DNA of 50,165 nucleotides from NCBI GenBank assembly GCA_002269645.1, contig NIVC01004331.1, positions 18,179 through 68,343 on the forward strand. Reading direction: 5' to 3'. This DNA is from Macrostomum lignano. Its lineage: Eukaryota. Below, piece after piece: positions 1 through 50,165 of the stretch (position 1 is the first letter of the stretch; every line of letters begins with the position of its first letter). The position numbers and the translations under genes are program-made. Below the pieces are notes generated by a model that worked only from the letters and a program-made list of their open reading frames with translations, had not been told where the DNA came from and did no database searches.

Positions 1-665
1 TCCGAGAGGCCCCGGCCAGTAAAGCAATTAGGATAGCTGACTGCGCTCTGCTTCTACTGCCTTGCTTTTCTCTTTCTTCTGTGTTTCTTTTGAGGGGGGA
101 AGGAGGGGAGAATCTGTTTTTAGTTCGCTTATTATCGGAGCAAGCAGCTGGCGATCGGCTCGGTCGTTAATTTTGCCAGCAATTGGCTTATCTACTTCAG
201 TACAATTTTCAAGACTTTCGAATGGCTGTTTGGTTTCTTTCACAGATACTTTTCAACGAAGACTTGTAGGAAACAAGAGTAAATTTAGGCCTTAAAAAAT
301 ACGAGCTCTGCACAGCCGCTCCCCATTTCAGGAAGCAGGCTTATTGTGCCCAGAGAGCGAGAGTACGAGAAAGCAAAAAAAACGCCTAAGCGAGAGAGAG
401 GTAAGTAAACCCCCCCCCCTCGACTGGACTCATGGCTTTAAGCGGGGACGTCGAAATTTTGGTTGCTAAGCAAAGACTTCAGAGATTATATTGAGACTCC
501 TTAAGATCGGGGAACAGACGCGAGAGGGAGGGATAGAGAGAGAGAGAGACGGGGAGCGAGGGAGAGGTCACCAACCGAGAAGGGTTACTGGGGGCCAAGC
601 CTAAACGGTGCGCCTCCGTCTGGCTTCTGCCAGCAGTGCGAATCTGTGAACAAGGCCGGTTTCGG

Positions 666-668
<3 letters not shown>

Positions 669-708
<40 letters not shown>
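669..708. repeat. (AG)20 microsatellite
   Basis: Pure AG dinucleotide run; a G-rich stretch follows at 708-738. Confidence 0.95.
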
Positions 709-711
<3 letters not shown>

Positions 712-1356
712 GGGTGGTGGAGGGGATCAGGGGGGGTAAGGCGAAATTGGCGCTAGGAAGTCGAGAAGAGAAATTGAGGGATCTGACTAGACAGGCCCCG
801 CAGAGGGACACACCACAACACTGGCACTTTCGGCCCCTGTCCGCACTGCAGCACCCAGCTTAACCCGAAACGGCTGCTAGCAGAATAAGCCCAGGCCGGT
901 GCCGCGTGTATTTGGGGGGGGGGGCGGGAGCAATTTTTGTTAGTCAGAACCAAAAGAAGGCAGTTTCTGCGTGCCTGTCCTTGCGTCCAGTTGCGCTATA
1001 GCGTAGTTTAGGCGCAACAGTTTGCGCGGCACAGGCACAGGGGCCAACAGAGTCAAGAAGCTGCATGCTGATGTTTTTTTTCCATTTCGTCGGGAGAATT
1101 CACCTATTTTTTCTACAGATGGGATGAAAAGGGCTGCAGAGTGAGGGGGTGTAAAAATTGCTACAAAAATTGCACGAGCGGCCAGGCAGGCAAAACGTTT
1201 TTGCAGCCTTCGGAGCGCGCTGGAATGCCAATAAAGACATGGGAATGACGTAGCGGGCGACTTTTTGGATTTTGGCTACGATAAATTGAGTTGGAAAAGC
1301 ACTTTCTCACCTACGGCACGGCCCTCATGGCAACAAAACAAAGTACGCCCACCAAA

Positions 1357-1940
1357 CTGTCCTCACACAGGACACAGTCCTCACGCAGGACACGGTCCTC
1401 ACGCAGGACACGGTCCTCACAGGACATGGTCCTCACACAGGACACGGTCCTCACGCAGGACACGGTCCTCACAGGACATGGTCCTCACAGGACACGGTCC
1501 TCACACACAGCACTGTCCTCACCCACGGCACAGTCTCACCCACGGCACAGTCTCACCCACGGCACTGTCCTCACCCACGGCACAGTCTCACCCACGGCAC
1601 TGTCCTCACCCACGGCACTGTCCTCACCCACGGCACAGTCTCACCCACGGCACAGTCTCACCCACGGCACTGTCTCACCCACAGCACTGTCCTCACCCAC
1701 GGCACAGTCTCACTCACAGCACAGTCTCACCCACGGCACAGTCTCACCCACGGCACTGTCCTCACCCACGGCTCAGTCTCACCCACGGCACTGTCCTCAC
1801 CCACGGCACAGTCTCACTCACAGCACTGTCCTCACCCACGGCACAGTCTCACTCACAGCACTGTCCTCACCCACGGCTCAGTCTCACCCACAGCACTGTC
1901 CTCACCCACGGCACTGTCCTCACCCACGGCTCAGTCTCAC
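1357..1940. repeat. 17-18 bp minisatellite (cacggcactgtcctcacc / cacggcacagtctcacc; cacggtcctcacgcagga at the 5' end)
   Basis: Tandem units read directly; the ORFs 1265-1969 and 1291-1974 are translations of the repeat. Confidence 0.93.
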
Positions 1941-3147
1941 GATCACAATGCCGACCCATAGTTCAATAACATAACTGAGGCACTTCACTTCAGGACTTGA
2001 AATCCATCCAAGACCTTCTCCCCGAGGTCAAAAGTGCGTGAGAGAACTTGCTCAAGGGTAGCCTTTCCATCCACTGCCCTCATGGACCCGTAGGAAATTA
2101 TTTTTGGCCCTCACGGGCACACAAAACGGCTGTGCAATCCGATCCAGCCGACACTAGAACCCTAAACGAATTGTCCCTAAGTCTCCAAACCCTTGTCAAA
2201 ACCGGACCAACTTGGGCAGGAAAGTGAATAGAAAGAGAAGCAGGCAGAGCACGACCAAAAGAACACTGGCTGTGGCAACGAAGAGCCAGGAGGAAAAGAA
2301 GCTGAAGATCTCAGACGGTGTCCGGCTCCACACTTGGCTGAGCCAAGACAGAGAGAGATCGGAGAAGAGAGAGGCAGTCTCCCAGCGTCCCTACTCCCTT
2401 CTCCTCATCTCCTGCAGCATCATCCCTTTCAAAAACTTGTTCCCAGGCGCCTCAGCTCCTCCAGTCCCCAATCGGCTCGCGGCCTTCTCTCTTGCCAACT
2501 GCTTCTGGTTTGCCACGCTCGCTTTGAGACCTAATCGAAAGTAAGTAATTCGATTGGAAGCCAGGGTGGCGGTGCAGGCGTGTCCCAACATGGAAGGAGG
2601 CCCTGTGCCGCGCCACTTTTTGTGTCGTTTTCACCCATCACCCCGCCGCGCCGCCGCCGCCGCAGCCCTGCCCTCTCCGATCATCTCTCAGCGCAGCACC
2701 GAGAACTGCTACCGACTCCCCCCTCCCAAGCAAGCAAGAGAGCTCGGCATCGTTTGCGCACAGGGCTTACTACACTGAAGTTTTCCCATAATCCTAAGGC
2801 AAACTTTGATCAGCGGAGAGCCCCGACCGGCTCATTTCCCCGTCCCCTCGCGATGCCCTCGACTCGCTCGTCACACGAGGACCGAGGGAGCATTAGGGGA
2901 TCGGGGCGGAGAGGGAGGCGCAGCATTTTCCCAACACGCTAATCCGGAGTAATGGGAGAGAACGTAACGGCTTTCAAATCTCATCCTCTCTCAATAGTAC
3001 TTCTGCATTCTCCAGCTCCCTGAAGTTGATCAGCCATCTGCAGCGTTGTCCGACTCTCGGGTCAATGTTCCCGAGTTCGGTTCCTTGCCGCGGCCATATT
3101 CATTTGGGGCTTGTTGCATGCAACATTTTTAGTCAGAGTCAGGAGGC

Positions 3148-3443
3148 TGTGTGCACCCTGGCGCACTGTAAGCGACATTGTCACACAGCCGGCGAGAGGC
3201 ATTACTGCCCATTCCCCCGACTCCCCTGGGCAGGCACACACTCACACAGGAGTGTACAGCGGCCCTAACTTTACTTATAGTTAAGGCATGTACACTTCAC
3301 TGTGCCTTGGGGGTTGGCCCTCAATGGCGTTAATTGCCAAGCCGAGATTCCAATTTAGCTCCAAATTAATGTGACTGCACTTGGAATCGAGCCTGGGCCG
3401 CTGGCACACCAGAGCGCCTCGCTGGACCACTGGGCTACGGCCC
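3148..3443 (-). mobile_element. tRNA-derived SINE, family A, copy 1
   Basis: The minus strand starts gggccgtagcccagtggtcc (A box) ... ggctcgattcc (B box). The body is closely similar to 47333-47667. Confidence 0.8.
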
Positions 3444-5227
3444 GCCCCCGTGCATGGAACTTGGACTCCTAAATAATGATAGATTTGCTTGAAAAAAACT
3501 ACCCTCAATAAAGTTTCTTACGCAACATATCGTCGATATAATAATCGACATAGTGAAGTGACAAAAATGTCACAAGTTTTCTCTCACCCAGACTGTGTAT
3601 CCGCAATGCAGTTGCACTTTTAGCTGGTCCTCATCCCATTTGCCGGCTGATCATTTTGCTGTAGCAGAAAAAAGCAGCAATCCGTGGAACAATATTCTTA
3701 TCGGCCGTTGCCACGCACGGGTCAGCAGCATAAACAAAGGCATTGGATCCGAGTTGACTCTTCGAAACGGGAGATAGGAAGATTGAGTGAGAGATGAGAG
3801 AGAAAGAGAGGGGCGGAGCTCTCGCACCAAGCAAAGAAGACTTAATCCGAAACAAATTACCCGACAAAATCCCCGACTTTCGAGGCAGTCTCTTTCGCAA
3901 AATTTTCCTTCCGATCCCACCCTCCACAATTTTTTGTAGTTTGCCGTCAGCCCTGAGAATTTCTGTGTTCTTCGTATTTTTCTATGTACTAATGTAAAGC
4001 TTACAAGCCTTATTACCATAGACAAAATTTGCTGAAAACAAACTAAAGTATCAGAGGATGCCCTACGGCCCATAGACTATATTACCTAAGATTGGCCACT
4101 CCAGCCGCCTGGCGGCAGCGCAAAAACCCCGGGGTTTTGACCATAGACTGTAGCTTCTGCGGTAGCAGCTAGTGTCTGTGGCCTAACCCAGCCGCTAAAT
4201 ACATTAGTTAAAGACACATGTACCGTATTATGTTACACATGCCATTCAGATCTTTACCGTTAAGCATGAAAACTGAGAAAGAGAGTTAATGAGAGAGGTT
4301 GCTGCTGGCGCCCTTCTTTGTACCGAATCATCAACCTGATTGTCTTTTTCTGTCAATGTCTATGGGCAAGACCAAATCTGCTGCTGCCAAATGGCAATTC
4401 TCAATGGTGTACACCCAGTGCGCCTGAGCGAGAGTTGTAGTGAGTTGAGGTCAATTACCTTATCTAAGGGCAATCGGGTGACGGTTTTCAATGTTGTTGT
4501 GTATACTGTAAGTTAAAAAAATTGTGAAATCTGAAATTTAAAGCCAACTGACAAATTGATTTGAAGAAAGTCGGCTTGTCCTACACTTCACGCACACAAG
4601 GCCCAACCCCCAAGGCACAGAGAGTACACCTGTGATCTGCTATCTAACGGGACGCATAACCTTCTATGAATAATGTCAATAGAAACAGAGAGAAAACCGC
4701 ATGGCTAGATGGTCCTATATGAGTCGATGAGGCTGCCAGTTTCCTCTTCCTTGCCCATAGCAAATAATAATTAGCCCCCCCCGCTGTGAGCTGTGCAGGT
4801 CTCCAGCTGGGCCACCTTTCGATTGCCCAGGTGAAGAAGAAACACATCGCGCCACCGGCATGCCAGCGAGATGAAGCTTAGCAGCAGCCAGCAGCAATCG
4901 ATGCGGGCGCGCTGGACCGGCTCAGAGAGACCTCCGAGTATTGACGGACAGGTCCGGTCCTTCGACACCCCGGTACCACCAGGGATAGGGGAGAGCAGGT
5001 CGGGATTCGGGCCTGCAGGTTTTTTCACCTTCTCGAACTCTCTTCTGCGTTGCTTATGTTGTGAAGATTCAATAATGGATTGTTTTTCCCAACTGTAGGA
5101 CGAACTGAGTAGCAAAATTGATGTAGCAAAGCAACAGGTTAATTAGCTTGCTAGGCCAGATCTATATGTTATGGAAAATTGCCAACTACTGAGCTTGGGC
5201 TAGCTTGTTTGCTACTGTGAGTATTCG

Positions 5228-5744
5228 CCATGGCAACGGCATCGGAGACTAGGTTTCCATGGCAACGGCATCGGAAACCAGATTTCCATGGCAACAGCAT
5301 CGGAAAGCCTGGTTTCCATAGCAACGGCATCGGAGACCAGGTTTCCATGGCAACGGCATCGGAAACCTGATTTCGATGGCAACGGCATTGGAAACCAGAT
5401 TTCCATGACAACGGATCGGAAACCAGATTTCCATGGCAACAGCATCGGAAAGCCTGGTTTCCATAGCAACGGCATCGGAGACCAGGTTTCCATGGCAACG
5501 GCATCGGAAACCCGATTTCCATGGCAACGGCATCGGAAACCAGATTTCCATGGCAACAGCATCGGAAAGCCTGGTTTCCATAGTAACGGCATCGGAGACT
5601 AGGTTTCCATGGCAATGGCATCGGAAACCAGATTTTCATGGCAACAGCATCGGAAAGCCTGGTTTCCATAGCAACGGCGTTGGAAACCCGATTTCTATAA
5701 CAACGGCATCGGAAACCAGCTCGGATACCAGAAACCATGGCAAC
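5228..5744. repeat. 29-bp minisatellite with 87-bp trimeric higher-order repeat; units carry an RFX X-box-like palindrome
   Basis: About 18 units such as ggcaacggcatcggagaccaggtttccat. GTTTCCATGGCAAC and GTTTCCATAGCAAC span the unit junctions. Confidence 0.92.
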
Positions 5745-6440
5745 AACCCATATGGACTCTAATCTTTACGAGAGAAAGAATCCTCACGCCAGTCTCCATG
5801 GCACAATTTACTTACCCAGAATGCTAACCAGAGAGCCAAAAACTCTCGGTCGAACAAGCCTGTGAGATTTGCGGACCAGATCGCAACTGACAAAAATTGA
5901 TATCTACACAAGTCAGCCAGCCGGCCCCCAGATTGAAAGAATCCCGAAAATATCCCACTGCTGCCACGCACCTCTAATCCAGCCCAACGGTAGCCAGTCG
6001 TGACACTGGGCGCACACTGACCAGAGCTGAGGATTAGTCACATCTTGAACAGTCACCGCAGCATGCATTCCCGTCACAGCTGCTGCGCGACAGCTAAAAT
6101 ATGAAAATGCATCATCTATACCAGACGCAAGGGTGCTACTATAGAAGTCCTAATGCACCATTGTCCCTTCAGCAGCAGAAACTGCATTGATCGCGAAGAA
6201 GTAATTTATAAAAAGCTTGACTGAGAGCTATCGAAAAAAGTGCAGGCATGTTTTTGAGTGGGCGGGGAGGTTTTGTGCTCGTAAAATTCAATTCAAAAGC
6301 TCAGACTGCTCCGATAAGCTTGGCAGTAATAATTGCTTTTTTATCTGTCAGTTTATCCTGCATGATGCGTGTCTTCGTCTGGCTGGTGAACTTTGAAGAG
6401 TGCAAATTCCACACTGGTTTTAAAGGGCTGGGATCACTCA

Positions 6441-6766
6441 GATCTGGGAGGCTGAGGACCTTGACCCCAAAATTAGTGATGATGAGGATCTAGGAGGCTG
6501 GGAATCTCAACCCGAAATTAGTGATAATGAGGATCTAGGAGGCTGGGAATCTCAACCCCAAAATTAGTGATGATGAAGATCTAGGAGGCTGGGAATCTCA
6601 ACCCCGAAATTAGTGATGGTGAAGATCTAGGAGGCTGGGAATCTCAACCCCGAAATTAGTGATGATGAGGATCTAGGAGGCTGGGAATCTCAACCCCGAA
6701 ATTAGTGATGGTGAGGATTTGGGAGGCTGGGAAGATCAGCCCCAATCTTAGTAATGATGAAGATCT
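6441..6766. repeat. 46-bp minisatellite sharing the gaggatctrggaggctgg core with the 28-bp family
   Basis: About 7 units gaggatctaggaggctgggaatctcaaccccgaaattagtgatgat. Confidence 0.9.
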
Positions 6767-7570
6767 CAGCTCTCTCAGCTCTCATTGCTTGCTTAAGGAA
6801 CCAAACGGACCAAAATATGACGGGCAATATTTTTTTAAACGAATCTCTTCTAAAAGATAATGATAATTAAACAATAATTAGTGCAGCAGGTCTAGTACTT
6901 TCCAAGAAACATCCTGGAACCCAGGAGTCCCCATCTCAGGTGCCTTCCAATTCATTCAATAATTGGTGCGGCTACCAATCTATTATAACCGATTTCGGGT
7001 CCATTTTTAATGCACTTTTAGCAGCGGCAGCCAAGGCGGAATTAAAGGAAGCGCCTCCGGGCGGCGGAGGACCGGGATGGGGGATCAAGTCGAGCGGCTG
7101 GAAGAGGGGAGGGAATGGCCTTCCATCTGGCAGCAATAGCCCTATCGGGCGAAATTCTGCTGCTGCTGCGCGCCCAGTAAAGTATGAATTTCCTGCGGAT
7201 GATACACTTGTACAACACGGGCTGCCTGCCTGCCTGACCGCAATTCAGAGCTCAGACAATGCAGCGGCAATACGATAGGGGCAGACAGATCCCCAAACAG
7301 CTAAATGCAGTAGGCTTAGCTACAGGCTGGCGTCCACTTGCTGAAACTTATGTCCCAATCGGTTCCATATGCATTTCACTTCATTCTCTACCATCCACAT
7401 CGAGTGCGAAGTCCGAAAAATTGACAGGGGAGGGGGGTGGAATTTTGCCGCTACACAAAAACTTTTCCAGGCATTTGTAGCTGCCGTTTTTATCGGCATC
7501 AGTTAAACAGTCAGCAGCAAAATTTGCGCGCAAATTGCTTACTCAGATTATAATTGCTCGTGCCGGCTGG

Positions 7571-8863
7571 CCACTTCAGTTGACTACGGGGCGCCACTTC
7601 ATTTGACCAGGGGCGCCACTTCAGTTGACTACAGGGCGCCACTTCATTTGACTACGGGGCGCCACTTCATTTGACCAGGGGCGCCACTTCATTTGACCAG
7701 GGGCGCCACTTCATTTGACCAGGGGCGCCACTTCATTTGACCAGGGGCGCCACTTCATTTGACCAGGGGCGCCACTTCATTTGACCAGGGGCGCCACTTC
7801 ATTTGACCAGGGGCGCCACTTCATTTGACCAGGGGCGCCACTTCATTTGACCAGGGGCGCCACTTCATTTGACCAGGGCGCCACTTCATTTGACCAGGGG
7901 CGCCACTTCATTTGACCAGGGGCGCCACTTCATTTGACCAGGGGCGCCAATTCATTTGACCAGGGGCGCCACTTCATTTGACCAGGGCGCCACTTCATTT
8001 GACCAGGGGCGCCACTTCATTTGACCAGGGGCGCCACTTCATTTGACCAGGGGCGCCACTTCATTTGACCAGGGGCGCCACTTCATTTGACCAGGGGCGC
8101 CACTTCATTTGACCAGGGGCGCCACTTCATTTGACCAGGGGCGCCACTTCATTTGACCAGGGGCGCCACTTCATTTGACCAGGGCGCCACTTCATTTGAC
8201 CAGGGCGCCACTTCATTTGACCAGGGGCGCCACTTCATTTGACCAGGGGCGCCACTTCATTTGACCAGGGGCGCCACTTCATTTGACCAGGGGCGCCACT
8301 TCATTTGACCAGGGGCGCCACTTCATTTGACCAGGGGCGCCACTTCATTTGACCAGGGGCGCCACTTCATTTGACCAGGGGCGCCACTTCATTTGACCAG
8401 GGGCGCCACTTCATTTGACCAGGGGCGCCACTTCATTTGACCAGGGGCGCCATTTCATTTGACTATGGGTGTCATTTTACTTGACTTTGGGCGCCATTTT
8501 ACTTTGTATTTGACTTTGAGCGCTATTTTACTTGACTATGGGCGCCATTTCATTTGACTATGGGCGCCATTTTATTTGACCAGGGGCGCCATTTTACTTG
8601 ACTTTGGGCGCCATTTTATTTGACTTTGGGCGCCATTTTATTTGACTTGCAGGGGCGCCATTTCATTTGAATATGGGCGCCGTTTCATTTGACTATGGGC
8701 GCCGTTTCATTTGACTATGGGCGCCATTTAATTTGATTATGGGCGCCATTTTATTTGACTATGGGCGCCATTTCATTTGACTTGCAGGGGCGCCATTTCA
8801 TTCGACTAGGGGCGCCATTTCATTCAACCAGGGGCGCCAGTTCATCTGAGCTGCAGGGGCGCC
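7571..8863. repeat. 22-bp minisatellite ccacttcatttgaccaggggcg
   Basis: Near-perfect core at about 7660-8450, with a degenerate variant domain at 8460-8863. Confidence 0.97.
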
Positions 8864-9436
8864 TCAAACTTTTGCCAGTCGATCAGGTGACTGCGGCGAC
8901 TTTGCAAGCAAAAAAATCGGCACTTTCAACTTGGGTTGTGCAAGCTGAATGTTCTGAAAAATTGCGAACCAAAATCAACGCCAATAAAATCAATCAAGAG
9001 CCGACAGTCGCATGACAGCGTGGCCGGCGGCATCCCCCATTGTGCCAGAAATATCCATCATCATCATCATCGCCCGGCTTGACCACCACCAACTTGTCCT
9101 TAGCCAGGCACAATGCACTTATAATTTTTATAAGAAACCCAGGCGGAACTCGGCCAGCTCCGGCCGCCGCCGCGGTTGAATGGGAAAGAATAGAATCTGA
9201 CTGGGGATTGATGCCTGACCACCTTCCTGCTGACGGCAGCATGGCGGAGTCCTTGGAATTGTGTTTGGCAAGCCACGCCCACCGGCCGGGCGATCACCGG
9301 ACACGGAGGGGCTGGCAATGTCAGACCGCTGCGCATTCTTATTCAGTCTATTCTGATTGTCTGCTGACCTAGCAGCCTGCGCCCATAGACTTGCGGTCCC
9401 GGGTTCGAATCTTTTCTATCATTTTCACTTCTCAAT

Positions 9437-10758
9437 CCAGTTCAGTACCATTGTCACTCCAATTGAGTGCTATTGTCACTCCAATTCAGTGCCATTGTCA
9501 CTCCAATTCAGTGCTATTGTCACTCCAATTCAGTGCCATTGTCACCCCAATTCAGTGCCATTGTCACTCTAATTTAGTGCTATTGTCACTCCAATTCAGT
9601 ACCATTGTCACTCCAATTCAGTGCTATTGTCACTCCAATTCAGTGCTATTGTCACTCCAATTCAGTGCCATTGTCACTCTAATTTAGTGCTATTGTCACT
9701 CCAATTCAGTGCTATTGTCACTCCAATTCAGTGCCATTGTCACTCCAATTCAGTGCTATTGTCACTCCAATTCAGTGCCATTGTCACTCCAATTCAGTGC
9801 CATTGTCACTCTAATTCAGTGCCATTGTCACTCCAATTCAGTACCATTGTCACTCCAATTCAGTGCTATTGTCACTCCAATTCAGTGCCATTGTCACTCC
9901 AATTTAGTACCATTGTCACTCCAATTCAGTGCTATTGTCACTCCAATTCAGTGCCATTGTCACTCCAATTCAGTACCATTGTCACTCTAATTCAGTGCTA
10001 TTGTCACTCCAATTCAGTGCTATTGTCACTCCAATTCAGTGCCATTGTCACTCCAATTCAGTACCATTGTCACTCCAATTCAGTGCTATTGTCACTCCAA
10101 TTCAGTGCTATTGTCACTCCAATTCAGTGCTATTGTCACTCCAATTCAGTGCCATTGTCACTCCAGTTCAGTACCATTGTCACTCCAATTCAGTGCTATT
10201 GTCACTCCAATTCAGTGCCATTGTCACTCCAATTCAGTACCATTGTCACTCCAATTTAGTGCCATTGTCACTCCAATTCAGTGCCATTGTCACTCCAGTT
10301 CAGTACCATTGTCACTCCAATTCAGTGCTATTGTCACTCCAATTCAGTGCCATTGTCACTCCAGTTCAGTACCATTGTCACTCCAATTCAGTACCATTGT
10401 CACTCCAATTCAGTGCCATTGTCACTCCAATTCAGTGCCTTTGTCACTCTAATTCAGTACTATTGTCACTCCAATTCAGTGCTATTGTCACTCCAATTCA
10501 GTACTATTGTCACTCCAATTCAGTGCTATTGTCACTCCAATTCAGTGCTATTGTCACTCCAATTCAGTACTATTGTCACTCCAATTCAGTGCTATTGTCA
10601 CTCCAATTCAGTGCTATTGTCACTCCAGTTCAGTACTATTGTCACTCCAATTCAGTGCTATTGTCACTCCAGTTCAGTACTATTGTCACTCCAATTCAGT
10701 GCCACTGTCACTCCAATTCAGAGAGACTGTCACTCCAATTCAGTGCCTCTGTCACTCC
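9437..10758. repeat. 22-bp minisatellite cactccaattcagtgc(c/t)attgt
   Basis: About 60 tandem units; the many overlapping ORFs here are repeat artefacts. Confidence 0.97.
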
Positions 10759-11779
10759 CTATTGTCCCCATTAGGTGGCAAGCTGCCAGCACAAAGACAG
10801 AAAAACGAATGACATCAATTATAGATAAATATTCAAGGACAAGTATGCAGATAAAGTGACATTTTCCGTACAATTCCGCATAATTAGCCTTTAAGATTCT
10901 GCTATATATTCATATATATGATAACAATAGTAATAATTCGCTTAGACAATCAGCACAGATATAAAAAATGACAAAAAGGCAGAGAAGGCAATGAATGATA
11001 TGAAGAATGCAGATTGCATGCATCCGGAACTGGGACAGACAGGCAGACAGACATATCACAATTACAAAGAAACACACTTTATATACATTGGGGAATATTA
11101 AAAAATAATGCTATTAGGCTTCCCCAAGAGCGCAGAACAAGTTACACTTTGAAGAAATTTCAATAGCAAACACAAATTTCAAATTTTAAATTATTGCCAA
11201 ACAAAATACAAAAGACACAACTTTGCCGCAACATACTACTGACAGACAGACAGTAGTAATAGTTCAGCCGGCAATAATGAGAAATGTGTAACAGCAGCAA
11301 AACCGGCCGATTACGGGGATAATTTTCTATTGAATTCTTAGCGTAAATCAAATTTTCAATTATTGTTTTTTTATTAATTTTAATTTACGAGCTAAACAAA
11401 TTCCATTTGAAAATAAGCTTGAGTAGTTAGATGCGGTTGCGGCAATAGAAATTAGCACCAGGGTGCCTGCACAACTGATTTGACAAAAGTTACAGTAATA
11501 GACTTATCCAACTACTTAGGAAAACGGGTTCCAGTAGTGTGTTGCGTTTTTTCTGCAATCATAGGTTGACTTTACCAACAAATTGTTGCCATTGCTGAAA
11601 AATAATGAAATCAATAGGGAATAAAAGTACATATAGAAATCTGTTGGATTTCTTAAAAATAACAATTTCAGTACCGAACCTTTGCAACAATGACAAATAC
11701 CTCTGGAATATGCAGCTTCTACATCTGGCATGTCTGCACAAGCCTTTTTCATTGGACTTTATACAATCAGGGAGGGTGA

Positions 11780-12563
11780 CCCAGTAACTGAGGATCTGGG
11801 AGGCTGGCCCAGCAACTGAGGATCTGGGAGGCTGGTCCAGCAACTGAGGATCTGGGAGGCTGGTCCAGCAACTGAGGATCTGGGAGGCTGGCCCAGCAAC
11901 TGAGGATCTGGGAGGCTGGCCCAGCAACTGAGGATCTGGGAGGCTGGTCCAGCAGCTGAGGATCTGGGAGGCTGGCCCAGCAACTGAGGATCTGGGAGGC
12001 TGGCTCAGCAACTGAGGATCTGGGAGGCTGGCCCAACAACTGAGGATCTGGGAGGCTGGCCCAGCAACTGAGGATCTGGGAGGCTGGCCCAGCAACTGGG
12101 GATCTGGGAGGCTGGCCCAGCAACTGAGGATCTGGGAGGCTGGCCCAGCAACTGAGGATCTGGGAGGCTGGTCCAGCAACTGAGGAACTGGGAAGCTAGC
12201 CCAGCAACTGAGGATCTGGGAAGCTAGCCCAGAAACTGAGGAACTGGGAAGCTAGCCCAGCAACTGAGGAACTGGGAGGCTGGCCCAGCAACTGAGGAAC
12301 TAGGAGGCTGGCCCAGCAACTGAGGAACTGGGAGGCTGGCCCAGCAACTGAGGAACTGGGAGGCTGGCCCAGCAACTGAGGAACTGGGAGGCTGGCCCAG
12401 CAACTGAGGAACTGGGAGGCTGGCCCAGCAACTGAGGAACTGGGAGGCTGGCCCAGCAACTGAGGAACTGGGAGGCTGGCCCAGAATCTGAGGTTCTGGG
12501 AGGCTGGCCCAGAAACTGAGGAACTGGGAGGCTGGCCCAGAATCTGAGGAACTGGGAGGCTGG
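11780..12563. repeat. 28-bp minisatellite cagcaactgagga(t/a)ctgggaggctggcc, locus 1
   Basis: About 28 units. The gatct variant occupies 11780-12180 and the gaact variant mostly 12180-12563. Same family as 39940-41731. Confidence 0.97.
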
Positions 12564-12676
12564 GGTGGCCTCTAAGCTTCTAAGGATACAGTGCAAGCTG
12601 CAGACAGTAGTACACGCCAAGGCAGTCAAAATGGCCTACAAACATATATAATAATGTCGCGGCAGCGCAGAGGCCC

Positions 12677-13038
12677 TTAGAACTGCTGCTGCCGGCGCTT
12701 CTTTTCATCAATAGCTTCCAGAATGGGCTGTCGCTTGAGCTTGTATCGAATGTGCAGATTCTCGATCTCCTTCTCCATGTCAACGTCAAGGCTGGCTAGC
12801 CTAGACTGCAGCTCCTCGTAGGTGAGCGCGGCCACGAAGTCCAGATTGCCGTCCTCGAATGCGCGTCGATAAGGCTGGAAGGCCTGCTGCACAGGGGACT
12901 GCTTGGACACTGGCTGCTGCTGCTGCTGGGGTGACCCGCCGTCCTGTCTGTCAAAGTAGGCAAGGTAGTCAGGCCTCGAGCCGCCGCCTTTGCCGCCACC
13001 TTTTCCGCCAGTGGCTGTCCTGTTCACTCGCATGGTGC
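12677..13038 (-). CDS. STK3/4: Hippo/MST kinase exon 4 of 4 (SARAH domain, stop)
   Basis: tag|GC ACC ATG gives EGTMR. FEDGNLDFVAALTYEELQSRLASLDVDMEKEIENLHIRYKLKRQPILEAIDEKKRRQQQF* is the MST SARAH domain. Confidence 0.95.
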
Positions 13039-13097
13039 CTAGCGGGTGTTAATTAGTACGATTGATTATTGTTAGTAGTGTGACAATCCAGCATAGC

Positions 13098-13598
13098 CAT
13101 TCACACAATCTCACACCTACATTCACACAATATCACATCCACATTCACACAATATCACATCCATATTCACACAATTTCACACCCACATTCACACTCTATC
13201 GCATCCATATTCACGCAATCTCACACCAACATCCACACACTAACACACCAACATTCACACAAATTCACACCCACATTCACACAAATTCACACCCACATTC
13301 ACACAAATTCACACCCACATTCACACAAATTCACACCCACATTCACACAAATTCACATCCATATTCACATCTCACACACATTCACACAATTTACGAGTAA
13401 CACCCACATTTACACACTATCACACCCACATTCACACACTATCACAACCATATTCACATCTCACACACATTCACGAAATTTAACACCCACATTTACACAC
13501 TATCACATCCACATTTACACAATCTCATACACACATTCACACAATATCACACACACATTCACACAGTCTCAAACCTACATTCACACAATCTCACACCT
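13098..13598. repeat. About 22-bp CA-rich minisatellite in Hippo intron 3
   Basis: Units such as cacacccacattcacacaaatt; related to 15062-16044. Confidence 0.9.
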
Positions 13599-13650
13599 AA
13601 AGACCACACGCGCTTTCACAATCCAGAGCATTCACACAATAATTGCCAAC

Positions 13651-13905
13651 CTTCATTGTCGTCGTCGCCGTCCTCGTCGCTCTCAACAATGACCATGGTG
13701 CCGGAGACGCTCTCGGCTAGGCTGTCCTCGTCCGAGTTGACAATCATTGTGTGCGAAGAGGACATGGTGCTGCTGCCAGTCAGGGTGGAGGTGCCGCCGC
13801 CGCGAGTTGAGCCGCCCGACGATGTGACAAGAGTGGCGGAGTCGCCCGCCCCGGCGGCTGCTGCTGCTGAATAGCCGGCGGCTTCCTTCATAGTGCCGGC
13901 CTCCT
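13651..13905 (-). CDS. STK3/4: Hippo/MST kinase exon 3 of 4 (linker)
   Basis: cag|AG GAG GCC GGC ACT ATG ... GTMVIVESDEDGDDDNEG|gttggc resembles the MST linker GTM motifs. Phase 1-1. An alternative in-frame acceptor lies at 13930. Confidence 0.85.
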
Positions 13906-13970
13906 CTGCGGTTGCAATTGATCGAATTACTATCGGTAATAATATTGATTGTAAATGGCGGAACTGGCAT

Positions 13971-14440
13971 TGTGAATAGCGGAATCTGAACTGTGAATAG
14001 CAGAATCTGAACTGTGAACAGCACAATCTGAACTGTGAACAGCACAATCTGAACTGTGAATAGCAGAATCTGAACTGTGAACAGCAGAATCTGAACTGTG
14101 AATAGCAGAATCTGAACTGTGAACAGCACAATCTGAACTGTGAATAGCAGAATCTGAAGTGTGAACAGCACAATCTGAACTGTGAACAGCACAATCTGAA
14201 CTGTAAACAGCACAATCTGAACTGTGAATAGCAGAATCTGAACTGTGAACAGCACAATCTGAACTGTGAACAGCACAATCTGAACTGTAAACAGCACAAT
14301 CTGAACTGTGAACAGCACAATCTGAACTGTGAATAGCAGAATCTGAACTGTGAACAGCACAATCTGAACTGTGAATAGCAGAATCTGAACTGTGAACAGC
14401 AGAATCTGAACTGTGAATAGCTGAATCTGAACTGTGAACA
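13971..14440. repeat. 21-bp minisatellite gaactgtgaa(c/t)agca(c/g)aatct filling Hippo intron 2
   Basis: About 22 units between the donor at 14459 and the acceptor at 13906. Confidence 0.96.
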
Positions 14441-14459
14441 GAGCAATCTTTTAGCTCAC

Positions 14460-14871
14460 CGTCAGAGTTCTCCGAATCGTCAGCCGGCCGACCGTCCTTT
14501 AATTTTGCGCTGCGCAGCTCCTCTGCCTCGCGCACCATGTCGCGCAGCACAAGATCTGGCGCCCCGGCGGCGGCTTTAATAAACTCGTGCTGCAACAGCC
14601 GCTCGGAACTGGGCCTATCAGCCGGATTCTTAATTAGACACTGGCTAACAAAATCGATAAACTCCTGCGACCATTTGTTGGGATTGCGGAAGCTGGGAGG
14701 CGGCTTAGTTGGGATCATGAACAGGGCGCGCATCGGGTGGATGTCGCCATAGGGAGGCTTGCCGTCGGCCATCTCGATAGCCGTGATGCCCAGAGACCAG
14801 ATGTCCGCCGAATAGTTGTAGCCAATCTCCTGGATCACCTCGGGCGCCATCCAGTAGGGCGTGCCGATCAC
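14460..14871 (-). CDS. STK3/4: Hippo/MST kinase exon 2 of 4 (kinase subdomains VIII-XI)
   Basis: cag|[54 protein letters not shown] ... ENSD G|gtgagc. Confidence 0.97.
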
Positions 14872-15061
14872 CTGAGGTGTTTTGGTTAAGTTATTGACAC
14901 TGCTGAACATCACACGCTCACACAGGGTGTACAGCAGCCCGAATTGCTCATCATTAAGCATGTACTCTCTGTGTCTTGGGGGCTGGTCGTCAAGGGCGAG
15001 AATCGCACGAAAAGCCTTGCACCAATTTTTGCACACGAGCCACAAATTTATGTGGCTGTAG

Positions 15062-16044
15062 TCACACCTATATTCACACAGTATCATACTTACATTCACA
15101 CTATATTACACTTATATTCACACAATCTCATACCTACATTCACACAATCTCACACCTATATTCACACAGTATCACACTTACATTCACACTATATTACACT
15201 TATATTCACACAATCTCATACCTACATTCACACAATCTCACACCTATATTCACACAGTATCACACTTACATTCACACTATATTACACTTATATTCACACA
15301 ATCTCGCGCCTACATTCACACAATCTCATACCTAGGTTCACACTATATGACACATATTCACACAATCTCATACCTACATTCACAAAATCTCACACCTATA
15401 TTCACAGTATAACACCTATATTCACACAGTATCAAACCTATATTCACACAGTATCAAACCTATATTCACACAGTATCACACTTACATTCACACTATATTA
15501 CACTTATATTCACACAATCTCATACCTACATTCACACAATCTCACACCTATATTCACACAGTATCACACTTACATTCACACTATATTACACTTATATTCA
15601 CACACTCTCGCGCCTACATTCACACAATCTCATACCTAGGTTTACACTATATGACACATATTCACACAATCTCATACCTACATTCACACAATCTCACACC
15701 TATATTCACAGTATAACACCTATATTCACACAGTATCAAACCTATATTCACACAGTATCAAACCTATATTCACACAGTATCACACTTACATTCACACTAT
15801 ATTACACCTATATTCACACAATAATCTCATACCTACATTTACAAAATCTCACACCCACATTCACACAATCCCGCACCTACATACACACAAGCTCACACCC
15901 ACATTCACACAATCTCACACCTATATTCACACAATAATCTCATACCTACATTCACACCATCTCACACCCACATTCACACAATCTCACACCCACATTCACA
16001 CAATCTCAAACCTACATTCACACAATCTCACACCTACATTCACA
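15062..16044. repeat. 22-bp CA-rich minisatellite with 88-bp (4x22) higher-order repeat, Hippo intron 1
   Basis: Recurring tetramer cacacctatattcacacagtat / cacacttacattcacactatat / tacacttatattcacacaatct / catacctacattcacacaatct. Confidence 0.92.
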
Positions 16045-16049
16045 TGTGA

Positions 16050-16156
16050 GAAGTGCTCAGCCCAGTACACACTGTGGCCAAAGACGGAATCGAACCCGTG
16101 TCACCTCGTCAGCGCGAGAGTCAGACACGGTAACCGCTGATCTACTCAGCTGCCCC
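16050..16156 (-). mobile_element. tRNA-derived SINE head, family B
   Basis: Minus strand ggggcagctgagtagatcagcgg (A box) ... gggttcgattccg (B box); no complete cloverleaf. Confidence 0.65.
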
Positions 16157-16224
16157 ACCACCCGAGCTGTTATTATCAACGGTCATCAACAGTAAAAACT
16201 GAAAATAGTTCAGTACAAACTCAC

Positions 16225-16743
16225 AGTATTCCTCTTAGCCATGGTGTCAGTGAGCTGTCCGGCAACACCAAAATCCGCTAATTTAGCCTGGCCCTGCGAA
16301 TTCAACAGTATATTGCCAGCCTTAATATCCCTGTGAATCTTGCGCCTCTGATGCAGGTACTCCAATCCTTTCAGTGTATAAGCCAGTACTGTGGCTATCT
16401 CCATCTCTGACAGGGTTTTACCCCTCAGTCGCATAATATCTGACACTGAGCCAGCGCCGCAGTACTCCATTATAATCCACAGGTCAGCATCTTTGAAATA
16501 GCTGCCGTAGTATTTCACAATGTAGGGCGAATCGCATTGTTGCATAATCGATATCTCTTTAATAATCTCTTGCAGATCTGTGTCAACTGGCACCTTCTTA
16601 ATAGCCAAGGTGTGGCCAGTAGCCATGTGTTCAGCCTTGTACACACTGCCATAGCTGCCTTTGCCCAGCTTGCTCACTATGCTAAACACTTCATCTGGTG
16701 GCTTGGCTAATGAAGCCTCATCCAGCTTCTCAAAGGCTGACAT
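16225..16743 (-). CDS. STK3/4: Hippo/MST kinase exon 1 of 4 (kinase N-lobe to activation loop)
   Basis: MSAFEKLDEASLAKPPDEVF..LGKGSYGSV..AIK..HRDIKAGNILL..DFGVAGQLTDTMAKRNT|gtgagt. In-frame TGA just upstream of the ATG. Confidence 0.97.
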
Positions 16744-17834
16744 TGTTCACTTGTCTCACTGATGCTGGTCAAATATTTATACTGTCTTGACAGGCCTGTG
16801 AACTTAGATAGCTAGACAGCTTAGTCTGACCAGTGTCTGTCTGTTAGTCTTTAATGTTTTGCTACTTTTGTAGCTAATTGCATGAAAAGAATTGGTATTA
16901 ATCAGGTGAGGTATATCTAGTATGTTTCATATACTGAATATACCTCTTAACATAGTAATATAGATCTAAAGTGAAATTTGGTTTTTTAATTACAATTTGG
17001 TTGATATAATTAACAAAAAAGACAATATGCCAAATGGCAGAACTAATTAATCATATATTTTTATATTCTTATATAATATATTTTAATCTGTAAGTTATTT
17101 TTGATAAAAAAAGCTTATTGTTAGAAAAAAAACTGGCATAGTCTATTTAATGAATAATTTCTAATAAATAAGTAGGCAATTAGTAGGTGACTAAGTTTAA
17201 AAATACCAAATTGAATTAATGTTACGTCTTTTTAAATTTTATTGCTAGACTTTTATGATTTATTTAAGCATAATATATTATAAAATGCTATAATTTGCTA
17301 GGCAAGAAATTGAGCCTTGACCCAATTGAAATTCTAAGGCTATTGTATATTCCTATGTGAGTATATGCTTATATAAAGGACTATATTTAAATATACAGAT
17401 ATTTATTTGTATGTTTAAATGTTTTATTCAATTTATTTTTTAATTTTTTAATAAGATTTAACCTTGTTTATCATTAGACATAGCTATATACCCTTCTTTA
17501 TACCTAGGGATTGGTCTTCAAGGCTGTCACTTTAACCAAAATTAATATAATTTTATATAGAACTGAGCCTAGGCCAATAAAACATAGCAAATATAAATAT
17601 AAATATATCAAGACTTGATTTGGCATAAGATTTGAGTCTTAAAATCAATTATAATTAGATTATCTAATTCTAATTACAATATAAATACCATTTTGTACCT
17701 AAACTATAAGGTTAGATATGCCAATAGTCTAAGTGGTCTTTGCAATAAAATATTCTGGTATAAACAAGGCCAAGGGACCCTAATGAACTTGATACATATG
17801 ATAACTGCTAGTATAAATTAAAATGAGTTCTAAG

Positions 17835-18111
17835 CATACATGCACAACCTCCAAAATTCGGTCGGCCGTGCGACTTAGTTTTAACAAAAATGCGACATAG
17901 TTTTTGGCTAAAAATGCGACTTGCATGTAAAAAAACCTAAAGCAAAATTTGGGTAAACGGCAGGAGTAACTATGACTGTCTTATTAAGCCAAAATGCCTC
18001 ATCAGCTACTTAGTACTACTACTTGGGTGTTTCTTGGGTGGGCATTTTTGCGACTTCCTTGGTTGGCTGCCAAATTGGTCAACCGGATCGGCCGACTGTT
18101 GCGCATGTATG
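17835..18111 (+). mobile_element. hAT-type MITE, copy 1 (carries a 28S rDNA fragment)
   Basis: TIRs catacatgcacaac / gttgcgcatgtatg; perfect 8-bp TSD gttctaag at 17827-17834 and 18112-18119. Confidence 0.9.
17951..18014 (+). other. 28S rRNA-derived fragment (H69-H71 region) inside MITE copy 1
   Basis: gggtaaacggcaggagtaactatgactgtcttattaagccaaaatgcctcatcagctacttagt aligns to the conserved eukaryotic gggtaaacggcgggagtaactatgactctcttaaggtagccaaatgcctcgtcatctaattagt. Confidence 0.9.
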
Positions 18112-18386
18112 GTTCTAAGAATAACATGAATTTGCTATGAAACATTCTATTTCTTGCATACACTATGCTCTATAGCAGTCAAGATAGAATTCTTATATTT
18201 AGTATATCCAATACAGGTATACATTTTCTATTACATGCAAAATATATGGCTCTTGGTACATTATGGCAGAAAATTCTAATATTGTATATCGACAAAAATG
18301 TAAGTGAATTGGTGCATTTAGTACATAACAAAAGCCTAGTAGAATTTTTTAGCCCACAGTGGCATATAGCAAAAGCTGGTTAGAAA

Positions 18387-18683
18387 CATACATGCGCAAC
18401 AGTCGGCCGAATTGGCCGATCCAGCCAACTGATTTGGTGGCCAACCAAGATAAGTTGCAAAAATGCCCACCCAAATGATTACCAAAGTAGTACTAAGTAG
18501 ATGACGAGGCATTTTGCCTTGATAAGACAGTCATAGTTACTCCTGCCGTTTACCCAAAGTTGCATTAATTTTGCCTTAGGGTTTCTTTTACATGTAAGTT
18601 GCATTTTTGACCAAAAACTATGTCGCATTTTTGTTAAAACTAAGTTGCATGGCCGACCGAATTTTGGAAGTTGTGCATGTATG
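18387..18683 (-). mobile_element. hAT-type MITE, copy 2, inverted relative to copy 1
   Basis: Same TIRs; a different 8-bp TSD, gttagaaa / attagaaa (7 of 8 match). The body is the reverse complement of copy 1 with indels. Confidence 0.88.
18492..18555 (-). other. 28S rRNA-derived fragment inside MITE copy 2
   Basis: Reverse complement gggtaaacggcaggagtaactatgactgtcttatcaaggcaaaatgcctcgtcatctacttagt. Confidence 0.9.
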
Positions 18684-18735
18684 ATTAGAAAAAATAGCTT
18701 ACCTAAAATTTTATCCACATATCATTATATGCAAT

Positions 18736-19495
18736 CAGTGGTGTGATTGGCAAAGGGCCATTTTTTTCGCGCCTCACAAAAAAATTTGCGCCATTGTTTA
18801 CTAGTTTAAATAACATGCTAACTACATATATGTACATATAGAAAACCCATATTTTTATGGTTTTTGCTTCTTTTTTTCCAGCACTAAGGATCAATCCTTG
18901 CTGTGGCAGTACTTTACCACTCATAAGTTTGGCCTGCACAACTAAAAAGCGAGCAGCAAATGTCCTTGGACAAAAATGGGTGTCAAAACTTCATGGTATT
19001 TGATTTCTAAACTTTTTTGAAGGACACTCTGGGGCAGGCAATGGCTATTCCTAACTTCCTGCTCAACAGCCTTCCATTTCAGCACTTGCTTAGCAATTCT
19101 TTCAGCTTCCTTCAATTTCTTCTGCTGGAGCTTGCATTTCTCCTGTTGAAGCTGTTCCAACTCTTGATCCTTCTCCTTGTTACGAGTCAGCTCCAGTAGC
19201 AGTCATTGGAGCTCTCTTCAGTCTGCTTCCATTTTGACTGGATCTTGTCTTCTTTCATTTTCAGCTGCTGCTCCAGATCCAGATTTGCATGTATTGTACA
19301 CCATAACATAAAGTTTAAATTTGAATAAAGTGTGCGTGAATAGACTAAATGTGATCAGTTCATCAGTAAAAAATGAAAATTTGAAAATTAAAAAATCGCG
19401 CCTCTGCTTGATGAAAATTTGCGCCTGCCCTCAGAAATCGCGTATTAGCGCCTTTTTCGCGCCTGGCGCAAATTCACGCCTCAATCACACCACTG
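18736..19495. mobile_element. Non-autonomous hAT element with a captured coiled-coil coding fragment
   Basis: Perfect 14-bp TIRs cagtggtgtgattg / caatcacaccactg; perfect 8-bp TSD tatgcaat; subterminal gcgcc motifs. Confidence 0.92.
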
Positions 19496-20718
19496 TATGC
19501 AATGCATAAAAGTTTTGATACATTTTTTTGTTATCATAATTGATATATGCCAATTAAACAATTGATCTTTAGTATAAATGCCATGACTAAAACAAATCTT
19601 GCAGCTGCTATCTTGCAACTCTGTGCTTGATCAGCTCTATATGTGGCTTTTTTCTGAGTGAGCATAGAAGCACTATGTGGTATGTATTTTTATGGCCAAG
19701 GGTATGCGAACAAATGCATGCTGCTTGCAACAAGAAGCACTTATTAAAATTTATGTTTAGATTATATTATTTAGGATAATATCTTTTCTAATTTAAAACT
19801 GTATATAATTTCTATACTTTTGACAGAATTTACAATGTCACATTCCATATGGGCATAGTCCAGATCATGGCAGGCATATGCCAGCATGAAAATTAATGTT
19901 TTTTTTCAATTTAATGCCAACATAAAAAAAAATTTTTTATGCCAAGACTAAAATTGTTTATATGCCATTTTTTAACAAATATATATATTTTTAGGAATTC
20001 TTAACTTTACTAAACTTTAAAACAGCTGTTTTTTTGCTAAAAATGATATTCTTTGTTTTATTATTGATTTTATTGTGACTGCATTAATATTTTTTATCTA
20101 AGTTTTCAAATATTTTTTAAAGAGCTTTCAACGTTGGTTGATATTTAACTACACAATTATATTAGCCTTGAACTTGGCTATTTTTTGTAAGTTGACTGTG
20201 TACACTTCATGTTAAACCTAAAAATTCTATATGCCAAGTATATGCCAAGATTGTCAGCAAAAGCAAAAATATGCCAGAAAATTCTAGTGTAAAGGCCACC
20301 TTCCAAACTATTGGTCACATCAAATGTTTGAATGCAATAGTATATCTGAATATAAAACTAGTGTGCAGCCTAAATAAAGTAAAATTAAAGAACATAGGGA
20401 AGCCTATTAATCTAATTTTTAATGTAGTTTCCCATTTTTTCAAACCAATAATCATTACTATATAAAGAACAAGCTATTGAAACTTGTGGATTTTGAACCA
20501 GCTAAATTCCAATCTTCAGAACTATTTTTTTATATATATTCCATTAAAAATAAATTACAATTAGCCTACAATAATAATCAGTTTGCTTGCATTTTTTCCT
20601 ATGGTATTTATTGGTTCCATAATAGTAGTAATTCTATTAATATTTTTAATAAATATAATAATAAATGCTCTCTAATCTGTTTAAATGCCAAATAGCCAAT
20701 TTAAAAGCTATATACTAC

Positions 20719-20740
20719 CAAGGACTTCTAGAAGTCCTTG
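20719..20740. mobile_element. 22-bp perfect palindrome flanked by an 8-bp direct repeat (minimal hAT-like remnant)
   Basis: tatactac-caaggacttct|agaagtccttg-tatactac. Confidence 0.65.
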
Positions 20741-22332
20741 TATACTACACCTTGTTGCAGATTGACTGTTGCCATTTCGACTATTACCAGATTGTCCCAT
20801 TGCCAGATTGACTAGATACTATCTATGCCACTGCTCTATACTACAGTGTTCAAAGCTAAAATAAGGAATGTCAAAAAATTATTAATACTTTTTGTCTTTT
20901 TGGCAGGAATGCAAGCTGAGAATGAGACATTGTCATTAATGCCAATGGATCAAAGTCAACAAATTTATTAAATATTTTAATTAGGCCTTATTTGGTCTAT
21001 ATCTATCTTAAACAATAAACTCACAAAAAACTTTTTAAAGTGCCATCCTAAATTATTATTTTCAACTATAAAATGGAGCAGCTTCTGAACAATTATAATT
21101 TATTCAAGAAACAACCGACCGACCGATATATCCATATTATAGACCACACCATAATTTTTCCTGCAAAAGCATTTTAGAACATATTCATATGATTATGGGC
21201 TGAATTTAGATTCAAACTTTATCTATGATAAGCTTCGAAAGAGCCTCCCTGTAAAAATTGAAACGTTTCTTATTATTTCTTGCATAATATTTTGTTTTAT
21301 TTTTACCTAATATCAGATATACTTTAAATATTTTTTTGATCGGAAAAAATTCAAAGTACACGAGGTCATTTGCTTCGTATTTTGAAACAAGAATTTATTT
21401 AGTCTAGAAGCATAAATTAAACAAATTCTCCTTTCGTTTCGTTATCATCACGTGTTGGAATGGAATCTGAAGTATGTACATTTCACACTCATTGTAGATC
21501 AGGTACAGCAGGTACGCATGCATAAATAACGAAACAAAGGGTCACGAACTGAAACTCAATTTGAGCAAGAAGTTTTATATTTGTTTAAAACAAAGATGTG
21601 CTTTATTTTTTATTTTAATATTTTTTCAGCTGAAAATCGGGCATCATTTATGAATACTGCGGCCGCTGTAGACAGAATGTTTTAGCAAAGAATAGAGGCT
21701 GCACATCGACGATATATATAGTTGACCCGAATGAAGAAAAGCTTGTGTTTTAATCTTAAAACAAAGAAATATTTAGACAGAAACTATAAGAAGATTGAGT
21801 CGTACCTTTTTCCTTTAGTGCGCATGCACTGACAGCTGTTCGCTTCTCTGTTACGTAGGATAGTGAAATTAAAAGCAGAAAGATAAAAAACGAATAAATT
21901 TTAAAATAGAAATTAGTTTGACTAAATTTAATCAACAAACTGTAAAACAAGGCGGCACTATTCAATAGAACGAAAAAAGGCAGCCAAATGGCATGGAAAG
22001 CCAGGACTGAGCCGACTTAATCTGAGACTAGCATAGGAAAAAGGAAAAATTGAAATAATTTGCCAGATAAAAGAGCATTTCAAAGTTACAAAGAAAATCA
22101 GGGGTGGAAAAGTTTGCAAAAAAATCACGAATCGACCAGTCTGTCTGCATTAGGAAAAAATACTCGAGAAACTGAAGCGGAATACTCGATCAACAGAAGC
22201 TAAACAAAAAGTTAAGACAAAGTAACACAAAACTGAAACGAAAAGAGAAGATTAAGCAGCAAATTTTGATCCATCAAATACGAGAAGACAACTTTTTTCG
22301 TTCGGGAATGTTGCACGCAGCTGCATGCTTCG

Positions 22333-22498
22333 GCGCAACCTTGGGATTCACCCGGCCGCCTCTATTGGAAACACACACATGTAAGTCCCTATTGAACAGA
22401 ATAGTAGTCACGTGACTGCTCTCAGCCAGACTTACAGACTTACATGTATGTGTTGCCAATAGAAACGGCCGGGCGATTCCCAAGGTTGCGCATGTATG
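22333..22498. mobile_element. Fold-back MITE sharing the catacatgcgcaac terminus with the 28S-carrying MITE
   Basis: About 55-bp inverted arms (22333-22387 and 22437-22498). The right end is gttgcgcatgtatg; the left end is degraded; the centre is agtcacgtgact. Confidence 0.7.
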
Positions 22499-22991
22499 GA
22501 CCTGCTGTGACAGGAAAATAGTAGCAATTTTTTTATTAACTGAAAATAACAACAGAGCAGAGCCAAAAAAAGTTTTCGACGACACACCAGCAGACAGACA
22601 GGGCCAGCGTGCCAAAGTTCCCAAGCGCTAATACCAGAGTACTCCTGTAATAAAGACAAAAGTACAAAGGTACGAATCGATTACTATAGGCGTTTCCGGT
22701 CAAGTAGCAATATAAGTCAGTTCAAAGTGCGTGGCAACAAGCCAAATTGCCAATTCAGAGATACGAAAAGACCAAGTCAAGTGCATCAAGTGCAAGTGAG
22801 TCTTCTCCTCGGTCAAATACGTCTTATCGATCGCTGCTTGTCCCCATCGGATATTCTGGCTCGTGTAGCAGCCATTTTACTGCTGAGTTGGATTGGCCTT
22901 TTGTATGCATCAGCGTTGATAAGCGCAGCTCTAATTGGCTAATTTGCACTTGATTTGGGCTATGTTCAACTTGAGAGTTGGATATTGTACT

Positions 22992-23526
22992 CAGGGGCGT
23001 CGCCATGGATTTTATGGTGATGGGGGGGCAAAGCCAAGAATTCAACATGTACATGTAGATGACTAAATTTTAGCACTCATTTTGGCGCCGCAGGCACTCC
23101 TTTTGGCGCCGCAGACACTCCTTTTGGCGCCGCCAGGCACTTATTTTAGCGCGGCAGGTACTCATTTTAGCGCGCCAGGCACTCATTTTAGCGCGCCAGG
23201 CACTCATTTTAGCGCGCCAGGCACTTATTTTAGCGCCGCAGGCACTCATTTTAGTGCTGCAGGCACTTATTTTAGCGCGGCAGGCACTCATTTTAGCGCC
23301 GCAGGCACTCATTTTAGCGCGGCAGGCACTCATTTTAGCGCGGCAGGCACTCATTTTAGCGCGGCAGGCACTCATTTTAGCGCGGCAGGCACTCATTTTA
23401 GCGCCTAGCGCTATATTTTGGCGCCTGAAGAAAAATTATTGATTACCACAACGACTCACAAGGTGGGGTGGGGAGGACAAGGTGGGGTGGGATTGCCATC
23501 CCCCCCCCGGTGGCGATGCGCGCCTG
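22992..23526. mobile_element. hAT-like MITE containing an internal 21-bp minisatellite
   Basis: Imperfect TIRs caggggcgtcgcca / tggcgatgcgcgcctg; 8-bp TSD attgtact / attgtgct (7 of 8 match). Confidence 0.7.
23068..23426. repeat. 21-bp minisatellite gcaggcactcattttagcgcg
   Basis: About 16 units inside the MITE. Confidence 0.93.
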
Positions 23527-23605
23527 ATTGTGCTACTTGACCGGAAAAAACACCTACAAACCAGGCACAGGCCCGGCCCCGACTAGCTAACCCCAAGTTC
23601 GTGAG

Positions 23606-24252
23606 TCAGTCCTGCCGATCGGGGAAGCAGGCCCAGCCGCTGCTAGCTGGGGCAGGCGAATCCCACAGCAGAGTCTCGCCAAGCAGCATCCAAGCCACCG
23701 GGTCGCTGCTGCTGCCAACAACGGCGCCGGCGTTTTCGTCATCGTCGGGATCGTTGGGGCCGCCGCTGCTGCCACTGTCGAGGAAGCCGCCCCAGAGACT
23801 GCGATTGGACAGCGTGGGCTCAGGCCAGGCAACAGCCTCCGAGCCGCGCCATCCAGACTCCTGCCGGGCCTCCTGCTGTTGCTGCTGAGTTGTCGCCGGC
23901 TGCAGCAGCTGCTGACGCCGCAGCTCCTCGTAGTGGAACATCCGCTGCGACTTCTGCAGGGTGACCTGCGCCAGCTCTGAGAGCGGCCTCTCCTGGCACC
24001 AGGGCGCCACCAGGCCGGTTGGGGGACCTGCGACCTGGTGCAGCTGCTGCTGCTGTTGCCGCTGCTGCTGCTGCTGCTGGCGCTGCCGCTGCTGTAGCTG
24101 GTGATGACTGTTCTGTTGGTGATACTGGTGCTGGCGCAGCGGATGCCCCGGCCCGTATAAGCCAGCTGCGATTGGCTTCATTTGTTGTTGTTGCTGCTGC
24201 TGCTGCGGACTCGGCTGCTGGCCGATTCGCTGGTTGGCTTCCTCGGCTTCTT
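23606..24252 (-). CDS. TMEM131: TMEM131 exon 13 of 13 (Gln-rich C-terminus, stop)
   Basis: tttag|AA GAA GCC is in phase with exon 12; open to ...CFPDRQD*. Confidence 0.78.
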
Positions 24253-24344
24253 CTAAAGGAAGGGGAAAATCTAAGCTATGCTGAAAATGGTTTGCTGAGC
24301 TGAGAGACTGTTGGAGAAGAAGACAGTGGACAGAGACCAGGCAA

Positions 24345-25130
24345 CACACAGCGGACAAACAGCACACAGCGGACAGACAGCAAAAAGCGGACAGACAGCA
24401 AAAAGCGGACAGACAGCACACAGCGGACAGACAGCACAAAGCGGACAGACAGCACACAGCGGACAAACAGCACACAGCGGACAGACAGCAAAAAGCGGAC
24501 AGACAGCAAAAAGCGGACAGACAGCAAAAAGCGGACAAACAGCACACAGCGGACAGACAGCAAAAAGCGGACAGACAGCACACAGCGGACAGACAGCAAA
24601 AAGCGGACAGACAGCACACAGCGGACAGACAGCACACAGCTGACAGACAGCACACAGTAGACAGACAGCACACAGCGGACAAACAGCACACAGCGGACAG
24701 ACAGCAAAAAGCGGACAGACAGCACACAGCGGACAGACAGCACAAAGCGGACAGACAGCACACAGTAGACAGACAGCACACAGTAGACAGACAGCACACA
24801 GCGGACAGACAGCACACAGCGAACAAACAGCAAAAAGCGGACAGACAGCACACAGCGGACAGACAGCACAAAGCGGACAGACAGCACACAGCGGACAGAC
24901 AGCACACAGCTGACAGACAGCACACAGTAGACAGACAGCACACAGCGGACAGACAGCACACAGCGGACAAACAGCACACAGCGGACAGACAGCAAAAAGC
25001 GGACAGACAGCACACAGCGGACAGACAGCACAAAGCGGACAGACAGCACACAGCGGACAGACAGCACACAGCTGACAGACAGCACACAGTAGACAGACAG
25101 CACACAGCGGACAGACAGCACACAGCGGAC
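24345..25130. repeat. 18-bp minisatellite acagcacacagcggacag in TMEM131 intron 12
   Basis: About 43 units; reads (CCLSAV)n in the TMEM131 frame. Confidence 0.96.
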
Positions 25131-25158
25131 TCATCAATGCAAGTTCGCAGAGCTTTAC

Positions 25159-25310
25159 CTCTGCGCAGTCTGGGATGCGTCATCATCGGCTTAACAACGG
25201 ATGTCTTTGGCTGCTGCTTGCACTGCAGCGGCTGCAGCGGCACGGCCCTGACAGAGACAGTTGGCACCGCCGCAGACTGCTGCTGCTGCTGAGCCTGCTG
25301 CGCAAGTGAT
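25159..25310 (-). CDS. TMEM131: TMEM131 exon 12 of 13
   Basis: ttccag|A TCA CTT ... CGC AGA G|gtaaag; phase 2-1 is consistent with its neighbours. Confidence 0.75.
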
Positions 25311-25685
25311 CTGGAAATTCAGGCGATGCATTAAGAATGCGAAACGGAATTGGCTGAAAAACACTGATGTACTTTATTAATACGAGTATATACACACAGT
25401 AGCCAAAGTTACAAATCCAGCAACCATGATTTTAATTGAGTAAAGTGACGCTACTCCGATTAAAAAATTCCAGAAAATGTTATACTTTCTACTATAAGTA
25501 GTTGAAACGATGCAGACAGATTTTTACGGATAGTGAAACGCGGTCAAGTTGCGACCGACCGACGCAACGCTGTGCCGCTAAAAGAGATATGATTAAAAAC
25601 AGTCGAACGGCAACTTGTCAATCATAACTAAGCATAATAATTAAAGATCATACAGACATGTAGATGAGGTGAACTGCTGCCTCAC

Positions 25686-25998
25686 CCAAAACCAGACGAC
25701 GCCGCTTTGACCGACCGCTGGTTGCCGGCGCCGACGCGTTGAAACGCCGATCCGGCCGTCTCCCAACTGCTGGCGTCCGAGGCGCTGCCGTTACTGCTGG
25801 ATGTTGAACAGTCTTCCTGATGCTGCTGAACCTGGCGCTGCTGCTGCCGACGGAGCTGGTCTTGGCCAGCGGCTCCGGCAGATGCTTTGCGGCCGCCGTT
25901 AGCCGCTAGCGACGGCTGCTGGCCAGAAAGGTCCGGGGCGGCCTTCTGCTGCTGAGACTTGGATGCTGACGGCTTACTTTTAGTCGGCAGCGGCTTGC
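25686..25998 (-). CDS. TMEM131: TMEM131 exon 11 of 13 (low-complexity cytoplasmic region)
   Basis: ttcag|GC AAG CCG ... TTT GG|gtgagg; open frame including CSTSSSNGSASDASSWE; absent from the ORF track. Confidence 0.75.
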
Positions 25999-26613
25999 CT
26001 GAAGCGGTGAATAATCACAGGTTCACAGTTCACAGATCTATAATAACTCAATATTAGCTGCTATAAGCGTAGCTCGGGCGTGTGAGTCACCCGGACTGCT
26101 GTGAGCTCCCACAGAGAGAGGGGGAAGGCGAGCAGCGGCAGGACAGAGTGGGAAGCGGGAGCAAACACGGCGCTAAGCAGCCACGCGGCCAACCCCCTCC
26201 TCCCCCCAGAGTTCTGCAACCAGGCCGGCAACGGGCGGGGTGACAAAAATGCAGAGTCTCCGACACACACACAGTCAGGGAGATGGAGAGGAAGAAAAGC
26301 GCGGGGCAAACGGGAGAACACGGAATCAGTGGGGGAAAGATTTCCAATTCCCATCCGTTGCTATTCAGCCGGGCCTACGCACAATTCCCATGCCAGAAAA
26401 GTCAGACATAAAGAGATAAAAAGTTAACTGATGCATATTCTGGGCAGCGGAAGCAGATAGCAGATATGGCATCGCGGCCCGGGGCTCCAATATAGAAAGC
26501 CATTGCGATGGTTAAAAATAGACGCCCCCCCCCGTGAAAATATGGGTTCAACGCTTAAGAAACAATAGCAAGGGGGGACTCCATTTACCCCAGTGCGTGC
26601 TGCAAGTTCCACC

Positions 26614-27091
26614 CTGAGTGCCCTGCATCAGCCACACTGAGTGCCCTGCATCAGCCACACTGAGTGCCCTGCATCAGCCACACTGAGTGCCCTGCATCAG
26701 CCACACTGAGTGCCCTGCATCAGCCACACTGAGTGCCCTGCATCAGCCACACTGAGTGCCCTGCATCAGCCACACTGAGTGCCCTGCATCAGCCACACTG
26801 AGTGCCCTGCATCAGCCACACTGAGTGCCCTGCATCAGCCACACTGAGTGCCCTGCATCAGCCACACTGAGTGCCCTGCATCAGCCACACTGAGTGCCCT
26901 GCATCAGCCACACTGAGTGCCCTGCATCAGCCACACTGAGTGCCCTGCATCAGCCACACTGAGTGCCCTGCATCAGCCACACTGAGTGCCCTGCATCAGC
27001 CACACTGAGTGCCCTGCATCAGCCACACTGAGTGCCCTGCATCAGCCACACTGAGTGCCCTGCATCAGCCACACTGAGTGCCCTGCATCAG
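26614..27091. repeat. 23-bp minisatellite ctgagtgccctgcatcagccaca, locus 1 (intron 10)
   Basis: About 21 essentially identical units. Confidence 0.97.
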
Positions 27092-27119
27092 ACAAACAGA
27101 AGCTAAAATCTCCGCTCAC

Positions 27120-28565
27120 CCCTGCGGTCAATCTGCGGAAAGGCAATCGGCTCGAACTGCGGCGTTCGAATAGCGGCCGCCGTCAAAGGAGGCGAGCCAA
27201 CATCCGCCGACGTTGAAGACGGCGACGGCGTTGACTGCGAAGCAGCGGCTGCCGTTGCTAACTTGCGCGAACGTCGGACAGTCGGCTGACCAGTCGAAGC
27301 TGTTGTCGATGCCGCCGCCTGCTGCAACCCGACACTTGACCTGGCGGACGCGGCAGCGGCGTGTCGACCAACGCTGGCCTGACCGCGCGCCGACGAGCCT
27401 CCGACCGACAAGCTGCCGTCCGCGGCGCCGCCAGCCCGGCCAGCCCGACGTTGCCGCCACCACCAGCAGGGCAGCCAGGCGGTCAGGCGGCTGAACAAGC
27501 CGCTGTCGGCAGACCTGTCCGGCACTGCGACAACGCTGGGCGTTGACTTCGACGCCGACTGTTCAGTCTGCGGTAACGCTGTCGGCGGCGCTGCTGAGGT
27601 AGCCGAAGCGGAATTGGCACTAGCGGAGGATGAGGAGGCAGCGGCAGCAGCCGACGCAGACGACAGCCGGTCGGCGGTGACGCAGGCGGACATGATGGCC
27701 CACAGGGCGGCGGCCAAAACAGCACCAACCAAGCCGGTCTGCAGCGGCGTCTCCCACGGCGGCCTAGGCAGGCGGGCGGAGCAGGCGGCGACTTGGGTCG
27801 GCGTCAGGCCGCCACGAAGTACGACGCGAAGAGCGCCGCCGACCAGGCGAAGCTCCCGAGTTGTACGCAGCTGGCAGAGGTCGGGCGTGAAGGTCACGGC
27901 CATGTGCAGCGACTCGTTCGGCCCCAAGCGGATCGGCGCGCACGGGCCACCATAAAGCCGGCGTCGGAGCAGCCGCTGGCGTCGCGGCCGACAATCGGCG
28001 GCCCGGAGTCGACAGTCAGCGGGCCGGGATTGACAATCGTCAGCTGGCGCCAGATGCTAGGAGGCACCCGCTGACACGGCGGCTCGAGGCCGGTGGCTCC
28101 GGCCAGGCCGAACTCCATGCTGTCGGCGCTGGCGCGCAGTTCAACTCTTGCGCCGCGGCCGACGGCCAGCAGCGGCTCCACGCCGGTGAGATTGTTGCGC
28201 AACAGGAACAGGGCACGGAATTCGCCCGACTCGGTTGGCCGGAAAGTCACAGGCAGGTGGGCTCGCTGGCGAGGCCGAATTAGAACGGCCAAAGTGTCCG
28301 GGTGGATGTCCGGATAGCCAACCGGCAGTCGGCGATATTCGGTCGCCCAGCGCGGCGTCGGGGTCAGGCGGATGGAGCGGGCGGATGAGGCGGCGGAGTC
28401 TGAGGCGGAAGAGTCTAGAGTGGCGTCCTGCAGGGCGGCCTCCAGTCCCAGGTGGCTGAGGGCGGAGGCCTGGCCCGGGTAGGCGCTGAGCGGCACCAGG
28501 TGGGCGAGCACCGTCTTGTCTGTCGGGTTCTCTAAGATCAGATCCGCAGTTGAAGCTTTGCCGAC
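27120..28565 (-). CDS. TMEM131: TMEM131 exon 10 of 13 (includes the transmembrane segment); apparent 1-bp deletion at about 27945
   Basis: cag|VGKASTADLILENPTDK..LFLLRNNLTGVE..GF, then FTPDL..RELRLV..CSARLPRPPWE-TM match TMEM131 motifs. The two frames join if CCC at 27944-27946 is CCCC. Confidence 0.9.
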
Positions 28566-28585
28566 CTGCGGATGAGCGAAGTGAA

Positions 28586-29704
28586 CTGCATCAGCCACAC
28601 TGAATACCCTGCATCAGCCACACTGAGTGCCCTGCATCAGTCACACTGAGTGCCCTGCATCAGCCACACTGAGTGCCCTGCATCAGCCACACTGAATGCC
28701 CTGCATCAGCCACACTGAGTGCCCTGCATCAGTCACACTGAGTGCCCTGCATCAGCCACACTGAGTGCCCTGCATCAGCCACACTGAATGCCCTGCATCA
28801 GCCACACTGAGTGCCCTGCATCAGCCACACTGAATGCCCTGCATCAGCCATACTGAGTGCCCAGCATCAGCCACACTGAGTGCCCTGCATCTGCCACACT
28901 GAGTGCCCTGCATCAGCCACACTGAATGCCCTGCATCAGCCACACTGAGTGCCCTGCATCAGCCACACTGAATGCCCTGCATCAGCCATACTGAGTGCCC
29001 AGCATCAGCCACACTGAGTGCCCTGCATCTGCCACACTGAGTGCCCAGCATCAGCCACACTGAGTGCCCAGCATCAGCCACACTGAATACCCTGCATCAG
29101 CCACACTGAGTGCCCTGCATCAGTCACACTGAGTGCCCTGCATCAGCCACACTGAGTGCCCTGCATCAGCCACACTGAGTGCCCTGCATCAGCCACACTG
29201 AATGCCCTGCATCAGCCACACTGAGTGCCCTGCATCAGCCACACTGAATGCCCTGCATCAGCCACACTGAGTGCCCAGCATCAGCCACACTGAGTGCCCT
29301 GCATCAGCCACACTGAGTGCCCTGCATCAGCCACACTGAGTGCCCTGCATCAGCCACACTGAATGCCCTGCATCAGCCACACTGAATGCCCTGCATCAGC
29401 CACACTGAGTGCCCTGCATCAGCCACACTGAGTGCCCTGCATCAGCCACACTGAGTGCCCTGCATCAGCCACACTGAATGCCCTGCATCAGCCACACTGA
29501 ACGCCCTGCATCAGCCACACTGAGTGCCCTGCATCAGCCACACTGAGTGCCCTGCATCAGCTACACTGAGTGCCCTGCATCAGCCACACTGAATGCCCTG
29601 CATCAGCCACACTGAATGCCCTGCATCAGCCACACTGAACGCCCTGCATCAGCCACACTGAGTGCCCTGCATGAGCCACACTGAGTGCCCTGCATGAGCC
29701 ACAC
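28586..29704. repeat. 23-bp minisatellite, locus 2 (intron 9)
   Basis: About 48 units of the same family as 26614-27091, with point variants. Confidence 0.97.
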
Positions 29705-30410
29705 AGAACCCGCACGAGTGCACACAATGAAATAGATAGCCAGTGTACACAGGAGTCAGCACAATGGCCATGTTTGACTGCTTACTAGCTGCCTGCAGCA
29801 GCCCACCCCTACCCTAAGCAAACAGCTTTAACTTAAGCCTAAAAGATTAAAGGAAGGTAGGTAAATTTCCGGTATTTTTTGAGCGCAGCATCTATCTTAC
29901 GAGCTGATTGATGGCAAAGTTTCTGGCTTCAGTACAAAATCCGCTGATGATAAATTTATACGCAAATAACCAATTGAATGCTGAATAGTTTCGCATTATC
30001 GGATAACTGTCAATATTAAGCATTTGACAATCACACGAGAGTAAAAAAGCTGGCTGTTAAGACTGAAGTGGAATACGCCGGATGGGCCAATGACGGCAAG
30101 GGGACTTGACAACCTATTTCTACGAGTAGAATCCTTCTCACTCCTAGTTGCTATAGCCTCATCTGTTGCTTCGTGAGGCAAACGAGGAGAATTGATAGTT
30201 TCGCATTAAATTGCCTGACGCAGTCAGCTGCGACCATTTTAAATAAATTTTCCTATGAATAGCCGAATGCAGCCTAAGACTGCAGTTGGGCCTGGGTTCC
30301 ACTCGGTTCGTTTAACAACTATCTATTGATTATCCCGCACTGCACTCATCCATCGAGGCAAAGGGCTTGCGGTAATTTTAGAAAAAAACAGTGCTTTAGG
30401 ATGGAAGGGA

Positions 30411-32646
30411 AGGACAGGACAGGATAGGAAAGGACAGGATAGAAAAGGACAGAATAGGAAAGGACAGGATAGAAAAGGACAGAATAGGAAAGGACAGGAT
30501 AGAAAAGGACAGAATAGGAAAGGACAGGATAGAAAAGGACAGAATAGGAAAGGACAGGATAGGATAGGACAGGACAGGATAGGACAGGACAGGATAGGAA
30601 AGGACAGGATAGAAAAGGACAGAATAGGAAAGGACAGGATAGAAAAGGACAGAATAGGAAAGGACAGGATAGAAAAGGACAGAATAGGAAAGGACAGGAT
30701 AGAAAAGGACAGAATAGGAAAGGACAGGATAGGATAGGACAGGACAGGATAGGACAGGACAGGATAGGACAGGACAGGACAGGAAAGGTCAGGATAGGAA
30801 AGGATAGGATAGGATAGGGACAGGACAGGACAGGATAAGAACGGACAGGACAGGACAGGATAGGAAAGGACAGGATAGGATAGGATAGAAAAGGACAGGA
30901 CAGGATAGGATAGGAAAGGATAGGATAGGATAGGAAAGGACAGGACAGGACAGGACAGGATAGGAAAGGACAGGACAGGATAGGAAAGGACAGGATAGGA
31001 TAGGAAAGGACAGGTAGGATAGGGACAGGACAGGACAGGAAAGGACAGGACAGGACAGGATAGGAAAGGACAGGATAGGATAGGATAGGAAAGGACAGGA
31101 CAGGATAGGATAGGAAAGGACAGGACAGGATAGGATAGGAAAGGACAGGACAGGATAGGAAAGGACAGGACAGGACAGGATAGGAAAGGACAGGATAGGA
31201 TAGGATAGGAAAGGACAGGACAGGACAGGATAGGATAGGAAAGGACAGGACAGGACAGGATAGGATAGGAAAGGACAGGACAGGACAGGATAGGAAAGGA
31301 CAGGACAGGACAGGATAGAAAAGGACAGGATAGGATAGGATAGGAAAGGACAGGACAGGACAGGATAGGATAGGAAAGGACAGGACAGGACAGGATAGGA
31401 TAGGAAAGGACAGGACAGGACAGGATAGGAAAGGACAGGACAGGACAGGATAGGAAAGGACAGGATAGGATAGGAAAGGACAGGATAGGACAGGACAGGA
31501 TAGGAAAGGATAGGATAGGATAGGATAGGAAAGGAAAGGAAAGGACAGGATAGGATAGGACAGGACAGGATAGGAAAGGACAGGATAGGATAGGATAGGA
31601 AAGGACAGGACAGGATAGGATAGGAAAGGACAGGACAGGATAGGATAGGAAAGGACAGGACAGGATAGGAAAGGACAGGACAGGACAGGATAGGAAAGGA
31701 CAGGATAGGATAGGATAGGAAAGGACAGGACAGGACAGGATAGGATAGGAAAGGACAGGACAGGACAGGATAGGATAGGAAAGGACAGGACAGGACAGGA
31801 CAGGATAGGAAAGGACAGGACAGGACAGGATAGGAAAGGACAGGATAGGATAGGAAAGGACAGGATAGGACAGGACAGGATAGGAAAGGACAGGATAGGA
31901 TAGGATAGGAAAGGAAAGGAAAGGACAGGATAGGATAGGAAAGGACAGGACAGGACAGGATAGGAAAGGACAGGATAGGATAGGAAAGGAAAGGACAAGA
32001 TAGGATAGGAAAGGACAGAACAGGACAGGATAGGAAAGGACAGGATAGGATAGGAAAGGACAGGATAGGACAGGACAGGACACGATAGGAAAGGACAGGA
32101 TAGAATAGGACAGGACAGGATAGGAAAGGAAAGGACAGGATAGGAAAGGACAGGATAGGAAAGGACAGGATAGGAAAGGACAGGATAGGAAAGGACAGGA
32201 CAGGATAGGATAGGAAAGGACAGGACAGGATAGGATAGGAAAGGACAGGACAGGACAGGAAAGGACAGGACAGGACAGGATAGGAAAGGACAGGATAGGA
32301 AAGGACAGGACAGGATAGGATAGGAAAGGACAGGACAGGACAGGATAGGAAAGGACAGGACAGGACAGGACAGGATAGGAAAGGACAGGATAGGAAAGGA
32401 CAGGATAGGAAAGGACAGGATAGGAAAGGACAGGACAGGATAGGATAGGAAAGGACAGGACAGGATAGGATAGGAAAGGACAGGACAGGACAGGATAGGA
32501 AAGGACAGGACAGGACAGGACAGGATAGGAAAGGACAGGATAGGATAGGAAAGGACAGGATAGGACAGGACAGGATAGGATAGGAAAGGACAGGATAGGA
32601 AAGGACAGGATAGGAAAGGACAGGATAGGAAAGGACAGGATAGGAA
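30411..32646. repeat. Purine-rich pentanucleotide array (AGGAC/AGGAT/AGGAA)
   Basis: 2.2 kb of 5-bp units; 30-bp higher-order block at about 30420-30720. Confidence 0.97.
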
Positions 32647-32658
32647 ATGAAATCTCAC

Positions 32659-32951
32659 CTGCGTGACAGGCAGTTCCAATCGAGGCAGCCGAGAGCCGCC
32701 ATCACCGCCACCGCTGCCGCCGCCAGCAGCCCAGCCGGCAGAGGGGTAAAGGCTCGGCCACACCAGACTGGCCCTGGCCTCAAACAAGAACAGATGCGAG
32801 TGCTCGGTGACGAGCTGCACTGTCACATTGGCCAGTCTCTGATCAGCTTGGCTCAGGGCAGACCAGCGGGAGCGCAGCCTGGCCAGCTGGTACTGGTCCG
32901 AGCGAAGCGTGCGACGGCCCAGGCTCAGGCCGGCTAGCCATTCGATACCGG
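32659..32951 (-). CDS. TMEM131: TMEM131 exon 9 of 13
   Basis: ccgcag|CC GGT ATC ... QLVTEHSHLFLFEARASLVWPSL ... LELPVTQ|gtgaga matches the TMEM131 NTDL..ITAELSWPS region. Confidence 0.87.
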
Positions 32952-32977
32952 CTGCGGATTGGTTGGCGTGCAAGACT

Positions 32978-33941
32978 CATCGGTCATGACATAATCCCCA
33001 TCGGTCATGACATAATCCCCATCGGTCATGACATAACCCCCATCGGTCATGACATAATCCCCATCGATCATGACATAAAACCCATCGGTCATGACATAAC
33101 CCCCATCGGTCATGACATAACCCCGATCCGTCATGACATAATCCCCAATCGGTCATGACATAACCCTCATCGGTCATGACATAATCCTCATCGGTCATGA
33201 CATAACCCCCATCCGTCATGACATAATCCCCAATCGGTCATGACATAACCCCCATCGGTCATGACATAATCCCCAATCGGTCATGACATAATCCCCAATC
33301 GGTCATGACATAACCCCCATCGGTCATGACATAATCCTCATCGGTCATGACATAACCCCCATCGGTCATGACATAACCCCCATCGGTCATGACATAATCC
33401 CTATCGGTCATGACATAATCCCTATCGGTCATGACATAATCCCCAATCGGTCATGACATAATCCCCAATCGGTCATGACATAACCCCCATCGGTCATGGC
33501 ATAATCCTCATCGGTCATGACATAACCCCCATCGGTCATGACATAATCCTCATCGGTCATGACATAATCCCTATCGGTCATGACATAATCCCTATCGTTC
33601 ATGACATAATCCTCATCGGTCATGACATAATCCCTATCGGTCATGACATAATCCTCATCGGTCATGACATAATCCCTATCGGTCATGACATAATCCCTAT
33701 TGGTCATGACATAATCCTCATCGGTCATGACATAATCCCTATCGGTCATGACATAATCCCTATCGGTCATGACATAATCCCTATCGGTCATGACATAATC
33801 CTCATCGGTCATGACATAATCCCTATCGGTCATGACATAATCCTCATCGGTCATGACATAACCCCAATCGGTCATGACATAATCCTCATCGGTCATGACA
33901 TAATCCCTATCGGTCATGACATAATCCCTATTGGTCATGAC
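32978..33941. repeat. 21-bp minisatellite atcggtcatgacataatcccc
   Basis: About 45 units, each with the palindrome gtcatgac. Confidence 0.97.
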
Positions 33942-34229
33942 TAAATCTCGGGAAAAGTTATCTTGGAGAGACTGCTATCTCGGGAAAAGATCTAGAACAG
34001 ACAACGATTTTATATGATAAGTGCTGCAGAGTTGGGGATCTGCGAGAAAGTCGGGGCAGCTGGGGGAAGTGAGCAAGCATATCAGGACCGGGAGACGAGA
34101 AAGGGAAATAGGAGCAAGAGAGGTAGATGAGGATGAAGATTTTAGAAAAGGAAACTGGAAAACCCCGAAACGCGACAGGAATGGCATACGAAATGAGCGC
34201 ATATTGAGCTCCCAGAGATACAGGGAGGA

Positions 34230-34410
34230 GGCAAGCAAAACAGCAGGCACTAGGAGGCCCTTAAAGAAGATAGAAATTGGCGTACGAGCAGAAGTAGGAA
34301 GAAAAAGCTACAGAAGTTTCCAGGGTTGGAATTGCTCAATCATGCAGCTCAGCAGAAAGCAGCTCGCAGCAAGCAAGAGAATTTAAGAATTTAAGGAAGA
34401 CGACTAAGAC
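34230..34410 (+). mobile_element. Possible degenerate 3' end of an L2/CR1-like LINE
   Basis: The translation IEIGVRAEVGRKSYRSFQGWN resembles post-RT C-terminal motifs (RT..G.RSF.Y.G...WN). Weak. Confidence 0.3.
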
Positions 34411-34574
34411 AGCCTAGCCCGCCCGGGCCATTCAAATTATATAGCTCGTACTTCAGCCTTTTTCTTTACAATATGTACTTTCTCTGATAGCTGCTCTCCG
34501 CTCAGCCTACTTTGCTTACAATCTGACGCTATGGATGCAGTCCTTCTCTGGCTGACTTTTCCCTCCCATGCCCC

Positions 34575-35117
34575 CTCTGATCCTATCTTAGCCTGCCTCC
34601 GATCCTATCTCACCCAGTCTCCGATCTGATCTCATCCTGTCCGATCTGATCTCAGCCTGTCTCCGATCCTATCTCATCCTGTCTCCGATCCTATCTCACC
34701 CTGCCTCCGATCCTATCTCATCCTGTCTCCGATCCTAGCTCATCCTGTCTCCGATCCTATCTCAGCCTGTCTCTGATCCTATCTCAGCCTGTCTCTGATC
34801 CTATCTCATCCTGTCTCCGATCCTATCTCATCCTGTCTCCGATCCTAGCTCATCCTGTCTCCGATCCTATCTCAGCCTGTCTCTGATCCTATCTCATCCT
34901 GCCTCATATTCTATCTCATCCTGCCTCCGATCCCATCTCACCCTACCTCCGATCCTATCTCACCCTGCCTCCGATCCTATCTAATCCTGTCTCCGATCCT
35001 AGCTCATCCTGTCTCTGATCCTATCTCAGCCTGTCTCTGATCCAAGCTCATCCTGTCTCCGATCCTATCTCATCCTGTCTCCGATCCTAGCTCATCCTGT
35101 CTCCGATCCGATCTCAC
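34575..35117. repeat. 22-bp minisatellite ctccgatcctatctcatcctgt
   Basis: About 24 variant units in intron 8. Confidence 0.93.
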
Positions 35118-35175
35118 CATACCGCCGCCCCACCCCCCACGCAGAAGAGCAATACCAACAAGAATCGGGACTCAC

Positions 35176-35251
35176 TAGAAGAGCTAGTTGAAAATCCAAC
35201 GTAGCAATCGTTACCGCAGACGCGCCTGTGATCAAAGCACAGCTTGCCAAT
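35176..35251 (-). CDS. TMEM131: TMEM131 exon 8 of 13 (76-bp Cys-motif exon)
   Basis: ttgcag|IGKLCFDHRRVCGNDCYVGFSTSSS A|gtgagt matches the conserved FDP..C...CYVG motif. Phase 0-1 bridges exons 7 and 9. Confidence 0.9.
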
Positions 35252-35355
35252 CTGCAAAGCAATGTTTTTGGATAGGAAGCAAAAATAACACTGCGAGTGT
35301 AAAGATGTACAAAAGTTGTCTACATCAAGAGTCTGATTGATTGAGTCTCACTCAC

Positions 35356-36351
35356 GGTGGCAGTCTGGAAAGGCTTCATCAGGCCGAACAGCTGCTCAGA
35401 ACCAGCCGACTCAGTCGTCAAGCCGGCCGTCGGCTCGGCCAGTCGCGCCGGCTGCAGCAGCTGGAAATGAAAGCGGGGGTCCGGCGGCAGGAAGCTGAGC
35501 TGGCGCAGGCGCAGCGGCTCAGGGAAGCTGCTGTGTACGGACAGCCAGCGGCATGCCGGCCGGCCGGGGTAGCCGGCTTCCAGCAGCGGCCTCGCCGGGA
35601 CAGGCGTCAGGACGCCGTCGGCTGTCCGAAGGACGTACTGCACCGACTGGGTGGCGCCCCGCTCCGTCCTGATGGCCACATCGTCGATCACGACGCCGTA
35701 GAAGTCGGCCGGCGGCCGGACGGTCAGCACGAAGGCGGCCGACTCGCCCGGGCCGAGACGTCCGGCGCCGGAGTCGGCCCGGCGGAGCTCGGCCAGCGAG
35801 CTGTGCACCGACACGGATTCCAGCGACACCGGCAGCGGATTGTCGTTGCGCAGTGCGAACTCCAACGAAGTGACCGCGTCAGTGGCGACGGTGCCGAGGT
35901 CGAGAGAGCCGGGCTCGGGCTGCGGCCTGCCGGGCAGCAGGGTGAGGAGACCCGTGTGCAGCAGGACCGGCAGGCTGGCAGCGGTGGCGTTGCTCCGCAC
36001 AGTCAGGCGGAGCTCAGCCTGCCGGCCAGCCGCGGCGCTGGCGTTCAATCGAAGCCGGAAGGGCGCTGCCGTCTTGCCGGCTGGAATCAGCGCCGGCGGC
36101 TTGAAGCCGACCACGGACAGCAGGCCGTCGGCCGACTGCGGCAGCTCAACGCCGGTGACGGCCACGGTTCTGTCGAACGAGTTCTTGATTGGCACCGGCC
36201 GACCTTCGCTAGCATCGGCATCGGCGGTGTCCGACTTTCCGCCGGTGTTGAATACGGTGGCATTCTCGGCGTGCGTCAGTGCCCCGTGCAGCAGGCTGGC
36301 CTCGTAGGGCACCGAGAGCAACTGGCGGGAGTCGCCGCCGCGTAGGATGAT
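35356..36351 (-). CDS. TMEM131: TMEM131 exon 7 of 13
   Basis: cacag|IILRGGDSRQLLSVPYEASLLHG..LDLG..LRNDNPLPV..VHSSFP..TAT|gtgagt; 996 bp = 332 codons. Confidence 0.92.
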
Positions 36352-36718
36352 CTGTGCGGACCGGGGCGGGAATGCAACGCGGCGATGGAGACGGATGCTG
36401 GGCTGAAGATCTCGGGCCATGGTGGGGAATTTCCCCCAGCTAGCACTTTTGCTCTTGGCCAGGGAGTGGGAATTCCCCCCTCCCCCAGCGGACCAGATAT
36501 ACAGATCTTGGCTGGAAATTAATTCCTATTAGCGAGCAGATCCTGAAGGAAAATTAATTTCCCTAGCAGAGCAGATCCGTGGGGGGGGAATAATTCCCCT
36601 AGCAGGGCAGATCTTGGAGGGAAATTAATTCCCCTTGCGGAGCAGACCTACAGATCTTGTTGGAAAATTATCCTGCTATCCTGCTAAGAATATCTACAAC
36701 AGAAGCCTCAAAACTCAC

Positions 36719-37264
36719 ATTGCCAGTCCAGTGCAGCCTGCGGTCGGCGGCCTTGGCCGGATCGAAGACGACAATCGCTACGGGAGTCTCGCGGGCCGGG
36801 CCCGGCAGAACTTGCACGGGCCGGAACAGCAGCTGCACGGCAGGATTTGGCGATTCCAGCTCAGCTGACGATACTAAAGTTGGCTCAGAGTACAGGCTGG
36901 TCACCCTTATCTGCAGTCGCCTCTGCTGCTCGCTAGACAGCATCTGACCAAAGTACAGCCTGTCCGAGCATGAGTACAGTCCCGGCTGGCCGGACACCTG
37001 CACCTGCACTGGTAGCACCAGGCCGGGACCGCCCAGGCTGGTGCGCAGACGGACAAACGCGCTGTGATTGGCTGCCGATCGGCCAATCAAACGGAGCCGC
37101 ATCAGGGTGCGCGTTTCGTAAGGCGGAATCCGCCAGGGCGACTCGTCTAGTTTAGCGGTTGAAGACGACGACGAAGTTCTTGGATTTGACGACCACGAAT
37201 TGATGCCGATGCCGGAGGGCAGTTCGAGATGCAGATCAGCGCTGCTGCTGAACATCTCAGTTAC
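36719..37264 (-). CDS. TMEM131: TMEM131 exon 6 of 13
   Basis: cccag|VTEMFSSSADLHLELP..WRIPPYET..NHSAFVRL..LPVQVQV..PGLYS..LYFG..WTGN|gtgagt. Confidence 0.94.
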
Positions 37265-37377
37265 CTGGGCGAGTGGGAAATGCGAAAACATGTTCATTTC
37301 TAAGAAAAATCTAAGACTTTCAATATCTAAATACAGAAAACCTAAGGGTGTCTGACTGTGAATCACAGAATCTAACA

Positions 37378-38210
37378 GCGATTCTAAGAAGCTGAGGGCA
37401 AATGTTTTTTATTTAGGGCGATTCTTGGAATCTGAAGGGCGATTCTAAGAATCAAAATTTTAGGTCGATTCTTAAAATCTGAGGCGGTTCTAAGAATCTG
37501 AAGGCGATTCTAAGAATCTGAAGACGCTTCTGAGAATCTGAGGGCGATTCTTAGAATCTGATGGCGATTCTAAGAATCTGATGGCGATTCTAAGAATCTG
37601 ATGGCGATTCTAAGAATCTAAGGGCGATTCTAAGAATCTGATGGCGATTCTAAGAATCTGATGGCGATTCTAAGAATCTGAAGGCGATTCTAAGAATCTG
37701 ATGGCGATTCTAAGAATCTGATGGCGATTCTAAGAATCTAAGGGCGATTCTAAGAATCTGATGGCGATTCTAAGAATCTGAAGACGCTTCTAAGAATCTG
37801 ATGGCGATTCTAAGAATCTGAAGACGCTTCTAAGAATCTGATGGCGATTCTAAGAATCTGAAGACGCTTCTAAGAATCTGATGGCGATTCTAAGAATCTG
37901 ATGGCGATTATAAGAATCTGATGGCGATTCTAAGAATCTGATGGCGATTATAAGAATCTGATGGCGATTATAAGAATCTGATGGCGATTCTAAGAATCTG
38001 ATGGCGCTTCTAAGAATCTGATGGCGATTCTAAGAATCTGAAGGCGATTCTAAGAATCTGATGGCAATTAAGAATCTGAAGGGCAATTCTTAGAAGCAGA
38101 AGGGCGGTTCTTAGAACCTGAGGGCGATTCTCAGAATTTGAGGGCGATTCTTAGAATCTGAGGGCGATTCTTAAAATCTTTGGTCGATTCTCATAATCAG
38201 AGTTCGATTC
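37378..38210. repeat. 20-bp minisatellite ttctaagaatctgatggcga in intron 5
   Basis: About 40 units with degenerate edges; interrupted palindrome gattct-a-agaatc. Confidence 0.95.
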
Positions 38211-38232
38211 AAACCAAATAAATTTGTCTCAC

Positions 38233-38469
38233 CTGCAGCGGCTCTGAATTTGGATTGTACAGCTGCAAGCTGGGCGCAAAGCTGGCATTCAGCGGAATCC
38301 TGGCGCCCAGCATGGCCCTCACCCGGTAGGGGCTGGGCAGGCCCACGCCGAACACCTGATAGCGGTGCTGGCCGGCCGAAGTGCGAATGTACAGCGTGTT
38401 CTCCGTGGTGCCAGCTCGGGTGGCAAGGAACACCACATCGAAGGTGGCGTTGCCGCCGGGTGGCACCGT
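38233..38469 (-). CDS. TMEM131: TMEM131 exon 5 of 13
   Basis: aacag|TVPPGGNATFDVVFLA..ENTLYIRTS..YQVFGVGLPSPYR..GARIPLN..NPNSEPLQ|gtgaga. Confidence 0.96.
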
Positions 38470-39939
38470 CTGTTTAATTAATTAGATAAGTTTACCTATA
38501 CTTCGAACGAAAATGTAAAGAAATTAAAGTACATTGCTTTTCTTAACTGCACTCATTGTTTAAATTTTGTTACTAAGATTTGCGGATTAAAAACTACTTG
38601 TAGATTGCTTCAGAATTCTGAAGTCTTAATTGAACTAACTGATCGACTGCTAACCAGATAACTTCAATTTCCAAACCATGGATTACTAACCAGATAGCTC
38701 AGATGCTTAATCGCTATCATGGATTACTAACAAGATAACTACATTTCCTAATAGGGTTCACGGCCTACTAAAACAGAATATTTAAACAGAATATTACACG
38801 CCTGTAAAGTGCATCTAATTAACTCAATTTGGTGCCTGGAAGCTAGAAATGTTATTTTAAAAGATTTATTAAATGCGCTAAGCGTAGTCATGGACTTCAA
38901 AGCTAGAAACTGGACTGGAAACTGCTCACCAAAGTTGTAATTTTGTAAGGTATAATAAAAAGAGCTACTAAAGCGTTACTTATCCGCTCAATAAACTAGC
39001 AGATTTTTTTAAAAACTTTAACAAAAACCGCTTATAGTCTTCAGAGATTAAACGGAGGTTTCTCTTTCCAGACGCCTGGTTTTCAGATTCCATGGCGTGC
39101 GACACGACGGCGAGGTCGTCGAAACGCCGCCGACGCGTTTAAATAGGAGATAAAGAGAGAGGGACAGAGAGAGAGGGAAGGAACAAGATAACAAGGCCAT
39201 AAAAACCGATGCAGCAGAAGAAATTTTATTTTTTGAAAATTAAAACACATCAAGGCCTAATGATAAACCCGCACAGCCCCAATGCGGCCCTGCTTAACTC
39301 TTGCATGAGGGGGAGAGAGGCAGATGAAGATGACACGGGCTGCCCTGCCTATTAAGCCTGCATAGCAACTCATAGCTAGGCCCTGGCATTAGCATGCAGC
39401 GGACTGCAATAACACAATAGCTATAAGCCAGTAGAGGGGCGGGGCTGCCTATTCTGCAAATCCTGCATAGCCAGTTCACCTAAAAAGGGGTCCCCAACTG
39501 CTCATACAGCTCACACACATGCTCTAAACGGTTCTCTGTCCTCTAGGAGAGGAAGATAGCGAGAGAATGAGAAGTGTAGAAATTTATGCAGCCATCGCTT
39601 TTTAGCTCTAACGATTTAACAGGGATTGGGTGGTGAGTGTGAAGTAGGCCTGTACTCCAGTACTAGCTGTACAGCTGGCCTGTAGATTACAATACATGTA
39701 GTGCACCGCCGGTGCGCATTTTTGCTGCAGTCGTGCCGACCGTTGCGGACTGCTTTTATTGGGAAAAAGTTTATCGACTTAAAAAACGAAATTTTTAAAG
39801 TGCAATAAAGCGGATTCAGATTTGCTTCGCTTCAGGGCTGATTAACACAGCAATCAAATTCACACGGGAATGAAAGTTGATGCACAAGTAGTGTGATAAC
39901 ACGAAATTTGGCCTCGTTTGATGAGTTTATAGTCTAAGC

Positions 39940-41731
39940 CTGAGGATATGGGAGGCTCCAGGAACTGAGTATCTAGGAGGGTAGCGATGGCCCAGTAACT
40001 GGGGATCTGGGAGGCTGACCCAGCAACTGAGGATCTGGGAGGCTGGCCCAGCAACTGAGGATCTGGGAGGCTGGCCCAGCAACAGAGGATCTGGGAGGCT
40101 GGCCCAGCAACTGAGGATCTGGGAGGCTGGCCCAGCAACTGAGGATCTGGGAGGCTGGCCCAGCAACTGGGGATCTGGGAGGCTGGCCCAGCAACTGGGG
40201 ATCTGGGAGGCTGGCCCAGCAACTGGGGATCTGGGAGGCTGGCCCAGCAACTGAGGATCTGGGAGGCTGGCCCAGCAACTGAGGATCTGGGAGGCTGGCT
40301 CAGCAACTGAGGATCTGGGAGGCTGGCCCAGCAACTGAGGATCTGGGAGGCTGGCCCAGCAACTGAGGATCTGGGAGGCTGGCTCAGCAACTGAGGATCT
40401 GGGAGGCTGGCCCAGCAACTGGGTATCTGGGAGGCTGGCCCAGCAACTGAGGATCTGGGAGGCTGGCCCAGCAACTGAGGATCTGGGAGGCTGGCTCAGC
40501 AACTGAGGATCTGGGAGGCTGGCCCAGCAACTGGGTATCTGGGAGGCTGGCCCAGCAACTGAGGATCTGGGAGGCTGGCCCAGCAACTGAGGATCTGGGA
40601 GGCTGGCCCAGCAACTGAGGATCTGGGAGGCTGGCCCAGCAACTGAGGATCTGGGAGGCTGGCCCAGCAACTGGGGATCTAGGAGGCTGGCCCGGCAACT
40701 AAGGATCTGGAAGGCTGGCCCAGCAACTGAGGATCTGGGAGGCTGGCCCAGCAACTGAGGATCTGGAAGGCTGGCCCAGCAACTGAGGATCTGGGAGGCT
40801 GGCCCAGCAACTGAGGATCTGGGAGGCTGGCCCAGCAACTGGGGATCTGGGAGGCTGGCCCAGCAACTGGGGATCTGGGAGGCTGGCCCAGCAACTGAGA
40901 ATCTGGGAGGCTGGCCCAGCAACTGAGGATCTGGGAGGCTGGCCCAGCAACTGAGGATCTGGGAGGCTGGCCCAGCAACTGGGGATCTGGGAGGCTGGCC
41001 CGGCAACTGAGAATCTGGGAGGCTGGCCCAGCAACTGAGGATCTGGGAGGCTGGCCCAGCAACTGAGGATCTGGGAGGCTGGCCCAGCAACTGGGGATCT
41101 GGGAGGCTGGCCCAGCAACTGGGGATCTAGGAGGCTGGCCCGGCAACTGAGGATCTGGGAGGCTGGCCCAGCAACTGAGGATCTGGAAGGCTGGCCCAGC
41201 AACTGAGGATCTGGGAGGCTGGCCCAGCAACTGAGGATCTGGGAGGCTGGCCCAGCAACTGGGGATCTGGGAGGCTGGCCCAGCAACTGGGGATCTGGGA
41301 GGCTGGCCCAGCAACTGAGGATCTAGGAGGCTGGCCCAGCAACTAAGGATCTGGGAGGCTGGCCCAGCAACTGAGGATCTGGGAGGCTGGCCCAGCAACT
41401 GGGGATCTGGGAGGCTGGCCCAGCAACTGAGGATCTAGGAGGCTGGCCCGGCAACTGAGGATCTGGAAGGCTGGCCCAGCAACTGAGGATCTGGGAGGCT
41501 GGCCCAGCAACTGAGAATCTGGGAGGCTGGCCCAGCAACTGAGGATCTGGGAGGCTGGCCCAGCAACTGGGGATCTGGGAGGCTGGCCCAGCAACTGAGG
41601 ATCTGGGAGGCTGGCGGTAGCCCAGCAACTGAGGATCTGGGAGGCTGGCGGTAGCCCAGCAACTGAGGATCTGGGAGGCTGGCGGTAGCCCAGCAACTGA
41701 GGATCTGGGAGGCTTGAGCCCAGCTACTGGG
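39940..41731. repeat. 28-bp minisatellite, locus 2 (TMEM131 intron 4)
   Basis: About 63 units of cagcaactgaggatctgggaggctggcc. Confidence 0.97.
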
Positions 41732-42420
41732 TATGTGAGAGACTCTGGAATCTACGAGCAACGAATTCGAACAACTACGACTTTTGTTCCATTTTACTGA
41801 ACTATTCGAAACACCGTTGCAAACAGCCCATGCTCAAAATCAATTCGATTTTCTCCAGAAAACTATAGAAAGCACTGAAGAATTATTAGCGGCGCAAAAG
41901 GAACGCAAAAGGCTCTAGCAAAACTGTTTGAACTGAGCGCTTTCCAAAGAAGAGAAAATTAATTCCAGGAAACAGCTGCCAGCTGCGAGTTCTTGCAGAC
42001 CGTCAGAGAGAAAAGGAACTAATTGGAATTGCGATATCAATCAAGTTGGCCGTCCAATCATCAAGCGAACCCTCGAACTTCTTTTTCACTGCCCTGAGAG
42101 ATAGCGGGAAAATTAACAAATTACTGTCGAAAATTGGAAATAACCAAATTTCCGAGCTCAGTCCGAGCCTAGCGGCATTTATCTAGAGATAATTGTTAGA
42201 CTAATTTGGCGAAAGCCCGTCCCAAGCAAACCATTTCTTTTTCTGTTTATTACCGACTTAGGAAGCATCGTTTAAGTTCCAATTTAACAAGAGGCGAAAT
42301 GATTGCAATAGCATAAAGATAAAAACCTATGTGCCTATGTACTCGTACTTTCACAAAACGGTCATTAGTCAGGTGACTTTTAAAAAATGCACTCAGTCGC
42401 GAATTTAAACACCAACGTTC

Positions 42421-42590
42421 GGTCACGTGATTTAAAAGAAACGCAAATTGATCACGTGAATTCCAACTGAATCACGTGGTTTGAAAATGAAACTTGGTCA
42501 CGTGATTCAAAGAAGTGCAACCTAGTCACGTGATTCAAGAAAAGCAAACTGATCACATGATTTAAAAAAGCACAACTGAGTCACGTAATT
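42421..42590. repeat. Degenerate 29-bp repeat with an E-box (tcacgtga) in each unit
   Basis: Seven spaced copies of tcacgtga or close variants (tcacgtgg, tcacatga, tcacgtaa). Confidence 0.75.
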
Positions 42591-42662
42591 TAATCTAACT
42601 GCAAACATGTTTAAAAGACAATTAAATGGCTAAAATCACCCAGTACTGCACAGATCGCTTAC

Positions 42663-42786
42663 CTCAGTCTTGAAGAACGAGCAGTGAAAATGCGGCGCAG
42701 TGGACGATATGGACAACAGCTGCAAAGGCTGACTGGTGTGCGTGTTGAACACGAGCACCTGCTCGAGACGGGGCTCGCCAATATGA
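42663..42786 (-). CDS. TMEM131: TMEM131 exon 4 of 13
   Basis: ttgcag|T HIGEPRLEQVLVFNTH..LLSISSTAPHFHCSFFKTE|gtaagc matches the TMEM131 N-terminal domain (HFHASFF). Confidence 0.92.
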
Positions 42787-42877
42787 CTGCAAATATGCCA
42801 TATATCCAGATATATACATACTCAGAATGAATTAGCTCAACAGAAGTTATAGAAAAAAAGTATTTTGCTTAACTTAC

Positions 42878-42946
42878 TGCTCTTTAAAATCTAAGAATGG
42901 TGGCTCAAAATGTAGATGACTGACTGGGAGCTTTGACTTTGGGCTG
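42878..42946 (-). CDS. TMEM131: TMEM131 exon 3 of 13
   Basis: tttag|C ..LHFEPPFLDFKE CA|gtaagt matches FEPPMLDF; NAGNAG acceptor (tagcag). Confidence 0.9.
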
Positions 42947-43023
42947 CTAAAAAAAGAATGCAGAGGTATTAACTTTACTCTACAAATACTTCAATAAATA
43001 TTATTTCAGCTCAGGTCACTTAC

Positions 43024-43105
43024 TTTAGGGCAGACAATACATCTGAAGAAAATTCACCATTCCCATATACATTAAGGTCCAAAAGCCTGCTTGTCTGAAA
43101 GAACT
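43024..43105 (-). CDS. TMEM131: TMEM131 exon 2 of 13
   Basis: tttcag|AG FFQTSRLLDLNVYGNGEFSSDVLSAL AA|gtaagt; phase 1-2 fits. Confidence 0.78.
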
Positions 43106-43656
43106 CTGAAATAGAGAATAGTGAGATTTGAAAAATATGAGATCAATTTTTATAAAATTAAATCTGTTTCTTTAGACATACAATAACTAACATTGAGCTA
43201 TTAAAAAGCAAAAAATCAACATAAAGCAATTATGAAATATAATAAAGGCCACCAATCATATATTTATAAGTGTATCTAGTCATTGATTTTAGTTTTTGGG
43301 AATATATATCAATATATTCAGCTTGATAAAGAATTCAAAAATAAAAAAGAATTGTCACAATAGTAATAAATTTTGAAACAATTTTAGAATATCCAATTCT
43401 TGATATTAAAATAAAAGACTAACAAAGAAAGGCTAAGAGGTTAGAAAAAATCTAAAGAATATCCATAAAAGATAGAGTATTTTGTTTTTGTACTTTTATA
43501 AGTAATTATTAAGCTCATATAAATTTTTAAGTTAGCAAAAGTAAATACAAGTTGAATGTTATATTTTTTAATTTTCATATAATATATATTTTTATTAAGC
43601 AGTCATTACATGATTATTAGATTCAAGCAAACAATAATTCAAGAAGGAAAACTTAC

Positions 43657-43759
43657 CTTGGCCTGAGTACTTTTGGTCGGACGCACAAAAATACAAAGAC
43701 TCGATGCAAAATAGAATTAGTAAGCATATTGCAATAAACTTCCACATTTTGACTTTCAT
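43657..43759 (-). CDS. TMEM131: TMEM131 exon 1 of 13 (signal peptide)
   Basis: MKVKMWKFIAICLLILFCIESLYFCASDQKYSGQ G|gtaagt; hydrophobic signal peptide and a perfect donor. Confidence 0.78.
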
Positions 43760-44922
43760 TAAATTTATTTAAACAAGATAGCACAATAGAGCTATCAAAA
43801 ATGGATTTATGATCGTTTGACTTCGAAATCAGTATCCAATAGGAATCAAACTTAGATTGCAATCAACCAAAACTTGTGACTGTAAATAGTAATTTTTGTG
43901 GCCTAAAGAATAGACAACAAGATCAAGACTTTTATTGCAGTCAGTGACACGAAATGAATTTTGTGTTGCTAATTTAATTGGAACAGACTGTGACAATATG
44001 GTAGGTGTATAGTGTGTGCAGTCCAAAATAAAAACAAGAAAAATAGAAAGAAATTTTTGATGAAGAAAAGCTCATCTGAATGCAGATTTGGACTTGGACT
44101 CGAACGAATCAATGGAACATTAAATCAACGTTCGAACTGCAAAAATAAGAATGATTTGAAAGCGTGCGGCATGCTGTTTCTATGAGAAACATCGTTAAAA
44201 ACGATTTAAAAGGCACGATAACTAACGAAGAATATTAGTGGATTTTTTGTTTTATCCTTTATAACAGTTTAAACATTTCGTATAAAACATAATTATAAAA
44301 GATTATTATTGACAGAAAATTTGTAAAACAGAGATCTGATTTGGAACAATGCATTTAACTGTTACCGTTTTTATGGTCCCGCACATGTATGCCCTTGTCT
44401 AGTTTTTTAATCACAAACAACAGATTTTTGTCTAGTGATCACGCATAAATTTTTCTAGTGTCACTAACTAGTTTTCAATAAATTTCTCGCGACACCTTGT
44501 AAGACCAATCTTAGTAATGTGAACTTATTCACATCAGACAGCTTTGATTTTCATGTCGATACATAATATTTAAGCACTTTGGTTACCATTATTAGTCTGC
44601 CATAAATTGAACCACTAGAGAAGCGTACACTCGAGTATACATGTAAATTGTGCAATAACTTTCTCAAGCACGGCAGAATAACATTGCATCCATATGCTAT
44701 ATAGATAGTGACAGGGTTTTACATTATAGATCACATACATGTACATGTAGAAAAATCGTGAAGGCAATTTGGTTTAGTAAATTTGGTAGCTGATTTGCCA
44801 TAGACTAATATTTAATTATTACGAATTTCGCAACACCCAAATTGCTACATCGGGTGTAACTTGGTACCTTAAACCGATAACCGCAGGCTGAGTTAAAGCA
44901 AGACAAGTTCATAATTCCACTT

Positions 44923-46163
44923 ATGGATGCAAACAAAACTAATAGCATCGCACATGATGATGAAAGAGATTTGGACTGTTTTGAAGCAACCGTGGGCGAC
45001 AAAGCAATCAAGATTGACAAGCGCGACGATGATATCATAATAAACAACGAGTGCAAGCGAATCATGCGGAATCTCTGCAGCACACCTGTCGGTCGAGCAA
45101 ACTTCGAATCCGAAGTGGAAGTGACACAGCCATCATTTCTGACACCAGAAGATCGCATTCTATTCTTTAAAACAAAAATGTTTTACTTGCTGCAGGAGCG
45201 CCACTGCTTTCTTCAACAGAGCAACCGAGCAAAACAATGCGGAGAGAAGTTAAATAGTAAAAGAAAGAAAACAATATCAGAGGCCTATCCAGTTTTTTGT
45301 CGCCGTTTGGTGAGTCCGTCGTAGATCAGGACTTGCCGCCAAGCAACAGTCCGGTTAGGAAGCGGTACCGCAGCGTAGTTGGCTCAGAGTTGCTGAAACC
45401 GGACGGCGGTAAAAGGACTGCTTTGTTGACCAAGATTCCTTCAACTAACAAGATGCAAGCCAGCTCACAGGTCCATAAAACGGGGATGAGCAGGTTTCTA
45501 GAAAACATCCGCAAAGCTGATCTGTCGGCAATGCGCATGCTGGAAGAGAAAATCCTCAAGACAATGGAAGGAGCCGGCTATGCCTCACTTTTCAAAGATG
45601 ATGTCAAGAAAATTGAAGTGCTCCTTGACATCTTTGCCGATTATAATCTTCTAATGCAGGATGGAAAGGACGAGGAGAGCATGCTAAACAATTTGGCCAA
45701 TCACGTTCGAACTCGTATTAAATACTTTGACAAGCTGCAGCAGTTCTACGATAATCCGATTAACCGCGACGATCATACGGCGCACGTGTTCAGCATACCT
45801 AACATGGATGTGGCCGACGTGCACGAAGAGCTGGTCAACCTCAGGCCGAAGCGGATGCATCAGCTAGACGAGAAGAAAATCAAGAATCTGTACGCATTGT
45901 TCAAGGACGACTATAGTACAGCCAAAACCACCCTAATTGCCGACGGAACTCAGCCGGTTGTGCTCAACAGAAAAAAGATGGACCGAGTCAAGCGATACGT
46001 CGACGAGTGCTTAGATTGGAAAGGCGCTACACTGGTGCCGTACGTTCCGGAGATGAACTTCTTCGGCCTGACGATATTATGGAAACGGGAACAGGAGTCT
46101 GTGAAATCCACCGACACCGATATTGATGCTTTGAAACCTAACCTGGAGAAAGACGGGGACTAA
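44923..46163 (+). CDS. Intronless hypothetical protein (about 413 aa) split by an apparent 1-bp deletion at T6 45293-45298
   Basis: ORFs 44923-45324 and 45297-46163 join if T6 is T7 (1242 nt = 414 codons). Globular, non-repetitive composition; no family recognised. Confidence 0.6.
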
Positions 46164-47332
46164 TACTTTGTTGTTATTGATGCAGCTGTTTTTTTACTTT
46201 CTATCTGTCGCTTACTTTTAATATGAACAAAAGAAAATACAAAGGCATGACTGTACCCTTTCTTACACACGCTTGTCTTTAGTGTACGCACAACCGTAAT
46301 ACCCGAGGTAAATCTATCGTATATAGTAACAGAAGATCATCAAGTATTTCCAATGTACAAAGCAAAGAGATCAGCCAGAAAAGATTGTCGAAAATTCAAG
46401 TCAAGAAAAATAGTTTGCTATTAGTCAATAGATAGGTACTGTTTTGATTTTGTTGTAAAATACAAATATAACACACAGATCAAGCGTAACCAGTAGACAG
46501 TTGTAAAACAATCCGAAATCAAGCAGTTTGCCGAGTAACTTTATGCAACGCGCAGAATTGCATGTACGCGACTGGGTTGAACCCGAATTCAAAGTGACCA
46601 GGTCAGCAGGACACAAACTTATAAATATAGATTTTCAACACAAATTCTGGCTAGAACAACGGGGTGTCTCAATAAGAAGGATCGAAAATAAACATCATAT
46701 GGTGACATTACCTCTCGTCGGAGAAGTTCAAAACCCAACTGTTCAGTTCTTAACACTTGTAAATTTTTGTTTGTAACGTTTCAGCTACAACAGATAATAC
46801 TACTAGAATGACCGACAATAAGTTTTCAGATTTGCTGCTGTCATATGCATTGTCTAGCAATTTGATGGTCATTATTCACATTTTTAACGCAGAACAATCA
46901 ATTACTACAAGCAATGAATTGTCTGTAGGATCGTCAAACAAAAAAACAATGCAAAGAATTAGCGGTCGCAGCACGTGACAACGAATTGTCTATGGGCGCT
47001 TGCCAGACAATCATTGTCACGCACTGGGACCGCCGATGTTGCAATCTACAACATGATGATTGGCCATAGACAAAAGTGCAGCTGCTAAATCCGATTGCAC
47101 GCTGGGTTGGGTGGAGTGAAAGGCATCCAACTGGACTCAAGAATTGATGCAGTGTAAAATGCAGCCGAGTCCTATCCAGCGCGTCTTGCCAGAGTGCATT
47201 TTAAATGATGGAAGGCATCATTCGAGTTTGCTACTTATGTTAATAGCAGTATCAGTTCGAGCTGAAACTTTACTGACAAAAACTTACAAGTGTTTACAAC
47301 TGAGCTGTTTTTTTTTATTAGAGGCAGGGGGT

Positions 47333-47667
47333 TGTGTGCACCCTGGCGCACTTTAAGCGACATAGGCACACAACCGGCGAGAGGCATTACTGCCCATTCC
47401 GCCGACTCCCCTGAGCAGGCATACAAGCGCGCGGATACGTACGCAGGCACACACTCACACAGGAGTGTACAGCGGCCCTAACTTTATATTATCGTTAGGC
47501 ATGTACAATTCACTGCGCCTTGGGGGTGGCTCTAAAGGGCGTTAATTGCACGAGCAGAGCCAAGCCGAGATTCCAATTCAGCCCCAAATTAATGTGACTG
47601 CACTTGGAATCGAGCCTGGGTCGCTGGCACACCAGAGCCTGCGCTAGACCGCTGGGCTACGGCCCCC
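47333..47667 (-). mobile_element. tRNA-derived SINE, family A, copy 2
   Basis: A and B boxes at the 47667 end; colinear with 3148-3443, with two small insertions. Confidence 0.8.
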
Positions 47668-48508
47668 TGAGCTGTTGAGTTTTGAACTTCTCCGCTGAGA
47701 GGAAGTGTCACAGCATGCATTGATTTTGGCGCCCAATTCAGACACCCAGTTTATAACTTATATTGTTGATAAAATTGGATGAAAGCAATTTTCCAAAGCG
47801 ACACAGCACAACAAGAAAGCCCTACACAGTGCCAATTGTTGACTTAGGAATCCTGCAGCGAATATGAGCATCTCCTATGATAATTGATGCTGGTTTCCTT
47901 TATCTTGCAAATAATATACGTATATAAAATTGGAGTCATCAAATATTTCACTTGTTATTGAATTAATGAATAATTAATTAAACAACAAAATAAGGGTAGA
48001 AATAAATGAAAATAAATTCTTCTTCTTACATAATTTTAATACATAGATAGACAAAAGCATAAATTCCATTCTTTTGCAAACACTCAATAACAACAAATAT
48101 GCATAATAGTCTAAACTATTAGACAATAAAAAACTATAAATATGAAAAATAGTCAACAAAATGACTAATTCAGTTAAATTATTTGCAACTCAATTAAGTT
48201 TTTTTTGCAAATATGTGCCACCGCCATGGACGAAAGATGACTAATTGTTGTGCGTGAAAGATGACACGAATGTAAAGATGACGGACAAAAAGTAGGTAAT
48301 CTGGATAATGCCAAAAACTGCAGTCTAGAAAGTGAATTCAACTTAGAGGAAATTAAACGCCAATAAAAAGTAGCCTGAAATCGCAGGAAAAAATATTTGA
48401 GTCTTCAATCTGATTTTTGTCAAGTCACCTCATCAATAAATTAAATTTGACTTAGAATTTGGGTTAACTGCTAACAGCGAGGTTAAGAAGCATCACAGAG
48501 TCACCACA

Positions 48509-48550
48509 TTTGGCCATAGACTATATCTTTGTCAATAGTCTATGGCCAAA
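48509..48550. repeat. Perfect 16-bp inverted repeat (hairpin) with a 10-nt loop
   Basis: tttggccatagactat-atctttgtca-atagtctatggccaaa. Confidence 0.9.
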
Positions 48551-48736
48551 AGGTATATCTTGTTAATACTGAAGTAGTCTATGTCTAAAAGACACAGGGT
48601 GTACGGCGGCCCTGACTTTTAATTGTCGAATTTTCGAATTGTACAAGGGGTTGTATAACCAGACAGATTTGATCACACAGCAAATCAGAAGTCCATGGCT
48701 ACTACTATATTGTTATAACCCCAACATATTTGAATT

Positions 48737-49222
48737 TTAGCAGCAAGAAAAGAAAGGCCGTTTATAATACTTGGCACGATAAGTGAATGGCTGCTGCTGA
48801 TGCTGTTGATCGTCCGACGCGTTTGAACCGGAAGCGCCGGTCCGGGATCGAGTCCGCTCCATAGTGAGCACGGGCAGCTGTACTAACTGCACAGGACTGA
48901 GACAGTCGCGCATTGCTTTTGTCAGATTGAGCGCCTGGCCTCGCAGTACGTCCATCTGGCGCTCACAGGTGGCCCGATCGTAGCCCCGGTCGGTGCGAAA
49001 CAGGCACACCAGCTCATCGCATAGCGATTGAACAAAGCGCATATCGGCTAGGCGGGGCAGCACCAATTCTTTGATTCGATCGCTGAATGGCGCCTTCGCC
49101 TGCGGCAGCCAGGCCCAATGAAACGGATAGGCGCGCCATTGGTCCGGATGTTTAAACGGAAATGCCAGGCCGTTGTCTATTGCGGCTAAGCTGATCTTGG
49201 GTTGTTGGACTATGCCCCAGTC
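48737..49222 (-). CDS. PI4K2: Phosphatidylinositol 4-kinase type II, terminal exon
   Basis: aag|DWGIVQQPKISLAAIDNGLAFPFKHPDQWRAYPFHWAWLPQAK..LRGQALNL..SPVQLVQLP..RPFFSCC*. Confidence 0.96.
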   Translation of the reverse strand, partial: DWGIVQQPKISLAAIDNGLAFPFKHPDQWRAYPFHWAWLPQAKAPFSDRIKELVLPRLADMRFVQSLCDELVCLFRTDRGYDRATCERQMDVLRGQALNLTKAMRDCLSPVQLVQLPVLTMERTRSRTGASGSNASDDQQHQQQPFTYRAKYYKRPFFSCC

Positions 49223-49275
49223 CTTTCAACGGAGTGCCGGGTTGTGAATTCATTTAGTGGCATGGCTTAGTTAAC

Positions 49276-49482
49276 AGTCTATGGCCAAAAGGCATATCTT
49301 TTATCGATAGTCTATGGCCAAAAGGCATATATTCTTTCATTAGTCTATGGCCAAAAAGAAAATATCTTTTATCAATAGTCTATTGCCAAAAGGCATATCT
49401 TTCATCAATAGGCTATGGCCAAAAGCTATCTTTATCGATAGTCTATGGCTAAAAGGCATACATTTTATCAATAGTCTATGGC
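49276..49482. repeat. 33-bp minisatellite agtctatggccaaaaggcatatcttttatcgat in the last PI4K2 intron
   Basis: Six degenerate units plus a partial one. Confidence 0.88.
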
Positions 49483-49553
49483 AATGGTTTACTAGATTTT
49501 TCTGTCTAAAGTAGCATATTTAGTGCATACTTTTAATCTAATCGAATGCTTAC

Positions 49554-49828
<275 letters not shown>

Positions 49829-50001
49829 TTAGGCGCTGGGTGAAATATGAGCTACTGAACTCAATTATTGAGCTCCTATTACGTATTGATAAAAAGAAAG
49901 AATGATAACCTACTAAATAAGAGTTTTCAGGCTTTTTCAATGCTACTAACGAGTAGTTAACAGGAGAAAAACAGCATTATTATATCAATACAGAAAACAA
50001 C

Positions 50002-50131
50002 CTTAGGCGGCAGATTGATTCGATGAAATCGCCGGCCAACGCTGGCAGCCGGGTAGCCAGATTGCGTTTAGTCCGAGCTTTCACTCGATCAACAGGGTAT
50101 AGTTGAACACTTCGCAGGCTAACCGGACAAC
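50002..50131 (-). CDS. PI4K2: PI4K2 internal exon; two apparent 1-bp deletions (about 50096 and 50036)
   Basis: caag|VVRLACEVFNYT(P)VDRVKARTKRNLATRLPAL(G)RRFHRINLPPK|gttgtt; 130+2 = 132 bp = 44 codons. The gene continues beyond the window. Confidence 0.88.
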
Positions 50132-50165
50132 CTTGAATAAATTATTAAAAGTAAGCGATGGTGTC

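What the first reader, a model, noticed from the sequence alone, without database searches (positions are those of the whole stretch)
17835..18683. hAT MITE carrying the 28S rRNA H69-H71 segment, the R2/I-PpoI target region, with the cut site mutated
Seen: two independent insertions (different 8-bp TSDs, 14-bp TIRs) each contain a 64-bp stretch matching eukaryotic 28S rRNA gggtaaacggcgggagtaactatgactctcttaaggtagccaaatgcctcgtcatctaattagt. The flanks are nearly intact, but the central ttaaggtagcc reads ttattaagcca or ttatcaaggca. Known: this is helix 69-71 and the site used by R2 retrotransposons, the I-PpoI homing endonuclease and, nearby, other rDNA-specific elements. The shared changes in H69 are not compensatory, so rRNA folding is not preserved. 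Inference: a DNA transposon family spreading an uncleavable copy of the most contested rDNA site. It could be a decoy for R2-like proteins, a source of rRNA-matching small RNAs, a nucleolar tether, or a neutral capture. I know of no described hAT MITE of this kind.
Basis: partly seen in the sequence, partly recalled or inferred. Interest (0 to 1): 0.85.

Follow-up and report, generated by a model that had tools for sequence, protein, structure and literature searches.

The report
Flatworm MITE carrying a decayed 28S fragment
Two copies of a small non-coding DNA transposon in the flatworm Macrostomum lignano each carry a decayed 64-66 bp piece of the 28S rRNA gene spanning the R2/I-PpoI site; this is most likely a passively captured scrap of rDNA, and no function is shown.

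Summary
Copy 1 is 17835-18111 (277 bp, perfect TSD GTTCTAAG). Copy 2 is 18387-18683 (297 bp, inverted, TSD GTTAGAAA/ATTAGAAA). Both end in the 14-bp inverted repeat CATACATGCRCAAC. Each carries a central 64-66 nt piece matching eukaryotic 28S H69-H71 (86% and 85% identity, E=6e-15 and 3e-13). Six of the nine differences shared by both copies fall in one 8-nt window on the R2 nick and I-PpoI cut site (P~0.001). Two of six H69 pairs are broken by one-sided changes.

The host is Macrostomum lignano. The copies lie in AT-rich DNA 1.1-1.9 kb upstream of the Hippo/STK3 kinase gene.

The 28S piece is not more conserved between copies than the arms (93.9% against 92.2% and 82.8%; Fisher p=0.25). It fails Rfam's threshold. 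Homology stops at both edges.

Best reading: a MITE whose filler DNA came from rDNA, possibly from a unit already scarred at the R2 site.

The hAT label rests only on the TSDs, and the termini do not fit the hAT consensus. Decoy or small-RNA roles are untested because the host genome could not be reached.

This is a new example of a known kind (TEs with rDNA-derived modules). Interest is modest.

The parts
17827..17834 (.). Target-site duplication of copy 1, left (GTTCTAAG)
   Evidence: Identical 8-mer at 18112-18119.
17835..18111 (+). MITE copy 1, 277 bp
   Evidence: TIRs at 17835-17848 and 18098-18111. No ORF has database relatives.
17951..18016 (+). 28S rRNA-derived piece of copy 1 (H69-H71; -36 to +30 around the R2 nick)
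   Evidence: 52/64 identical to the consensus without gaps; BLASTN 85%, E=2.8e-13.
18112..18119 (.). Target-site duplication of copy 1, right (GTTCTAAG)
18379..18386 (.). Target-site duplication of copy 2 (GTTAGAAA)
   Evidence: Matches 18684-18691 at 7 of 8 positions.
18387..18683 (-). MITE copy 2, 297 bp, inverted relative to copy 1
   Evidence: TIRs at 18387-18400 and 18670-18683.
18490..18555 (-). 28S rRNA-derived piece of copy 2
   Evidence: 55/64 identical; E=6e-15. cmscan LSU_rRNA_eukarya 19.4 bits.
18684..18691 (.). Target-site duplication of copy 2 (ATTAGAAA)
17869..18056 (+). Subterminal direct repeats TGCRACWT in copy 1 (17869, 17891, 17915, 18049). Copy 2 has five on the - strand (18452, 18557, 18596, 18620, 18642).
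   Evidence: Nine of 13 window-wide matches lie in the two copies, all in element orientation. They are presumed transposase-binding repeats (inference).
22333..22498 (.). Remnant of a related MITE. It has the same right terminus (GTTGCGCATGTATG) and a long internal palindrome, lacks the 7 terminal nt on the left, and has no 28S piece.

Best explanation
The finding is a non-autonomous terminal-inverted-repeat DNA transposon (MITE, about 280-300 bp) of the flatworm Macrostomum lignano.

How it moves:
- A transposase encoded elsewhere is presumed to recognise the CATACATGCRCAAC termini and the TGCRACWT subterminal repeats.
- Insertion produces 8-bp duplications at nTTCTAAn-like targets.

The 28S piece:
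- Between the two transposon arms lies a 64-66 nt piece copied from the 28S rRNA gene (H69-H71).
- It was most likely picked up as filler DNA when a longer element was internally deleted during repair of an excision break (abortive gap repair with template switching). rDNA is an abundant donor for such repair.
- The piece is now a decaying passenger. It cannot fold as rRNA and is not a usable R2 or I-PpoI site.
- The dense 8-nt block of changes exactly at the R2 nick is best explained as one complex mutational event. It may be a repair scar already present in the donor rDNA unit, or one made early in the family's history.

The two copies here are separate insertions, 275 bp apart and in opposite orientation, upstream of the Hippo/STK3 gene.

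What is shown: the structure, the TSDs, the 28S origin, the clustering of changes and the lack of extra conservation.
What is inferred: the capture mechanism, the origin of the scar and the identity of the transposase.
For: - TIRs and TSDs, with flanks unrelated beyond the TSD.
- A third element shares the same terminus but has a different interior.
- Nine of 13 TGCRACWT motifs in the window lie inside the copies, on both sides of the 28S piece.
- The 28S match is significant and sharply bounded.
- It falls below Rfam's gathering score and two H69 pairs are broken.
- Copy-to-copy identity is 93.9% in the 28S piece, 92.2% in the left arm and 82.8% in the right arm; Fisher p=0.25.
- Outside the central block, the piece differs from 28S at 3 of 56 sites. 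This is in the same range as the divergence between the copies.
- hAT-type Ds-like elements carry filler DNA that is sometimes captured from genes, and this is attributed to errors in break repair (PMC3260210).
- TEs with rDNA-derived modules are documented: Pokey IGS and ITS2 repeats, SINE28 and 5S SINEs/TRIMs (PMC10946416; PMC3849761).
Against: - Only two copies could be examined, so a test for selection has almost no power.
- The piece spans -36 to +30 around the R2 nick, close to the R2Bm footprint (-38 to +21).
- It keeps every specified base of the R2Bm upstream motif while the cleavage motif is destroyed with no net length change. A random capture would not be expected to do this.
- The scar origin is conjecture. 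No micro-inversion or simple footprint reproduces the block.
- The host's own 28S, its rDNA variants and its R2 content were not available.
Confidence: 0.7

Rival explanations
1. The 28S piece is a functional module. It could act as a non-cleavable decoy that binds R2-type proteins through the intact upstream motif. Alternatively, it could be a source of 28S- or R2-junction-matching small RNAs, helped by inverted pairs such as this one that fold into long hairpins.
For: - The R2Bm upstream motif is GTAAACGGCGGGA and the MITE reads GTAAACGGCAGGA. The single change is at -25, an 'N' position of the selected consensus AWWWGCNNNA.
- The spacing to the former nick is unchanged, while the cleavage motif TTAAGG|T reads TTATTAA or TTATCAA.
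- The changes cluster at the site (P=0.0012).
- The piece corresponds roughly to the R2 footprint.
- The inverted pair folds as a hairpin of about 290 bp (MFE -477 kcal/mol, z=-40).
- R2 occurs in Platyhelminthes (PMC5035012).
Against: - The piece is not significantly more conserved than the arms (p=0.25).
- Copy 1 has gained further changes inside the piece.
- The recognition rules come from a silkworm R2, not a flatworm one.
- It is unknown whether M. lignano has a site-specific R2. Some flatworm R2 lineages are not site-specific.
- Copy number is unknown.
- There are no expression or small-RNA data.
Confidence: 0.07
2. The family arose inside or next to rDNA. An ancestral element could have lived at the 28S insertion hot spot, or two termini could have flanked an rDNA orphon. 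The 28S piece would then be a remnant of that birthplace, as with Pokey/mPok, rather than filler from a distant donor.
For: - Pokey and its MITEs live at a TTAA site in the 28S gene and carry rDNA-derived internal sequence. That this TTAA lies in the same stretch as the R2 site is my own recollection, not something the paper text confirmed.
- The piece is centred on the insertion hot spot.
- The central block can be aligned as small indels around TTA/AAGG.
Against: - The 28S sequence is internal, not flanking.
- The TSDs here are AT-rich nTTCTAAn, not 28S sequence.
- The net length across the site is unchanged, unlike an 8-bp hAT footprint.
- No rDNA lies nearby in the window.
Confidence: 0.12
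3. The two copies are one local inverted duplication, not two insertions.
For: - They are adjacent and inverted.
- Similarity runs 7 nt past each terminus, since both TSDs read TTCTAA.
Against: - Beyond the 8-bp TSDs the flanks are unrelated.
- Each copy has its own direct TSD pair.
- The copies differ by 6-17% in substitutions depending on the segment, plus several indels.
Confidence: 0.03
4. The resemblance to 28S is chance or low-complexity similarity.
For: The match is below Rfam's gathering threshold, and it is not listed at E<=1 in a whole-window scan.
Against: - BLASTN gives E=6e-15 and 2.8e-13.
- The 27-mer with one mismatch is found twice against 0 in 100 shuffles.
- The two collinear blocks keep the exact 28S spacing.
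Confidence: 0.01

Closest known systems
Ds-like (Ds-l4) and other hAT-type non-autonomous elements carrying filler or captured host DNA (maize; PMC3260210)
   Same: Short TIRs, 8-bp TSDs and subterminal repeats. The interior is unrelated to any transposase and consists of filler copied from elsewhere in the genome.
   Different: The host is an animal. The termini do not fit the hAT consensus and no partner transposase is known. The filler is a piece of the rRNA gene rather than of a protein-coding gene.
Pokey / mPok piggyBac elements of Daphnia (PMC3849761)
   Same: A DNA transposon family, with MITE derivatives, that carries rDNA-derived internal sequence.
   Different: Pokey inserts at TTAA, including one specific 28S site. 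Its rDNA-derived parts are IGS and ITS2 repeats that evolve in concert with rDNA. Here the TSDs are 8 bp and AT-rich, the piece comes from the 28S core, and it is decaying.
SINE28, the mammalian 28S-derived SINE (PMC4994717, listed in PMC10946416 Table 2)
   Same: A dispersed repeat family containing a 28S rRNA-derived segment.
   Different: SINE28 is a retroposon. This element has TIRs and TSDs typical of cut-and-paste transposition.
R2 target site in 28S rDNA (PMC10499050) and the I-PpoI site CTCTCTTAAGGTAGC
   Same: The piece covers -36 to +30 of the R2 target and retains the upstream motif.
   Different: The cleavage motif TTAAGG|T and 6-7 of the 15 I-PpoI positions are changed, so it is not a usable target.

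Membership tests
MITE (non-autonomous TIR DNA transposon) | Terminal inverted repeats | tested here: met
   A 14-bp TIR with 13/14 complementarity in both copies. The 14-mer occurs 5 times against 0.97 expected.
MITE (non-autonomous TIR DNA transposon) | Target-site duplications flanking each copy, with otherwise unrelated flanks | tested here: met
   GTTCTAAG matches at 8/8 and GTTAGAAA/ATTAGAAA at 7/8. The flanks are unrelated.
MITE (non-autonomous TIR DNA transposon) | Small size and no coding capacity | tested here: met
   The copies are 277 and 297 bp. The longest ORF is 79 aa, and its translations found nothing among 5.8 billion proteins.
MITE (non-autonomous TIR DNA transposon) | Multi-copy family in the genome | tested here: inconclusive
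   The 50-kb window holds two copies plus one related remnant. The host genome could not be searched.
hAT superfamily | 8-bp TSD | tested here: met
   Both copies. This is the conventional criterion for hAT MITEs (PMC7385995), but it is shared with P, Novosib and others.
hAT superfamily | Target pattern nTnnnnAn (from general knowledge of hAT elements) | tested here: met
   GTTCTAAG and TTTCTAAC/T both have T at position 2 and A at position 7. The sample is only two sites.
hAT superfamily | Terminal consensus YARNG (from general knowledge) | tested here: not met
   The termini read CATAC. Position 3 is T, not a purine, and position 5 is C, not G.
hAT superfamily | Autonomous partner encoding a hAT transposase with the same termini | not testable with these tools
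   The window has no transposase ORF.
Functional 28S rRNA gene or intact rRNA domain | Reaches the Rfam LSU_rRNA_eukarya gathering score and keeps H69 pairing | tested here: not met
   The score is 19.4 bits against 50. Two of six H69 pairs are broken by one-sided changes.
R2 target site (R2Bm rules, PMC10499050) | Upstream motif A(-31)WWWGCNNNA(-22) at the correct distance | tested here: met
   The MITE reads AACGGCAGGA against the 28S AACGGCGGGA. It matches the specified positions exactly as the wild-type 28S does. The only change is at -25, an N position. Spacing is unchanged.
R2 target site (R2Bm rules, PMC10499050) | Cleavage motif TTAAGG|T | tested here: not met
   It reads TTATTAA in copy 1 and TTATCAA in copy 2.
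I-PpoI site | CTCTCTTAAGGTAGC | tested here: not met
   It reads CTGTCTTATTAAGCC in copy 1 and CTGTCTTATCAAGGC in copy 2.
TEs with rDNA-derived modules (PMC10946416, Table 2) | A mobile element whose internal sequence is demonstrably derived from rDNA | tested here: met

The most novel reading that the evidence does not exclude
The family is maintained because its 28S piece mimics the R2 landing pad with the cleavage motif knocked out. It could then act as a dispersed binding decoy for R2-type proteins. When inverted pairs are transcribed, it could instead be a source of small RNAs against the 28S/R2 junction region. That would be a DNA transposon interfering with an rDNA-specific retrotransposon.
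Probability: 0.06. Interest if true: 0.8.

Novelty: new member of a known kind. Interest (0 to 1): 0.3.

Why it matters
If it is only a passive capture, it adds one more documented case of rDNA sequence dispersed by a transposon, here a cut-and-paste MITE carrying 28S core sequence. The 2024 review lists only 5S promoters, SINE28 and the Pokey IGS repeats. It is also a practical caution, because such copies can seed spurious rRNA hits, off-target sites for rDNA-directed tools and rRNA-like small RNAs. The scar-like block at the R2 nick would be worth a look in M. lignano rDNA variants, as a possible trace of failed R2 integration. Only if the 28S piece proved to be under constraint would it bear on conflict between mobile elements at the rDNA hot spot.

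Tried and rejected
Searches for more copies that found nothing:
- Exact scans of JGI metagenome contigs with a MITE-specific 27-mer from the 28S piece and with the left terminus.
- A protein search with the mostly open reading frame of both copies, in the hope of picking up ORFs called in other copies.
- Look-ups of the two M. lignano STK3 proteins, aimed at reaching host contigs or the homeologous locus for an empty-site test. Neither is on record.

Host identification:
- The first attempt, with a single exon, gave at most 89% identity, because listed hits appear limited to about 1.75 times the query length.
- A two-exon query then gave 100% identity to M. lignano.

Tests on the 28S piece:
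- Extension of the homology up- or downstream, as the cmscan alignment to model positions 2200-2310 suggested. Local alignments are no better than shuffles. The 10 extra bases in copy 2 are another TGCAACTT subterminal repeat.
- Micro-inversion or reversal as the cause of the central block. The best case removes only 2 of 9 mismatches.
- Other rRNA-like fragments in the window. None were found.

Other checks:
- A transposase in the window. None was found.
- Literature. No paper in the library holds both 'Macrostomum' and 'miniature inverted-repeat'.

Full report
**What is there**

Reading 17400-19200 and the repeat search show two copies of one short element in opposite orientation.
- Copy 1 is 17835-18111 (277 bp, + strand). 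Copy 2 is 18387-18683 (297 bp, - strand). They are 275 bp apart.
- Each ends in CATACATGCACAAC on one side and GTTGCGCATGTATG on the other, a 14-bp inverted repeat with one A/G mismatch.
- This 14-mer occurs five times in the 50-kb window against 0.97 expected. Four occurrences are the ends of the two copies.
- The fifth is the right end of a related remnant at 22333-22498. That remnant has a different, palindromic interior and has lost 7 terminal bases on its left side.
- Copy 1 is flanked by a perfect 8-bp direct repeat, GTTCTAAG. Copy 2 is flanked by GTTAGAAA and ATTAGAAA (7/8).
- Beyond these 8 bp the flanks are unrelated, so these are two insertions and not a local duplication.
- In the element's orientation both targets read nTTCTAAn, which points to a target preference.
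- Nine of the window's 13 matches to TGCRACWT lie inside the two copies. All are in element orientation and they lie on both sides of the centre. They look like subterminal transposase-binding repeats.
- The element has no coding capacity. Translations of its most open frame found nothing in the protein collection.

**The 28S piece**

- At the centre of each copy (17951-18016 on +, 18490-18555 on -) is a 64-66 nt stretch matching eukaryotic LSU rRNA.
- The 27-mer GGGTAAACGGCGGGAGTAACTATGACT is present twice with one mismatch, against none in 100 shuffles.
- BLASTN of the Rfam LSU consensus against the window gives 64 nt at 86% (E=6e-15) and 85% (E=2.8e-13).
- cmscan assigns copy 2 to LSU_rRNA_eukarya at 19.4 bits, E=0.038. 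This is well below the gathering score of 50.
- The cmscan alignment reaches back to model position 2200. The extra stretch is no better than shuffled sequence, and the same holds downstream.
- The piece therefore runs only from GGGTAAACGG to TTAGTAC.

**The changed site**

- Against the consensus, nine mismatches are shared by both copies. Six of them lie in one 8-nt window (AGGTAGCC becomes TYAAGSCA). The permutation P is 0.0012.
- That window straddles the R2 nick (TTAAGG|T; PMC10499050) and the I-PpoI cut within CTCTCTTAAGGTAGC.
- Net length across the site is unchanged.
- No small inversion accounts for the block. Gapped alignments need three small indels.
- Outside this block the piece differs from 28S at 3 of 56 shared positions.
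- The two changes in H69 (G->A and C->G) hit different base pairs and break two of six.
- By the rules worked out for silkworm R2, the upstream motif survives. GTAAACGGCGGGA reads GTAAACGGCAGGA, and the change is at -25, an unconstrained position. The cleavage motif is gone.
- The piece spans -36 to +30 around the nick, which is close to the protein's footprint of -38 to +21. I record this as an unexplained coincidence.

**Host and context**

- A two-exon reconstruction of the kinase encoded at 16210-16743 and about 14570-15099 (- strand) is 100% identical to Macrostomum lignano STK3/Hippo proteins (taxonomy).
- The elements lie in AT-rich DNA 1.1-1.9 kb upstream of that gene's start codon.
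- A TMEM131-like gene lies at about 27-37 kb.
- The window is full of 15-28 bp minisatellites. This fits the published description of the genome: more than half is repetitive, and 15% is simple and tandem repeats (PMC5730564).
- If transcribed together, the inverted pair would fold into a hairpin of about 290 bp (MFE -477 kcal/mol, z=-40). A single copy pairs little beyond its termini (z=-2.3).

**Is the 28S piece under constraint?**

- Between the two copies, identity is 92.2% in the left arm, 93.9% in the 28S piece and 82.8% in the right arm.
- The difference between the piece and the arms is not significant (Fisher p=0.25).
- Using 28S as outgroup, copy 1 has acquired at least three private substitutions inside the piece.
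- With two copies this test is weak, and it gives no sign of constraint.

**Interpretation**

The most economical reading is a MITE whose interior includes filler DNA copied from rDNA.
- Ds-like elements are the textbook parallel. They share only termini and subterminal repeats with Ac and carry filler that is sometimes traceable to genes. The capture is attributed to errors in repairing excision breaks (PMC3260210).
- TEs with rDNA-derived modules are a recognised category. Examples are 5S promoters in SINEs and TRIMs, 28S in mammalian SINE28, and IGS and ITS2 repeats in Pokey and its MITEs (PMC10946416; PMC3849761).
- The review's authors themselves judge that most such modules bring no benefit to the TE.
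- A cut-and-paste MITE with 28S core sequence is not in that table. No paper in the library links Macrostomum with MITEs.
- I therefore treat this as a new member of a known kind.
- The clustered block at the R2 nick needs a special event. I favour a single complex repair scar, perhaps in a donor rDNA unit damaged at this much-used site. R2 is known in flatworms (PMC5035012). This step is inference only.

**Superfamily**

- The hAT label rests on the 8-bp TSDs and their nTnnnnAn pattern.
- The termini (CATAC...) do not fit the hAT consensus, which I recall from general knowledge.
- No transposase could be examined.
- I keep the label as 'hAT-like, tentative'.

**Limits**

- The host genome could not be searched with the available collections.
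- Copy number, family-wide conservation, the autonomous partner, the host's own 28S and R2 content, and small-RNA output all remain open.
- The decoy or small-RNA reading is not excluded. I give it about 6%.

Noticed in passing
window 17827-18691: The two inverted MITE copies, with their 275-bp spacer, would form a near-perfect hairpin of about 290 bp if transcribed as one RNA (MFE -477 kcal/mol, z=-40). The pair sits 1.1-1.9 kb upstream of the Hippo/STK3 start codon and is a candidate hairpin-RNA locus.
   Followed up: partly
window 22333-22498: A second MITE family shares the terminus GTTGCGCATGTATG but has a 55-bp-arm palindromic interior. It has no 28S piece and has lost 7 terminal nt on the left. 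The same transposase probably mobilised at least two families.
   Followed up: partly
window 13098-13597 and 15062-16044; 26609-27091 and 28586-29704; 11766-12563 and 39988-41729: The same minisatellite unit recurs at paired sites that bracket exons of the kinase and TMEM131-like genes, or lie 28 kb apart (units of 22, 23 and 28 bp). In all, 29 TRF rows cover a large share of the window.
   Followed up: no
window 13948-14449: A 21/42-bp minisatellite continues in frame from the second kinase exon as ...[14 protein letters not shown]... repeats. I did not check whether it is coding or intronic.
   Followed up: no
window 37466-38191: A 20-bp partly palindromic minisatellite (CGATTCTAAGAATCTGATGG) gives weak matches on both strands to the mir-3524 model (24-27 bits against a gathering score of 99). 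These are almost certainly chance.
   Followed up: no
window 45297-46163: A 288-aa ORF in AT-rich DNA has no Pfam match. Its nature is unknown.
   Followed up: partly
method: the search for homologous proteins listed no hit longer than about 1.75 times the query. A single-exon query therefore missed the host's full-length protein, and a longer query found it at 100% identity.
   Followed up: yes
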